Of a stretch of 64,000 nt of DNA, positions 1 through 64,000 are shown in pieces. Made by a program: the position numbers and the translations under genes. Below the pieces are notes generated by a model that was given only the letters and a program-made list of their open reading frames with translations, was not told where the DNA came from and searched no databases. The DNA is from Paraphysomonas bandaiensis. Taxonomy: Eukaryota; Protista; Chrysophyceae. The stretch lies in NCBI GenBank assembly GCA_965644295.1, contig CBFFRP010000035.1:228122-292121 (forward strand). Reading direction: 5' to 3'. How positions within the stretch are numbered: the stretch's first letter is position 1; every line of letters begins with the position of its first letter.

Positions 1-1614
1 TCGATTACATTACTGTCAAAAAGTGTATTGTAAAGTATCTTCTTTCGTAAGTGACAACGTCTGCAGTTGTTACCCGCAAGAAATCTGGTAATGTAGCTGC
101 TCCTCTGTCTACTGTGGCGGCTATGCTTCCAGCACTTGGGCTTGGTAACGCTGCTCCTAAGCCCGCTGCAAGTAAACAATCGACTGTTGCAGCTGCAAAA
201 GCGCCGACCACTGCTGCAACGACAGGCAAGGTGGTTTCAAGTGGTAAGACCATAGCAGCCTCAACAGCGGCATCGAAGGGCACCCCTGAAAGGAATAAGA
301 GTGGTGAGATAAGACACTGTGAGGCACGCCTTTCTTTAGCCTTGTAGAATACGTATTATTGTCTGCATAGATTTATGAGATCTGTATACCGTTGATATCT
401 AAAGCTCTTTAACGTCTGCCCTATTTATATAGACAAAAAGTCGGCGGAATTGTCAAAACCTAAGGAGTCGTCTTCGAATGTTCCCGCTGCAACTTCTTGG
501 GCGTCAGCGGCCACTGGTGTGCAGCGTGGAACCTCAGGAAGCCCGGCGGCGAGTGAAAATGTGCCTATGGCTTCGTCAAGCGATTTAATTGATGGTGACA
601 AGGGGGACGGAGATGACGACAGGAACTCCTTGCCGGATAATTCATCATCACTTGCGGAAAATCAAAAAGCTGAAGTGCCACCTGACTCTGCTGTCGTCGG
701 GCCTCCTTCGGCCACGGGGGGTACTTCTAGTAGTGCACAGCAGTCTCACCCTGGCCAAAGTGTTCGCCAAGGAGATAACCTTGCATCTGGAAATGGCTCT
801 GCATCTTTCATGGGGAATCCGGGCATGCCACCACTTCATCCTCCATCTGGATCGAGTCATCATCATGGTGCGGCGTCGAACCAGAGCTCCCCATTAATAT
901 CCGGTATGTCCGGGCCGCCACAGGGAGCAAGGATTCTCACACCAGAAATGCAGGTACATACACGTAGATTTAACTGTCCAGTTGATGTTCTACGAGGTTG
1001 TATAAGTGCGTTTGGTTGAGGGTGTAAAATTTGTAGTGTAAAGTTTGATATGTACTGTCTGTAGTCTCTGGCTAATATGCTGAAAGTGTCAATGGCAACA
1101 ATTCCTCCTGCCGAGAGTAGTGACAGAAGTAGAGGGTACGGGCCTTCATGTGCTATTATTACCTTAATATTCTGCAATATTTATAGATACACCCCCAGGA
1201 ATCCCTACCCATGTCACCCCGCGTTTCCAACGCAACCACCATCTGTTATTGATAATCCAGCTTTATTTGATCGCCTTCCTGTGGACACCCTCTTCCTGGC
1301 CTTTTACTACCAGCAAAATACCCTTCAGCAGAATTTGGCTGCTAGACAGCTCAAAAAGCACTCATGGAGATTCCACAAGAAATACATGACGTGGTTCCAA
1401 AGGCATGAGGAGCCCAAGGTGACAACGGACGAGTATGAAGAAGGAACATACGTTTACTTCGATTATGAGAGCGGTAAGTGAGATTCGTGGCACTGTGGCT
1501 ATATTGTCATTTTTGTTGGTAGGGTGGTGTCAAAGAATCAAATCTAAGTTTACATTCGAGTACAGTTACTTAGAAGACGAACTGAGTCAATCCCAAGAAA
1601 AGAGCCATTCGTAG
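1..1614 (+). CDS. CNOT3: CCR4-NOT subunit NOT3/NOT5 (CNOT3-like), 3' portion, multi-exon; 5' end lies outside the window
   Basis: NOT-box motif LPVDTLFLAFYYQQNTLQQNLAARQLKKHSWRFHKKYMTWFQRHEEPK...YEEGTYVYFDYESG|WCQRIKSKFTFEYSYLEDE, preceded by a low-complexity linker; GT-AG introns; stop TAG at 1612-1614. Confidence 0.9.
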
Positions 1615-2331
1615 CACTCGAGATATGTTTGAAATAAAAGACAAAGTCATTGAAAGTTGAGGTGTATGCTTAGTAAATTCAACACTAGCTATAATGTTGT
1701 TGAAGTTGTGACCGTAGTTGTCAATATTGTTGACCCCGCTACTATTGATAATAAGACAGATCAAGCTAAATTATAGTCTAAGAGCTGATGTCGTTGTAGT
1801 TGTTACATACGAACGCTTGAATAATATATGGCGATTAGTCACTGACGATTCTCAGTATGATGATTGCGAAGGTGCAGTGGCTCTTATTTCATCGAAAATA
1901 TGTAAGTTGAGATTGGATATTGGATCTCCCGTTCTTGGCCTGGCTTAGGTAATTGGAAAACTGTTGTAGGTGGACATAAAAGCAATGCAGATATAGGAAT
2001 GAAAAATAGAATTTAAAGTCATGCATTAACACCAGTCGCGGAGGGAGGACGAGATAATATCCCTCCAATACAACACACACATTGTGCTACGTGTTACACA
2101 GAATTCTGCACAAATGTCCTTCTGATTAATAGTTTATAGAGAACATATTGCCCATACAAATTCTAGCAACTGATAACACAGCTATGTTGCACGCATGACA
2201 ACGATGGCATGAGAATGTTATGATCTTTGAGAAACAACAAAGTAACTGTGACTATTAACGCAGGTAGGTGATCAAGTCTTGAAAGAATTTACCTTAATTT
2301 ACGGTGGCCAAACAATCGCACATATGGAAGT

Positions 2332-3891
2332 TCACAACATCTTGGTGTGTTTTGAAATAGTCTTCGCGTAATAGGTTTCCAAATAGACTATTAGCCATGT
2401 CATAGAAAAGACTAGTGCACATATAAAACACTGGCTTCCACTTAGATCTAAGTGCATTGGAAGAACACCTTTTGTGCTGACAGCACCAGATTCAACTAAT
2501 GCTGCAAGATACAAAAGGATCAAAGCTATAAGAGATACGCGAACTGTTTCTAGGGTTGGGGCCTTGGAGTTGCCTTCGTTTATGAATCCAATGGACACTA
2601 GAGATATTACCGGTAACACACACTCCAGTAGAAGCCTCTCAAAGCACATGTTTTTGTGTGTCAAAAGAATGTGCAGCGCAGATAACAAGGTGAGTACAAA
2701 GTGTATAAGGCTATATGTCCGTAGAAGGAGCGAGGGCTTCCGGGTGCTACAGTACTTGATTCTCCCTGGTGGTGCTTTTCCTATGTGCGGTGGCAGCTGG
2801 GATGGGGCAGTAACAAGTAGATTCTGCGGCTGAAATACAATTGCGTGCTTTACTCTCCGTCGAAAGAGAACGCTTAGGAAACGTATCACTTTTCCTATAG
2901 ATCCATACTTGGTGGTAGGGCTCGCAGAGCTACCTGTGTCGTCGATATTGAGCATTCTTACCGCATGGGCATAGTTCGCATATAGAGGATTGAAACTGTT
3001 AAGTTGATTTCCAAGACCGTAAAAATCTTTCACTTCTTTTTCTTCTCGAAAAGTGCCAAACAAGCGGTCCCATATGATCAGTACGCCGGCGTAGTTGCAG
3101 TTCCCAGGGGGACGATGGTGCATGCGGTGATGTGATGGGGTGTTGAGTACAATTTCCAGAAATCCAAGCTTTCCTATCTGACCACCATCCCAACATATTA
3201 GCCAATTACGAATAGTGCCATCTGCATACCTGATCAGTGTGAATCCAAAACTGATATAGTGTATTCAGCTGGCTATGTCCTAGGAAGGCAGCAGGTGGGA
3301 AGCCTATGAAAGCAAGCGGCATATAGAAAAAGCGACTGTAAAGTGCCTGAGTCGTGCCTTGACGCAGCGCAGTAGCAAGATTATAGTACTCTCCTGAGTG
3401 ATGCACGGAGTGTCCAATCCACATGAAGTGATACTCGTGGGCAGTTCGATGCATCCAATAATACCCGAGATCTACTCCCAAAAACAGCGCCGCAAATACC
3501 CATGGAGACTCCACATCAATATTAAACATTCGCCAATGTTTATATATATAAATATAAGGAAACAGCGACAGGCCTCGCAACAACACATCAGTAATTTGCT
3601 GCACAATTCCCAAACTAATGGAGCAAACCGCCTCTTCGACGTTATATAGAGACCTCCGCCTGATATACGCCACAGCTGCACATGGAGTCACTTGCAGTGC
3701 AGTAAACACACACATCATTGTAACGCACCTGCCTCTGAGAATATCATGAGGAAGAAGAAGGGTATGGCGTTCGAGATGAAGGCTGGGACCCTGTCGACAT
3801 CTGTCACTGATAGAGATGAGGGGGACACTATGTAGAACATGGACCCTACAGGGACAATGAAATCATGCCACATATCCAGTGATAACTCCAT
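2332..3891 (-). CDS. AGMO: Alkylglycerol monooxygenase-like (fatty acid hydroxylase family) membrane enzyme, 3 exons
   Basis: His motifs YYWMHRTAHEY, HSVHHS, QFWIHT, HRMHH; NLATALRQG; NYAGVLIIWDRLFGTF; C-terminal TM helices. ATG at 3891. Confidence 0.85.
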
Positions 3892-4401
3892 AGCGCACTG
3901 TAGTGTAGCAGCTATGTGTGAAGTGTGTTGTATGTATGTGTGCGTATCTTCTGCCTGCTGTGCTGCAGCGTTATCTGCAGGCAGGTCCTGCTGCTGCTGT
4001 ATGTACACCTATATCCATACTCATAGATGCGCAGCAGTATTCCGGTGGATATCTACGTATCTACACTATGTATGGTATGAACATGCCGCAAGGATCTGCA
4101 GTATGCTCTGTGTAGTCTGTACGCTGTATTGGATTCATCCAGCGCTTTTTTGGTGAAGGAATTCCTACCAATTTTCTGTTTTCAGCAAGAAAACCCGAAT
4201 ATTATGCACTGTATCTATTGTCGTACTGTAGGTAGAGTATGTATTTGCACTATCAATCTGTCGAAAAATTGGTTTGATAGACCAGAAATACGTGCACGGT
4301 ATACCGCATGATCATGATATCCAGAGTGAGATGCGCGTGTGCTGTGAGTCATCGTGATGCGCTCTGCATGTCACTGCAGATCCAACTCGTCTCAGTGAAA
4401 G

Positions 4402-5742
4402 ATGTCATACAACTTCATATTCAGTACCACTAAGAGCATCCTCTATGAGCTGGGTTCATCAAGGAGGCTGGGAGGTCTTCTAAAGGGTTCAGTGAGTAGC
4501 GGGAGAGGGGGAGGGAGGGTGCTTCTGGTCACTGATAGGGGCATAGCTGACAGCGGACTATGTGATGGGTGTGTACAGGAGATGGAGAGGAGCGGGTATG
4601 AGGTAGACGTATACTCTGAGGTGAGACACACACATATAGAGAGACATGTGTACATAGAGTGAATGCATGTGTATATATGAGCCAACACAAGTGCTGCAGG
4701 TGATCGCCGATCCTCCTGAGGAGAACATAAGAGAAGCGGTGGATAGAGCCAAACAGAGGGGAGTGGTGGGTGTGGTCGGATTTGGTGGCGGTAGTTCGAT
4801 GGATGTTGCTAAACTAGTTTCATTTCTCTCTTCGAGTGAGTGCACACAGGACTTGTCAGACATATACGGTGTGGGTATGTGTAAAGGCAGCCGCCTACCT
4901 CTTATTCAGGTACCGACAACTGCTGGGACTGGAAGTGAAGTGACCCCAATATCTATTGTAACCACTGGTCAAAATGAGAAGAAGGGTATCGTATCACCTT
5001 TGCTTCTTCCGGACTGGGCCGTTTTGGATGGTGAGCTGACTCTCTCTGTCCCACCGAGCACGACCGCCGCAACAGGAATCGATGCAATGGTACACGCCAT
5101 CGAAGCGTATACAACTCGTTTGAAGAAGAATCCACTCTCGGATATTCTTGCTAAAGAGGCACTACGTTTACTCGGGGGAAACATACGGACAGTATGTAGT
5201 ACTACAGGTTGCAATGACGCTCACGCTCGTGGAGAGATGTTGCTGGGGTCTATGTATGCGGGAATGGCATTTGCCAATGCCCCTGTGGGTGCAGTACATG
5301 CACTGGCCTATCCCATTGGTACCCACTTTCACGTTCCTCATGGTCTCTCCAACTCCCTCATGCTACCGTAAGACTGTCAACATACAATTGACTTTGTATT
5401 ACTCACTTGTATTGGTGTATGTGCAGACATGTTTTGAGATTCAATTCATCTCGAGACGGAGGTAGTGAAAGGTGCGCAGCAATGTATGCGGAGCTGTCAG
5501 ATATTGTGTTTAATGAAGGGAGCAGTGGAGACGTATACGACAGGGCAGAACAGTTTGCAGTTCTTTTCGAGAAACTTGCGCAGGGGTTAAATATTCCGCT
5601 TAATCTGAGGGATGTGGGAATTAAAAGCACTGATATAAACGTTCTAGCACAAGAGGCAGTGAAGCAGACCAGACTGTTGCCTAATAATGCAAGAGATGTA
5701 TCCTTTGATGATGCATTACGCTTGTACGAATGTGCTCTTTAG
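4402..5742 (+). CDS. Iron-containing (group III) alcohol dehydrogenase, 3 exons
   Basis: GGGSSMD, PTTAGTGSEVT, DAMVHAIEAY, VHALAYPIG...HVPHG motifs; introns at ~4621-4699 and ~5368-5426. Confidence 0.9.
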
Positions 5743-5784
5743 ATTTAGTTCTTGATGATTATTGTTGGAATGCCTTGGTGGTAT

Positions 5785-5917
5785 AGTTATATATCAACCA
5801 TGGGTAATAAGAGGCTATATCGCCCCGAGCTCAAAATTTTAGAATGAGGGCGAAGAGCCCGAGTTTTAAAATTTAGACAAGGGACGATACTCCTCTTCCC
5901 TAGGTTAAATTGTAACT
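5785..5917. mobile_element. Short imperfect palindromic MITE-like element
   Basis: Ends agttatatatcaaccatggg / ccctaggttaaattgtaact are imperfectly complementary, with internal dyad symmetry; single copy in the window. Confidence 0.3.
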
Positions 5918-6202
5918 TATCCTCGTGATGTTGAAAACCAAATATCTAGATTGTATAGCTATTTGTAGCTTGCTTGCTCCATAAGAAATGAATAGGTGTT
6001 CCCTGATTAACATTAAGAAAAAAAGGAAAGCTCATTTTGTTTCAAATCAATGGTATATACTGTATGCTTTTAGGGAATAGCAGCTTCACTAGAATAAATC
6101 CGAACTAAAAAAAATCGCTACAACAAACGTACTCCTACCACAGGAGGATACTGAGGGAATAGCACCTGCGAGGTGTTGAAATTTGTACATAAGTGTGATG
6201 AT

Positions 6203-7124
6203 TCCTCAACAAAGTCGGACTTGCACCTTTCATGGTGTTCTGGGGGATTAGTACCGGAGATATTTCTCCGGGAAACTAAAGTGAACCGCATTAGATATAG
6301 TAAGCAGATATTGTTCTACACACTCGACAACGACGCCGTCTCCGGCAACTCTACCTATGCCCGAGGCCCAAACAGGGCACTGAGACAGCGCCACATTCAC
6401 ATTCCAACTCCCCACCCAACTCTCAGCCCACACACCTAGCACTGGGTACACTCAAGACCTTCCTACAGAACACAGAACCCCGTACCACCACAAAACCCTG
6501 TGGAGTCTCATCCCAAGGGGAGACCCCCTGATAACACGCGCCAGTGTGTCCTAGAACACACGATCATGGCGAAACTCACAGTCAACATTAAGAGCGGAAG
6601 TGGTCGCACCTTGGTGCTTGCGGCGACGCACAAGCAGCTTCTGTAGCGCTAAATAGTAGGATAATAGAGTTTGTGCTGATTAGTTATGGATATAATAGGT
6701 CTAAATAGTCTGTCTAGTATTCAACTAGCCACTACATTGGTGCAGATTTTTAACGCCTATTGCTAAATGATAAGACTTTCAATATATGCACACTCATAGC
6801 CAAATGCTTGTGTGGTACAAGAGACACACTTGTGTAAGATGTCTTTGGGCCTTCTTGACAAATAAACAGGCATCCGGCAATGAGGCCCACCTCAAGGGCA
6901 TCCGGGGTACTGGGCTGCCTACTGAAGTCAAACATCCGGGCTAGTTCATCTTAAGGACAGAGAGTGACAATGGTTGCATCTTGGTGCTTGCGGTGATGCA
7001 CAAGCAGCTTCCGTAGCGTGAAATAGTAGGATATTAGAGTTAAGCACTAGTTTGTTAATTGCTTTTTGCCACATTAGTTCTGACTCTTACACGCCTATTT
7101 TGCTAATAATCAGACATTTACTAC
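6203..7124 (+). mobile_element. SINE-like non-autonomous element (family A, copy A1), interrupted by a nested family-B insertion
   Basis: Head CCTCAACAAAGTCGGACTTGCACC, body and tail homologous to 42891-43398, 16246-16723 and 16920-17463; ends ...gacatttactac. Confidence 0.8.
6326..6788 (+). mobile_element. 5'-truncated non-LTR retroelement 3' fragment (family B) nested in A1
   Basis: TSD CACACTC (6319-6325 / 6789-6795); encodes a degenerate LGTLKTFLQNTEP...ESHPKGRPPD homologous to the end of the 32512-33717 ORF; carries the shared tail. Confidence 0.8.
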
Positions 7125-7827
7125 TGTCTTCCTGCTTCCCACTACCCAGATTACCGCGAGTCAGTGAAAATTACATATTTCTCTATTAATCAAGAGCATG
7201 TAGAGTACATTTGATATCATAAATATTGTCTGTGGTTTGGCTTATAATATTGAATTTTACTTGTAATAGCACAGTACTGACTGAATTACGTTAAGAGGGT
7301 ATATAATGAAATTGTGATGTTGTAGCACTGTGATTGTGGACGCCAACACCAAAATTCTGTTCTAAAAATTGTATCTTTAACAGCTACTATATTTTCAGTT
7401 TCTTTGTATAATTTTAATAGCTACTCCTATATTGTAGTCCTGTATATTCTGTATTTCATTGCTACTAGCGATAGACTTCAACAAGCTTCAAGTACGCACG
7501 TTGGAGTTGGTTGTAGTTCAATATTCGTAATAGCATAACAGAAAATACTAGGTGACAAAATTCTCTAAAATCTGCAGGTTTAGCTAAAGTACATTCACGG
7601 GCATATTTCAACTGCTCCACGAATATCAAATACCTCTCATACAATGTATAACAAGTTACACATAGCCATGAACTTCTAAAGCATAAGAATACAAGTACTA
7701 AAAATAGTCGTATTATCAAACATTACAATGAACACTAAATAATGTCATCAAATATAAATGGCACACACAGAACAAATCAGCTACTCTCTTGTGTCAGGAT
7801 AGCATGTATATACACTGCGAACTAGTA

Positions 7828-10800
7828 CTACAAGAGATATGGCTGAAATATGCGAGTAAACTCAGAGCAATTCACCATTTCATCGTCTTCCATGTCCATC
7901 ATTTTTCCAAGGATTGCATAACTAGCAACTTCAGGAATTTGAAGTGACTTAATTTTTTCGCGAAGCATTTTAACTGGAATAAACCCAACTACTTGCTCAT
8001 CGTAATACTCAAACAACGTTTCGAGGTCTGTTTCATTTAGAAAATCTTTTCCATATATTTTTCGCTTCGAAATTTCGTCTTGTACATATTTCAGTATCTG
8101 TTTCTGAACTTCTTTATTTGCATTGCTAAATACCACTGGAATGAGATCGTTAATCGTCAAATAACCTTGCTTATTGGTGTCAACACGATTAAATATCGTC
8201 CTTGCTTGTTGCTGACTTGTGTTTTTATTCAGTGATGTCAAAAAGTTGCACCATTCATCTGGATCGAGGTCACCGCTGTAATCAGCATCTACTTTTTGAA
8301 ATATTTCTAAAAAGTGTTTTACATCTGCCATCTTGTAGAAAGGGAGGAGTATCCTTGTAGTTAAAACCTTCTTTTGTGCAGAACTATCAGAAGCGCGGCT
8401 AAATGAGCTTTTAATCGCGATCACCAACTTCTTTTCGAGATAAGCAACGTTAGTTTGACTTGAACTCATAGTATTGCGAAATTTCGACTTCTTCTTAGAT
8501 GAGTAACTCTTCGGTTTTAATTGCCTGATTTCCCAGTCGGGTACACTACTGACCTCCGCCTCTGCAACTTTATCCATAAGACCTTTGATACGTTCCTCGT
8601 CGATTTTCAGGGCTCGCACTTCCTCGTCACACTTCATATTAGACGTATCTACAAAGTTTACTGTTTTGTTTGTGCTTTTCGTTTCTCTATCGCTCCCTTC
8701 ATCATCGTCGCCCATACTGGACGGCAAAGAAACCTCGTGCAGAGGAGGATCAAGCACGTGGACCAGACTCCCAACTCGCTTAATGTTGTGTTTTATACGT
8801 TGCACAGACACCACATGTTGAGCTCTTGCCTTCGAATATCGATGAGAATTTCCACTGAATTCAGTGTTTGCATGTTTATACATATCCTGCCACATAGAAG
8901 TGCCACAATTAACAACGTTAGACGCATACAACGTTGCCTACCTTTTGCTCTCCAAATCTGACTTCAGCGGCATTGACAGTGCCTAGAGTGGGGATTCGTA
9001 CTTTAGCAGACATATGTATGTTTCGTAACATTGTTTTTGGCATCGCCCTGTCGTACACTCGTACTTTATCATTATTACCGTTGATTCGTTGTAGAATTTT
9101 GTGTCCTTCCGCATCGATAAGGCCCTGCTGGTGACCTAAAGCAATTGAGTGTTCAGAAAATGCCGGAATCTCGTTGGGCACGATTTCCTCAGTCGTTGAC
9201 CACAATGAATGCATACTCTTTGTGGTCTTTTCAGAGCATGTGGAAGTTTGGGAACGCATCGAGGTCACAGAGGCCGATGAAACACTAATCGCATCTCCGT
9301 TAGCAGACTTTTTGCGGGAGCCATGTCGTGATAATAGTGGTGGAATCTTGGTTGGACTTTTCACATGATACGACGGAGATTTTGGCTTCAATTTACTAGG
9401 CGAAAGAGGGGATAATTGTGGAGCTGTAAAAGGCTTCAATTCTACTGGAGAAAATGAATCGCTCGAAGATCGTGCAGCAGGAATAGCAGTCAGACTACGA
9501 TGTTTAGTATCATCCATCTTCTCTAAGTCTTCCTCGTCGCTCCCAGCCACAGATGATGATTTGTGCACAAAATGACCCAAACCCTGGCTGAATTCATCTC
9601 CATGAAACGATGAGTTTCTCTCTATAGGGTTTTCCTCTTTGAGTCTGTGGGCAATGTTTTCATCTTCGGTTGAATCCTTAGGAGCACACAGTTCACGTAG
9701 CACTGACGCTCTGAAATGAGCTTTAGCAGCAGCTGCCTTCGACCTCTTCGTAACCTTCCCTAGACTCGAATCGTTCTTAGTCCGTAGCATTAACAGGTTG
9801 TTATCACCAGGCCCTGATCCAGCAATAAAAATGGAATTAATGGCCGCTTTCCTTCTGTCTAATCCTTTTTCAGGGGCAGGAGGCGGGGCATCTCCTACCA
9901 ATTCACGAACTAACTTGGCCGCAATATCTTTATGCGACTGGTTAATAGGAATTCGCTCCAGTATAAACTTCCAATTATCGTTTTCATCTTCTTCTTCGTC
10001 TATCATAGATCTAGCTTTCATACGCTCAGTAATATTAGGTAGTGGAAGCTCTCCAAGCATCTCATTGTCCATATTCCATATGCGATGATAGCCATCTAGG
10101 GAGACAGTTATAACACACCCATGATCGTGTAGAGGCACCACAGCCGGAATGATGTCAGAGTGCGCTTTCCATGCTCGAAGCGAATATTCAACAATCGGTG
10201 ACTCTTCCCCCACAATAGCGGTATTATTTGTGACAATATTAAATTGAGATTGACTTCGCTGCATCGTCATTTGCATTTCATGGAGTTGACGTTGTACTTT
10301 CGCATTCACCGCATCCTCCTCGCTTGCAGAGAGGTCTGAATCCACACTACTGTCATCGTCGTCAAATGTCTGAACGTTCTCAATGAAACTATCAGACAGA
10401 GCATCAGTATTTACGTTTTCATTACACTCATTACTCTCCAAATGTTTTGACTCCACGCTGCCTGGTACTGTCTTCGGGTCGCCCTGTAAAACATTAGAGT
10501 CATCGGATAATATCCCACGTTGTCTTGTAGCATTGGCTTTACTTATCAGAGTAGAAGCAGATGTAGGGAAGAGCTCTACAAACTTTTGTGAAGCTTCTTT
10601 TCGCAATCGCGATGCATCCCATACAATAAGATATCCCTCATCCGAAGTACCCACAAACAAGTCTCCTAACTTGATACTGTTTCTTGAGTTGCTTGACGAA
10701 TAGTTCACCGACCCATGGGGAGGACAGTGGAGTAGTGTCATTCCATTTATATATACTGTTGATGAATGGCGTAGTGAATGCGTGAGAGCAATCCTGAACT

Positions 10801-13651
10801 CGAACGTGTCCATTGTGTATATCCGTATGGCATTTCCAGTACACACGGCTAGAGTTAAGTAGTGCTTGGTCTCCAAAGGTAGGCCTTGGGCGATCCGTTC
10901 CTTGATCTCCATTGCGTCACCAGAAGCATATATTACTTCAATATCACAAATGCTAGCTTCTTCCTCAATAAGCATGAGACGCTTAAATGTGATAATATTC
11001 CACGCTCCCCAGAACTTTCCAGCAGATGCTCCCACCAACAGTTTTAAAGACGGAACTGCTTTCAAGACATTGATTCCGCAGTTATCTCCAATCGCTTGCT
11101 CTGCTGTAATATGGATCGACAGCCTCCCCGAATTCTCCTCTAGGCACCTAATTCTCCCATCCATAGACCCAGTGAACACAAGACTTCTATTTCCAGTCTT
11201 CATTACCACAATTGACATTATCTCCTTGCTGTGAACTACCATCGTATCAATAGGAGCTCCAGTAGCGAAATTCACTAGCATCAGCCTACCACTGCTGTAT
11301 CCTATGTACAGTCGTCTCCCACTTGTGCCATCCAGACATGCACTGGATATGTCTGAGTTATCGCTTGTGCAAAACGAAGATTGAAAACTCCCACTGCATA
11401 TATCGTATTTGAACATGTTCTTGCCGACACCAGTAACAATAGCAGCAGTGGGCTCGCTGTAAACGACGCAAGTGGGGGGGATAAATTCGACTGCATTCTT
11501 CTCCGGCAAGAGATGAACTAACTTCGTTGATCCGGCTATAATATTCGAATAGTACCCTTGAGAACTCTTGGGGTCAAATGGCAGTTCCATGAACCGTATA
11601 CGAGCTACTTGAGGTTCATGAGTATGAATTTTGAACACCTGTAGAACTTGAGCGAGTCCAGGATGACTTCCCTTTTCCTTTACAAATATGTTCCACAGTC
11701 GGAACTCTCCTGAATCATCAACAGTTACGGCTCTGAGATTGTCCTCTGTTTGATTGGCAGTACACATAATTTTGGCTGTTGCAATCGGCATGCGGTGTCC
11801 CCGAAGAATGAGAGTCGCCTCTTTTAGCGCTAAGTCCCATGTCTTGGCCTCACACTCATATCCTGCAGAGAGCAACACGCCTTTAGCAAACGACATGCAT
11901 CTGACACCCCTTTCGTGGCCCAGCAGGACTCCCTTCACCCGCCGACTACCTTGACTCCACAGCACTATGCGCTTATCCAGAGAGCAGGTTGCAAACAAGT
12001 CCAAAACATCGATGGCCAAGAAATCCGTCACCATGTCCTTGTGACGAATTAAATGGAATATTTTCGTGCCAAGGTCAATATCCCAGCCGTATATAATATT
12101 ATCTTGTGCTACAGAGCACAATATCTTACTCTTTTCGCTCCAACAGAGCTTCACATGCAAAAAACTCGATGTAATTTTATTGACAAGGCAGTAATGTATT
12201 TTCTTTCCGTTCAAACTACACTGCTCGCGGCAAGTCACAATGGTATGGTCAGATGCACAATAAGCATAAAGGTCTTTCGAGGGGATGAAACAACAATCAT
12301 GAATTTTAATTGTATCGTGAGCATCGATAGGGACCAATTTAGATGGCTCAATTTTGGCCATCAGTTCAAACCGGTCGCTAAATACATGCACTACATCACC
12401 TTTGTCCTGCATTACCATTAGTCGCTTGGTCTCAGGTGCATACCTCATTGTTGATAGTGGTATGTAACTACTCAGTACAGTATCAACAATGTTTTTATCC
12501 TCACTGTATTCAATAACGTAATCATCTAGCTTATCGGCGCCTTTCAAGGCATTGCCCCCTTCCGCTCCAACCGTACCCCCGACAAGTCCTGCATGAATGC
12601 AAAAAGTAGTGAACTCATCCCAGTCTACAGCCCCGTCGCCATTAAAATCTATCTGACTGAACATATCTTGCAGCATGGCAACCGTGTAAGCGGCCTCACT
12701 TTCGTCTATCACAGTTGGGTAGGACTCATATAGCTGGGCAAATATAGCAGCCGTGAAGTGTGTAATATCCAGTCCATCACTCTTTAAAAAGCTCTGTTTC
12801 AACTTAGGAAGGGCAGTAGATGAGAGGGCAGAGCATATGGCTTTAACGCTGGCAAAGAGGCGGGGGCGATATAAGTCCAAAGAAGGGACGGAAGATACCA
12901 CAATCTGCATGCACTTCTCATCTTTCTCCTTTCCAGTAGCCACATACACCGGGTCAAAAATATTTCTGTATTGCCATGCTGGTGTGCCGTTTTCGTTCCA
13001 ACCGTCTTTGTACAAGATACTCAATGCAACGCCCTGATAATCTTTACGTGTCCGGCTGACCGTCTGGAAAAGCGGTACGCTAGTAAACGCCCCGGGTTCA
13101 ACCTTGCTCATAAAATTCGAAGAGTCCTTGTCAAGGTTCTCCTGGGTACAGTGAACAACCACACGCTGCACGAATTGAAAGTTGCGAGGGCCACCATCGA
13201 TAAACAACAAGATAGCAGCAGTGCGTGGGTCTACTCCACTGAAATCAATATGGACGTTTTCTTGATGTGAGGATGTTTGAGCATGACTATCAATATCTGC
13301 TTCTAGCTTTGAACTGCCATCAAATGAGACGGGGTTATCAAATGTCAGTTTCTCAATAAATCTCGCCTTCGAATAGCAGTGACAATAAATAAGAGGCATA
13401 TATAATCACTTACTCGCTCATCATAAAAATAACACACTAAATCCAAATCACATATGATTCCATTGGACGTCAACCATTCAACAGCCTGCACAGTCATACA
13501 GAGAGACAGACAGACGTATGAATATCATAGCTACACTCATATGATATGCACATACCAGTCGCAGCCCTGTAGTCTTCTCTGTGAATTTAAAGGTGCCATT
13601 CGGACCGATTTTAGGGACACTGTCGTCTGAATGTCTTCTTTGTCGCTGCAT
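7828..13651 (-). CDS. Large (~1900 aa) TerD-like + EF-hand + WD40 + C-terminal EF-hand protein (WDR49/WDR64-like architecture)
   Basis: ORFs 8918-13399 and 7828-8931 are joined by a GT-AG intron at ~8888-8942; two small upstream exons from ATG 13651. EF-hands DFNGDGAVDWDE, DADYSGDLDPDE, DTNKQGYLTIND; multiple GH...WD-type repeats. Confidence 0.75.
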
Positions 13652-14227
13652 ATTATGTTAACGCCTATCACGCATCGGGTGCTTGGGCGGTTAAATAATA
13701 TCAATCCCTGCAGTGGTTCCTCTATAGAATGAGCTGGCTAACAGTGAGTGCTTTACACCTCATGATACACTCCTTATACTGCATATAACTCACATACACA
13801 TGAATGAATATGTGCACACAGCTCACTTCATTCTTCCTTCTTCTGTACTGCTATACTGCAAGGTACATACATCCCGGTGAGGTGCAGCCTGTACACACTG
13901 TTGTCCTCCAGTTCTTCTTCGTATGCATCGCACCTGCGCACTTCTGATACGAGCTTTCGGTTTTATTAGATCTACACAGCCTGTGCTACACCGTATACCA
14001 TGGTATACTACACCGTATACCTGTCCACAGGTCTGGTATACTGTACCGGTATACGGTGTACAGCAGCAGTGCAGTGATGTACACTGCTGTAGTACATCTA
14101 GACCTCTGCGGTTCTGCAGAGGAGAGCAGCGGCATGCATGGATCATGTACATATGCATAGTATTAAGTTCGTGTCTTCTATTTGCACTGCACGAAATGCA
14201 ATATGCCATTGGCTGGTAATGCTTATT

Positions 14228-15505
14228 ATGAAGTACGTTTATGTGTTCCTGTTAGTTGCTGTGCACACGAGGAGGGTGATATCTAGAGGCTCTGCGCTGT
14301 CCACTGAACTCAAGTGGACAGAAGCGTCCAGAGACGAGTTATCATCAACATATATCAACAGCGAGATGTTGATAATTGGCGACTATAAATCTCCCATGTA
14401 CCACAACAAACCACTTCCTCAGCAGTGTTTGTTGGGTCATTCTAGGCCTGGTATCAAGGCTGTAGTTTCAAGTGTCCGGAAGTCAGCGTGTGTGTTGCGT
14501 GGAATTCGTGATCGAATAGGAGCGCGATATCACTGGAAGAATATGTCAATGCCGTCAGAGCGTCTTTCAGCTTTACACCTTATAAATGAACTCTTTCGAG
14601 ACAAGAACCACTCTGTCGCTAACCTATTGTTTATCGGTGATTCTATTAATACTCAGTTGGCTCAGTTTTTGACATGCGATTTATTACGGACGGGCATGGA
14701 AATGAATCCCAAGAGTGATAATGCAGTTGCATCATTTAATCACACGATTGCTGAATTTATCATACCAGCACGACAAAGAAATCCTGTCCATAGTTTATTT
14801 CGTATTCATAACAAGCAATTCAATCTACCATGCATACATAATATAAAACCGGATTGCCATAGCGCATTTGCCAAAGAAAGCAAAGCATATTTTCACACTC
14901 TTCATACAATTGAAAGTGCATTGTCAGCAGCTTTAAATCAAAGCGCTGAAATTTTTTCTCACCGTCAAACCTATGTTGTGTTTAACTACGGACTTCACGT
15001 TAAGAAACCTCACTTGCCGTGGGCAACGCGGGGAATGGCCAAAGCACTTATCGAAGTATCAGAGAAATATAGAAACGATAGCATTTATTTTTTATATCGT
15101 GAAACTTCTGCGCAGACATTTTGGTACTCTGAAGGTGGGTTCACTTGTGTAGTTTTGGATGTTTTTAAGTGGCATTTGATGTCAGATGGATCATTCCGCT
15201 ATGACATGGACAGTGCTCAACACGATGGTTTGTGCTGTTCTAAACCAACGCGAATATATCCTAGCACTAATTGGAGGGATAGCAGTTTCACGGAAGCACT
15301 TGGTTCCTTCGACCACAATTGGAATAAGTACATTGGCTATATTCCTTTCTTCAACACGTCAGTTGCATTGTATGATTTGAGAATAGAATACAACAATATT
15401 ACACAGAGAATAGATTGCTCACATTTTATATACACCCCTCTTGCATATACAATGATTTGGTTGGATATAGCGATAGCGATTCAATCTTTAGTCGTCGAGT
15501 ACTAG
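14228..15505 (+). CDS. Secreted or anchored SGNH-fold (PC-esterase/TBL-like) acylesterase or acyltransferase
   Basis: N-terminal hydrophobic signal; LLFIGDS, VFNYGLH, RETSAQTF and DCSH motifs; possible in-frame intron at ~15138-15186. Confidence 0.7.
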   Translation: MKYVYVFLLVAVHTRRVISRGSALSTELKWTEASRDELSSTYINSEMLIIGDYKSPMYHNKPLPQQCLLGHSRPGIKAVVSSVRKSACVLRGIRDRIGARYHWKNMSMPSERLSALHLINELFRDKNHSVANLLFIGDSINTQLAQFLTCDLLRTGMEMNPKSDNAVASFNHTIAEFIIPARQRNPVHSLFRIHNKQFNLPCIHNIKPDCHSAFAKESKAYFHTLHTIESALSAALNQSAEIFSHRQTYVVFNYGLHVKKPHLPWATRGMAKALIEVSEKYRNDSIYFLYRETSAQTFWYSEGGFTCVVLDVFKWHLMSDGSFRYDMDSAQHDGLCCSKPTRIYPSTNWRDSSFTEALGSFDHNWNKYIGYIPFFNTSVALYDLRIEYNNITQRIDCSHFIYTPLAYTMIWLDIAIAIQSLVVEY

Positions 15506-16245
15506 CAGTGAATTTTTACCCTGGTGAACCAGAAACCAGACTCCAACCTTGATTCAGTGGTACATGAACTCACCTACTCAGCATTATTACTGCTACAATT
15601 ATATAGTTCGTTCCTGAATATTTTTTTTGTGTGTATGATAAAGGAGACCATTAATTATATTAGCAAAGAAGTTGCCGTCAAGATAAGAATCTAGAGACAA
15701 TTAGATACCAAAGCAGGCTGATATCTCTAGATTATCACGTCAATTACCAGCAGGCTTGCGTAACCATTAATGGTAATGGCCATTCATGGCCTTCCCCCAT
15801 AAAATGGAAAAAAGCAATTCATTAATGGCCATAAAAATGGGGGAGAGATGTAGTGCCCATTAATGGCAATATCCATTAGTTAGTATCTAGTTGTCAGCAC
15901 CATGTAAGAATACGTGACAAGACACGACCTTCCGGTCCATTATTAGTTATTAATATATTATATACGTATTTAAGTCATTTAAGCAATCTGTTTTAAGAAT
16001 TCATATAAATTCTATTGGTGTGATAACATCACAATTATGTTGTGAATGTTAACATGAATTGATTGTACCACCTTCTTTTCTAGTTTTAAATTCACAGCTC
16101 AGCACTTGTCAGCATAAGCAATACGAACTGTATAAGAATTACTTTCATGTATAAAGAATTGTATAAATATCTGTGTTCTATGTGTACATTGTACACATCC
16201 AAAGTAAAAAGTCCGTAGGGGAATTTAGTAGAAAAATTAAATACA

Positions 16246-16723
16246 GTAGTGAATGTTATATTATTAGCAATAGACGTTGAAGAGTCAGATGGTGGATCAT
16301 ACTTACAGTGCTTATATTACTTAGCACTGATATCCTACTATATTTTACGCTACGGAAGCTACTTGTGCGTCACCGCAAGCACCAAGATGCAACACAGTAA
16401 GCAAGCAGGGTGTTGATATACCTGAGATCTGCTGACTTCAGGAGTTTTGAGCCCTAAAGGTGAGGTGAACATCCCGGATGCTTGGCTTCTTCAGCAGGCA
16501 GTCCTAAATCCCGGACATCCATCTTGAGGTGCGCCCATTCCCGGATGCCTGTTCATTCGTCAAGGCGTCTACACAAGTGACACTTATTAGTAGGTTATGA
16601 GTGGGAAGAACAATATCTGCTGACTATATATATGCTGCTCACGTTAGTTTCCAGCAGGGGAATAACGCCGGTACTTATCCCTCAGAATACCACGAAAATG
16701 TGCGAGTCCGACTTTGTTGAGGG
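16246..16723 (-). mobile_element. SINE-like family A, copy A2
   Basis: The reverse complement begins CCCTCAACAAAGTCGGACTCGCAC and ends ...aacattcactac; contains the GNRA tail hairpin. Confidence 0.8.
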
Positions 16724-16919
16724 CCCAACGGATACACGCAACGTCATTCACACCACTATCATTGAATATTTCAAAGCTGTTGAATATTTACAACAGCTTA
16801 TATACTATGCTATATATTGTATTGCGATGATTACTTAATATCCACAAACAGCTACTCAGTTTCTTCTTTGCCAACGATATTTGACGTATGTTATTATTCT
16901 TTCTGAGGTTAAGGAAAGT

Positions 16920-17463
16920 GTAGTAGTTAATGTCTTATTACTATCAAAATAGGCGTGTAAGAATCAGAACTAATGTAGCAAAGCAATTTAACAAACACTA
17001 GTGCTGCTACTAATTCGCGCTACGAAAGCTGCTTGTGCGTCACCGCAAGCACCAATGTACAAACCCCTTTCGCTCACTGTCCTTAAATTGAACTAGCCCG
17101 GACACTTGTTGACTTCCGTAGGCAGCCCAGTTCCCCGAATGACCTTGAGGTGGGCCCCATTCCCGGATGCCTGTTTATTCGTCAAGGCCCAAAACGTGTA
17201 CACAACACAAGTGACACTAATAATTAGTGTTCCTTGTACCACACACAAGCAAAACAATATCCGCTGACTATATATATATATGTGGCTCATGTTAGATCTC
17301 ACATACAAGAACGAAAGTGCTCGCACCTTGGTGCTTGCGGCGACGCACAAGTAGCTGCCGTTGCCTGTTGCTAATAATAAGACTTTCATATATACATGTT
17401 AGTATCTCCGGTACTTACTCACAAGAACACTAGGAAAAGGTGCGAGTCTGACTTTGTTGAGGG
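16920..17463 (-). mobile_element. SINE-like family A, copy A3, with a nested inverted 99-bp family-B tail (17296-17394)
   Basis: Head at 17403-17463, body and tail at 16920-17287; the nested piece is flanked by TSD CATGTTAG (17288-17295 / 17395-17402). Confidence 0.75.
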
Positions 17464-17536
17464 TAGAGAAAATGTGTACTGACAATGATATTATTGTCAC
17501 AAAATTATTATTATTATAAAGGAAGTGTGTACATAC

Positions 17537-18366
17537 TAACAGAAGTTGACATTATTTGCTAAGGTTTGCTGTTCTCAATTGAATAAGATTGAAATTATAA
17601 CATTACATGATAAAGAACCTAGGTTGTACTCTCGGTGTGTTCAACACCAATCATGTACGAACCACACACTCAGTAATATCATACCCCAACTTATACTTCG
17701 GTTTCATACTAGAATTATTCTATAATATACTAATTACATATAGATATGTCTTTCGATCCTCTCACATATTATACTGCACTCAATTGCAAGCATATAGAAT
17801 CTTCAGATCTCAACAACAAGGTATCTTTTAGTATAGAAGAACTTGGATGCATGTGTTGAAATCTGAAGATTCTATTTGCTTACAATTGAGTACAGTATTA
17901 TATGTATATATTGAAAGTCTTATTTTTTAGCAATAGGCGTTAAAAATCTGCACCAATGTAGTGGTTAGTTGAATGCTAGACATGTAGACCTCTATCCAGA
18001 ACTAATCACCACAAACTCTATTATCCTACTATTTAGCGCTACAGAAGCTGCTTGTGCGTCGCCGCAAGCACCAAGGTGCGACCTGTATTATAATATGTGA
18101 GAGGCAAGGATCGAAAGACATATCTATATATAATTAGTATATTATATATTCTAGTGTATGAAACTGAAGTATAAGTTGGTGCCTATATATACAGGATACG
18201 ATTACTGAGTGTGTGGTTCGTACATTATAGAATTAAATGATTGGTGTTGAACACACCGAATACAACCTAGGTTCCTTATCTTTTATCATCATGTATGTAA
18301 TGTTGTAATTTCAATCTTATTCAATTGAGAACAGCAAACCTTAGCAAATAATGTCAACTTCTGTTA
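17537..18366. mobile_element. Foldback/MITE-like element with ~275-bp inverted arms
   Basis: Left arm taacagaagttgacattatttgctaagg... (17537-~17812) is the reverse complement of 17853-17902 plus 18085-18366; spacer ~40 bp. Confidence 0.8.
17903..18084 (-). mobile_element. Family-B non-LTR 3' tail (182 bp) inserted in the foldback right arm
   Basis: TSD GTATTATA (17895-17902 / 18085-18092); sequence close to the reverse complement of 6603-6788. Confidence 0.8.
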
Positions 18367-18952
18367 TACCTATGATCAGTAGCTATACCAAATCGCTTAT
18401 CAGTTATACATCACGATAATGTGCTGACGAAGATCATGCGCGTACTTGTAAATTTGCTAATAGAATTGAAAGATGGTAGATGATAGTTACTAGAATAGTT
18501 TTAATTGGCAACTAAATTAATAGGTTTAAAAAATGATAATTGCAATTATTTATAATGGTAAATTTTACCAATTGGCTGGCTTAATTATATAGCATCATAA
18601 GCTGTTCCAATATGCACAAAAAACAGTCGTCTGAAATTAACTGCCACAGGAAGAGAAGAAACCATATACTTGTGTAAACAACACTAATAAGAAGATATAT
18701 AATTACATCGAGATATGTTTCCAACTTTCAAAATATGACATGGAAATGATTCTATCATGAGAAAGCTTTCCCAGTTACACATTTCCATACCCTGTGTAGA
18801 AATATATAGCCACACAGTATCAATACTGCTACTGTTGTAGTTGCAGTGGCACAGACATCAGTTGAACTTCAAAGATGAAGTACCTGCGAACCTAAAGTAT
18901 ATTCTATAAGAAAGTGAATACTTCACGCTTTTATTTGAAAAGGATATAGTTA

Positions 18953-21900
18953 TCACTTTTTCTGATGAAGTAGTTCATCATCGAAAAATGAAGCATTAAT
19001 AATATTCCTCGCAGCTGATTCCACAACCCCAAGAGGAAGGTGCATTTGCTGTGCCAAGTGGCGCCAATGCTTTAAACCATCTTTGAAGTTTGGCAGTTTC
19101 CTAATACAGCCCAGCGCTGAAAGAGGTGACAGCGAACGCCCCGAGCCAATATTTTGGTACACTCCATTGAGATCGTTCAGAGAGTCGATTTCAGGAACTG
19201 CTATATCTAGAGAGTGGTCACGCTTACACGCTGCTCGGAGTGACTTGTCGTACTTTAGCTGCACAAGGTTCAATACTCTCTCCAGATGCTCAAGTCGAAC
19301 CGCAGTTATGTTAATATTTTCTTCAGACATCGCTGAAGTCTCGCTTACAGTAGATACATCAGATACCTCATGATCATCAAGACTGTAGGAAGCAGCCTTT
19401 CCAACAAAGGGTGCGTTGTTCCACGCTACTCGGCCAAGAGAGGTCGATCGCTGAGTCGCTGTCCACGTCGTTAGACGGGATAGACTCGAGCTACCGTTTC
19501 CAATGGCGGCGTGTGACTCAACTACTTTACACAACACAAAAACACTATGAGCACATTCAAATATAGCAGCAAGAGTAAAAAGTTCACCTTTCAGACCACC
19601 AATACTTTTACCACTGCTGTTAGTAACAGAGTTCTGAAAAGTCGTCGAGCGTGTCGGGAGCGACCGTGTAGTCTTTAGTTTCGGCTGACATGCACGAGGT
19701 AGACTCTCATTTTCATCATCGTCATCATCAACACTGCTCAAAACAGTTAAATGCAAAAACCCTCCACAAAGCACTTCATTGCGTCTCAAATTTCGATATA
19801 TCTTATCACAAACTCATACAGAATATCGATGTCGCTTTCATTCCCTACAACTAAGTAACACACAGTACCTTTGTAGTGCAAATATTGCATCTGTGAACAC
19901 ATTACTCGATGTGCTATTATCGTCTTCAGAACAGTACAGAACATTACTGTTGCGCTGAAAAAACAGATGCTGAAGCAAGTCCTTCACCAAAGGTCGAGAT
20001 TCTGGTGATTTGTGGAGACATGCACCGATAAATAAATTCAACTCTTCCGTGTAGTTCTCGCCTGGAAGCTCTATATCTTCGTCGCATATAGACTTAAGGA
20101 GGTCCCAGTAACCTTTCGGCTCCGATCCATTGCAGGTAGAGAGGGGAAGCCCACCGCGAACTACTGCGAGGATAGACATTCCAAACGACCAGATGTCCCC
20201 GGGAAAACCATACTGCTCGTTACGAATGCGCTCTGGAGCCTATATAACGCGTTACACATATACTTGACAAGCAAATGCACTGACCATGTAGCACATGGTG
20301 CCTACAAAGGAGTTTGATGCTATGTGTTCGCCCTTCGGAGTTTTCTGCAACACCTTTGCAATGCCGAAATCAGCTAACTTCACCACTCCTTCACAATTTA
20401 GTAAAATATTTCCCGGCTTGATATCCCTAAATGGATACTCTCAAACACATATCATGTAGAGCAAAGAGTGTACGTGGTAATACCGGTGAGCCAAGTTGCG
20501 GCTGTGTAGAAAATCTAGACCCAGAAGCACCTGATAGGCAATGTCTGCCAGTACCTCTTCATCACGACAGCCTCCATTGTCTACCACATCCTGCAAGGAT
20601 CCACCGTCCATATACTCTACTACAAGGTTGACTATACCACATGTAGGATCCAAGAAAGCTATATGTAAAAAAACGTGAAAATTGAGCGTGTTTCAGTCGC
20701 CAGGTGTATAATGGTGTTTAATCATATAGCCTCAGAATTAGAGTAGTAACAGGGATATATCGCACTGAGGTCATACTACATGACTAAAACATGCCCTATA
20801 CCTATACTTACCATCATACATGGCCAATAACTGTGCGCAGCAACTGGTTACTTTAGAGTTTTTTCGCTTCGTTCTCTTGGCTCTGGATGTATCCGAGCGA
20901 CTGACATCCGACATTATCTCCATGTCAATATCAGACAACGTTTCTGACCCTGCTTCTGAATGACCATCATAATTCTGACACCCATTGCTAGTCACAGAGC
21001 CACAATCCTTGGAGCTATTTAATTGTCTAGCACACGGTGTATATTGTGAGGTAGTGTCACTGTATACTGACCTCGGGGTAAGCGTCTGTATGATACTTTT
21101 TCCAGTGAATACTGCACTTCCTTCATCACAGCATTTCAATTCTTCGTCCAGAGAAGAACTCAGCAGATGAAGCTCCGCAAGATTCTGATATAAAACACCC
21201 AATTCAGATGAGATATGATGAATATTATCTGAGTCATTTATAGGAATCATTTTGAGTGCAACAATTGTGAGCGTACGTAAATGGAGTGCTTCCACAACAT
21301 TCCCAGATGACCCAGTACCCAGTTTACCTATCTGCACAAAATCACTCTTTCCGCCAAGCAAAAAAGTATGGGGCACTTTGCTGTTTCCGGCAGTAGAGCT
21401 GACCTCGATACCAGCTTCCTTGATAGCAAAATTACCTATATGCAATCCACCTCCTGGACTGATACGGGCATCTTCTCGAGGGGTATTTGTTTGGCAAGCA
21501 CCGAGAACTGGTGGCGAACCAAGATTGGCGTCTGATACCATTTCATCCGAAATTACTACTTTCAAGTTAGGGCGCGAGCGGTGTCGTGTATTTTCTGGAG
21601 ATGATGGCTTCGGAGGACGACCAGAACTTAGGGGTTCATCTGCAACTGAAACAAAAGAAAGACCCAACGAAGTTCCAGGGTGTACTGAGGTGCGGACAGG
21701 GTCCATGCTTAACTGAGTACGTTGAAGTGTTGGGCTGTCATTCTTGCTGGATGTTGTATCATCTAATCGATATGACGTTTCCGTATTTCGATTGGTTTCG
21801 AGAGTATGGGAGAGGTTTTTGAGGGCCATATTACGCACAGAGTCGTTATTTTGAAGAGAAGCTTTAGCTTCAGGACTTTCTCGAAACATCAAGTATGTGT

Positions 21901-22186
21901 TGCGGATGTTATTATGGATCTCTGAGTGACCCAGTCCAGCGCGTTTCATCCGACGAAATGCCCTGCGCAGCCCCAACACTTTATTTCCTCTACGATGCAC
22001 CATATCAGCCCCATTGCTCTGCTGTGCATCACTGGACTCTTGTTGTGGGGGATTTGCTGCCTGTTCATACTGAGCTAACTCTTTAGAGGAAATGCTATCC
22101 GCATTCTCGTTAGTTACCGTGACAGTACTAACATCTCGTCGAGTACATGAGCGCCTCACACGCAAAGAATTATGGGAGTTTCCCAT
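18953..22186 (-). CDS. MAP kinase kinase (STE7/MAP2K-like), multi-exon
   Basis: LGTGSSGNV, VALKMI, EYMDGGSL, HRDIKPGNILL, DFG, SNSFVGTMCYMAPERI, DIWSFG. The 3' end may include a further small exon near 18860-18890. Confidence 0.85.
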
Positions 22187-22902
22187 AAGTTAAAGCTGGA
22201 TAAGCTTCAAAGAAGGATGAGATCTGTCAGGATTACACTCTGTCATCGAACAAGACGACAGAGGAGACTATGGAGCACAAGAGGACAAGATGTGAATGAT
22301 ATGGCTGGTTCATGAGATTAATTATCCATCCAACCTCTCATCCGCCTCACTTCCACGCACTCACTTCTCTTCTCAATACTGTGATTTCCTTCTACAGATA
22401 TGATGAAGTTCATACCATGAAATCACACTCAATATTCAACTACGCTCGTTGTCCCTAATCCCGCCTACGGGCTGCTGCACTCCGCACTGTGCACAGAGAG
22501 GTCTGGTGTGGGTGTGGATGGGATACCGTCAATTCCTACACTCTGCGTATGTAGCTTCTAGCACCCCTGCGTAGTATCTTGAGTGTGCGGATATACACTA
22601 CAATATATCAGTGGTATACGTGCTGTATATCATGGTATACGTATAATACAAACTAGTTTTAAACGTTCGAATTGTGTAGGGATGTATGCCGTATACAGTA
22701 CAGCAGTGTATCTGCACATGCTGTTGTATGTGTCGTAGTATGGTATGGGAGTTAGTTGCATATAGCAGTCAACACATACGACTATTGAGCACAAGTTGTT
22801 GTATACGTACATATTGTGAACAAGATTCAACTGACTAGTGAGCCATATACTCCAGTGCACACACTACTTTTGTTCGAATTCTACAAATTGATATTTCTAG
22901 TT

Positions 22903-23814
22903 ATGCAGACTCGTGGCTATAAGCGTAAGACCAGTGTGAGCGATGACGAGGACACCAGCCCGAAGAAACCGAAGGTGGACGGGGATAATCATACTGAAGC
23001 ACATGACAAAGAGCAGGAGAAGAAAGCCCAACGAGAGAGAGCGAGGGCCTGGTTCGCCAGTCAACAGGGCACTGAGAAAGTTGAATCGCTCTCATACAGC
23101 CCGAGTGTGAGCGACCAAAAAGCGAAAGCTAGACAATATAGAAACCAATTGGCTGAGAAGGAGAGAAGAAATACAGTTGCAATGTCGCCCTCGCAACGAA
23201 GTAAAGTGGAGAAGTTGACTGAGGAATATGTCAAAGTTAGTCAGTCGACCGCGACTGGGCTCCGGAAGGAAGGAAATATGAGATACTCCTCGTCGACTAG
23301 AACTTCGAACGTAATGGTGAACCAGGATAGAGTACGAATACCTCCTCTGGCTTCAATGGCGGAGGATAAGGAAAAGCACGAAGTCACGGTTGTTACCTCA
23401 CCGGCTGAAACGAAACCCGCTGAAGATAGTAGACCCACTGAAGATGGACCGACAGTAGACCAACCTACTGAAGATAAACCGACAGACGATAAGCCCACTG
23501 AAATTATGAAGTCAGATGCTCAGAGGTCTTACGGCGTAAGCTCTGCTGAAATCGACAGCATCGATTCATCGGGTGATATGTCTGCAATGTCAGTAATCTT
23601 GTTGTGCTTCGTCGTCGGAGTGCTTGCGGCGTCATTTCTATATACTGACGTGTGCAAGCAGTATATTGGTACAATCAAGTATCGTTTCTACCAGATGGAT
23701 GCGATTTTCAAGTATGCTGTTGGAGATACGTCAACCCCGTGCTCTTCGTGTGCTATGGCGGTCACAGTAATCGGTATGGTTCTGTTTTACTCTTTTTTTG
23801 GACGGGAAAACTGA
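22903..23814 (+). CDS. Hypothetical membrane protein: basic NLS-like N-terminus, PTxDxPT repeats, two C-terminal hydrophobic helices
   Basis: Open 303-codon ORF from ATG 22903; KRK...SPKKPK; hydrophobic segments VILLCFVVGVLAASFLY and AMAVTVIGMVLFYSFF. Confidence 0.6.
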   Translation: MQTRGYKRKTSVSDDEDTSPKKPKVDGDNHTEAHDKEQEKKAQRERARAWFASQQGTEKVESLSYSPSVSDQKAKARQYRNQLAEKERRNTVAMSPSQRSKVEKLTEEYVKVSQSTATGLRKEGNMRYSSSTRTSNVMVNQDRVRIPPLASMAEDKEKHEVTVVTSPAETKPAEDSRPTEDGPTVDQPTEDKPTDDKPTEIMKSDAQRSYGVSSAEIDSIDSSGDMSAMSVILLCFVVGVLAASFLYTDVCKQYIGTIKYRFYQMDAIFKYAVGDTSTPCSSCAMAVTVIGMVLFYSFFGREN

Positions 23815-25453
23815 TTTTGCCGAGAATTGCTGGCCTCTGTTGGGTTATTGCACTATATGTGATAGTCTGGTGTGCTTATTTGTGTACAACCACGGGGATA
23901 TTAAAGTAACTAAGTTCATGACTTCATTGTATGCGTTAGAATTATAATCTATTTCATCTAACATTGGTACAACAATTTTTGCTCATAAGTCATAACATGA
24001 CTATGATTATATTTCAAACAATATATTGTAAAATATATTGATTGGTCAACCGGCCGAAAATCCCATCAATTTTGTTTCTGTTAATATATTGCAATCAATA
24101 TTGATAGTCATTTAAGAAAAGATTCTCAACTGTAGGGTGCAAAATAACCGGAAAATAAGAAAAAAGCCTATTTTTGGTACTATTTTCTATATTTTTTGTA
24201 TCGCCAGCTCAAACAGTACCTCACTCTACACATGTATGTACAGTCTCTTAATATAACATATATATTCATACTGATAAAAAAGATGAATGCATAATGCATA
24301 CAAAAATAGAGATAATTACCGCTGTTTTTGGAGTCTGGTTGCAGGAAAACAAACAAGACCTGAGAAAGTTTGAAGAGTTTCCAAGGATCAAGTCAAGTGA
24401 ATCTGTATGAAGGTCGGAACATTTTTTATGCCTTATTGATAGATTTCAGGGCAAGTTATCCCCTATCTGCTTTAAGGAAAAACAGCTCCATTGTTAAGGA
24501 TCCGAATTTAGAGAATACGGAACAGCAAAAATCCAAGCAGGCAAAGAATTTGATTTGTCAAGATCTCAGAAAGATGCTGTTAGAATATATCTCTGTTCAG
24601 ACAGTGATTACAACAATACAGAGGATGATGAAGCTAATGTTGTTGGCTATGCGATTAAAAATCTTCAGTCAGCTCAAAAAATTAAGAAACGTACAGGTCC
24701 ACGAGTCATGTAGTATATACTTCCAATACATGGCGCAGCTAAACAAATTATATCAGTGTTTCGCAAAAATTTAAATAGTATTGCAGCCCCTCCACTGAGC
24801 CATAAATTCCACTACTGTTTTGAGTCACTAGCATCAGGACAAATGCAAAGTGTTGGGAGTGAAAGCTCATTACATTCTCTCTCATCTCTCAGGGCCATGT
24901 ATCAATAAATTGTCAATTTTCGAAATTGGGACAGCAAATATAGATACAAAATTTCTTCAATTAAGTGTCACTTAATTGAGTTATTTTTAATGCCATCCAC
25001 TCGATACTGGTAATGTATAATCATAATTCATATAATCATAAGATCATAAGGCATACAAGCTACAAACTACAAGTAGCTTGTTAAATATTCAAACTGACTA
25101 TAGGACGTATATCATGCATTCAAGTAGGAGACGGATATACGATTCACAGGCTTGACGACGCCTGCCAGAAATTCAAATTTACTTGAGGTCGAGAACTATC
25201 TCAGATCTAGAGAAAGTCTACTTCACAACGCAAATTTCTACAATTCACAGCTTTCGCATTTCAGAGAGTTCATATTACAGAAAATTGAACTAGCTCTAGC
25301 AAACCACCACAGAATGCACATAGTGACTGGGAGTAGGGAGTAAGTATAAAATTCAAAATAACACATTGGTTATTAAGCAACGTGAATAGAGTACAACTGT
25401 TTTACAGTTTACCAGCATCACCATCTGTAAAATCAAAACAAGCAATATAAACT

Positions 25454-26353
25454 TTACTGCCTCGAGGAAATAAAATCCAGTATTTCATCAAGAGACATCT
25501 CTCCAGGTTTTTGAAGCGAAAATCCTACTAAATCCTCAGTAAATAGATCGTACGTATAGCCCAAGCCTGAATCTTCGCGAAACACCAATCTGTGCAACTC
25601 TTTCAAAGGAATCGAAGAACATTGTCTGGATGTATATATATCTGAAATTTCGGCTATTCTTTCCGCCGTTAAAAGCGGTACTGAGTGTTTGTAGAACTCA
25701 TCCATAATTCTCCTCTCTGCCTCACTCATTGATATGATATCAATGGAAGGGTGGTCAGTAACTTTTTTACATAACACTACAGTCCTACATTCACCATCCC
25801 TTCCATCCACATTACAGTCCGCTCTATTTTCTAGGACCGGAAAAGTCAGCTCAAATTGAAGGGGTGGTGCCTCGAGAAGGCTGCGCAATAGGCAGGGGGC
25901 GTGTAGGGAACATAAGAAATAATACCCTCCGGGTCTAAGAAGGCGATATACTTCACAGAGCATGGTGGCTATGGCACCCTCTACTAGCATCGCATCCAAG
26001 GATCCCTTGTCAACAATAATATCAAACGAGTTGGGCTGAATTTCACTCTCATATCCCACTCCCGACCTTTCTATCATGTCATACACGACCCACTTCATAT
26101 TATGGACATTAGCATACTGCTGACGCATATACTCAATGCAGTCAGCATCATTGTCAACAGATACGACCTTGCCAAACTCTAGATTCGTACAGAGCGAATG
26201 AGATAGAGTGGATGTTCCACTGCCCACAACAAGAGCAGTGAGTAATCTCGGAGATACACTGACATCAGACAACACCACCTCAAAGAACGGAATCAGATAG
26301 TGGAAATCAACTATCCAGTCAAAGTTTCCTGAAACTTCACCGGGTGCTGACAT
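25454..26353 (-). CDS. Class I SAM methyltransferase (METTL13/EEF1AKMT4-like)
   Basis: FDW, LVVGSGTS (motif I), VSVD, FDIIVDKGSLDAML, EVYRLLRPGG. Confidence 0.75.
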   Translation of the reverse strand: MSAPGEVSGNFDWIVDFHYLIPFFEVVLSDVSVSPRLLTALVVGSGTSTLSHSLCTNLEFGKVVSVDNDADCIEYMRQQYANVHNMKWVVYDMIERSGVGYESEIQPNSFDIIVDKGSLDAMLVEGAIATMLCEVYRLLRPGGYYFLCSLHAPCLLRSLLEAPPLQFELTFPVLENRADCNVDGRDGECRTVVLCKKVTDHPSIDIISMSEAERRIMDEFYKHSVPLLTAERIAEISDIYTSRQCSSIPLKELHRLVFREDSGLGYTYDLFTEDLVGFSLQKPGEMSLDEILDFISSRQ

Positions 26354-26681
26354 TGTGTCCACCCAATGCGGTTGAATGCATCACAGTTATGTGCAGTGAT
26401 GGAGCCGGAGAACAGCAGTACGAGGCATGGCACGAGGCAGCAGGAGCAGCAGGCAAGCACAAGTCCAGCACCAGTGTAGTCCCATTGTAGCCCTCGGAAT
26501 ACAGCAGGAATACTGTACATGAATCTTTGGGTTCCGCCACAGAGCTGCAGTTGCAAGCACACAATGAGCGACTCGATATATCCTCTCGCTACAATGAAAG
26601 AGCGTCCAGTGACGCCATGATGTACATTTGTGTACATCTATTGGACTAGATCACTGTAGCAAGATATCCGCTGGTAGTGAA

Positions 26682-27683
26682 ATGGAGTCCATTAAGAGAG
26701 CTGAGCGCATTCGAGATAGAATTAGAGAGCGAAAAGTAGCTCGTAGTAACGGATCTGCGGATGAGACATTGCCCGCGAGCTACTTCATGCAAGTGTCCAA
26801 TTTTGTGACCAGTGATGATCCCGTCGGTGGAACATTGACCACAGTGCCTGATAAATTTACAGTGCTATGGAGGTGGGGCACACTGAGACTCTTCAACGGT
26901 GTAGTCATACGTTTATATAGACTACTCGCTGAGAACCAGAGGGCTTTACTCCGGTCCGATGGGGGAGATGGTACAGCTGTTGGAAAGCTATGGGGAGCTT
27001 CACTACTTCTCCCTTACATATTATCTGCCTCACGTTCTCTGTCTGGATTTTTGATGCTACATAATTGGATAGAAGGCAAATGCGTGGCTGAATTGGGAGC
27101 GGGATGGGGCGGAGCACCCGGTGTAGCCTCCTACTTAGTAGGAGCTTCTCGGGTACTACTTACTGATGGAGAAGAAGGAATGGTACAGTGTTTAGTTGTC
27201 AATGCTGCCTCTGCAATGTTGCACAGAAGACCAGATTTCACTATTTCTGCCGAAAACTCTCTCTCTAGTTTTGAAGTGAGTGCTCATATTCTTCGATGGG
27301 GCAATCAGGCAGATGCAGAGAATATCTTGTCCTTATCTTCTTTAAAATCATGTGATGTGGCTGTCATCGGTGATTGCGTGTATGATACAACTTCTGTTGC
27401 TTCTTTAGTGGAGACTGTATCTGTACACCTGTCTTGTCCTAGAGTAGTGTTGTGTTGGGAGACTCGAATTCATAGACTGGATGCAGAAGAGGACTTAAAA
27501 AACCTATTTTGCGCAGCGAATTACCATACTGTGCTGTACTCCCGACATATACTAGATGACCTGATGGTCTCATCTGACGTCGATGCAGAGGTGTGTTCCG
27601 AAATACGAAATCACCTAGATAATACTAGTGGCGATCTTAATTTTCTACTTCTTGAAAAAATTGAACGTGGTGACAAAGTCTGA
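26682..27683 (+). CDS. Methyltransferase family 16 (METTL21-like lysine methyltransferase)
   Basis: GKLWGASLLL, VAELGAGWG, LLTDG, LRWG, IGDCVYD. Confidence 0.75.
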   Translation: MESIKRAERIRDRIRERKVARSNGSADETLPASYFMQVSNFVTSDDPVGGTLTTVPDKFTVLWRWGTLRLFNGVVIRLYRLLAENQRALLRSDGGDGTAVGKLWGASLLLPYILSASRSLSGFLMLHNWIEGKCVAELGAGWGGAPGVASYLVGASRVLLTDGEEGMVQCLVVNAASAMLHRRPDFTISAENSLSSFEVSAHILRWGNQADAENILSLSSLKSCDVAVIGDCVYDTTSVASLVETVSVHLSCPRVVLCWETRIHRLDAEEDLKNLFCAANYHTVLYSRHILDDLMVSSDVDAEVCSEIRNHLDNTSGDLNFLLLEKIERGDKV

Positions 27684-28951
27684 CAGTAATTATATTGTTA
27701 TGGCATGAACATTCCCAATCACTTATCGTTGATATACTGTTATTTCCCATGCGCTTTGTCTGAATGCTTTTAGTCTGTAATATATATGTGATAACAAAGT
27801 ATCAAAATAGTTACTTGATTGGAGTATGTGATATTGTATTGCTAATGTATAAATTCCCTTTATTTGACCTATGCTTAGAAATTATCCTGTAAAAACAACA
27901 ATAATTACATTAGCAGAGCTTGAAATTGTGAATTTAGTTTTAGCTTACGGAGATTGCTCTCTAGCCATCACTTCACCAAGAAGAGTAATCGGAATGCTGT
28001 CCTTTTATAGGTCCTGTTATACACGTTTGATGTGTGAATGCTCCAGATGCTCACTAAAGAACTAACGCGAACTGGAAAATCAGTAAGAAAGTATGCCAAA
28101 GGAGACTTAAGGATGTTTCAACAAAGAAAGTCCAAACTTTAAGACCTCTAAACAACATGGAAAAGAACTTCATTCCGAAATCGATTCCGAAGCATCAACA
28201 CTGATCATAAACTGTGTGAGCCACATCCCGACCAATACGAGCCTTTCTGTCTGCGCTTGAAATTGCTCTAGACCAAGACATGTATGACAAAGATAGAGAG
28301 TCAGTTCGAAGTGTTGTCGATAATGGCTGTGATTCCCACAAGGTCATCAAGATACTGGGGCAAGTTAGTATCATAGAGATATGATATCGCAGATATGATA
28401 TATTAGATTATTGTGCTTCATAGAGATGTGACTGTAAAGGCATTCAACTTCATTTGACAAGTTTGCGGTGCTCTATTTCGTCAACAATACAAAGTCAAAA
28501 TGGTCCTCCTGTTGTAATGTCTTTACTCAGTTCTTGAACACGGATATCTTCAATCTGAACTGCCTCTCAACATATCACCCGTCCAACTGAAATAACATGT
28601 TGTTTATAAGGGTATTCCCCATTCCTTCTCTTGAACTCTAATACCGTAAAAAACGCATTCATACTCACAAGCCAGTTCAATATGACCCTGTCGTGTTTGA
28701 TATTAACATACTTAACATTCTCGACAAAGTTCAGCCCATCATACGAACCGTCCATATCAGATACGTCTTCATCGCTGTCACTGTCAACATCCTGAACATT
28801 CAAGCCCCTAGTCAACGTCATAATCAGTTATAATATGTGTTTACGTTAACTACATTGGTCTTCTATACAACGAGCTTCCAAGAGTACATTGTGGACACGC
28901 TGTTTTTTTTTGTAGTATTTTTTTGTGTCTGCCTGTACGACGAACAGCAGT

Positions 28952-29307
28952 CGTAGAGCTAAATGATGATTCGGTATAGAAGTCTTCGAGTGATGGAAAT
29001 GAAAGTCAACGTGCACATTCGTTTTTGTTACAGTGATTATGTTTTCAGTCATTGTACATGTGTGACTCTGTAGGATACGAGTGAGAGTGTACAGTAGAAC
29101 ATGATCAGCTGTAGTATTATTGTGTTGTAGGGAGACACCATAATTTCCTATCACTAACGATTTCTGTAGTATTTGCAAAGAGACTTGTCTTTTGCCTACC
29201 TGTAGTGTAGTTTGAACGGAGGACAACGGGCGCACTGGATCCGTTAGTGTTTGATTGATCTGTAGTATCAGTGTTGTATTTTCGATCCAAGTACGTATTT
29301 CTCTACG
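28952..29307 (+). repeat. 5' LTR (CGTAGAG...CTCTACG)
   Basis: Direct repeat of 35212-35567; 7-bp terminal inverted repeat. Confidence 0.95.
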
Positions 29308-29322
29308 TGATAGGAAATTATG
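29308..29322 (+). promoter_or_regulatory. Putative self-priming primer-binding site TGATAGGAAATTATG
   Basis: Exact reverse complement of LTR-internal CATAATTTCCTATCA (29139-29153); no TGG-type tRNA PBS present. Confidence 0.75.
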
Positions 29323-32277
29323 AAGAAGTCGAGCAACGAGAAGCTCAAGAAGTTTAGGAACAAGGCGTTGGACCAGCGGTCCAGGGGCCAAGGGGCAGAG
29401 GCATTGACCCCAACGGTGCCGATTCTGAAGTATGGGACGAACACCAACCTGGCGGTATTTAAGCAGAAGCTCACAGTGGCCGCCATGATGCTATTTGGTG
29501 ACCTAGCGAGGCTCGTGGAGACCGATGAGTATTATGAACCACCCAAGATAAAGATTGAGGACTACGATCTCGACAATGACCCCCACGGTCTGAACCTGGA
29601 AGAACTTAAGGATGCGAGAAAGACACGCCAAAGGAAGATTGACCAAATGCGTGACAACCGATCAGCTTTCTATGCGTTCATGTATGACAGACTGAGCAAC
29701 GAGTCCGTGGACGCGATTAAGCAATTGGAGGAATACGAAGAGATTAACTCCTCCAAGGACCCTCTACTGTTGTGGCTTGCTATCAAGCAGACTCACAAAA
29801 CAGCGACGAACTCCAATGTAGGGACCATCATGCGTGCAGAGACGAGAAAGAAGTACCAAGACGTGCGTCAGGGTCCATTTGAGAGTATAGTGGCCTATAA
29901 GGAGCGTTTCGATTTTCTTTTGGAAGCGTACAATGATATGGAGAATCCGAAGATGGAAGAAGAAGATATTGCTATGGACTTCTTCAGGGGTCTGGACGAC
30001 ACCAGATATGAGGAGTTTAAGACCAGTTTTATGAATGACTTAATGATGGGTACACAGAAGCCACCCAAGCACGTGAACGAGATCTACACTAAAGCTTCGA
30101 AGTATATCACCCCGAAGAGAGGAGCGAAACCTAATGGTGGTGTTGCGTTTGTGAGCAGGAAGGACACCTCGACTAAACAACAGCGTCGCACAGGTGATGC
30201 TGATGACAAGACGAAGTCGAATGGGACCGACGAGTCGAAAGGAAGCGTGCGAAAGCATAGAGGCCCTATTGTATGTTGGGGTTGTGGAAAGACTGGACAC
30301 AAGCTAAACCAGTGTCAAGAGAACGTCGAACCAGAGGAGAAACAATGCTCAGTGACTATGCAGAATGCGTTCACATCGGGAGGAGAGCGTTTCGAATGGT
30401 ACGAAGTTCTACTAGACAATCAGGCGGATGTGTCCGTTGTGCACCCGTGGCTACTGACAGATGTGAGACCTGCCGATCGTAAGTGTAAAGTAGCTGGCTT
30501 GTCTGGTCACGCAGTAGAACTACCCAATGTGGGAGAGCTGCCACAATTCTTCACATGTAAAACCGCCGACAACCTACGAGTCAGTGTGTTGTGCCAAGCT
30601 GATGTGGAAGATCTGTACCCTATTGTGTACGAGCCAGGAGTGTCATACACGGTGTGTCTACCTAATAGAGAGCTAGTGTTCTACAGACGGAACAAAATGT
30701 ATATAGCTGATATGAGGGATTGGGTGACACAAGGCAGGGTAAATATTACGACAACAAGAATGAAAGAACAAGAATACACTAAAAGCGAAGTGATGAGAGC
30801 TCGAAGGGCGCTGGAACTTGTACGGAACGCGGGTTTCGACTCAGAGCAGGGAGCCATGAACCTTGTGAGCGACGGAAATGTAACAGACGTGCCGTTGACG
30901 GCGCAAGACGTGAGGCGAGCTTTCGACATATACGGGAAGCCTTATGAAGCGGTTAGGGGGAAGACCACTAAACGTAAGAGCGGTAGGCAGTACATGGACG
31001 TGGGGATCAAAGCAGATCAGGCCAAGCCGCAACGTTTGTATACCGATATATTCAGTGTGAGAAAACAACCGTTCCTGATAACACTGTCCGAGCCACTGGG
31101 GTTGACTCTTGTATCTCCGGTAGCTAGTGAGAGGACTGATGATCTAGGTCTAGCTTTTCAGGAGCAAGTATCTCTACTAAGAAGTCATGGTTTCGCACCA
31201 ACTGTAGCCTATCTGGATCCGCAGCCTGGTTTCCAACCCCTCAGAGGACAGATTACAGGGGTGGAAGTGGATGTGTGTGGAGCAGGGGATCACATGGACA
31301 AGGTAGATCACAAGATCCGGAGACTGAAAGAGACTATTAGATCTGTGCAGGCAGGATTACCCTGGTCACTGCCTGATAACATGGTCAGAGATCTGGTGAA
31401 GTACTCAAACAGTCGCCTAAATATCAGAAGGCCGTCTACAGGCACATCCATAGTAGCGCCACGAGTAGCGTTCACAGGGAGGAAGCCTAACTACCGAAAG
31501 GAACTAGAGCTAGCATTTGGTGACTACGTGGAGTGCTACAACCCAAAGGTGCGAAGCAACGATGCCGAGCAAAGTCGCACTGAGCCGTGTATTGCATTGT
31601 ACCCTACTGGAAATGCCAACGGTAGCTGGTTTTTCATGAATGTGAAGACACACAAGCGAGTGAGAAGGACACACTGGGTGAAAATGAAGACAACGCAGCT
31701 CATAATTGATGCGATAAATCAGATGGCGAAGATGGGTGATACGACTAGGAAGAGTCAGATTCCGAACCCACTCCTACAGACGATAGAAGCAGAAGAGCAG
31801 CAGAAAGGCGAAGACATGAAGGAGAGTACGCCAGAGGACGTTAAACAGACTCCAGTTGCGGAAACAATAGTGGAAGATGTATCTACTACTGTGGTTGATG
31901 TAGAGCATAGCGGAAACCCACTAGGTCATGACGGTGATAATGAAGGTGAAGTGCCAGAACTTGTCGATGAGGAGCTGGATGACGATGTACCAACTATAAA
32001 GTCCGGCAGCAGCATTACAAGCAGTGACGAGACAGGCGTTGAGAACGACAGGTCGCCGGATGCGAAGTCGAAACCAGTAGAGTACAGGGCCTTTCACACG
32101 AGTGCGATGAAGGGATTGCGTGAGTATGGTCCACCGGCATATAACGCTATCATATCGGAGCTGAAACAACTTTTGCATGACAAGAAGGCTATGCGTCCAG
32201 TACACCGCAAAGAATTATCGGCAACACAGTTGAAGAGAGCTATTCGATCTCTGATGTTTCTCAAGACTAAGTATGAT
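29320..32277 (+). CDS. Copia gag-pol, 5' part (Gag CCHC, protease, integrase, start of RT)
   Basis: CWGCGKTGHKLNQC zinc knuckle; LLDNQA protease; integrase YTDIF...LDPQPGF...VDHKIRRLKE; the frame continues after the insertion as FLKTKYD|GLGRFEKIKARLVANG. Confidence 0.92.
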
Positions 32278-33785
32278 GTAGTGAATGTCTGATTATTTAG
32301 CAATAGGCGTTGAGACCTTGCATCAATTAGTGGCTAGAAGAATGCTAGTCATACTAGTTAGACCACTACCCGTAACTAATCAATACAAACTCTTTTATCC
32401 TACTATTTAACGCTACGAAAGCTGCTTGTGCGTCGCCGCAAGCACCAAGGTGCAACCACTTCCGTTCTTTTTGTGTGATATGAAATTCGCCTTTATCGTG
32501 TGTCCGTGGACTCACCGGCGCTTTTGATCTGGGGGTCTCCCTTTGGGATGGGTCTCCATTGGTTTTGGAGGGGGCTCAGCATTCTGAATTAGGGTCCTGA
32601 GTGCACCTAGGTCCGATTTGCTGGGTCCGTCACCGCTGTTATCGGAGGAGAATTCCTTCCCCTGAAGGGCGTGGGAGGGATGGTTGATGGACCTGGCACG
32701 GTGGACTCCTTGCATTCCCTTGGAATGACATTGCAACACATTTTGGAGACGCATGATGACAAGGTCAGGAATTCTCTCGAGTAGCGCGTGTAGTTCCAAC
32801 TCCACCGGGTATTTGGTGTCCAGGAAGAAGTGATCGTTGGAGCAAAACACATCATAAGATGGAAGGAATTGAGTTTGTGGAAGGAAGGAGGAATGGTGGG
32901 TGGACCAGTACGCCCAGTAAGGGAGAGGCGATAGTTTGTCCGGGGGTTTTCTAGGAGGAGGTAGAGTGTACTGTGTGTGTGTATGACACTGCAGTGGTGT
33001 TATGAGTGTGTTGGACAGAGAGAGAGAGCTGGTGATGTGTCCAACAGTACCGGTATACAGGTACATGGACATGGTGATGTGTCCAACAGTACAGGTATAC
33101 AGGTACATGGACATGGTGATGTGTCCAACAGCAGTAGAGGTATACACGGAATGGTATACATCCTGTAGGACACAGTAGTACAGTAGTCGAGTAAACCGTA
33201 TGCGGAATACAGTGTCTATCCAATGAGATGGATGGGCTGTGGGGGTGATAGGTGAACAGGGTGAGGGGGTAGCCTGCTGGGTGGATGGACCACAGACAAA
33301 CCATGTTGGGTTGGGCTGAGTGGGCGGCAGAAGGCAGCCCTGTTGCACAGTTGAGAGGGATCGAGAGTATTCAGTGATTGCATAGGGGGTCCATGGGGGT
33401 CGTTTTCGTGAGCCTGCTCGCACGAGCCATGTTCTGAGAGGTTGTAGCCGTAGAAAGCGATGGGTGAGACGAAGTTGTCTGCTGAGGGGATAGCACGTAG
33501 GTGCGGTCAGCGCTGCATTGGTGCAGGCACGTGGTTTAACTGAAGTAGTTGAGTAGGGTGAAGGTTGCAAGGCCAGGCAGGGGGGCTTGGAGCGTGTACA
33601 ACATGGTGTGACAGGTAATTTGTCGGAAGCGTGGTGGTCAACAAAATGCAGCAGTAAGGGAGTGTAAAAGGCCCTGGGCACACTGATGTGACTCAGCCAC
33701 AGTCTCAATAGAGACATTGGGCTTGGAGCTGGTTAATAGAGTGAAACTTTATGTTGGACTGTATTTGCCATCGTAGGGCAGAGAA
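32278..33785 (-). mobile_element. Non-LTR retroelement (family B), 1.5 kb, inserted in the Copia RT
   Basis: TSD TAAGTATGAT(G) at 32268-32277 / 33786-33795; 3' tail ...gacattcactac shared with the other copies; carries a 401-codon ORF. Confidence 0.9.
32512..33717 (-). CDS. Family-B element ORF of unknown function, ending ...HPKGRPPDQKRR
   Basis: 401 open codons; the C-terminus is conserved at protein level with the 6440-6545 copy; frame-preserving 42-bp tandem repeat; no RT or endonuclease motif recognised. Confidence 0.5.
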   Translation of the reverse strand: MSLLRLWLSHISVPRAFYTPLLLHFVDHHASDKLPVTPCCTRSKPPCLALQPSPYSTTSVKPRACTNAALTAPTCYPLSRQLRLTHRFLRLQPLRTWLVRAGSRKRPPWTPYAITEYSRSLSTVQQGCLLPPTQPNPTWFVCGPSTQQATPSPCSPITPTAHPSHWIDTVFRIRFTRLLYYCVLQDVYHSVYTSTAVGHITMSMYLYTCTVGHITMSMYLYTGTVGHITSSLSLSNTLITPLQCHTHTQYTLPPPRKPPDKLSPLPYWAYWSTHHSSFLPQTQFLPSYDVFCSNDHFFLDTKYPVELELHALLERIPDLVIMRLQNVLQCHSKGMQGVHRARSINHPSHALQGKEFSSDNSGDGPSKSDLGALRTLIQNAEPPPKPMETHPKGRPPDQKRR

Positions 33786-33795
33786 TAAGTATGAT

Positions 33796-35226
33796 GGCTT
33801 AGGGCGCTTCGAAAAGATAAAAGCAAGACTGGTAGCTAATGGCGCACAACAAGATAGGAAGGTGTACGTAGACACATCGTCACCGACAGCAGCGATGCAG
33901 TCGATTATGATGTGCCTGGCGATAGCTGCTAAAGAGGGACGTCACATAGGTATCATGGATATAGGAGGCGCTTACCTGAACGCCGAGATGTCTGGCGAAG
34001 AAGTCATAATGGAACTAGAGCCAATGTTAACAACGATATTGAAGAAAGTGGCTCCTGAAGTATCACCGTATGTTGATGAGACTGGTAAACTACTAGTGCG
34101 GCTGGACAAGGCGCTATACGGTTGCATCCAGAGTGCAAAACTCTGGTACAACACGCTTACAGGATATTTGAGAAGTTTGGGATTCGAGCACAACGCGGTC
34201 GACCCATGTGTAATGAACAAAGTAGCTGGCGGGCGAAAGTGTACAGTGGTGATATTTGTGGATGACATACTGGTCATGTCAAGCCATAAGGGCGACTACC
34301 TAGAGTTGCTTAAGAAACTGAAAGAGAAGTTTGGGGATGTAAAGCACGACGATGGGAAAGATCTGTCATATCTCGGAATGCACATTAGAGCAGAGGGAGA
34401 TAAGGTGACAGTGTCCATGAGATCGTACATCGAGAATTTTCTACGAGAACACGGAGTGACAGGAACTGCTACATCACCTGCTACAGCTACTCTATTTAAG
34501 AACACCATGGACAAACCCACTAGTAAGAGTGATAGAAGGAAGTTTCACAAGATGGTGGCTCAGTTGCTGTACCTGGCCAAAAGGGTTAGACCAGACATAC
34601 TGCTTGCAGTCGCTTACCTTAGCACGAGAGTCAAGAATCCGACGCATGCTGACATGGAGAAGCTTGGCAGGGTGACCCGCTACCTGAACGCGACTAAGGG
34701 ACAGGACTTGTTGCTGTGCATTGGAAAGAATCTTACCATTACTGGATACGTCGATGCGGCATTTGGGACTCATGACGATGGAAAGGGTCATTCGGGTCTG
34801 GTCGTAAAGGTGGGGGATGCAACAGTACTCTGCAAATCGTCGAAACAGCGCATTGTGACACGTGACTCGACGGAATCAGAGTTGGTAGGTCTATCAGATA
34901 TGTTAATGATGATTGTGCAATGTGCAGAATTCATAAAGGAACAAGGATACAGTATTGACGCACCTAGAGTGTTGCAAGACAATACCTCGACTCTATCTCT
35001 TGTAACGAAAGGCGGAGGCAAATATCGTACAAAATACCTGCGTGTGAGGCGTGAATTCATCAAGGAAAGGGCAGATGAAGGAAGCATTCAATTGGAGTAC
35101 TTGCCCACAAAGATGATGCTGGCTGATGCATTGACGAAGCCCCTCCAAGGTACTCTGTACAAGTTTATGACATGTGGTATCGTGGGAAACAATACACATG
35201 CCACAGGGGTGCGTAGAGCTAAATGA
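33796..35226 (+). CDS. Copia pol, 3' part (RT + RNase H)
   Basis: KARLVANG, MDIGGAYLNA, KALYG, IFVDD, YLGM, YVDAAF, STESELV, QDN, ADALTK; the stop lies inside the 3' LTR. Confidence 0.93.
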   Translation, partial: GLGRFEKIKARLVANGAQQDRKVYVDTSSPTAAMQSIMMCLAIAAKEGRHIGIMDIGGAYLNAEMSGEEVIMELEPMLTTILKKVAPEVSPYVDETGKLLVRLDKALYGCIQSAKLWYNTLTGYLRSLGFEHNAVDPCVMNKVAGGRKCTVVIFVDDILVMSSHKGDYLELLKKLKEKFGDVKHDDGKDLSYLGMHIRAEGDKVTVSMRSYIENFLREHGVTGTATSPATATLFKNTMDKPTSKSDRRKFHKMVAQLLYLAKRVRPDILLAVAYLSTRVKNPTHADMEKLGRVTRYLNATKGQDLLLCIGKNLTITGYVDAAFGTHDDGKGHSGLVVKVGDATVLCKSSKQRIVTRDSTESELVGLSDMLMMIVQCAEFIKEQGYSIDAPRVLQDNTSTLSLVTKGGGKYRTKYLRVRREFIKERADEGSIQLEYLPTKMMLADALTKPLQGTLYKFMTCGIVGNNTHATGVRRAK

Positions 35227-35567
35227 TGATTCGGTATAGAAGTCTTCGAGTGATGGAAATGAAAGTCAACGTGCACATTCGTTTTTGTTACAGTGATTAT
35301 GTTTTCAGTCATTGTACATGTGTGACTCTGTAGGATACGAGTGAGAGTGTACAGTAGAACATGATCAGCTGTAGTATTATTGTGTTGTAGGGAGACACCA
35401 TAATTTCCTATCACTAACGATTTCTGTAGTATTTGCAAAGAGACTTGTCTTTTGCCTACCTGTAGTGTAGTTTGAACGGAGGACAACGGGCGCACTGGAT
35501 CCGTGAGTGTTTGATTGATCTGTAGTATCAGTGTTGTATTTTCGATCCAAGTACGTATTTCTCTACG
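35212..35567 (+). repeat. 3' LTR
   Basis: Matches the 5' LTR; preceded by a short purine-rich ACAGGGGTG and followed by TSD GCAGT. Confidence 0.95.
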
Positions 35568-35574
35568 GCAGTAC

Positions 35575-35588
35575 TGTATGTATATATG

Positions 35589-35620
<32 letters not shown>

Positions 35621-35822
35621 TGTATTTTTGTATGTATGTATGTATGTATGTATGTATGTATGTATGTATGTATGTATGTATGTATGTATGTATGTATGTA
35701 TGTATGTATGTATGTATGTATGTATGTATGTATGTATGTATGTATGTATGTATGTATGTATGTATGTATGTATGTATGTATGTATGTATGTATGTATGTA
35801 TGTATGTATGTATGTATGTATA
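35575..35822. repeat. (TATG)n microsatellite
   Basis: Directly visible tetranucleotide array. Confidence 0.98.
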
Positions 35823-35916
35823 TAGTGGCACCTTTCTCTCGGCATATGGCACTTGTTAGTATTTATCATCATAATCGTTCAATTTCCTCTTTTTCAGGGA
35901 CTTTAACTTGCAGACG

Positions 35917-37042
35917 ATGAATCCTTTCCATCGCTTATCAGATGACAACAGAGAACAGGTGCGTCTATAGAGTCCTTCCAGTCGCAGCGTATCGTATCAT
36001 AACATCATCAACATCGTGCAGATCATGAAGTACCTCACATTTTTTCGCGCGAAGAAGGAGAGCATTGTTCGGTCTCTGGCCAATGAGTTTGAAGACTCTA
36101 AGCAAGACAGACTGCACGAAGATGTGTTCTCCAAAGATGACATGATCGACTTCGCTGATATTCTAGAGTCTCAGACCAAGGTTTGAGCTGTAGATGGTGT
36201 ATATCAATGTGTTATCGTCGTATGGTTGTAATTAGGCGCATATTTCCCACGAATTAAGCGTTTTGATTAACATGAGCGCGTTGGCTATCAATGAGCTACT
36301 GGAGACTGCCCAGGAGCAAGGCGCACATGTCACTCTCGATACAACTTCCCTCGAAAATCAAGGCCTTATTGACAGCATTGAAAAGATGAGCGTAGACATG
36401 ATGCCTGCTGCACGAAAAAGAAATGTTGGATTGGTGGGCGATGCTTTCCATACCCGCTCTCTTCAAATGTGTAAACTGGTGTGCGCAGGTGTCTCTCAAA
36501 GATGAGGCGAAGGCGCTACAAAATGAGTCAAAGGCTGTGCGGGAAGAAGCGGAGCGGTTGGAGGAAAGCAATCGTATGCTGCATCAGCGGTTTTCTAACG
36601 TTCAGAACGATGCTAGCATGCTTCTGCGTGAGAAGACCGCTCTCCAGAATGAGGTCGCTGACCTGAAGAGACGACTAGCTGCTGCTGAGAGAGGTAATGA
36701 GAGCAACGCGAAAGGTGGCGCTGATGGTTTCCTCCAAGAGAGGATCGAGAGATTGGAAGAAGAGTTATCTTTAGAGCGGGAGAGTAACCAGAAGCGTGTG
36801 GCAGACACACCGCAATTCCAACAAATGCGCAAGATGATGCAGTCTCAGAACCAGAAGATAAGAGATCTCAGGTGATGTGATTATGTATGAAATACTCGTA
36901 TAGGTTATCTGTGATGAAATAGAACATAAAAGTGTATGGTGTTCGTCTATATGTATCTTGTGCTGACCTGTCATACCGTACTAGACGCCGACTTGACAGG
37001 TACGAGCCAGACAACACCAAGGAAGATGATGATGACTTCTGA
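35917..37042 (+). CDS. LZTFL1: Leucine zipper transcription factor-like 1 (BBS17), 5 exons
   Basis: MNPF...REQ|IMKYLTFFRAKK...FEDSKQDRLHEDVFSKDD...|ELSVLINMSALAINELLETAQ...LDTTSLENQGLIDSI; coiled coil; TPQFQQMRKMMQSQNQKIRDLRRRLDRYEPD. Confidence 0.85.
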
Positions 37043-38219
37043 GTGGATTAGTGCGTGTATTATGTGTTACCATGTTGTATTTGGTAGCGGCATGAGTGAT
37101 AGAGCACTAGTGAGTAAATATCACAATGATGTGGAATCGGTATGGATAGCAGTGTAGTAAACGTATGGATGCGAATATATCAGTCACTACCGTTTTCACT
37201 TTACGTGCAGCAATACATAATAGCATAGGTTCATAGGTTATATTCACGCTGATTAACACCAATTGTGTACCTGCTTTTCGTGACCGAGTTGGACTTCTCA
37301 GTGTCCAACTTGCCACTTATGAGAATGCTGCCGACATCAACTATTCAGTCGATAGTATGTGGGAACTGAGCGTACAACAATTCGAACAATGATCTTAACT
37401 GTAGTTCTCAAATGTATATTTCCTAGACTACTTACGCACTACTTCATCTAAACAGTTTTCCTATCATATACAAGTCACACATGTAATAATAAACTTATCC
37501 AAAATGACACTAGGATGAGAGAAATTAATCAACTGAACCATTAAACTTACTCAATAATAAATAATTACGAAAATTGTGATCAACATCTCCTATCATTCAT
37601 TTCCATCAGTATTCGACATTAGAATGGATAAAACTTAAATAACTGAATGACGTGACTAGGGGTGTTTGAGCACTACCGTTAGTGATGTGTGATGATGATA
37701 TTGATAATTGTATCCTCCTCTTGCCCATGGGTACAGGTGATATTAATATTAATACATACTTGTACTTATTATTCTTGAAATCTCAAAACTTAGCTCTATC
37801 TAACAATTAAATACCTATATACCTTGCTATTTTATTATAGTTTAAGGAATATACATCCCATATTACTGCAAGTAGTATGCTGTAGAGTATAAGTAAAAGA
37901 TAACGTCTCTGCTGAATGCTGAATGAGAGTTGGGTCACTTCTTTTACACGTTTTTAGCATACGGTTTGTTTGGCATAGAAGGAAGAGTCACCAGTTTGGA
38001 CAATAATGCATTCTCAGTTTTTGGGAAGTACTTTAAGTCAGTAGAACGCTGTTGTAGTTAGTAGTCACGGTCTTTCGCGTAGAAAGGTTACACTCGCTAC
38101 ATAAGTCACATTATTACCACTGGACGTGTAACTAGTAACTAAAAGGAAATACTAAATTGAAACAATCTCTAATAACTACTACAGTACAAATAATGGTAAT
38201 GCTGTACAGTTTAATGCTT

Positions 38220-38362
38220 GCTACGAGAACTATTTTAGTGTGACACCGCAAGCACCAAGTGCAACCGTCCTCGCTATTACTCAAGTTGGTATACCTGGCA
38301 TTTGCTGACATCAGGTATTAAAGTTCTTATAACTCGACTTCAGCCGGCAGCCATAATCCCCA
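38220..38362 (-). mobile_element. Degenerate family-A fragment
   Basis: caccgcaagcaccaagtgcaacc...cttcagccggcagcc is similar to 16350-16510. Confidence 0.5.
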
Positions 38363-39323
38363 GATATACTCTTTCGACGTCTATATAAATTATTATTTGT
38401 TTAAATACTCCACTAACTTTCGTACTAACAATCTCTTTTTGGGGTCATTGTATTGCAGTATATATATGTCCTTCTCTCTTGGTTGACAATTTTAAGTGCT
38501 TTGCCATGAATTCAACAGCCTCGAAGATGTGTCTTTCTATTCCAACCACTTCTCCACTGTATTAGTTTCGAATGGTAGTTATCGACGGGTCTCACTCTGG
38601 CCGCTCCTCGAGTCCTAAATGGTTTCGATTCTTTCGCATGAGCTATACCTCTAGAGTTTCATTGTCCAGTTGATCACTCCAAACTGATTGAAATTTGGAA
38701 GCTGTGTCCAATCTGAACTACCATCCACTACCATATGACCTCAGATCTCAGATAAATAGTCACGATCTTATACATAGTCAATATATTTCAGTTTGGCATT
38801 ATCATTAATTTCCATATTACTTTCTCTGACTACTATATTAATAAAGGTTTTTATTATTCTTGGTTAAGATGGTGTAACACCTCTAGTCAAGTAATTGAAA
38901 AGCGTAGTCATTATTAATAAATACTTCAAATTTTCAGTTTATAATGACTAGGTGCTTACGGTATTCACCCTCAATAGTCAATAGATGAATGAAGATATTG
39001 TATACATACAATACACAATACATTTCATCATCTCATTCAAATGGGAAGTTTCTCCTGGAGACTGTCACAACGTGTAATAAACACGGTGATTAACTAGGTT
39101 GAATCATTTATTACCTTGACTAGGTATTTACACCAAATTTAGTGTGACTAGGTTGAACAATATTTTCCACAACCTTAAAATACAGCTTTTAATTGCTCAA
39201 AATAGCTATACTCAACAGTCATATCGATCACTGCTAAACGAAACAAAACTATTCATATCCCATATATAATATAACACCGGCGTTGACTGATAACTGTGTT
39301 CTGATAAGTTAGTAAAAAATGAG

Positions 39324-40884
39324 TTACATAACTGTACATTTCGGTGCGCTTTCTGGGTGGTACGTTTTCACAAGTTTCTCCGTGCGAATCCAGGGGTGCT
39401 GGACAGTCTTGATAGGGTCCCACACCGTCCCCTCTTGCTTAATGGCAGTATCCAATGTCTGTACGAAGGATTCCCAGTTTGCATCGGGATGAGGCAAAGC
39501 ATTGTTGTCGCCGTTAAAATAACTGGTTCATACGACGTCAGCACGATGACGTCAAAATATAAAATATCACTATAAAACCAACGCGTACAAGAGTTACTTA
39601 CAGCATAGCACAGACAGCTCGCATCTGCTCCGGAGCCAATGTCGCCTCGTCGATCAGATCCATTTCTTTCACCTAAAAAAGAATATAAGGCTGAATTTCT
39701 CTGACCGATATGTGACCAAGTATATATAATGACAATTCTACTGAAACTTTGCAACAGTCCAGCATAGGTACGTATACTAGTACCTGCACCCCCCACTCTC
39801 GAAGTCTGTGCAGGGGCTCCCCATAGGTGAGCCACTTATTGTGCTTATGAACCTCCTTCGCTTCACCCACGAGGTCGTCCAGTACGTCGATTTCTAGTTC
39901 CAGCTGCTGATCAATTGAGTTCCAGTATGTACCGATATCTTCCTCATCCGTACAAAGACGCACCACTACCCATACAGGAAGGTTCTATACCGAAAAGTAT
40001 AAATGACACAAGTGTAAAAATGCTGGCGAAATAATAAAGATCACATATTATTACCTCTAGCAGCGCCATCGCCTCCGCCATATTACCGTCACTGGCATCC
40101 CCATCAGTCATAATTATAATAACAGCTTTCTGTGCATTGGCTCTTAACCGGTCCTCTACGGCTTTAAGTCTGTCGATCACCTCGCTAACATGGCGACAAA
40201 GAGGAGTAGCACCTCCTGTGTGTGAAACATAAACAAATTCGATACATTCCACCCACAGACAAAACAAAAGACGATTGAGAAAATTCAATATAATGGCGAC
40301 GTACAAAACTAGTAGTGCGATTGTTGGCAAAACTGTACTTACCCGGAGATCTGTCTAGTATTTCGTTAAGCTGTTTGTAGGCTGCCCCATCATCTGTTCC
40401 CTCTCCAACAATCATTGGTGGGGCACCGTTTAACAGTCTAAACTCGGTCGGAATTCCAACGGCCTCCGCTAACCCAGCGTGGAAGCGAAGTGCATCTGTT
40501 ACTTCTGCCCATCGTGAGCAAGGTACAAGCCTATAGAAAACACGTGAGCATTATTGAATATATACATCCATAAGGCAAACGAACTTATTCGCATTTCCGT
40601 TTTCTATACGCCTGTGACCATCGTTCTTTGCCATGGACCCTAATACACTAATTAGTCGCTGTATTGCAACACGCAGCAATGATACACTATACCAGAATCA
40701 TCGACAATGAAATAGCGCACAGGAAACCGCTGGCAGCCTTTAATAAACACATTTTGCAAGCTCGACGGCCAGTTGTGCTTCGTTAAATACCTCCGCGTTG
40801 AATCCTGCGAACATAATAAAATACACCAATCACTTCAGTAATTATTCGTACCTCATCAACGGTCAACGGCCCCATTACATTCAT
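39324..40884 (-). CDS. vWA-domain protein with C-terminal CaaX (KCTVM), multi-exon
   Basis: MIDAS IVDDSG|SM, GATPL, IIMTDG; spliced final exon ends ...[10 protein letters not shown]; the start may lie further upstream. Confidence 0.75.
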
Positions 40885-40984
40885 AGTTCTTGCTAACTAC
40901 TTAACAGAGAGAACTATGCACCACTTTAATATACAGACGAGAAATTTTCATCTCAAGAACAAGCAAGATATGATGATGATGTAC

Positions 40985-41385
40985 TTATGTATATATATGT
41001 ATATGTACATATGTATGCATACCTACCTACCTACCTACCTACCTACCTACCTACCTACCTACCTACATACATACATATACATACATACATACATACATAC
41101 ATACATACATACATACATACATACATACATACATACATACATACATACATACATACATACATACATACATACATACATACATACATACATACATACATAC
41201 ATACATACATACATACATACATACATACATACATACATACATACATACATACATACATACATACATACATACATACATACATACATACATACATACATAC
41301 ATACATACATACATACATACATACATACATACATACATACATACATACATACATACATACATACATACATACATACATACATACA

Positions 41386-41418
<33 letters not shown>

Positions 41419-41420
41419 GT
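40985..41420. repeat. Compound microsatellite (CTAC)n + (ATAC)n
   Basis: Directly visible. Confidence 0.98.
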
Positions 41421-42890
41421 ATACAGTAGAATACAATACCATATGGTGAGTGATGAGATCCGATTCATAGTTGGGTATGTATCTTCTGTGAGATCATACT
41501 GAGCACTGCCATGAGTGATATAAGCGACACAAATTCATACACAGACACTCCAAAATGGTTTGAACCACCCCTGAAATGAAGAGGAAGATGTCATACTAAC
41601 CCAATCTCGATACTATAGATTCCATTTCCTGAATGCAAGGACACTTCCTCATAGTCTAGTCGGACGATACTTGGAGTCGCACTCTTATTTTGTCCCCTGC
41701 GTACTTACGTAAAATGTTCCAAATTGGCACTATTTTTCTGTCACTTTTCCCAATACACAGCAAGCTCACTGTTGTGTGTACCACCCCATCAGTATAGTTT
41801 GATTCATTATTTAGCAACGTATTCGCTCTCCTCTTCGTAGAAAATTAATCCATTCCGATGTTTTTTTTAACTTCACTGCTTTCTGAAGATCTTTTTTAAT
41901 TCTCTTTTTCATTGATTCGATTACTCTTAGTCTTGCTTGTTTCATCACAGAACGACCTTAAACTCCTCGGCTCTTCCCTTGACGTGTTAATAGAGCGATC
42001 TTCAGGTCTTTTCTTTCCAGAAAATCTATTTAATGCAGCCCTTATTACCACATATTGGTAACTACACACTAAATTTTAGGCTCATGTAGAGCTTCCTGAA
42101 TTGCGCTTGGCTTGATCATATCTACGACATATGGTAACCAATTCATTTTATACATATTTTGCTACAAGTCCTCAACAAAGCTGGTAAAACGGTCAAAAAT
42201 TGGTGAAATTTTGAAAAAATTGATTTAAGTTGAGTTTTTGATATATTTAGCAATAAATAATGTAGTGGATGTAAATAAAACATGTTTTAATGACATTTAG
42301 TAAACTTTATATTGCTTAGTTACAGATCAAAAACGTGAGAATGTAACGGTTACATTATACATAATGTAATATATATATGCATACTGCATATTACTATATA
42401 GTGCTACGTATAATATTAAAGTTCTGTTGCTTAAAGCGATAACCAACTAAACTTCTGGCACGTTTACCAATAATGATAGATGCAGAATCAACTGCACCAG
42501 TGTCTACCTACTCCGTAGAGGGTTCCTCAATATAACTCCACCTCGGAATACTTTCTCTGGAGAGGGTATGAGGCTTGTCTTGTTGGGCTACAAGCAACAT
42601 AGATTTCGAATAAGTACTTATATGACACTCTTCCATATGTGAAACCTGGTGAAATCACATTCCCAGGTTTGTTGATCACATCGAATTCAAAGTACAGCAG
42701 TATATCACTGTATAACTCCATAACAAATATTTTTGCAATAACAAATATTTGTGACACTACTACTTCTCCCTCCAGCTGAAGCCGGAAAATAAAACACGTC
42801 AGGGAGAGACAAAAGTAATACTTGTATATCAGCAACAATGCGTCATTCCAAGCATTAACAATTTAAAAGTCCAATTCATAAAGAAAGTAA

Positions 42891-43398
42891 CCCTCAACAA
42901 AGTCGAACTCGCACCTTTTCGTGGTGTTCTGGGGGATAAGTACAGGAGAGATTCTCTCTGGGAAACTAACGTAAGTCGCAAACATAGACAGCAGATATTC
43001 TTCTGTCCACTCATAGCCGAATGCTTGTGTGGTACAAGGAACACCAATAAGTGTCACTTGTGTAGACGTCTTTGAGCCCTGACAAATAAACAGGCATCCG
43101 GGAATGGGCACCTCAAGGGCACCCGGGACAGGGCCCACCTAAAGGATAACCGGGGTATTGGGTTGCCTGCTGAAGTCAAGCATCCGGGATGTTCACCTTA
43201 AGAACTCAGAGCGGAAGTGGTTGCACCTTGGTGCTTGCGGCGACGCACAAGCAGCTATCTTAGCCTTCAATAGTAGGATAAAAAAGTGTGTACTGATTAG
43301 TTACAGGTAGAGGTCTAACTAATTTGTCTAGCATTCATCTAGCTACTAAGTTGGTTCAGGTTTTTAACGTCTATTGCTAAGAATAACACTTTCAATAT
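42891..43398 (+). mobile_element. Full-length SINE-like family A, copy A4 (~508 bp)
   Basis: Flanked by near-perfect TSD AAGAAAGTAA / AAGAAAAGTAA; same 5' start as the other A copies; family-B-type tail ...ctttcaatat. Confidence 0.85.
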
Positions 43399-43599
43399 AA
43401 GAAAAGTAATCAACATATAAAGGTATAATAGAAAAAATATGATATAAATAAATCATATAAATAATCATGATACTAGTAAACAAAAGTAGGCAATTAAGGA
43501 GAATAGTAGGGTACTGTTGGCAGAAATCCTTTCCCACCAATACCATAGTAGAAGGATCAAACTCCGTGACTCGACCATAACAGTGAACATCTGAAATTC

Positions 43600-45872
43600 C
43601 ATAGGTAACAAAGTACTGAAATAATGCTAAAAAATAAAAATTCCATATCCCATACGACCATTGTGTACCATATCGAAGTCTTCCTTTGCTGACTGTGGCT
43701 TTGAGCCTTCCTTAATCAACTCCTGCAAATCCAGTAGGCGCAATTGTGTAGCGTCAGCATTATCGCTGGTGCAATAGTTCTAGCAAGTCAAATGAAATCA
43801 AAGGCTGTAGGTTTCAATAGTACGCATTATTATTCGAAAATACTTCCACACTTCTCGAAACCTCTAAATTGGTTTGTATATACACATTGCTTCGAGAGCA
43901 CATATCAAACGCACGGGATTAAAAACTACATATTACTCAAATACTTTTGAGCACGCTGCAGGTGTCGATAATAGTCTTTCTGATTCTGCTCTGACACTCT
44001 GCAGTAGATGTACCTATAGAGCCGAGGAGTGTGTGCTTCTGCTGGGCAACGAATTGCGCATCAGTGGGTGTTTGGTCTCCTATCACACAATATTCAATTA
44101 GGTACACTTATAATAATCGTGTACATATGAGAGATATTATGCGACGGCATTAGCCGTGGCGCAGTATACAGTAAGTAAATGAAGGAAGCTACTCACCATC
44201 TGTCGCAAACACGTCCAACCCTTCCCCTGTCATAAAAGATTCAACAGTGGATACCCAATTCTTGCCCTCGTATTTATTGGGATCACGGGGTAGACGTAGC
44301 GATTTGCTACGCTCAAAGAGTTCTCTTTGTAGTCGTCTAGCACTACCTACTGCATCACTCTCAAAACTCTGCACCATTTGAACGTGCATTATGAACTCCG
44401 GCAGCACGTTCTGCGGATGAAGCAAGATATATTCATCCCTGTAGTCAAACATAAAACGAAATTCACAATTAACGTAATGTGTTGTACACCTCTGTTCACA
44501 GAATATAGTATCGTATCCTTGTCTAGTGGCTTGTAAAAAATCCGCAGTTGTAACTGGTCCAGGCACGGTGAGAACTTTTGATACGAGTACTCTACACAAG
44601 GCGATATATCCCCCTTCTTCACATACGGAGCTGTCTTCGCTTGCCATCAGTGGATCCGAAAGGCTCTCTGGTGTGCTGGTGCGACTAAATCGCAAATATT
44701 CATGAGGAAATGTGGACAATGATGGGCTACCATGAGTAGCAAGCTTGAAAGCTGATCCAATACCCTTCACAGGAAGCGACCCTTCAGGTCGTCCTTTCCT
44801 TGCCGGAACAGGGGGATAGCAGAACCAACACCAGTCGAATAGATTCGTGTGAAGCATTGCAGTTATATCCTCTGTACTTCTTGCGGCATAGTGGAGCTGT
44901 CTGCACTTTGATGGACTGTGAGACCCATGAGCTACAGTGCTTGTACTCCGCTTAACTGGTGGGGCAGTGAAGGATTCGCGTTGGTGCAGCCCGTACACAC
45001 TGAGAGAGTATACACCCGATCGCGGAATGGCGCAAAATAGGCCACGAACTTTTCCTCCTTCATCAGCTTTGACAGCATTCTATGTAATCAACGCTATAAT
45101 GAGAAAGGAACATAATACAAGAATAGTCGCCATGCTAATCAATAGCTAGAACTAGAAGTAACCATTATAATGAAGTGATACCTGAAGGTACTTTGACAGT
45201 CTCGCATTATGCAAGTGGTAAATATTCAACACCCTCACACCCTGGTAGTTGTTATCCCGCAAGAATGATGCATTGATGTTATCCTTTATGGCCTTTTTGC
45301 ATCGCTTGTATTGCTCCGCATCTTTTTCCAAACATTTCACTGACACAGCTCCGTTTGTCTCTGCATAAATATATTTGGCAAAAACCTTGAATCGATATGC
45401 GAGTTGCGCTTGTCTTTGCAGAGATTCGATCAGCGTTCTCTCCGCTCTAATATTCACTCGGCTCAGCTCTAGCTCCCCGAGAAGCAGGGCGGTGTACTGC
45501 AAAGTAGAGCTCATTAGATCCTCGTCGTGGTCATGCTGTATGCTGTCTAAATTAGATATAAGGCTATCACACTCTGATTTCAGTGCTCGTAATATTCTGT
45601 CTCTGTTATACTCGTTGAGGTCACTAACTGCAGACAATGAACACATACCGCTTCAATGAGAGTGTCTTTGTCAGCATCTCAGCGCTCTCCAACTTATTCC
45701 TCAGCACCCGCCTCATGTGCATTCTAGACTTACGAAGAAAGTTTAATTGTCCAGTGATGTCTCTCTTCTGAGCCGCTGCGTCCACATCAGCTAACAGATA
45801 ACTGCTGAACGACTCGCTGGTGCCCGAGAAACTGTTCGACCGGAAGAACATCTCACCCGACACTGTCTCCAT
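43600..45872 (-). CDS. Multi-exon protein with a coiled-coil N-terminus and a degenerate PARP/ART-like domain
   Basis: VRVLNIYHLHNARL...RGLFC...LRFSR...IALCRVLV...GYDTIF...DEYILLHPQNVLPEFIM; both ends uncertain. Confidence 0.55.
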
Positions 45873-47266
45873 CTCCTCCGCAGCGCTATCAACTGAGAAC
45901 GGATAGCAGATGCATGCAGGGCAGGTCAGTGTACTGTTACATGTACATAACTTCCTGCAGTACATGTACAGCGAGCGCCTGTATGCATATGGTACAGGTA
46001 GGTAAACCACCACAGCACAGTTATATACTGCTGTATACATACAACGGTGTACTGTACTGCATATACTGCGGCTGTATTTGCTGCATACCGCCGTATACGG
46101 ATAGAGTAGTACGGGCGGTATCTTTGAAATCGGCTCATTGGTCAAGGTGCGTGATATTAACAGAACAACCAGACGTTTTCAGCAATCCATCATGTTCCAA
46201 CGGTGGAAGCGACAGCGGAGACTAGCGAGTGTGTGGAAGGCCCTTCCTGGGCGTAGCCCAAACCGCAAGCCTTTGTCTGCAAAGCCGTTTCAATAATACA
46301 GGACGTCTTTTTCTATGTCGGAGAGTATTTTACTTGCGTTAGTTGTGTTCATCATCTTCTTTAGAGATTTTGTAATTATAGATGCTTAACTACACCACAG
46401 CGCCTCGAAATTACAGAATATCACTATGTTTATATGGGAAGCCGTATATCGTCACCTTTGCATTTAGGGTAACATGACCATCCTTGATCATTTCCATTAC
46501 CTCATATATATGTCCTTTATCACTGTATGTAGTTGAAATGCTTACCATATGTAGTTGAAATTCTTCACGGGGGTTAACAGCTTCCTCTTCTCTGCGTATC
46601 CATCCTTTTCCCTAATTGTTTATATTTTATATATTGTTGTATGAGTATTTTGCCAAATATCAACCATAGTTTCATAATAATACTTAACGTATTCCACTAC
46701 TGATCTTGAATGTGCTTCATAGTTAGTTAGGATCATAGTCTTATAATCTATATTCACATTTGATTGTGTAAACTTATATATATATTTCTGTAGCAACATT
46801 GGGCGTCGTTATTAGTCATTTTTGTACCACAGTAGTAAAAGTTGCACAACATCAAAACACGACGGCGTGCTTTATGACTCCTGATTTCTTGGCTAAACTC
46901 AGTATTATTTACCCACAGCTAATTACAGAGGAAAATCCACGTTGTGTATATGTATATGGCGGTGGGTCTTAATATTTATCGAATTCATAATAAATCACAA
47001 CTGACCTCGTGAGACAACTCCACTGGTGCCACATATTCATGCATTATAAAGCACTTATTTAATTGCTTACTTAATATGAACAAGCATCATGAATTAATTC
47101 TGAGATAATTTCGAATACAACAAACACTGGCTTACACAGAAGTAAATAGTGTGACGCATTATTTGTCAAGTATTATATGAATGCGTTGTTTAAAAACAGA
47201 CCACTAGGATAAGTGTCTACGCACTGCATACCGTGCTACACATATATGTATTATCTGCACAGACTT

Positions 47267-48275
47267 TCATAGAGTTTTCGAAGTTTCACTTATAAAAAAG
47301 TTCGGCGGAAGATCCGTGTTAACAGCACTGCACACTTGTGTCCACTGTCGCAGTGACTGTACAGTGTCAAACGTCGGATCGATACCGATGTCACTCCACA
47401 GTCCCACAAAAGCCTCAGTTGCAATACACTGAAGGAGTTCCATGAGGTGTGATTTCACTTCAGTTATGTGCACGGGGGTGAGGGTGGGATTGTACTGTAA
47501 ATATAGCCCGGCACGAGTGGCGCGCATACGGTCCACTAGACCAAGTCTAGAGAGGAAAGTCAGCAGTGGCTCTTTAGATGGATTAAAAGTTTTCTCTCCA
47601 GCATCAAGAGTGTCTGTCGGGTAAGATACAGAAGGATTATCAACCAGCCAAGCGATTGGAAATTCACGTGGAATTCTACCAAGACGGTCAAACTCCTGAC
47701 TGAATTGCTCCAAGGACTCGAAATTGAAACTCATGACAAACCCCACAGATGACCGCAAATCCGCTTGCGTGTGGAGCATTTGTGCCAAAGGTATAGCCAC
47801 GAAATGATCTTTTATCTCGACCGCTAAGGTTGTTCGAGTGCCTTTGAGATCCTCTAGAACAGTTGAAAGAAGTACGGGAGAACATCCGTCTTTCAGCTTC
47901 ATTTGAGCCACCTGAGACCACTCTAAATCACGTATTAGAACTTTTTTCATCTCTGATTCCTCGTCATCAACATGATCGCCAAAAGTGTTGTTGTGTGACA
48001 AGACAATTTGATTATCAGAGGTACACCAAACATCACACTCTGCATATCGAATTCCTGTACGGTGTGTCAGAGTAAACACACGCAATTTTTCAAATACCTA
48101 ATTGGGCAGAGATTTGATACGCAGCACGCGTGTTTTCTAGTGGTCGAGACGCTGTTTGATCAACCCCGGAGAGGCGGTGCCAGCCGCGGTGAAGGACGCC
48201 TCTGGACACCCAATCACAGTTCTCAGGAAGACACAACTGCGCAGAATAGTGCTGTATGGTTGCGACTTCAGTCAT
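47267..48275 (-). CDS. Glycerophosphodiester phosphodiesterase (GDPD) family, 2 exons
   Basis: LHRG, ENTRAAY, AECDVW, VLSH, VEIK, MSFN, NTDLP motifs. Confidence 0.85.
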
Positions 48276-48789
48276 AGAAGCAGAAATATCGTCCACTTTG
48301 AGGGATAAATTGTATCCACAGATGAAATATGATTAAAATTATAATGTCAGACACATGTACATATACATATGTATTTCTATCTTGATTTTCAGCATACACC
48401 ACTACGAGCGATGGACACAACACACAACGTATCCATGGCCATCCCATCCCGCATCCCACGCATTTTTTTGCACGGCAGACAAAACTGTTTCCAAGAAAAA
48501 TTATTTAGCCCGCACCGCAGGTGCGGGATCCCGCACCCTTGTTTTTACACAAAGGCCGCACAGCAAGTGCGCCCATCGAGTGATCCAATCAGCAGAGTGC
48601 ATCATAGCATAGTGCATCATATCACATGCATCGAGTATATGTATATAGTAATATGACGAGGCAGCCATATGCAGCAGATACACGTTAATGAGTGCTTGAA
48701 TGATAGGTGATAACATGTGAAAAACCAAATAGAGATTGTACAATGAATACTTCTTCACTTCTAAATAAAGTTTATTAGCATACAGTAAA

Positions 48790-49353
48790 TCATAGATATG
48801 TGAAGTATGTCCACTTACCGGAGAAATCAGATGCCCGATGTATAATGTATTCACCTATGCGCTTCATTAGTTCTTTCCCCACTGGACTTGTTTTCTCTGA
48901 TATACGCACTCCTTGTGCGATACACCGCTTGATAATATGCTTTGATACTGCCGCTCTCACATCTTTGTACCACAGCTCATTGGAGCTGCTTAATAACTCA
49001 TTTCTTTTAAATCGCTTCGTCAGCGCAGTCTTCGTGTCTGACAAATACTGCCAAGCAGTACCTAGGGTCAAAGGCTTCTTCGTTGTTCCATGGACGGCGT
49101 GATCGATCAAAAAGCCACCGAAACATTGAAATAGTTCTACATTTATATCACTGTCTATGAGTTCCTTATACCTCTTCTTCCCGTCGAACCGCATCTCCAA
49201 GTACTTCGCAAACTGAGCTAACGCAGAGGAGTTACGATTTTTGGTTTCCCCATCACCGACTTTTCTAATGCCCCCTGTGGTAGTTGATTCCGTGGTAGTT
49301 GATTCCGTGGTAGTTGATTCCGTGGTAGTTGATTCCGTGGTAGTTGATTCCAT
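48790..49353 (-). pseudogene. N-terminal fragment of a Crypton-like tyrosine recombinase
   Basis: ALAQFAKYL...FQCFGGFLI...LTLGTAWQYLSDTKTAL...WYKDVR resembles the N-terminal core-binding domain; no catalytic R-H-R-Y part seen. Recognised from memory only. Confidence 0.45.
49276..49350. repeat. 15-bp tandem repeat x5 (encodes ESTTT on the minus strand)
   Basis: cgtggtagttgattc repeated five times. Confidence 0.95.
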
Positions 49354-49765
49354 GCTACTATGATATGTTCTCGCTGTTATTATGTTCTGTATGTATGATA
49401 CCATGCTGTGATGAGAGAGCTCCTCCTTCAACACCCACCTCCCTGGATCTATTACTCACCAGCAACACCATACATACCACTGGTCACTCATCATCACCAC
49501 TTATATAGTTCCACACCATTATGGTGCGGGCTTGAGTACGGTACCTTCCACATTTTACAGAAAAACTGCATGTATCAATAAGGGCCGTCTTATACAAAAC
49601 AAAACGACATTGTCCTACGATTTTTTTAGTATTTTTTTTTGTAGAAATGTCGTGCGACGTGTCGTTTGGGGCCTTATACAAACCAAAACGACACTTTCCT
49701 CTCATCTTGTCACATAGAATTTTTTTTTTTTTTTTGCTGGATTGATATATGTCGTTTTGGTAGTA

Positions 49766-52014
49766 CAGTGGATGGCCCCTATAAGGTGGCCCCTACAAGG
49801 TGCACCTCACCCGTTTTTTTCTGTCCACTCCTGGTCAATATGATCAAATCTTAAAACATCTCCATACATACCTGCAAGAATATTACATATAGTTATTATG
49901 TTGAGGCCATTTTATTCCCCCATCATTCCCCCCCTCCCACTCACCAACCTTTACAATCACCAACGCATACGGTTCAGCCACAATTGCTAGGATGAACGAG
50001 CACTGAGCCATCGTTGCTGAATATCCTGCTCGCAACGTATACAATCTGGGCTCTACTACCGGTTCCTTCCAAACAGAAGCTACATTCTTTCAAGTGAAAT
50101 CTTCAACGATGTTCGTGGGCCAAAGTCAAAGACGGACAAAAGCCGTATATCGCTTTATATGAGTGCACTAGTGCCACTGGTGCCAAAGCAAAGTTGTGAC
50201 ACATAGACTCTGCAAAGCGTCCCAGTTGTTAACGTAACCATCCTTTGATGAACACTGCCGCCTATTTTTATCAGAAGAATGCTTGGAGCGACAAAATGGT
50301 GCTCCTACAATGTTTTCAAAATGTGTTTTTGCTACATATCAGAGCAGCGACGGGTGAATCAGTGCTATTGATTATGGATAATCATAGCTCCCATAGCGAC
50401 TTGGTGGATCCGAGAGGGCAACTACAAATTGAGGGCTTGCCCTATAATGTATCATCGAGGGTACAGCCGATGGACGCCAGCATCATCAAGTCTTTTAAGA
50501 CACACTACCGCTACACCGCTACCAGCTGTCACAAAGCACTGTGGCAGTAGTCCTGGGAAATTGGTTAATATTCTTTCTGAAAACCAGGCTAGTTCTGGGG
50601 CCATGGAGCATTGGGTCAGCTTGTAAGACGATCCAAGAGTCACGAGGCTCATAGGTTTGATGCGTTGGTCAATCCTGGCTACGACGGTGATGTATGAGTA
50701 TATAGCAAACTCCCACTTCTTTGAATCATCATACTTTGATTTACATAATAAGTACTTACATAATTCGAAGTATCACATATTTTTCTGTTTAGCTAGCAGC
50801 CGCACGTTTTTACAATACTATTGTTTTAAGATTTATTGTTAATTAGTAATAATTTTATAACAACATCATCACCATCATCTCAACTAGTTTGCTAGTGCTA
50901 CAAGTTGACGGAGGACTAGTAGGTTAGATAGGGTGAATTGACTTCAAGATCTGAGATAGAAGAAGAGAGGAAGGGATTGTTTAACGTACTTTAGGATTTT
51001 TCAGGACGGTATGTTAGTGGTACCATACAGTATAGTATATTACACTATGGCATATTCAAGAGTAAGTACGTATATCTAAATGTAGTATAAGATACCGTGG
51101 CACAATACTGTATAATATATTTAGTAGATCAGTATATGTGTATATGTTGTTATATATAGTACTATAGTACATAGCATAGGATAGTGTTGCGTGTGCAGCA
51201 TAGTAAAGTATAGTTGTGATTGCTTCACGGTGTTAGTATTAGTTTAGTGTTTCAGAATTATGCAGTGTAATTATATATTTGGCATATATAGTTATATGTA
51301 GGATATTATATAGTGTAGGGTGATAAAAAAATGGTGACAGGGGTAAGAGTCAACCCTGCAACATAGAGTAGCACGAGGGGGGTCCAATTGCTAGAATCAC
51401 AGTTAAAACGAGTTTTATAATGGTACGTAACACTACCATCTGGACGGTTCAGGTGTTTTGGGGTCATCCGGCTGTCTGGAGGTTAATTGTAAAACACAAA
51501 GAAAACATCACCGACAATGCAGACAACAAATACTCCATCTTTGTCCAATATAAATGAAACCAACAATCAATAATCGTTGAAATGTGTAAAGACCACATAC
51601 TGCGTTAATCTCTACTGACGGCTATAACTCCATCGTGCTGATATGAGACCGTGAAGAGCATCTACTTTGCGCTGTCGAATTTTATGAATAAAAGCATAGG
51701 AAAAAAAGCCATGAAAGATACCAATTGCATCTCATATCGTCCTGATCATATGGCTTCAATCACAGATTCCATCATATCAGCTGTGGGGTGCTACTGCAGC
51801 TCCAGTGGAACAGTGTGACAATCACAGTGCTGAGAATGGAAACCCCGCTATATCTGAGATATCCTCCGCTACAATATACAGCTGTATTATCATGTATTAT
51901 GATGTATTACGCTGTATTATGAGGAGTTGAGTTGCAGCTCCCCCCTGGCCCCTACAAGGTGCCTGGCCCCCACAAGGTGCGCCCATTTGAGATCCTTATA
52001 GGGGCCATCCACTG
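49766..52014 (+). mobile_element. Pogo/Tigger-like Tc1-mariner DNA transposon with a decayed transposase
   Basis: 21-bp perfect TIR CAGTGGATGGCCCCTATAAGG (49766-49786 / 51994-52014); TA TSD; DDE_1 remnant KNAW...LLIMDNHSSH...QPMDASIIKSFK at 50245-50550. Confidence 0.9.
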
Positions 52015-52480
52015 TATAGAAGTTTTACGAGTGATGGAGTGATGGAGTGATGGAGTGTGGACATTCTCATATCCGCATCCTCTGTACATTTTTGTTCAAA
52101 AATGTCTCCTATATTGATACAATAATTATCTGTATTCCAGCCGTATTTTATTGCAGTAATATATAGACAATATTTGCTTCTATTTATTTCCGAAACATAA
52201 CATGCTGACTGCCGATACGCTGTTTGTTGTCGGAATATGTCGTACATCCGTGGATATCAACGAAAAAATGCATGCATCATTAAGAAACCCTGGCTTTTTT
52301 GCTGGATTGATATGTCGTTTTGGTAGTATAGAAGTTTTACGAGTGATGGAGTGATGGAGTGTGGACATTCTGCCTGTTTGTTGTCGGAATATGTCGTACA
52401 TCCGTGGATATCATCGAAAAACTGCATGTATCATTAAGAAACCCTGGCTTTTTTTGCTGGATGTATGTCGTTTTCTTAAA
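52015..52480. repeat. Locally duplicated AT-rich dispersed repeat that hosts the pogo element
   Basis: The unit recurs at 52210-52370 and 52375-52470; related sequence at 49560-49765 and 57680-57810. Confidence 0.6.
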
Positions 52481-53667
52481 TTTTAAATTCTGTATTGTAC
52501 AACAAAATAGGCCCCCCTCAAAAAAATAGGCCCCCCTTTTTTTAGCACTCATCTTCCAGCCCCTTGAACTGACATGACATACACATATATGAAATTAATT
52601 GCAACACCACTACTCATCATGACACACACCAATACAATCAGAAACATACATGCTGTCTTTGGAATGGAGTATGTTAACATTATCTACAACTATTCTTACT
52701 ATTACACTCTGTGTCTTGAGTTATAAGACTGAAGAGCCCTGAGCCCTCAGATGGGCTATCGATCGCTATATACACATCACTGGGATACACTAGCCACTCC
52801 TGAAGCTGTATACTTGACTTAATATTGCATATAAAGTGTTTGGAGAGGTGAGAGGGTGTGGGGGAGCACTTATCATCCCTGTAGCTTGCATTGTAGGCGG
52901 GTCAGTATTCGACCGAAGAAGGTGGGATCCCATACAGTGCACTGTGAGGTCGTATACTCACCAGAAACTTGGAACATGCTCAAATAATATGTCATAGAAA
53001 TGGATGGAGGGCATTGGGAAGTCATATCAATCAATTTGATTAGATTTAAGTGCATCACTGCCGTCCATAGAAATTATGTGGATATGTTGCCTTGTCACCA
53101 GCTGAGTCAGCTTATCAGTCCAGGGACCGACCTATCAAGTGGAATATTAGCGTCATTTCACTTGTAGTAAGAGCTCTTACACTTTCTGGGCTTCTTTGGG
53201 CATTATACATTCATGTTGCAGTGCCCTTTACTAGGTTCTTGTTTGTTGCAGACATCCCATTTTAGAGTGCTGTGGAGTCACAGCAATCAAGTGTTCACTC
53301 GTGTCAAATATGTCTTACACCTAATATGTGACAATCATTCAGCATTATTAGGGTCTTGTTAGATCTACAATGCAGTTGTTGCCATGCTTGTCGATGTGAA
53401 TGGCTTTTATGGCGAGTCCAGCTGATGATTGTTAAATATATGTGCATACCTAGTCTATGCTTGCTCAAGACTTTGTCCCGAACTGCCTTACCACGGGGCG
53501 GTGTGTTTTATGTACTTCTATATATTATATGTATGCACATGTGTATGTGTGTGCGTCTCCGCTTTGTCTACGTTGTAGATTCCTACAATGCTACATATAA
53601 GCGTCAGTGTTGGAACATTGTACTAGGTTATATCTAGAAGGTATGTGTAAAATATCGATTTATTTCG

Positions 53668-54410
53668 GTGGCTGAGTGTGTGGCATCCAGGCGCAATTCT
53701 GTAGTGTTTTCACGAGACAGTGTGCTGTCGCAGGGTCCCATGTACAGCAGTAGACAGAGCATGGGAACTCCTGTGGTAGATTCTGTAGTGGATGAACCCT
53801 CGACAACACCTCTGCCCTTTCCACATGGACAACGCGGTATCACTAAGTCTTCCAGCAATGTCGATCCAGTATCAGCGTCCTGCAATGATATTTTGGAAAC
53901 ACCAGTCAAAATGTCTACCCGTGAGAGTTTTGAGTCTGAAAAAACAGTGTGTAACAGCACTGTCTCTCGGCGGCGTAGACAGACCTTGCAGCATGAGCCC
54001 TCTCGCGTTTACACGCCAGCGGACTGTGGTCAAACTGATAGCACTTATCGTCTCCCACAGGACAGCATCAGCAATGGCTCCAAGTTTCGTACAGAAACGA
54101 AGAACGATACGGATGGACGACTATCGGACATTCATTCTCTGGATAGTGGTACGAATCTCATGGAAATATATGAAGAAGAGATTGCTGGGGGATATCTTGC
54201 TAGGTCTGTCATAGCACCAGGGGTGTACTACATGGGTATTATAGACATACTGCAAAAGTGGACTTTAGAGAAACGACTTGAGAGGTGCTAACGTATTATT
54301 TATCTCTAACCGTCTATTTGTGATATGTCTTTTAGGTTTTTTAAAGTCAACTTTTTAATGAAATCGGCCAATGGCATATCTTGCATGCCACCTGAGCCAT
54401 ACAGTGTATT
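53668..54410 (+). pseudogene. C-terminal fragment of a phosphatidylinositol phosphate kinase (PIP5K family)
   Basis: YYMGIIDILQKWTLEKRLER|FFK...GISCMPPEPY; no N-lobe exons visible upstream. Confidence 0.6.
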
Positions 54411-54854
54411 GACCAGTCACGCTTTAAATATAGATATAGTGGTTCCGTGATGGTAGCTAAGAAGTATGTGTGCGTAAGAAAATATACTGTCTGTAAATAA
54501 TGCTTGAATTGTAGTGGAAGGCTGTGATCTCTTGTGCAGTCTGAAGTATGTATAGTGTACAGCTGTTTATTGACAAGCCAACGCTTTACTCCAATGAGAG
54601 TCAGTAGAAATCATACTGGTGACGGAATATCTAATACTGTTTTTTGATATATTGAAACCAGAAATGCTTGTCTTGCCTCATTGTTTTTTGTTCGATCGAA
54701 TCTATAGAGTTTTGCTGATTTAAATCATTTAAAAGCTGTAGTTCTAAGGTATTTACATTATGATGTTACTTGATGAATGCAGTTGTGATTAACAGTATTA
54801 CCTGAACTATTGATATGATAGAAATAATAGTGGTGAAACTAGAATATATTCACT

Positions 54855-54920
54855 GTAGCAGCGAATGTCGTATTATTAGCAATATGCGTTTAAGAGTCAG
54901 AACTAATTTAGCTATTTAAC
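54855..54920 (-). mobile_element. Short fragment of the shared non-LTR 3' tail
   Basis: gtagcagcgaatgtcgtattattagcaatatgcgtttaagagtcagaactaa resembles 16246-16290 and 16920-16980. Confidence 0.5.
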
Positions 54921-56116
54921 TAACATTGGTAATTGACAATGAATGATATGATATTGATTATAAATCCAGTACATTGTGCTTACAGTTTATTATTATTATT
55001 AATTAAGTCTTTACCATCCAAATATTTTGAAACTTGATAGTAACAATAATTTGCATGTGCATTTTAGTATGGTTTAGTATACCTAAAAATTAGGACACTA
55101 CGGTAGTCGTTACTTTAAAGTTAAATTTTAAAGTTAAAGAAAGGCGCTGAGCTAGCTACAATATAGCTCAATCATGTTAGTGGAATGAAATAATTTTTTT
55201 AATATCTAGCAACAAATAGTACCCTTGAGTGTAGGCACATCGGTAAAAATTAATAGGGAAGATTTTATAATTCTTGTCTCAAAAGAAGTGTTTTTGACCT
55301 GAATTGGGTTTAGCATAACACTCATACTAGCACCGGGAAAGTGGAGGCATTCAGCGTCAGTATTCGATCCGAACAGCAACTTCATTCTATTATATCAATT
55401 ATGATATTAATAGCCATTTGAAATTTGAATGTAATTATTTCATTATATTAGAGAAACCACAAATAAATATTTGTCGTTATATTTCATCCTTCGTCTGAAG
55501 GTATCAGTGCATGTGATATATATATGATCTATCTTCCCAATCAGGACTTCGCAACAACTTGAAGGATAATACTTGAGTTTTTTTTAATATTCCACTTATG
55601 ATGCTGAAGCTAATTTGGAGAATTGACATCCAGTCACTTTATAGTCGTGTTAATCAAAATTGTGTGCGTGTGTGCACACTTATGTACGAATTTCAATATC
55701 TAGCAATTGCAATTCTCTCATTATCTTTTTGTGATATGGGTTCATTCGTTGCTTTTTCAGCATCATGACGATGAACTGCAATATAACCTGGGGATAAAGA
55801 ATATCGTTCCTTGTCCAAGTTTTAAAACTCATTTCAAAAGTTTGAGCGCGGGACGATATAGACTCCTTATCATCCGTGGCCTAATATAACTAATAGTGTT
55901 GTCTTTCATCGTGTTGTGTGCGGACGCATTTTCAGCTACAATGCTGTATGTAAATACCTAACATGAAGGCTACATAGCTGGCGTCTGAGCATACTAGAAG
56001 AAATAAAACTCAAGCTACATGAAAACATAAGAAGAATATATGTAATGAGTTGAGGCATTGTTATAAGTTTGGGGAGGTTGGCGTTACTCTCATATACTAA
56101 CAAGTACGAATGCAAC

Positions 56117-57253
56117 TTAGAAAGTGACTTCACCCTCCTTGGAGGCAGCGGCATGGAAAGCCTTTCTACGTCCCTTAAACGCTCTGCGGGCCTTCTGCTC
56201 AGCCGCTCTATTTTCGCGGTTCTTCTTCTCCTTGGCCTCTGTGCGAGCCTTGGCAGCATCAGCGTAAGGGTTTAGGGCGAGCATGACATCACGGTTCTTA
56301 AGAGGATTCCTCTTCTTAGGAAGGACAGTAACTTCCTTAACAGCAGGCTTGCAGACGGACTGGATCTCATCGGAGTTGATAATACGAGCGAGATCAGCAT
56401 TGGTCATGGCACCGTGAGGAAGGTTGAATCCCTTCTTGAGCTCAGCACCGTTCTCGTAGGTACCGAACAGAGCATCGAGCTTCTCAAATGCTCCCTTAGT
56501 CCAGATGCAGAATCTGCCAAGGTGACCACCAGGAGCGAGGTCAAGAAGGTTAAGGTTGTCAACAGAAGTCACCTCAACACCAGAGAGGTTTCTGAAGGCC
56601 TTGTGAAGTCCCTCAGAAGTCTCGTAGATGACAAGAGGTCCGCGGCGCATGGTGTAGCGACGATTACGCATCTTTCCAACACCTCTGCGAATCTTGCGAG
56701 AGTCCTTGCACTTCTCAACATCAGCGAATGCACCGAATCTCTCGAGGATTGCCTTGGCCTCCTTAGTGCGAGTGATGGTGTTGACAGAGTTGTCAAGAAC
56801 AAGAGGGAACTCAGGGACCTCATCAATACGGTGTCCACGAGCCATGACAAGAGGAGGCACAGCAGATGCAGCTAAAGCAGATGCAACAGCATATCTACGT
56901 TGATTAACATTAATCTTACGATGCCAACGACGCCAGATTTTAGTAGGAGCAAACATACGTCCACCACGACACATGTTACCAAAGGCACCTTGACCAGATC
57001 GAGATGTACCACCACCTGGCACACGAGGGATACGTGACACAGCACGTCCAGTACCCCATGATTCAGCAGGTGTTTGCATACCAGCACGACGAGAAACAGC
57101 ATATGCTTGACGTTTATTTTTAGACATCAGATTATGTACGTAGTTTACAATATCTGGACGAATAGGAGCTGTCATAACGGCTGGTAAAGTAGCCTGTGAC
57201 ACTCCTGTGTCCGCATTAGATGGATCAAATACAGATACTAATGGACGACTCAT
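56117..57253 (-). CDS. RPL4: 60S ribosomal protein L4 (uL4), intronless
   Basis: APIRPDIV...[16 protein letters not shown]...[27 protein letters not shown]...[10 protein letters not shown]. Confidence 0.98.
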
Positions 57254-59155
57254 TTCCCTCACTTAATAGAAGCCTCTTTGAAATATACTCACATTACATG
57301 GATGTATATATAGAGAGTCGTGTGGGGGTGTATGGAACTACACCATCAAAAATATAGTATCTAGAAACGACAATAATGGAGAAAACTGAAAATATTGAGA
57401 TGTATATGTATGTGGCATATGGGATGGATAAAATGGTATCTCTAAGAGACTACAAAGACAACTGAAAATATACACACATCTCACTATACGTCGTACAGCA
57501 GCAGTACAAGCGTATAGATGTAAGATTTTTCTTGTACAATTTTGTCTTCTATGTAATTTTAACAAATATTTAAAATATAAACATTCCCACAGAAAAATTC
57601 AATAATATAAAAACAAAAATATGACAATATTTTGTCTCGTTGATATGGTTGGACACTTTCTGCACATGCATACGTATCAGCATCCTGTATTTTTGTTCAA
57701 AGATGCCTCTAATATTGAGACAACAATTATCTGTATTCCAGCCGTAATTGTATATCAATAATAGAGTGTATTTTTACTTCAATTAATTCCCGAAAATATA
57801 AGATGCTGACTGGATGTCCACATATCTTACTATTCCAGTGAATAGTCTCAGTTCACACCCATGCTTTCTGGAAATGATTCTTTGGTGCTGTACAGGGTTG
57901 ATAGTTCAGAAGCATGAGTCTTATCATATCAACAATTCTATCGACACGGATCAGATACATCACCGGCACGAAGATGAGGATCAGCAGGGTTGAAAAGACC
58001 AGGCCGTAGCGTAGGGCCATCGCTGTCGGCTTCAAGAAACAGAATCAAGAATCGTAGCAGATTTTTATATCGATCACTCCGTCTATGAAGAGAGCAATGA
58101 ATATGTCATTACCACAACTGATAGGTGTATTAAATCTGTTGTGAGTTTTCATTAGGACCCGTATGGAGGTAGCATTTATTGTTGAAGAATAAGTGCATCT
58201 TTGTGAAAAGCGTACGACTGATAGTGATATTGAAGATCAGCTGGCAAGCAGAACATTTATACGCTCCCTGAGAGGCTCACCAGTTTCATTGAATGTCCGC
58301 ATAAATGAAATCTTTAAAATTAATTGGTAGATATGGAATAGTTCCCGAGAAAACACTGGAGGTTCTCCAAGCCTGAAATAGCATTGATGAGGGGATATAC
58401 ATTACTCTTTCCGATATAATCAGTGAAGCACATCAACTGCACTAAGAACACACTGATCAACTACACAAAGAACACACTGGTATGGCATAGAAAATTCAAA
58501 TCATTACTAAGAAATGAATACTGTTGTGTCTAATCAAAACCGAACACGAAGAGAAAACCTGGAACATTGAAACTCGATACTGGTTAGGCGTTACCTCGAT
58601 AATATGAACAAAGTTGAGGATGACATTGCCACTTCTCGAAAGGAATTACTTAAAATGGAAGAGCAATGTCGGAAGATTTAAAAATAGCGAAGTCTAAAGA
58701 GGGTGAGATTACGTTCTGGACTAAAGAGAATCAAGTATGATGCATCATTGATCATTGAGTATATTACCTGTGTTGAAGACCTAATATCCTCGAAGAATAA
58801 TAATTGTGATATTATTACAGCACGATGCGTTAGGCAACTGTCATACTCAACTACAATGCTAATTGTTACAATGTACTTCTACAGTGTAGTACACCTGTAG
58901 TTTGTTAGCAAGTATTTAGCAGTAACCATAATTATTTTAGTTTTAAACACTAGCGTTTGCACCATATATAACGTTCACGATAAACCTACTTACTCGGACA
59001 TTGCACTTTAAATGTAGCTAGCTTCCATTAAGCAGAATACAGGGCTATATCGTATACAATCAAAGCAGCGTACATCTATTCTAGTAGTACTACAGTATTG
59101 ATTTTACTATAGACTTCAGAAATTCTGTCGGGTAGGATAAGGACAGTCTCGGCTC

Positions 59156-61426
59156 TTATTTATTACCACAACAGGACATATTCGTTGAACTTGCTGACCA
59201 CCAGTACACGGGATTGTTGATGCAACCACAGTCCCCAACCTCCACCATATCACCACTATCTCTCTCGAAGCCTCCGTCCTTTCCGACGGCCTCTTTCAGG
59301 GAGCGGATGTAGTTGTGAGATAAATGATCGTCTATATCATTCCGAACGGAGCTAACGTAGGTATCATACGTGGATGCCAAACGCTGCATCGCATCGGAAT
59401 TCAATACTAGCGGGGATTTGCCATCGGCCTGCAAAATAATACTAATACCGGGGGGCCGGAAGCCCCGTGTAATCGCAAGTGACTTCAAAAAATTTCCTGG
59501 GGGAATATCACTCTCTTCCGGAATGGTTAAAAAGTTTTGTACAAACGATCCAATCCAGTGAGATTGCGATGCCATTCGAACCAAAGCATTCCAGCAAAAC
59601 TTACACGATAATAGTCTGGGCATGAGAGGAATAGGGTCGGCCTGATAAACATAGTTGACGCACACTTCCGTCCAAGGGCGAATTTTCTCAGCATCCTCTT
59701 CAGAAACATCTCCATTGCAAAAAAGAGTCATTGGAGAACCAAAAGTAATAGACCTTCGAAGTTCTGGGGATTTATCCGGTCGCTTGTACTTATGAGTAAT
59801 AAGGTATTTCAAGGCAAAAACTTGGGCCAGAGCACCACCCAGTGAATGGCCTGTTACGCAAAACGTATCAATGTCAAACTCCATCAAACGCGACAAAACA
59901 GTTTCATATATATTTTCCACTGCTGTGTTAAACCCCGAATGAACAAAAACGGAACCAAATATTTTAATAGGTTGGCAGCTGAGGTCATGCAGCAAGTCTT
60001 GAAATGATTCTTCAAGGTCCGTCCCTCTAAATACGAGTACAGCTGATGATGTCGTTTCAGAATTATTATTGCAGTTACACGTAGCACTATCACAACTACA
60101 CATGGATGATGCTTTAGTTTTCCACAATGCCCAACGTGTGAGTTCGTTGTTGTCGAGGTCGACATCACCTGAACATATGGGTTCCCAACACCAATCTGAA
60201 ATCCCATTTTCAGTAATATCGTCAGGGATATCCTTGTGCTCTATTTCGGAGCTAGAACAACTAGAAGACTGTACACGAGATGCTTCATAGGGTGCGGAAG
60301 TGGAAACCACACTGGACGTTTGTCTGCATACCTCCTCGGCCTCTTCCCTTGTAGGAGCAATGTCATTATTTTTTACACCAAAGTACACCTCACGAGATGC
60401 CAAGGCACAATCCAGTACCTCCTTGATGTTATCGTAGTGATATGAAACGATGCGTTGCTCCTCAGAAATGTCTTCAGTAATATGTTCAGCTTCTTTATTC
60501 TCCATGGAGGCAGAGGATGGAGAAGATGTGCTCAATGTGGTTTTGCTGTTACAAGGATAAAGACGATTCAATACAGAGACCACAACACGCATGCGCAAAC
60601 TGTGTCTCGATTGAATACCTCTATATGGAACGATCTTAAGGAAGTGGGCGTCAAGGTCGGAGCGAATAATAGCCGTGGTATTCTGTGTGACTTCATCATC
60701 CAGAAAAGTATACTTCATTCCATTTTTCAGCAGTAAATGTCGAAGGGACCGGTTGACATGAAAGCGATTTGGAGAGTCCCAAGACTCAGGATACAAAAAT
60801 TCTTCTACTGAGGGCATCTTAATACAGGAGTATTCCATTGTAGAGCCTGGTTTCACTACAGTATATTCTAAATCTGGATCACTGACTGCTTCAGTAACAT
60901 AGTAGGTAGGTCTCGAGCATGCGCAAGAAACCACAACATTTATGTTCATTAGCTTCACACTCGCGTGACTATTCGTATTATCTATAAATAGAGTATCTGT
61001 GGACATATACTCAGCATCATTACTGGATTGACTTGACATATGACGAAGGACATGAAAACTTTGTCGGAAATTCAAGTAATTACCCTCTTTATAACTTAAC
61101 TGTTTTCCATTCGCACGACATCCATTTCCTTCCACAGTTATATGCTTATTAGAATAATCCACATGTGTTATAATCATATCTGTTCCATACTTAACTCTCC
61201 ATCGATCATATGTATATATATATTCCTTATGATTAATATGAGTGATAACAGCAACTTTTAATCCACGTGAACTTTTAAGATATGATTGAACCTCTTTATC
61301 GCTATATGGGGGTATGACATATACAGTATTATTACAATAAGATTGATATATAAAATCAGCCTCATTGAATGTAAATACAGATATATAACAACCTGTTTGA
61401 TTTACAATACGACATGTATTCCCCAT
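59156..61426 (-). CDS. Class 3 lipase-domain protein, intronless, possibly N-acylated
   Basis: VLVFRGT, VHSGF, VTGHSLGGALA, TFGSP, DPIP, DHLSHNY; N-terminus MGNTC. Confidence 0.88.
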   Translation of the reverse strand: MGNTCRIVNQTGCYISVFTFNEADFIYQSYCNNTVYVIPPYSDKEVQSYLKSSRGLKVAVITHINHKEYIYTYDRWRVKYGTDMIITHVDYSNKHITVEGNGCRANGKQLSYKEGNYLNFRQSFHVLRHMSSQSSNDAEYMSTDTLFIDNTNSHASVKLMNINVVVSCACSRPTYYVTEAVSDPDLEYTVVKPGSTMEYSCIKMPSVEEFLYPESWDSPNRFHVNRSLRHLLLKNGMKYTFLDDEVTQNTTAIIRSDLDAHFLKIVPYRGIQSRHSLRMRVVVSVLNRLYPCNSKTTLSTSSPSSASMENKEAEHITEDISEEQRIVSYHYDNIKEVLDCALASREVYFGVKNNDIAPTREEAEEVCRQTSSVVSTSAPYEASRVQSSSCSSSEIEHKDIPDDITENGISDWCWEPICSGDVDLDNNELTRWALWKTKASSMCSCDSATCNCNNNSETTSSAVLVFRGTDLEESFQDLLHDLSCQPIKIFGSVFVHSGFNTAVENIYETVLSRLMEFDIDTFCVTGHSLGGALAQVFALKYLITHKYKRPDKSPELRRSITFGSPMTLFCNGDVSEEDAEKIRPWTEVCVNYVYQADPIPLMPRLLSCKFCWNALVRMASQSHWIGSFVQNFLTIPEESDIPPGNFLKSLAITRGFRPPGISIILQADGKSPLVLNSDAMQRLASTYDTYVSSVRNDIDDHLSHNYIRSLKEAVGKDGGFERDSGDMVEVGDCGCINNPVYWWSASSTNMSCCGNK

Positions 61427-61991
61427 AATTTCAATGATTAAGAAATAGTGTTCATTTACATAACAATATCAATCTGAATATGTATATATAAGTATGTATG
61501 TATGTATATATGTATGTATGAATAGAATCACTTAATAATTTTATATACTTGAAATACCACACTCCTACTATATGAACTTCTTATGTCGTCATCATATAGA
61601 CTTTATGACTCTAGATCTATAAGAAAGAATGAAGTGATTTTGTATAAACGAATCAAATCTTGTATAATAATTAAACGATATGGTGATTGGTCTAAAATAA
61701 TATGAAGTTGCTCATTGGTGATGTTCTGTTGACAATTACTCCGATTTTTTATATCCATGATATTTCACTCCTAAAATTCCCGTATTTCAGCTTTGTTGTA
61801 AAAAAGTCATATTTTCAGAAATTGATATTGCTATTTTTAGTATAGTATAATATTGCACACTATATACTATATACAGTACATATGTGCATGATACAGTATA
61901 TGTCATACCATATACTGAGAATCTTATCTCATACTTCTCATATGCTATAAAGTATATTCCATTCCGCATTGCTCGATATAAAGACTTCCAC

Positions 61992-63625
61992 TTCACTGAT
62001 CAAGTCATTCCTTTCAACTGTACTTCTACAGTATACACTCATATATACATACATACAGGCATATATACATTCAGGTATGTATACACTCATATGTACATAC
62101 ATACAGGCATATATACATACAGGTATATATATATGAGTCTATACAGTATACTTATATATAGTGTCGACATATGTATGTACCAACATGTCTCTCATCACTA
62201 AACGCACATATTATGGGAACTGCACACTCAGCAGTATCGTCTACTGTGTGCACAGTAGTGTATGACTCCTGTATATTCATACTTCTCTCTCTCTATATAT
62301 ATATATATGTATGTATATACGTACATATCTTTATGTTTAGTATAACTAGATTGTATGTAGTGTTATTATCTTGATACCATCATGTTTGTATGACTGTATA
62401 CATAATTACGAGGGAAGTTTCTTATGCATACGAGTGATAAGCGAATACACAGTGTAAAATACGGCTATAATAAACACTAATATATTATATATTACACCCC
62501 ATATTCTTGTGGTGAAGTGTTTTATGGTGATTGCTTCTGTATTTACGTATTTACAGTTGGTCATTGTAGACTTGTAAACACACAGTCGCACAACTTACAA
62601 AATAGGGCTACACACGACACACGTGTTCTATTCTGGCCTGGAGGCCAAGTGTGAGTGTTATGTTGCACGTAGTGTTTGAAAAATATCTTGGCACTTTTCA
62701 ATATTCGTGTCGATAATAATATCACTGATGCTTATGAAAAAGATAAACATACTGCAGATAGTTTGAACAGCATTTTCTTATTGCTTAATGATGCAGCCTT
62801 GAAATTACATGTTGACATGCTACTACATACTTGAAGTACTATTCTGAGTATACACAGCGCAACTTTACTTCTGTATAGGAATGTCAAGGCGGCAACAATG
62901 CTACATTAATACACAGCACGATGATTTCTTCTTTATGTTTTTCTTATCTTTCATTCCAATGCGTAAGAGGTTCTCTTGAAGCATTCCACTGTCATGAGGA
63001 GTGGTATCATGACAACTTGATCGCTCTTCCTCGATGTTACTGAGACTGGACATCCTGTTCCCACGCACATCACTCTCCGAAGCCTTTTTAAGTTTCCTGT
63101 CGTTGATACCTCCTTTTCCCATATTCACTGATCAAGTCATTCCTTTCAACTGTACTTCTACAGTATACACTAATATATACATACATACAGGCATATATAC
63201 ATACAGGTATGTATACACTCATATGTACATACATACAGGCATATATACATACAGGCATATATATATGAGTCTATACAGTATACTTATATATAGTGTCGAT
63301 ATATGTATGTACCAACATGTCTCTCATCACTAAACACACATATTATGGGAACTGCACACTCAGCAGTATCGTCTACTGTGTGTACAGTAGTGTATGACTC
63401 CTGTATATTCATACTTCTCTCTCTATATATATATGTATGTATATACGTACATATCCTTATGTTTAGTATAACTAGATTGTATGTAGTGTTATTATCTTGA
63501 TACCATCATGTTTGTATGACTGTATACATAATTACGAGGGAAGTTTCTTATGCATACGAGTGATAAGCGAATACACAGTGTAAAATACGGCTATAATAAA
63601 CACTAATATATTATATATTACACCC
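61992..63625. repeat. ~500-bp direct duplication (61992-62499 and 63124-63625)
   Basis: Near-identical from ttcactgatcaagtcattcc to atattacaccc. Confidence 0.95.
62901..63122 (-). CDS. Small (73 aa) protein with an MG N-terminus and a polybasic CaaX tail (KKKSSCCVLM)
   Basis: ORF from ATG 63122; lipidation signals at both ends. Confidence 0.55.
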   Translation of the reverse strand: MGKGGINDRKLKKASESDVRGNRMSSLSNIEEERSSCHDTTPHDSGMLQENLLRIGMKDKKNIKKKSSCCVLM

Positions 63626-64000
63626 TATTAGAATATGGACTGTATCCTAGTATATTCAATGTGGTACTTGAAGACAATGTACGAGAATACAGTGAAGTAT
63701 GGTGATGTGTAGATGCTGTTATGATATTGAGAAAACTGAAATAGTTTGCTCTTTCAAGATATGTTTAGTAGCGAAAGGTCTACAGAAGTAGTGATTTATG
63801 CATGGCACAAAACGAGCTTGTGTTGTTTAACACAATTCGTGTAAACGATATTAATAAATCTATCTAGTCTAACAACTTAATCTCTCTTTGATCTAAGTAA
63901 AATGAGCATTTCCCAACATGGTAGCGAGCGAGGAGGAGAGAAGGAGGATAGAGGAGTAGTTCCTCAGTTCAACGAGACTAACGTTGAACAATGGATTGAG
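63626..64000 (+). mobile_element. Probable 5' LTR + tRNA PBS + gag start of a second LTR retrotransposon, running off the window
   Basis: ...CCAACA followed by TGGTAGCGAGCG (63919-63930); ORF from 63902 with gag-like VPQFNETNVEQWIE; begins exactly where the 500-bp duplication homology stops. Confidence 0.5.

Follow-up and report, generated by a model that had tools for sequence, protein, structure and literature searches.

A young Ty1/Copia retrotransposon from a clade that probably primes minus-strand DNA synthesis with its own RNA

The window (the whole 64,000-nt stretch of DNA that was analysed) carries an LTR retrotransposon on its plus strand, bounded by two copies of the 5-bp target-site duplication GCAGT, one at 28947-28951 and the other, formed by the 5 nt that follow the 3' LTR, at 35568-35572. 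The 5' LTR (28952-29307) and the 3' LTR (35212-35567) are direct repeats of 356 bp each, with ends of the form CGTAGAG...CTCTACG, and they differ by a single base. Between them, an ORF at 29320-32292 encodes Gag with a CCHC knuckle, protease, integrase and the start of reverse transcriptase (RT), and is ended early by a foreign insertion. The remaining RT and RNase H follow at 33782-35226, as placed by Pfam RVT_2 and by alignment to the intact relative L036, and a polypurine tract (CACAGGGGTG, 35202-35211), found as the same motif in related lineages, abuts the 3' LTR. Intact copies elsewhere in the genome have a single ORF of 1464 aa. The insertion, delimited by the same alignment to L036, occupies 32279-33781, splits the RT gene and is accompanied by a target duplication of ~10-11 bp (TAAGTATGATG); because of these 1503 bp in the RT region, the window copy is non-autonomous. 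The inserted sequence is a multi-copy repeat, with at least nine full copies in the genome at 96-100% identity, plus longer and shorter relatives. This repeat family is very young and unrelated to the Copia element; Pfam recognised no ORF in the 1503-bp repeat, and we noticed neither a poly(A) tail nor terminal repeats in it.

Pfam RVT_2 matches the window at 33751-35226 (E = 1.8e-30) and residues 973-1212 of P0001, the protein of an intact relative (E = 8.5e-31). The integrase of P0001 was not recognised by sequence searches of Pfam, including the rve family, or of the PDB. An AlphaFold model of P0001 residues 545-815 (pLDDT 85.7) matches the catalytic core and C-terminal domains (CCD+CTD) of retroviral integrases (Foldseek E down to 1.8e-10, probability 1.0), and residues D576, D633 and E671 are invariant, or nearly so, among 31 relatives. 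The model thus indicates that residues ~545-815, and with them the same region of the window ORF at 29320-32292, fold as a retroviral-type integrase core followed by an SH3-like C-terminal domain. With an integrase fold upstream of RT, the domain order is Gag-PR-IN-RT-RH, which is that of Ty1/Copia. The element therefore belongs to Ty1/Copia (Pseudoviridae), as defined by its RVT_2-type RT, integrase before RT, LTRs, 5-bp target duplication and polypurine tract. A tRNA-type primer site, typical of Ty1/Copia but not defining, is absent from the window element, and its LTR ends are not the canonical TG...CA. Membership of the Tf1/sushi clade of Ty3/Gypsy was considered and ruled out by the position of integrase before RT and by the RVT_2-type RT, as opposed to an RT-RH-IN order.

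A preliminary description of the locus had pointed to a self-complementary sequence next to the 5' LTR, and its letters and coordinates proved exact. The sequence TGATAGGAAATTATG at 29308-29322, directly after the last LTR base, G29307, is the exact reverse complement of 29139-29153 inside the LTR, and the pair C29154:G29307 lengthens the duplex to 16 nt without a mismatch. One arm is thus an LTR-internal segment (CATAATTTCCTATCAC, 29139-29154, plus strand), of which the 3' LTR contains a second copy at 35399-35414. The other is the primer-binding site arm at 29307-29322 (plus strand), which consists of the last LTR base and TGATAGGAAATTATG and contains the gag ATG at 29320. As had also been noted, TGG does not follow the 5' LTR; the primer site starts TGA. 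The pair 29139-29154/29307-29322 is the sole inverted repeat of at least 9 nt within 28900-29400 (501 nt), and a search of the window for the 15-mer finds nothing beyond the two LTR copies and the complementary primer site. When the LTR was shuffled 20,000 times, no complement to the post-LTR stretch exceeded 13 nt, as compared with the 16 nt observed; the analytic expectation is ~5e-7. When RNA corresponding to 29139-29330 is folded, its 5'-terminal 16 nt are base-paired to the post-LTR stretch in the minimum free energy structure and in the centroid structure alike, enclosing a loop of 152 nt. The RNAalifold consensus predicts a second helix inside this loop, between AGAGA at 29179-29183 (plus strand) and TCTCT at 29300-29304; both sides are invariant in four families, such that covariation neither supports nor refutes this helix. 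The TATTAT that had been reported upstream of 29139 is present at 29116-29121 (plus strand), 18-23 nt upstream of 29139 and 18-25 nt upstream of the proposed transcript start, where it may serve as a TATA-like box. It is kept in family B (L031) and not in the other lineages, and conservation in two families only makes it a weak candidate for such a box.

Relatives of the element were collected by an RT search of the genome (62.5 Mb in 669 contigs) and by a protein search with the integrase region, the latter returning marine metagenome proteins and one MMETSP protein. The relatives within the genome are L031 (77% RT identity) and L032 and L033 (61%). The others, L036-L044 and L088, come from marine metagenomes, a JGI draft assembly and one NCBI assembly, and range from 98% to 36% identity in the integrase region. 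Two more distant sequences, L034 (42% RT identity) and L035 (31%), showed no LTRs within the stretches retrieved for them and were left out; what lies upstream of L035 belongs to another repeat. All 11 lineages, which span 36-98% integrase-region identity, have their own perfect duplex of 14-16 nt between LTR and primer site, in the same register and with eleven different sequences. The partner segment lies inside the LTR, 56-152 nt upstream; pairing starts at the LTR-terminal G (in L043, with CG). For the window element, L031, L032, L039 and L043, the LTR end ...CG was read from both LTRs and from target duplications (GTAGA, CATAC, TTGGT and GGTTG in the relatives), and in these five the duplex reaches 13-15 nt into the internal region; in the remaining lineages it was placed by the common ...CG/T junction and the polypurine tract. 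Eleven of the 14 aligned pair positions are variable, yet every pair remains Watson-Crick, which requires at least 20 compensated changes. For four families of this genome, RNAalifold returns the same helix, with 4 pairs changed on both sides. The preliminary description had proposed to look for compensatory changes among family members and relatives, and had named loss of the complementarity in related intact elements as the outcome that would refute its reading; the opposite was found, with the duplex kept in ten further lineages despite their different sequences. The most distant element examined, L087 (26% identity), has only a 12-nt, AT-only complement located 3 nt from its apparent LTR end, an ambiguous case that counts against self-priming.

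The LTR ends are CG...CG across the clade (L031, L032, L039, L040 and L043), with integrated 3' ends of ...ACG and a conserved polypurine tract. In LTR retrotransposons generally, 3' ends of ...CA are near-universal. The CG...CG termini may be linked to the geometry of self-priming, or they may reflect a divergent integrase.

The family to which the window copy belongs offers a view of the same pairing on a shorter time scale. The genome contains at least 14 further copies of the 5' LTR plus leader at 98.5-99.4% identity, and one more at 94%. The only polymorphism in the segment is C/T at 29147, the only common polymorphism after the LTR is G/A at 29314, and these two positions are exact pairing partners. 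Across 17 copies, counted from the alignment, a genome-wide pattern search and a metagenome contig (which contributes one T:A copy from another sample), the combination is C:G in six and T:A in eight, with a C-A mismatch in two and a U-G pair in one. The last three copies, in which the polymorphic position is mismatched or forms a G-U pair, are a point against self-priming. The segment type is always identical between the two LTRs of a copy. Among 23 informative sites, 29314 has the second-highest r2 with 29147 (0.37), and the value is ~0 for most of the others; the family is a recombinant mosaic. Such a pattern is expected if the primer is copied into the primer site in each cycle, with occasional mixing of co-packaged RNAs of different subtypes, and the partner polymorphism within the family would, taken alone, be moderate evidence for self-priming. 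Another point against self-priming comes from runs X1 and X4, which contain an LTR variant without 29068-29199 (132 nt), and hence without the segment, that is still joined to the primer site and gag. This variant is absent from the assembly of the window genome. An antisense intron was considered as the source of the 132-nt skip, whose CT..AC ends correspond to GT..AG on the minus strand, and was rejected; a deletion between direct repeats of CTGTAG fits better, given the 6-nt overlap and the probable DNA origin of X1.

The 5' edge of the segment carries the dinucleotide CA in all 11 lineages, five of which have the full motif TCA-H-W. Relative to the 14-nt core, CA lies directly upstream in nine lineages, and in the other two the core begins at the A of CA. 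For diatoms, TCAH+1W has been put forward as an initiator-like motif (PMC4686930); in oomycetes the initiator reads YCAYTYY, and transcription begins at the A or beside it (PMC3599244). The U3 sequence upstream of the segment has diverged between families and the sequence is conserved from the segment onward, as expected at a U3/R border. From the conserved CA motif and its agreement with the diatom consensus, we infer that transcription starts at CA/T 29140-29141 (~29139-29141). Of the words sampled from the queried sequence, 31-41% occur in assembled contigs of poly(A) marine metatranscriptome libraries. One such contig reads PPT-U3-R-U5-gag, which is the join expected in an assembly graph when two RNA ends are connected through their shared R. 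We rejected this contig as evidence for the start or the poly(A) site, because contigs cannot show RNA ends.

The preliminary description had also asked for a search of the host tRNAs for complementarity to the primer site. Primer sites of the clade begin with T(G/A/T)A and not with TGG. Searching the genome for the 14-mer of the primer site returned no exact match outside copies of the element. Matches with one mismatch occur elsewhere in the genome at the level of a reversed-pattern control, and none of them falls within the 63 tRNA genes scored by Rfam RF00005. Forty of these 63 genes, representing 30 unique sequences and 18 anticodon types, were compared with the primer-sense strand after addition of CCA. 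The best match was 7 nt, which is at chance level, with shuffled primers matching equally well or better. A different picture emerged for the most abundant Copia in the genome, which we refer to as family D (31% RT identity; G000:C1:182600-190100, L085 and L086). It has an ORF of 1651 aa, 258-bp LTRs, the target duplication GGGTT and a TGG-type primer site (TGGCAGCGGATG), and its LTR contains no stretch of 8 nt or more that complements that site. We did not find a tRNA partner for TGGCAGCGGATG in the partial tRNA set, and family D is for this reason a contrast rather than a positive control. Since family D has no LTR complement, the signature characterises the clade and is no general trait of the genome.

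The register of the pairing, its covariation in 11 lineages and the lack of a match among the sampled tRNAs support the reading, put forward in the preliminary description, that this Copia lineage self-primes. We consider it likely that the young Ty1/Copia element in the window, which the later insertion of 1.5 kb has disabled, belongs to a clade whose minus-strand DNA is primed by the element's own RNA and not by a tRNA. We propose that transcription would start in the LTR at CA/T 29140-29141, and that the first ~14 nt of the RNA would fold back over a loop of ~150 nt to pair with the post-LTR sequence. A cut by an enzyme of the RNase H type at the 3' edge of the duplex, most simply after A29153, would presumably free a 3'-OH opposite T29308. 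Reverse transcriptase would extend this end, copying U5 from G29307, and copying from that base first would explain why the LTR ends exactly there. Strong-stop DNA would then be transferred to the 3' R. Plus-strand synthesis would later copy the RNA primer and so re-create the primer site, such that the primer site of the following generation would inherit any change in the LTR segment. A cut after A29153 does not account for the additional, conserved C:G pair formed by the last LTR base; cleavage may instead occur one base further on, in which case a single ribonucleotide would stay attached to the DNA. More speculatively, the duplex over the gag AUG may also restrain translation of those RNAs that are destined for copying.

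We weighed four alternatives to this model. That the inverted repeat arose by chance is extremely improbable: the AT-rich composition of the LTR is all that favours it, and it is refuted by the shuffles, which never reached the observed length, together with the recurrence of the repeat, with covariation, in 11 lineages. It is also very improbable, and close to refuted, that a host tRNA, a tRNA half or another small RNA is the primer and that the LTR complement is a coincidence or a mimic. Copia-type elements do use tRNA 3' ends or half-tRNAs as primers (PMC6317226), and the sampled tRNAs represent 18 anticodon types only. Nonetheless, the 11 lineages have 11 different primer sites, each matching its own LTR, which tRNAs cannot explain; moreover, the site has no initial TGG, its 14-mer is confined to the elements, and the best tRNA match is no better than those of the shuffled controls.

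The two other alternatives accept the pairing and assign it a different role or a different partner. The Ty1 leader and retroviral leaders contain long-range pairings even though these elements are primed by tRNAs, and the duplex described here could likewise be a structural or regulatory RNA element, involved in leader folding, in dimerisation or packaging, or in hiding the AUG, with another molecule acting as primer. The duplex does cover the gag AUG in the window family and in family C, and the transcript start is a prediction from conserved motifs. On the other hand, all 11 pairings begin exactly at the junction of LTR and internal region, which is a need of a primer and not of a regulatory helix; the AUG lies outside the duplex in several lineages; and the sequence after the LTR contains no alternative tRNA-like site and no match above chance to the sampled tRNAs. 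We therefore regard a purely regulatory role as improbable. Equally improbable, if not slightly more so, is self-priming from the segment copy in the 3' LTR or from a co-packaged second RNA, with transcription starting downstream of 29154 and the 5' segment belonging to U3. The copy at 35399-35414 is transcribed in any case, and the mixed C/A and T/G copies indicate exchange between two RNA subtypes. A cut at the 3' copy, however, would strip R and the poly(A) tail from the RNA that has to serve as template once strand transfer has taken place, and a start at the 5' copy is favoured both by the CA initiator-like motif, which marks the precise 5' edge of the segment in all 11 lineages, and by the onset of conservation at the segment, as expected for R. 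Beyond the model of self-priming from the 5' end of the RNA, a broader scenario can be formulated. In it, self-priming would be ancestral and universal in a large, ocean-wide clade of diatom-type Copia elements and tied to their CG...CG ends; the primer site would be re-templated in each cycle and evolve in concert with the LTR; and the duplex, by hiding the gag AUG, would switch the RNA between being translated and being reverse-transcribed. We offer this combination tentatively, and think it rather unlikely that all of its parts hold.

Copia elements dominate diatom genomes and are stress-induced, and we know of no description of how reverse transcription starts in them. Self-priming has been demonstrated experimentally for the Ty3/Gypsy elements Tf1 and Tf2 of Schizosaccharomyces pombe; in Tf1, nt 1-11 of the transcript anneal to the primer site, and RNase H cleaves just behind them (PMC7175516). 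It appears to extend beyond Tf1 and Tf2 to the Tf1/sushi group, all of which are Ty3/Gypsy. As in these elements, the primer site after the 5' LTR of the window element complements LTR-derived RNA of the element itself at its proposed 5' end, has no complementarity above chance to the sampled tRNAs, and keeps its pairing among relatives with different sequences. Unlike Tf1, the window element has a Copia architecture, with integrase before an RVT_2-type RT, and a duplex of 14-16 nt rather than 11 nt; the pairing in its clade always includes the last LTR base, the termini are CG...CG, and the start and the RNase H cut are predicted from sequence.

Among Ty1/Copia elements, self-priming has been predicted from sequence for the plant TAR lineage (Houba, Osr-1) (PMC6317226). 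The window clade resembles TAR in belonging to the Copia superfamily and in having a predicted self-complementary primer site in place of a tRNA site, and differs from it in its occurrence in marine diatom-type genomes and metagenomes, its single ORF of ~1460 aa and its CG...CG termini. The CoDi elements of diatoms are Copia elements of ~5 kb with 5-bp target duplications that are young and transcribed (Maumus et al. 2009, PMC2806351). Their primer sites were not described in that paper, which reports TG/CA termini for 23 of 26 families (PMC2806351). The window family shares with CoDi elements the length of ~5 kb, the 5-bp target duplication, the young age and the presence in poly(A) marine metatranscriptome libraries, and the CG...CG ends of its clade set it apart from the TG/CA of most CoDi families. 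In the fungal GalEa elements, also Copia, a "Conserved Hairpin Site" replaces the primer site; it is a short palindrome, for which no LTR complement was found (PMC5445492). GalEa and the window clade both lack a tRNA-type site and have a conserved local RNA or DNA structure in its place. By contrast with GalEa, the site in the window clade is not palindromic, and it has a perfect LTR complement 56-152 nt upstream.

The preliminary description had contrasted self-priming with the tRNA priming typical of Copia elements. Within Copia as a whole, self-priming has a precedent in the prediction for TAR (PMC6317226). Our search for reports of self-priming in diatom or stramenopile Copia covered full-text literature, with subscription journals outside its scope, and returned none. 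As far as we checked, the mechanism itself is known, and what is new is the lineage, its marine breadth, the longer duplex and the CG...CG ends. If the model is correct, this would be the second or third independent lineage to use the Tf1 strategy, here across a whole marine Copia clade, and it would bear on the idea that hairpin-based or self-priming is old among LTR elements (PMC3601003). Such a tRNA-independent start would also account for the failure of primer-site finders based on tRNAs to annotate these elements, and the complementarity between LTR and primer site offers a simple sequence marker by which active copies can be found and dated. With a family that is young (at least 14 copies at ~99% identity) and present in poly(A) libraries, the prediction is testable in culture.

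Lastly, we note several features of individual copies and of their surroundings. In one copy in the window genome (L017, G000:C463:116418-122738), the match spans the LTR and nt 1-13 of the primer site, gives way to ~5.8 kb of other DNA, and then restarts 10 nt earlier in the query, indicating an insertion or rearrangement exactly at the primer site. In L040, a contig of NCBI assembly GCA_040384245.1, positions 1-9347 have a head-to-tail arrangement of ORF, 315 nt (polypurine tract, one LTR and primer site) and ORF, with units that are 99.5% identical. Either the units lie in tandem and share single LTRs, or circular or concatemeric forms have been assembled into this array. The 361 bp to the left of the 5' LTR in L041 (1622-1982) are repeated to the right of its 3' LTR (7541-7901), which is without its last 5 nt; L041 is a rearranged or tandem-context insertion. 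The 3' LTR of the related Copia in L042 contains a Tc1/mariner-like transposon (6734-8308; DDE_3, HTH_Tnp_Tc3_2) with inverted ends of ~25 bp and a TA duplication. The window copy itself lies 8 nt from a long (GTAT)n microsatellite (35575-35820), the family-C copy L032 lies within (CATA)n, and TGTA-rich flanks are found at other copies (5' flanks of L009 and L013); such contexts may reflect an insertion preference for these repeats.
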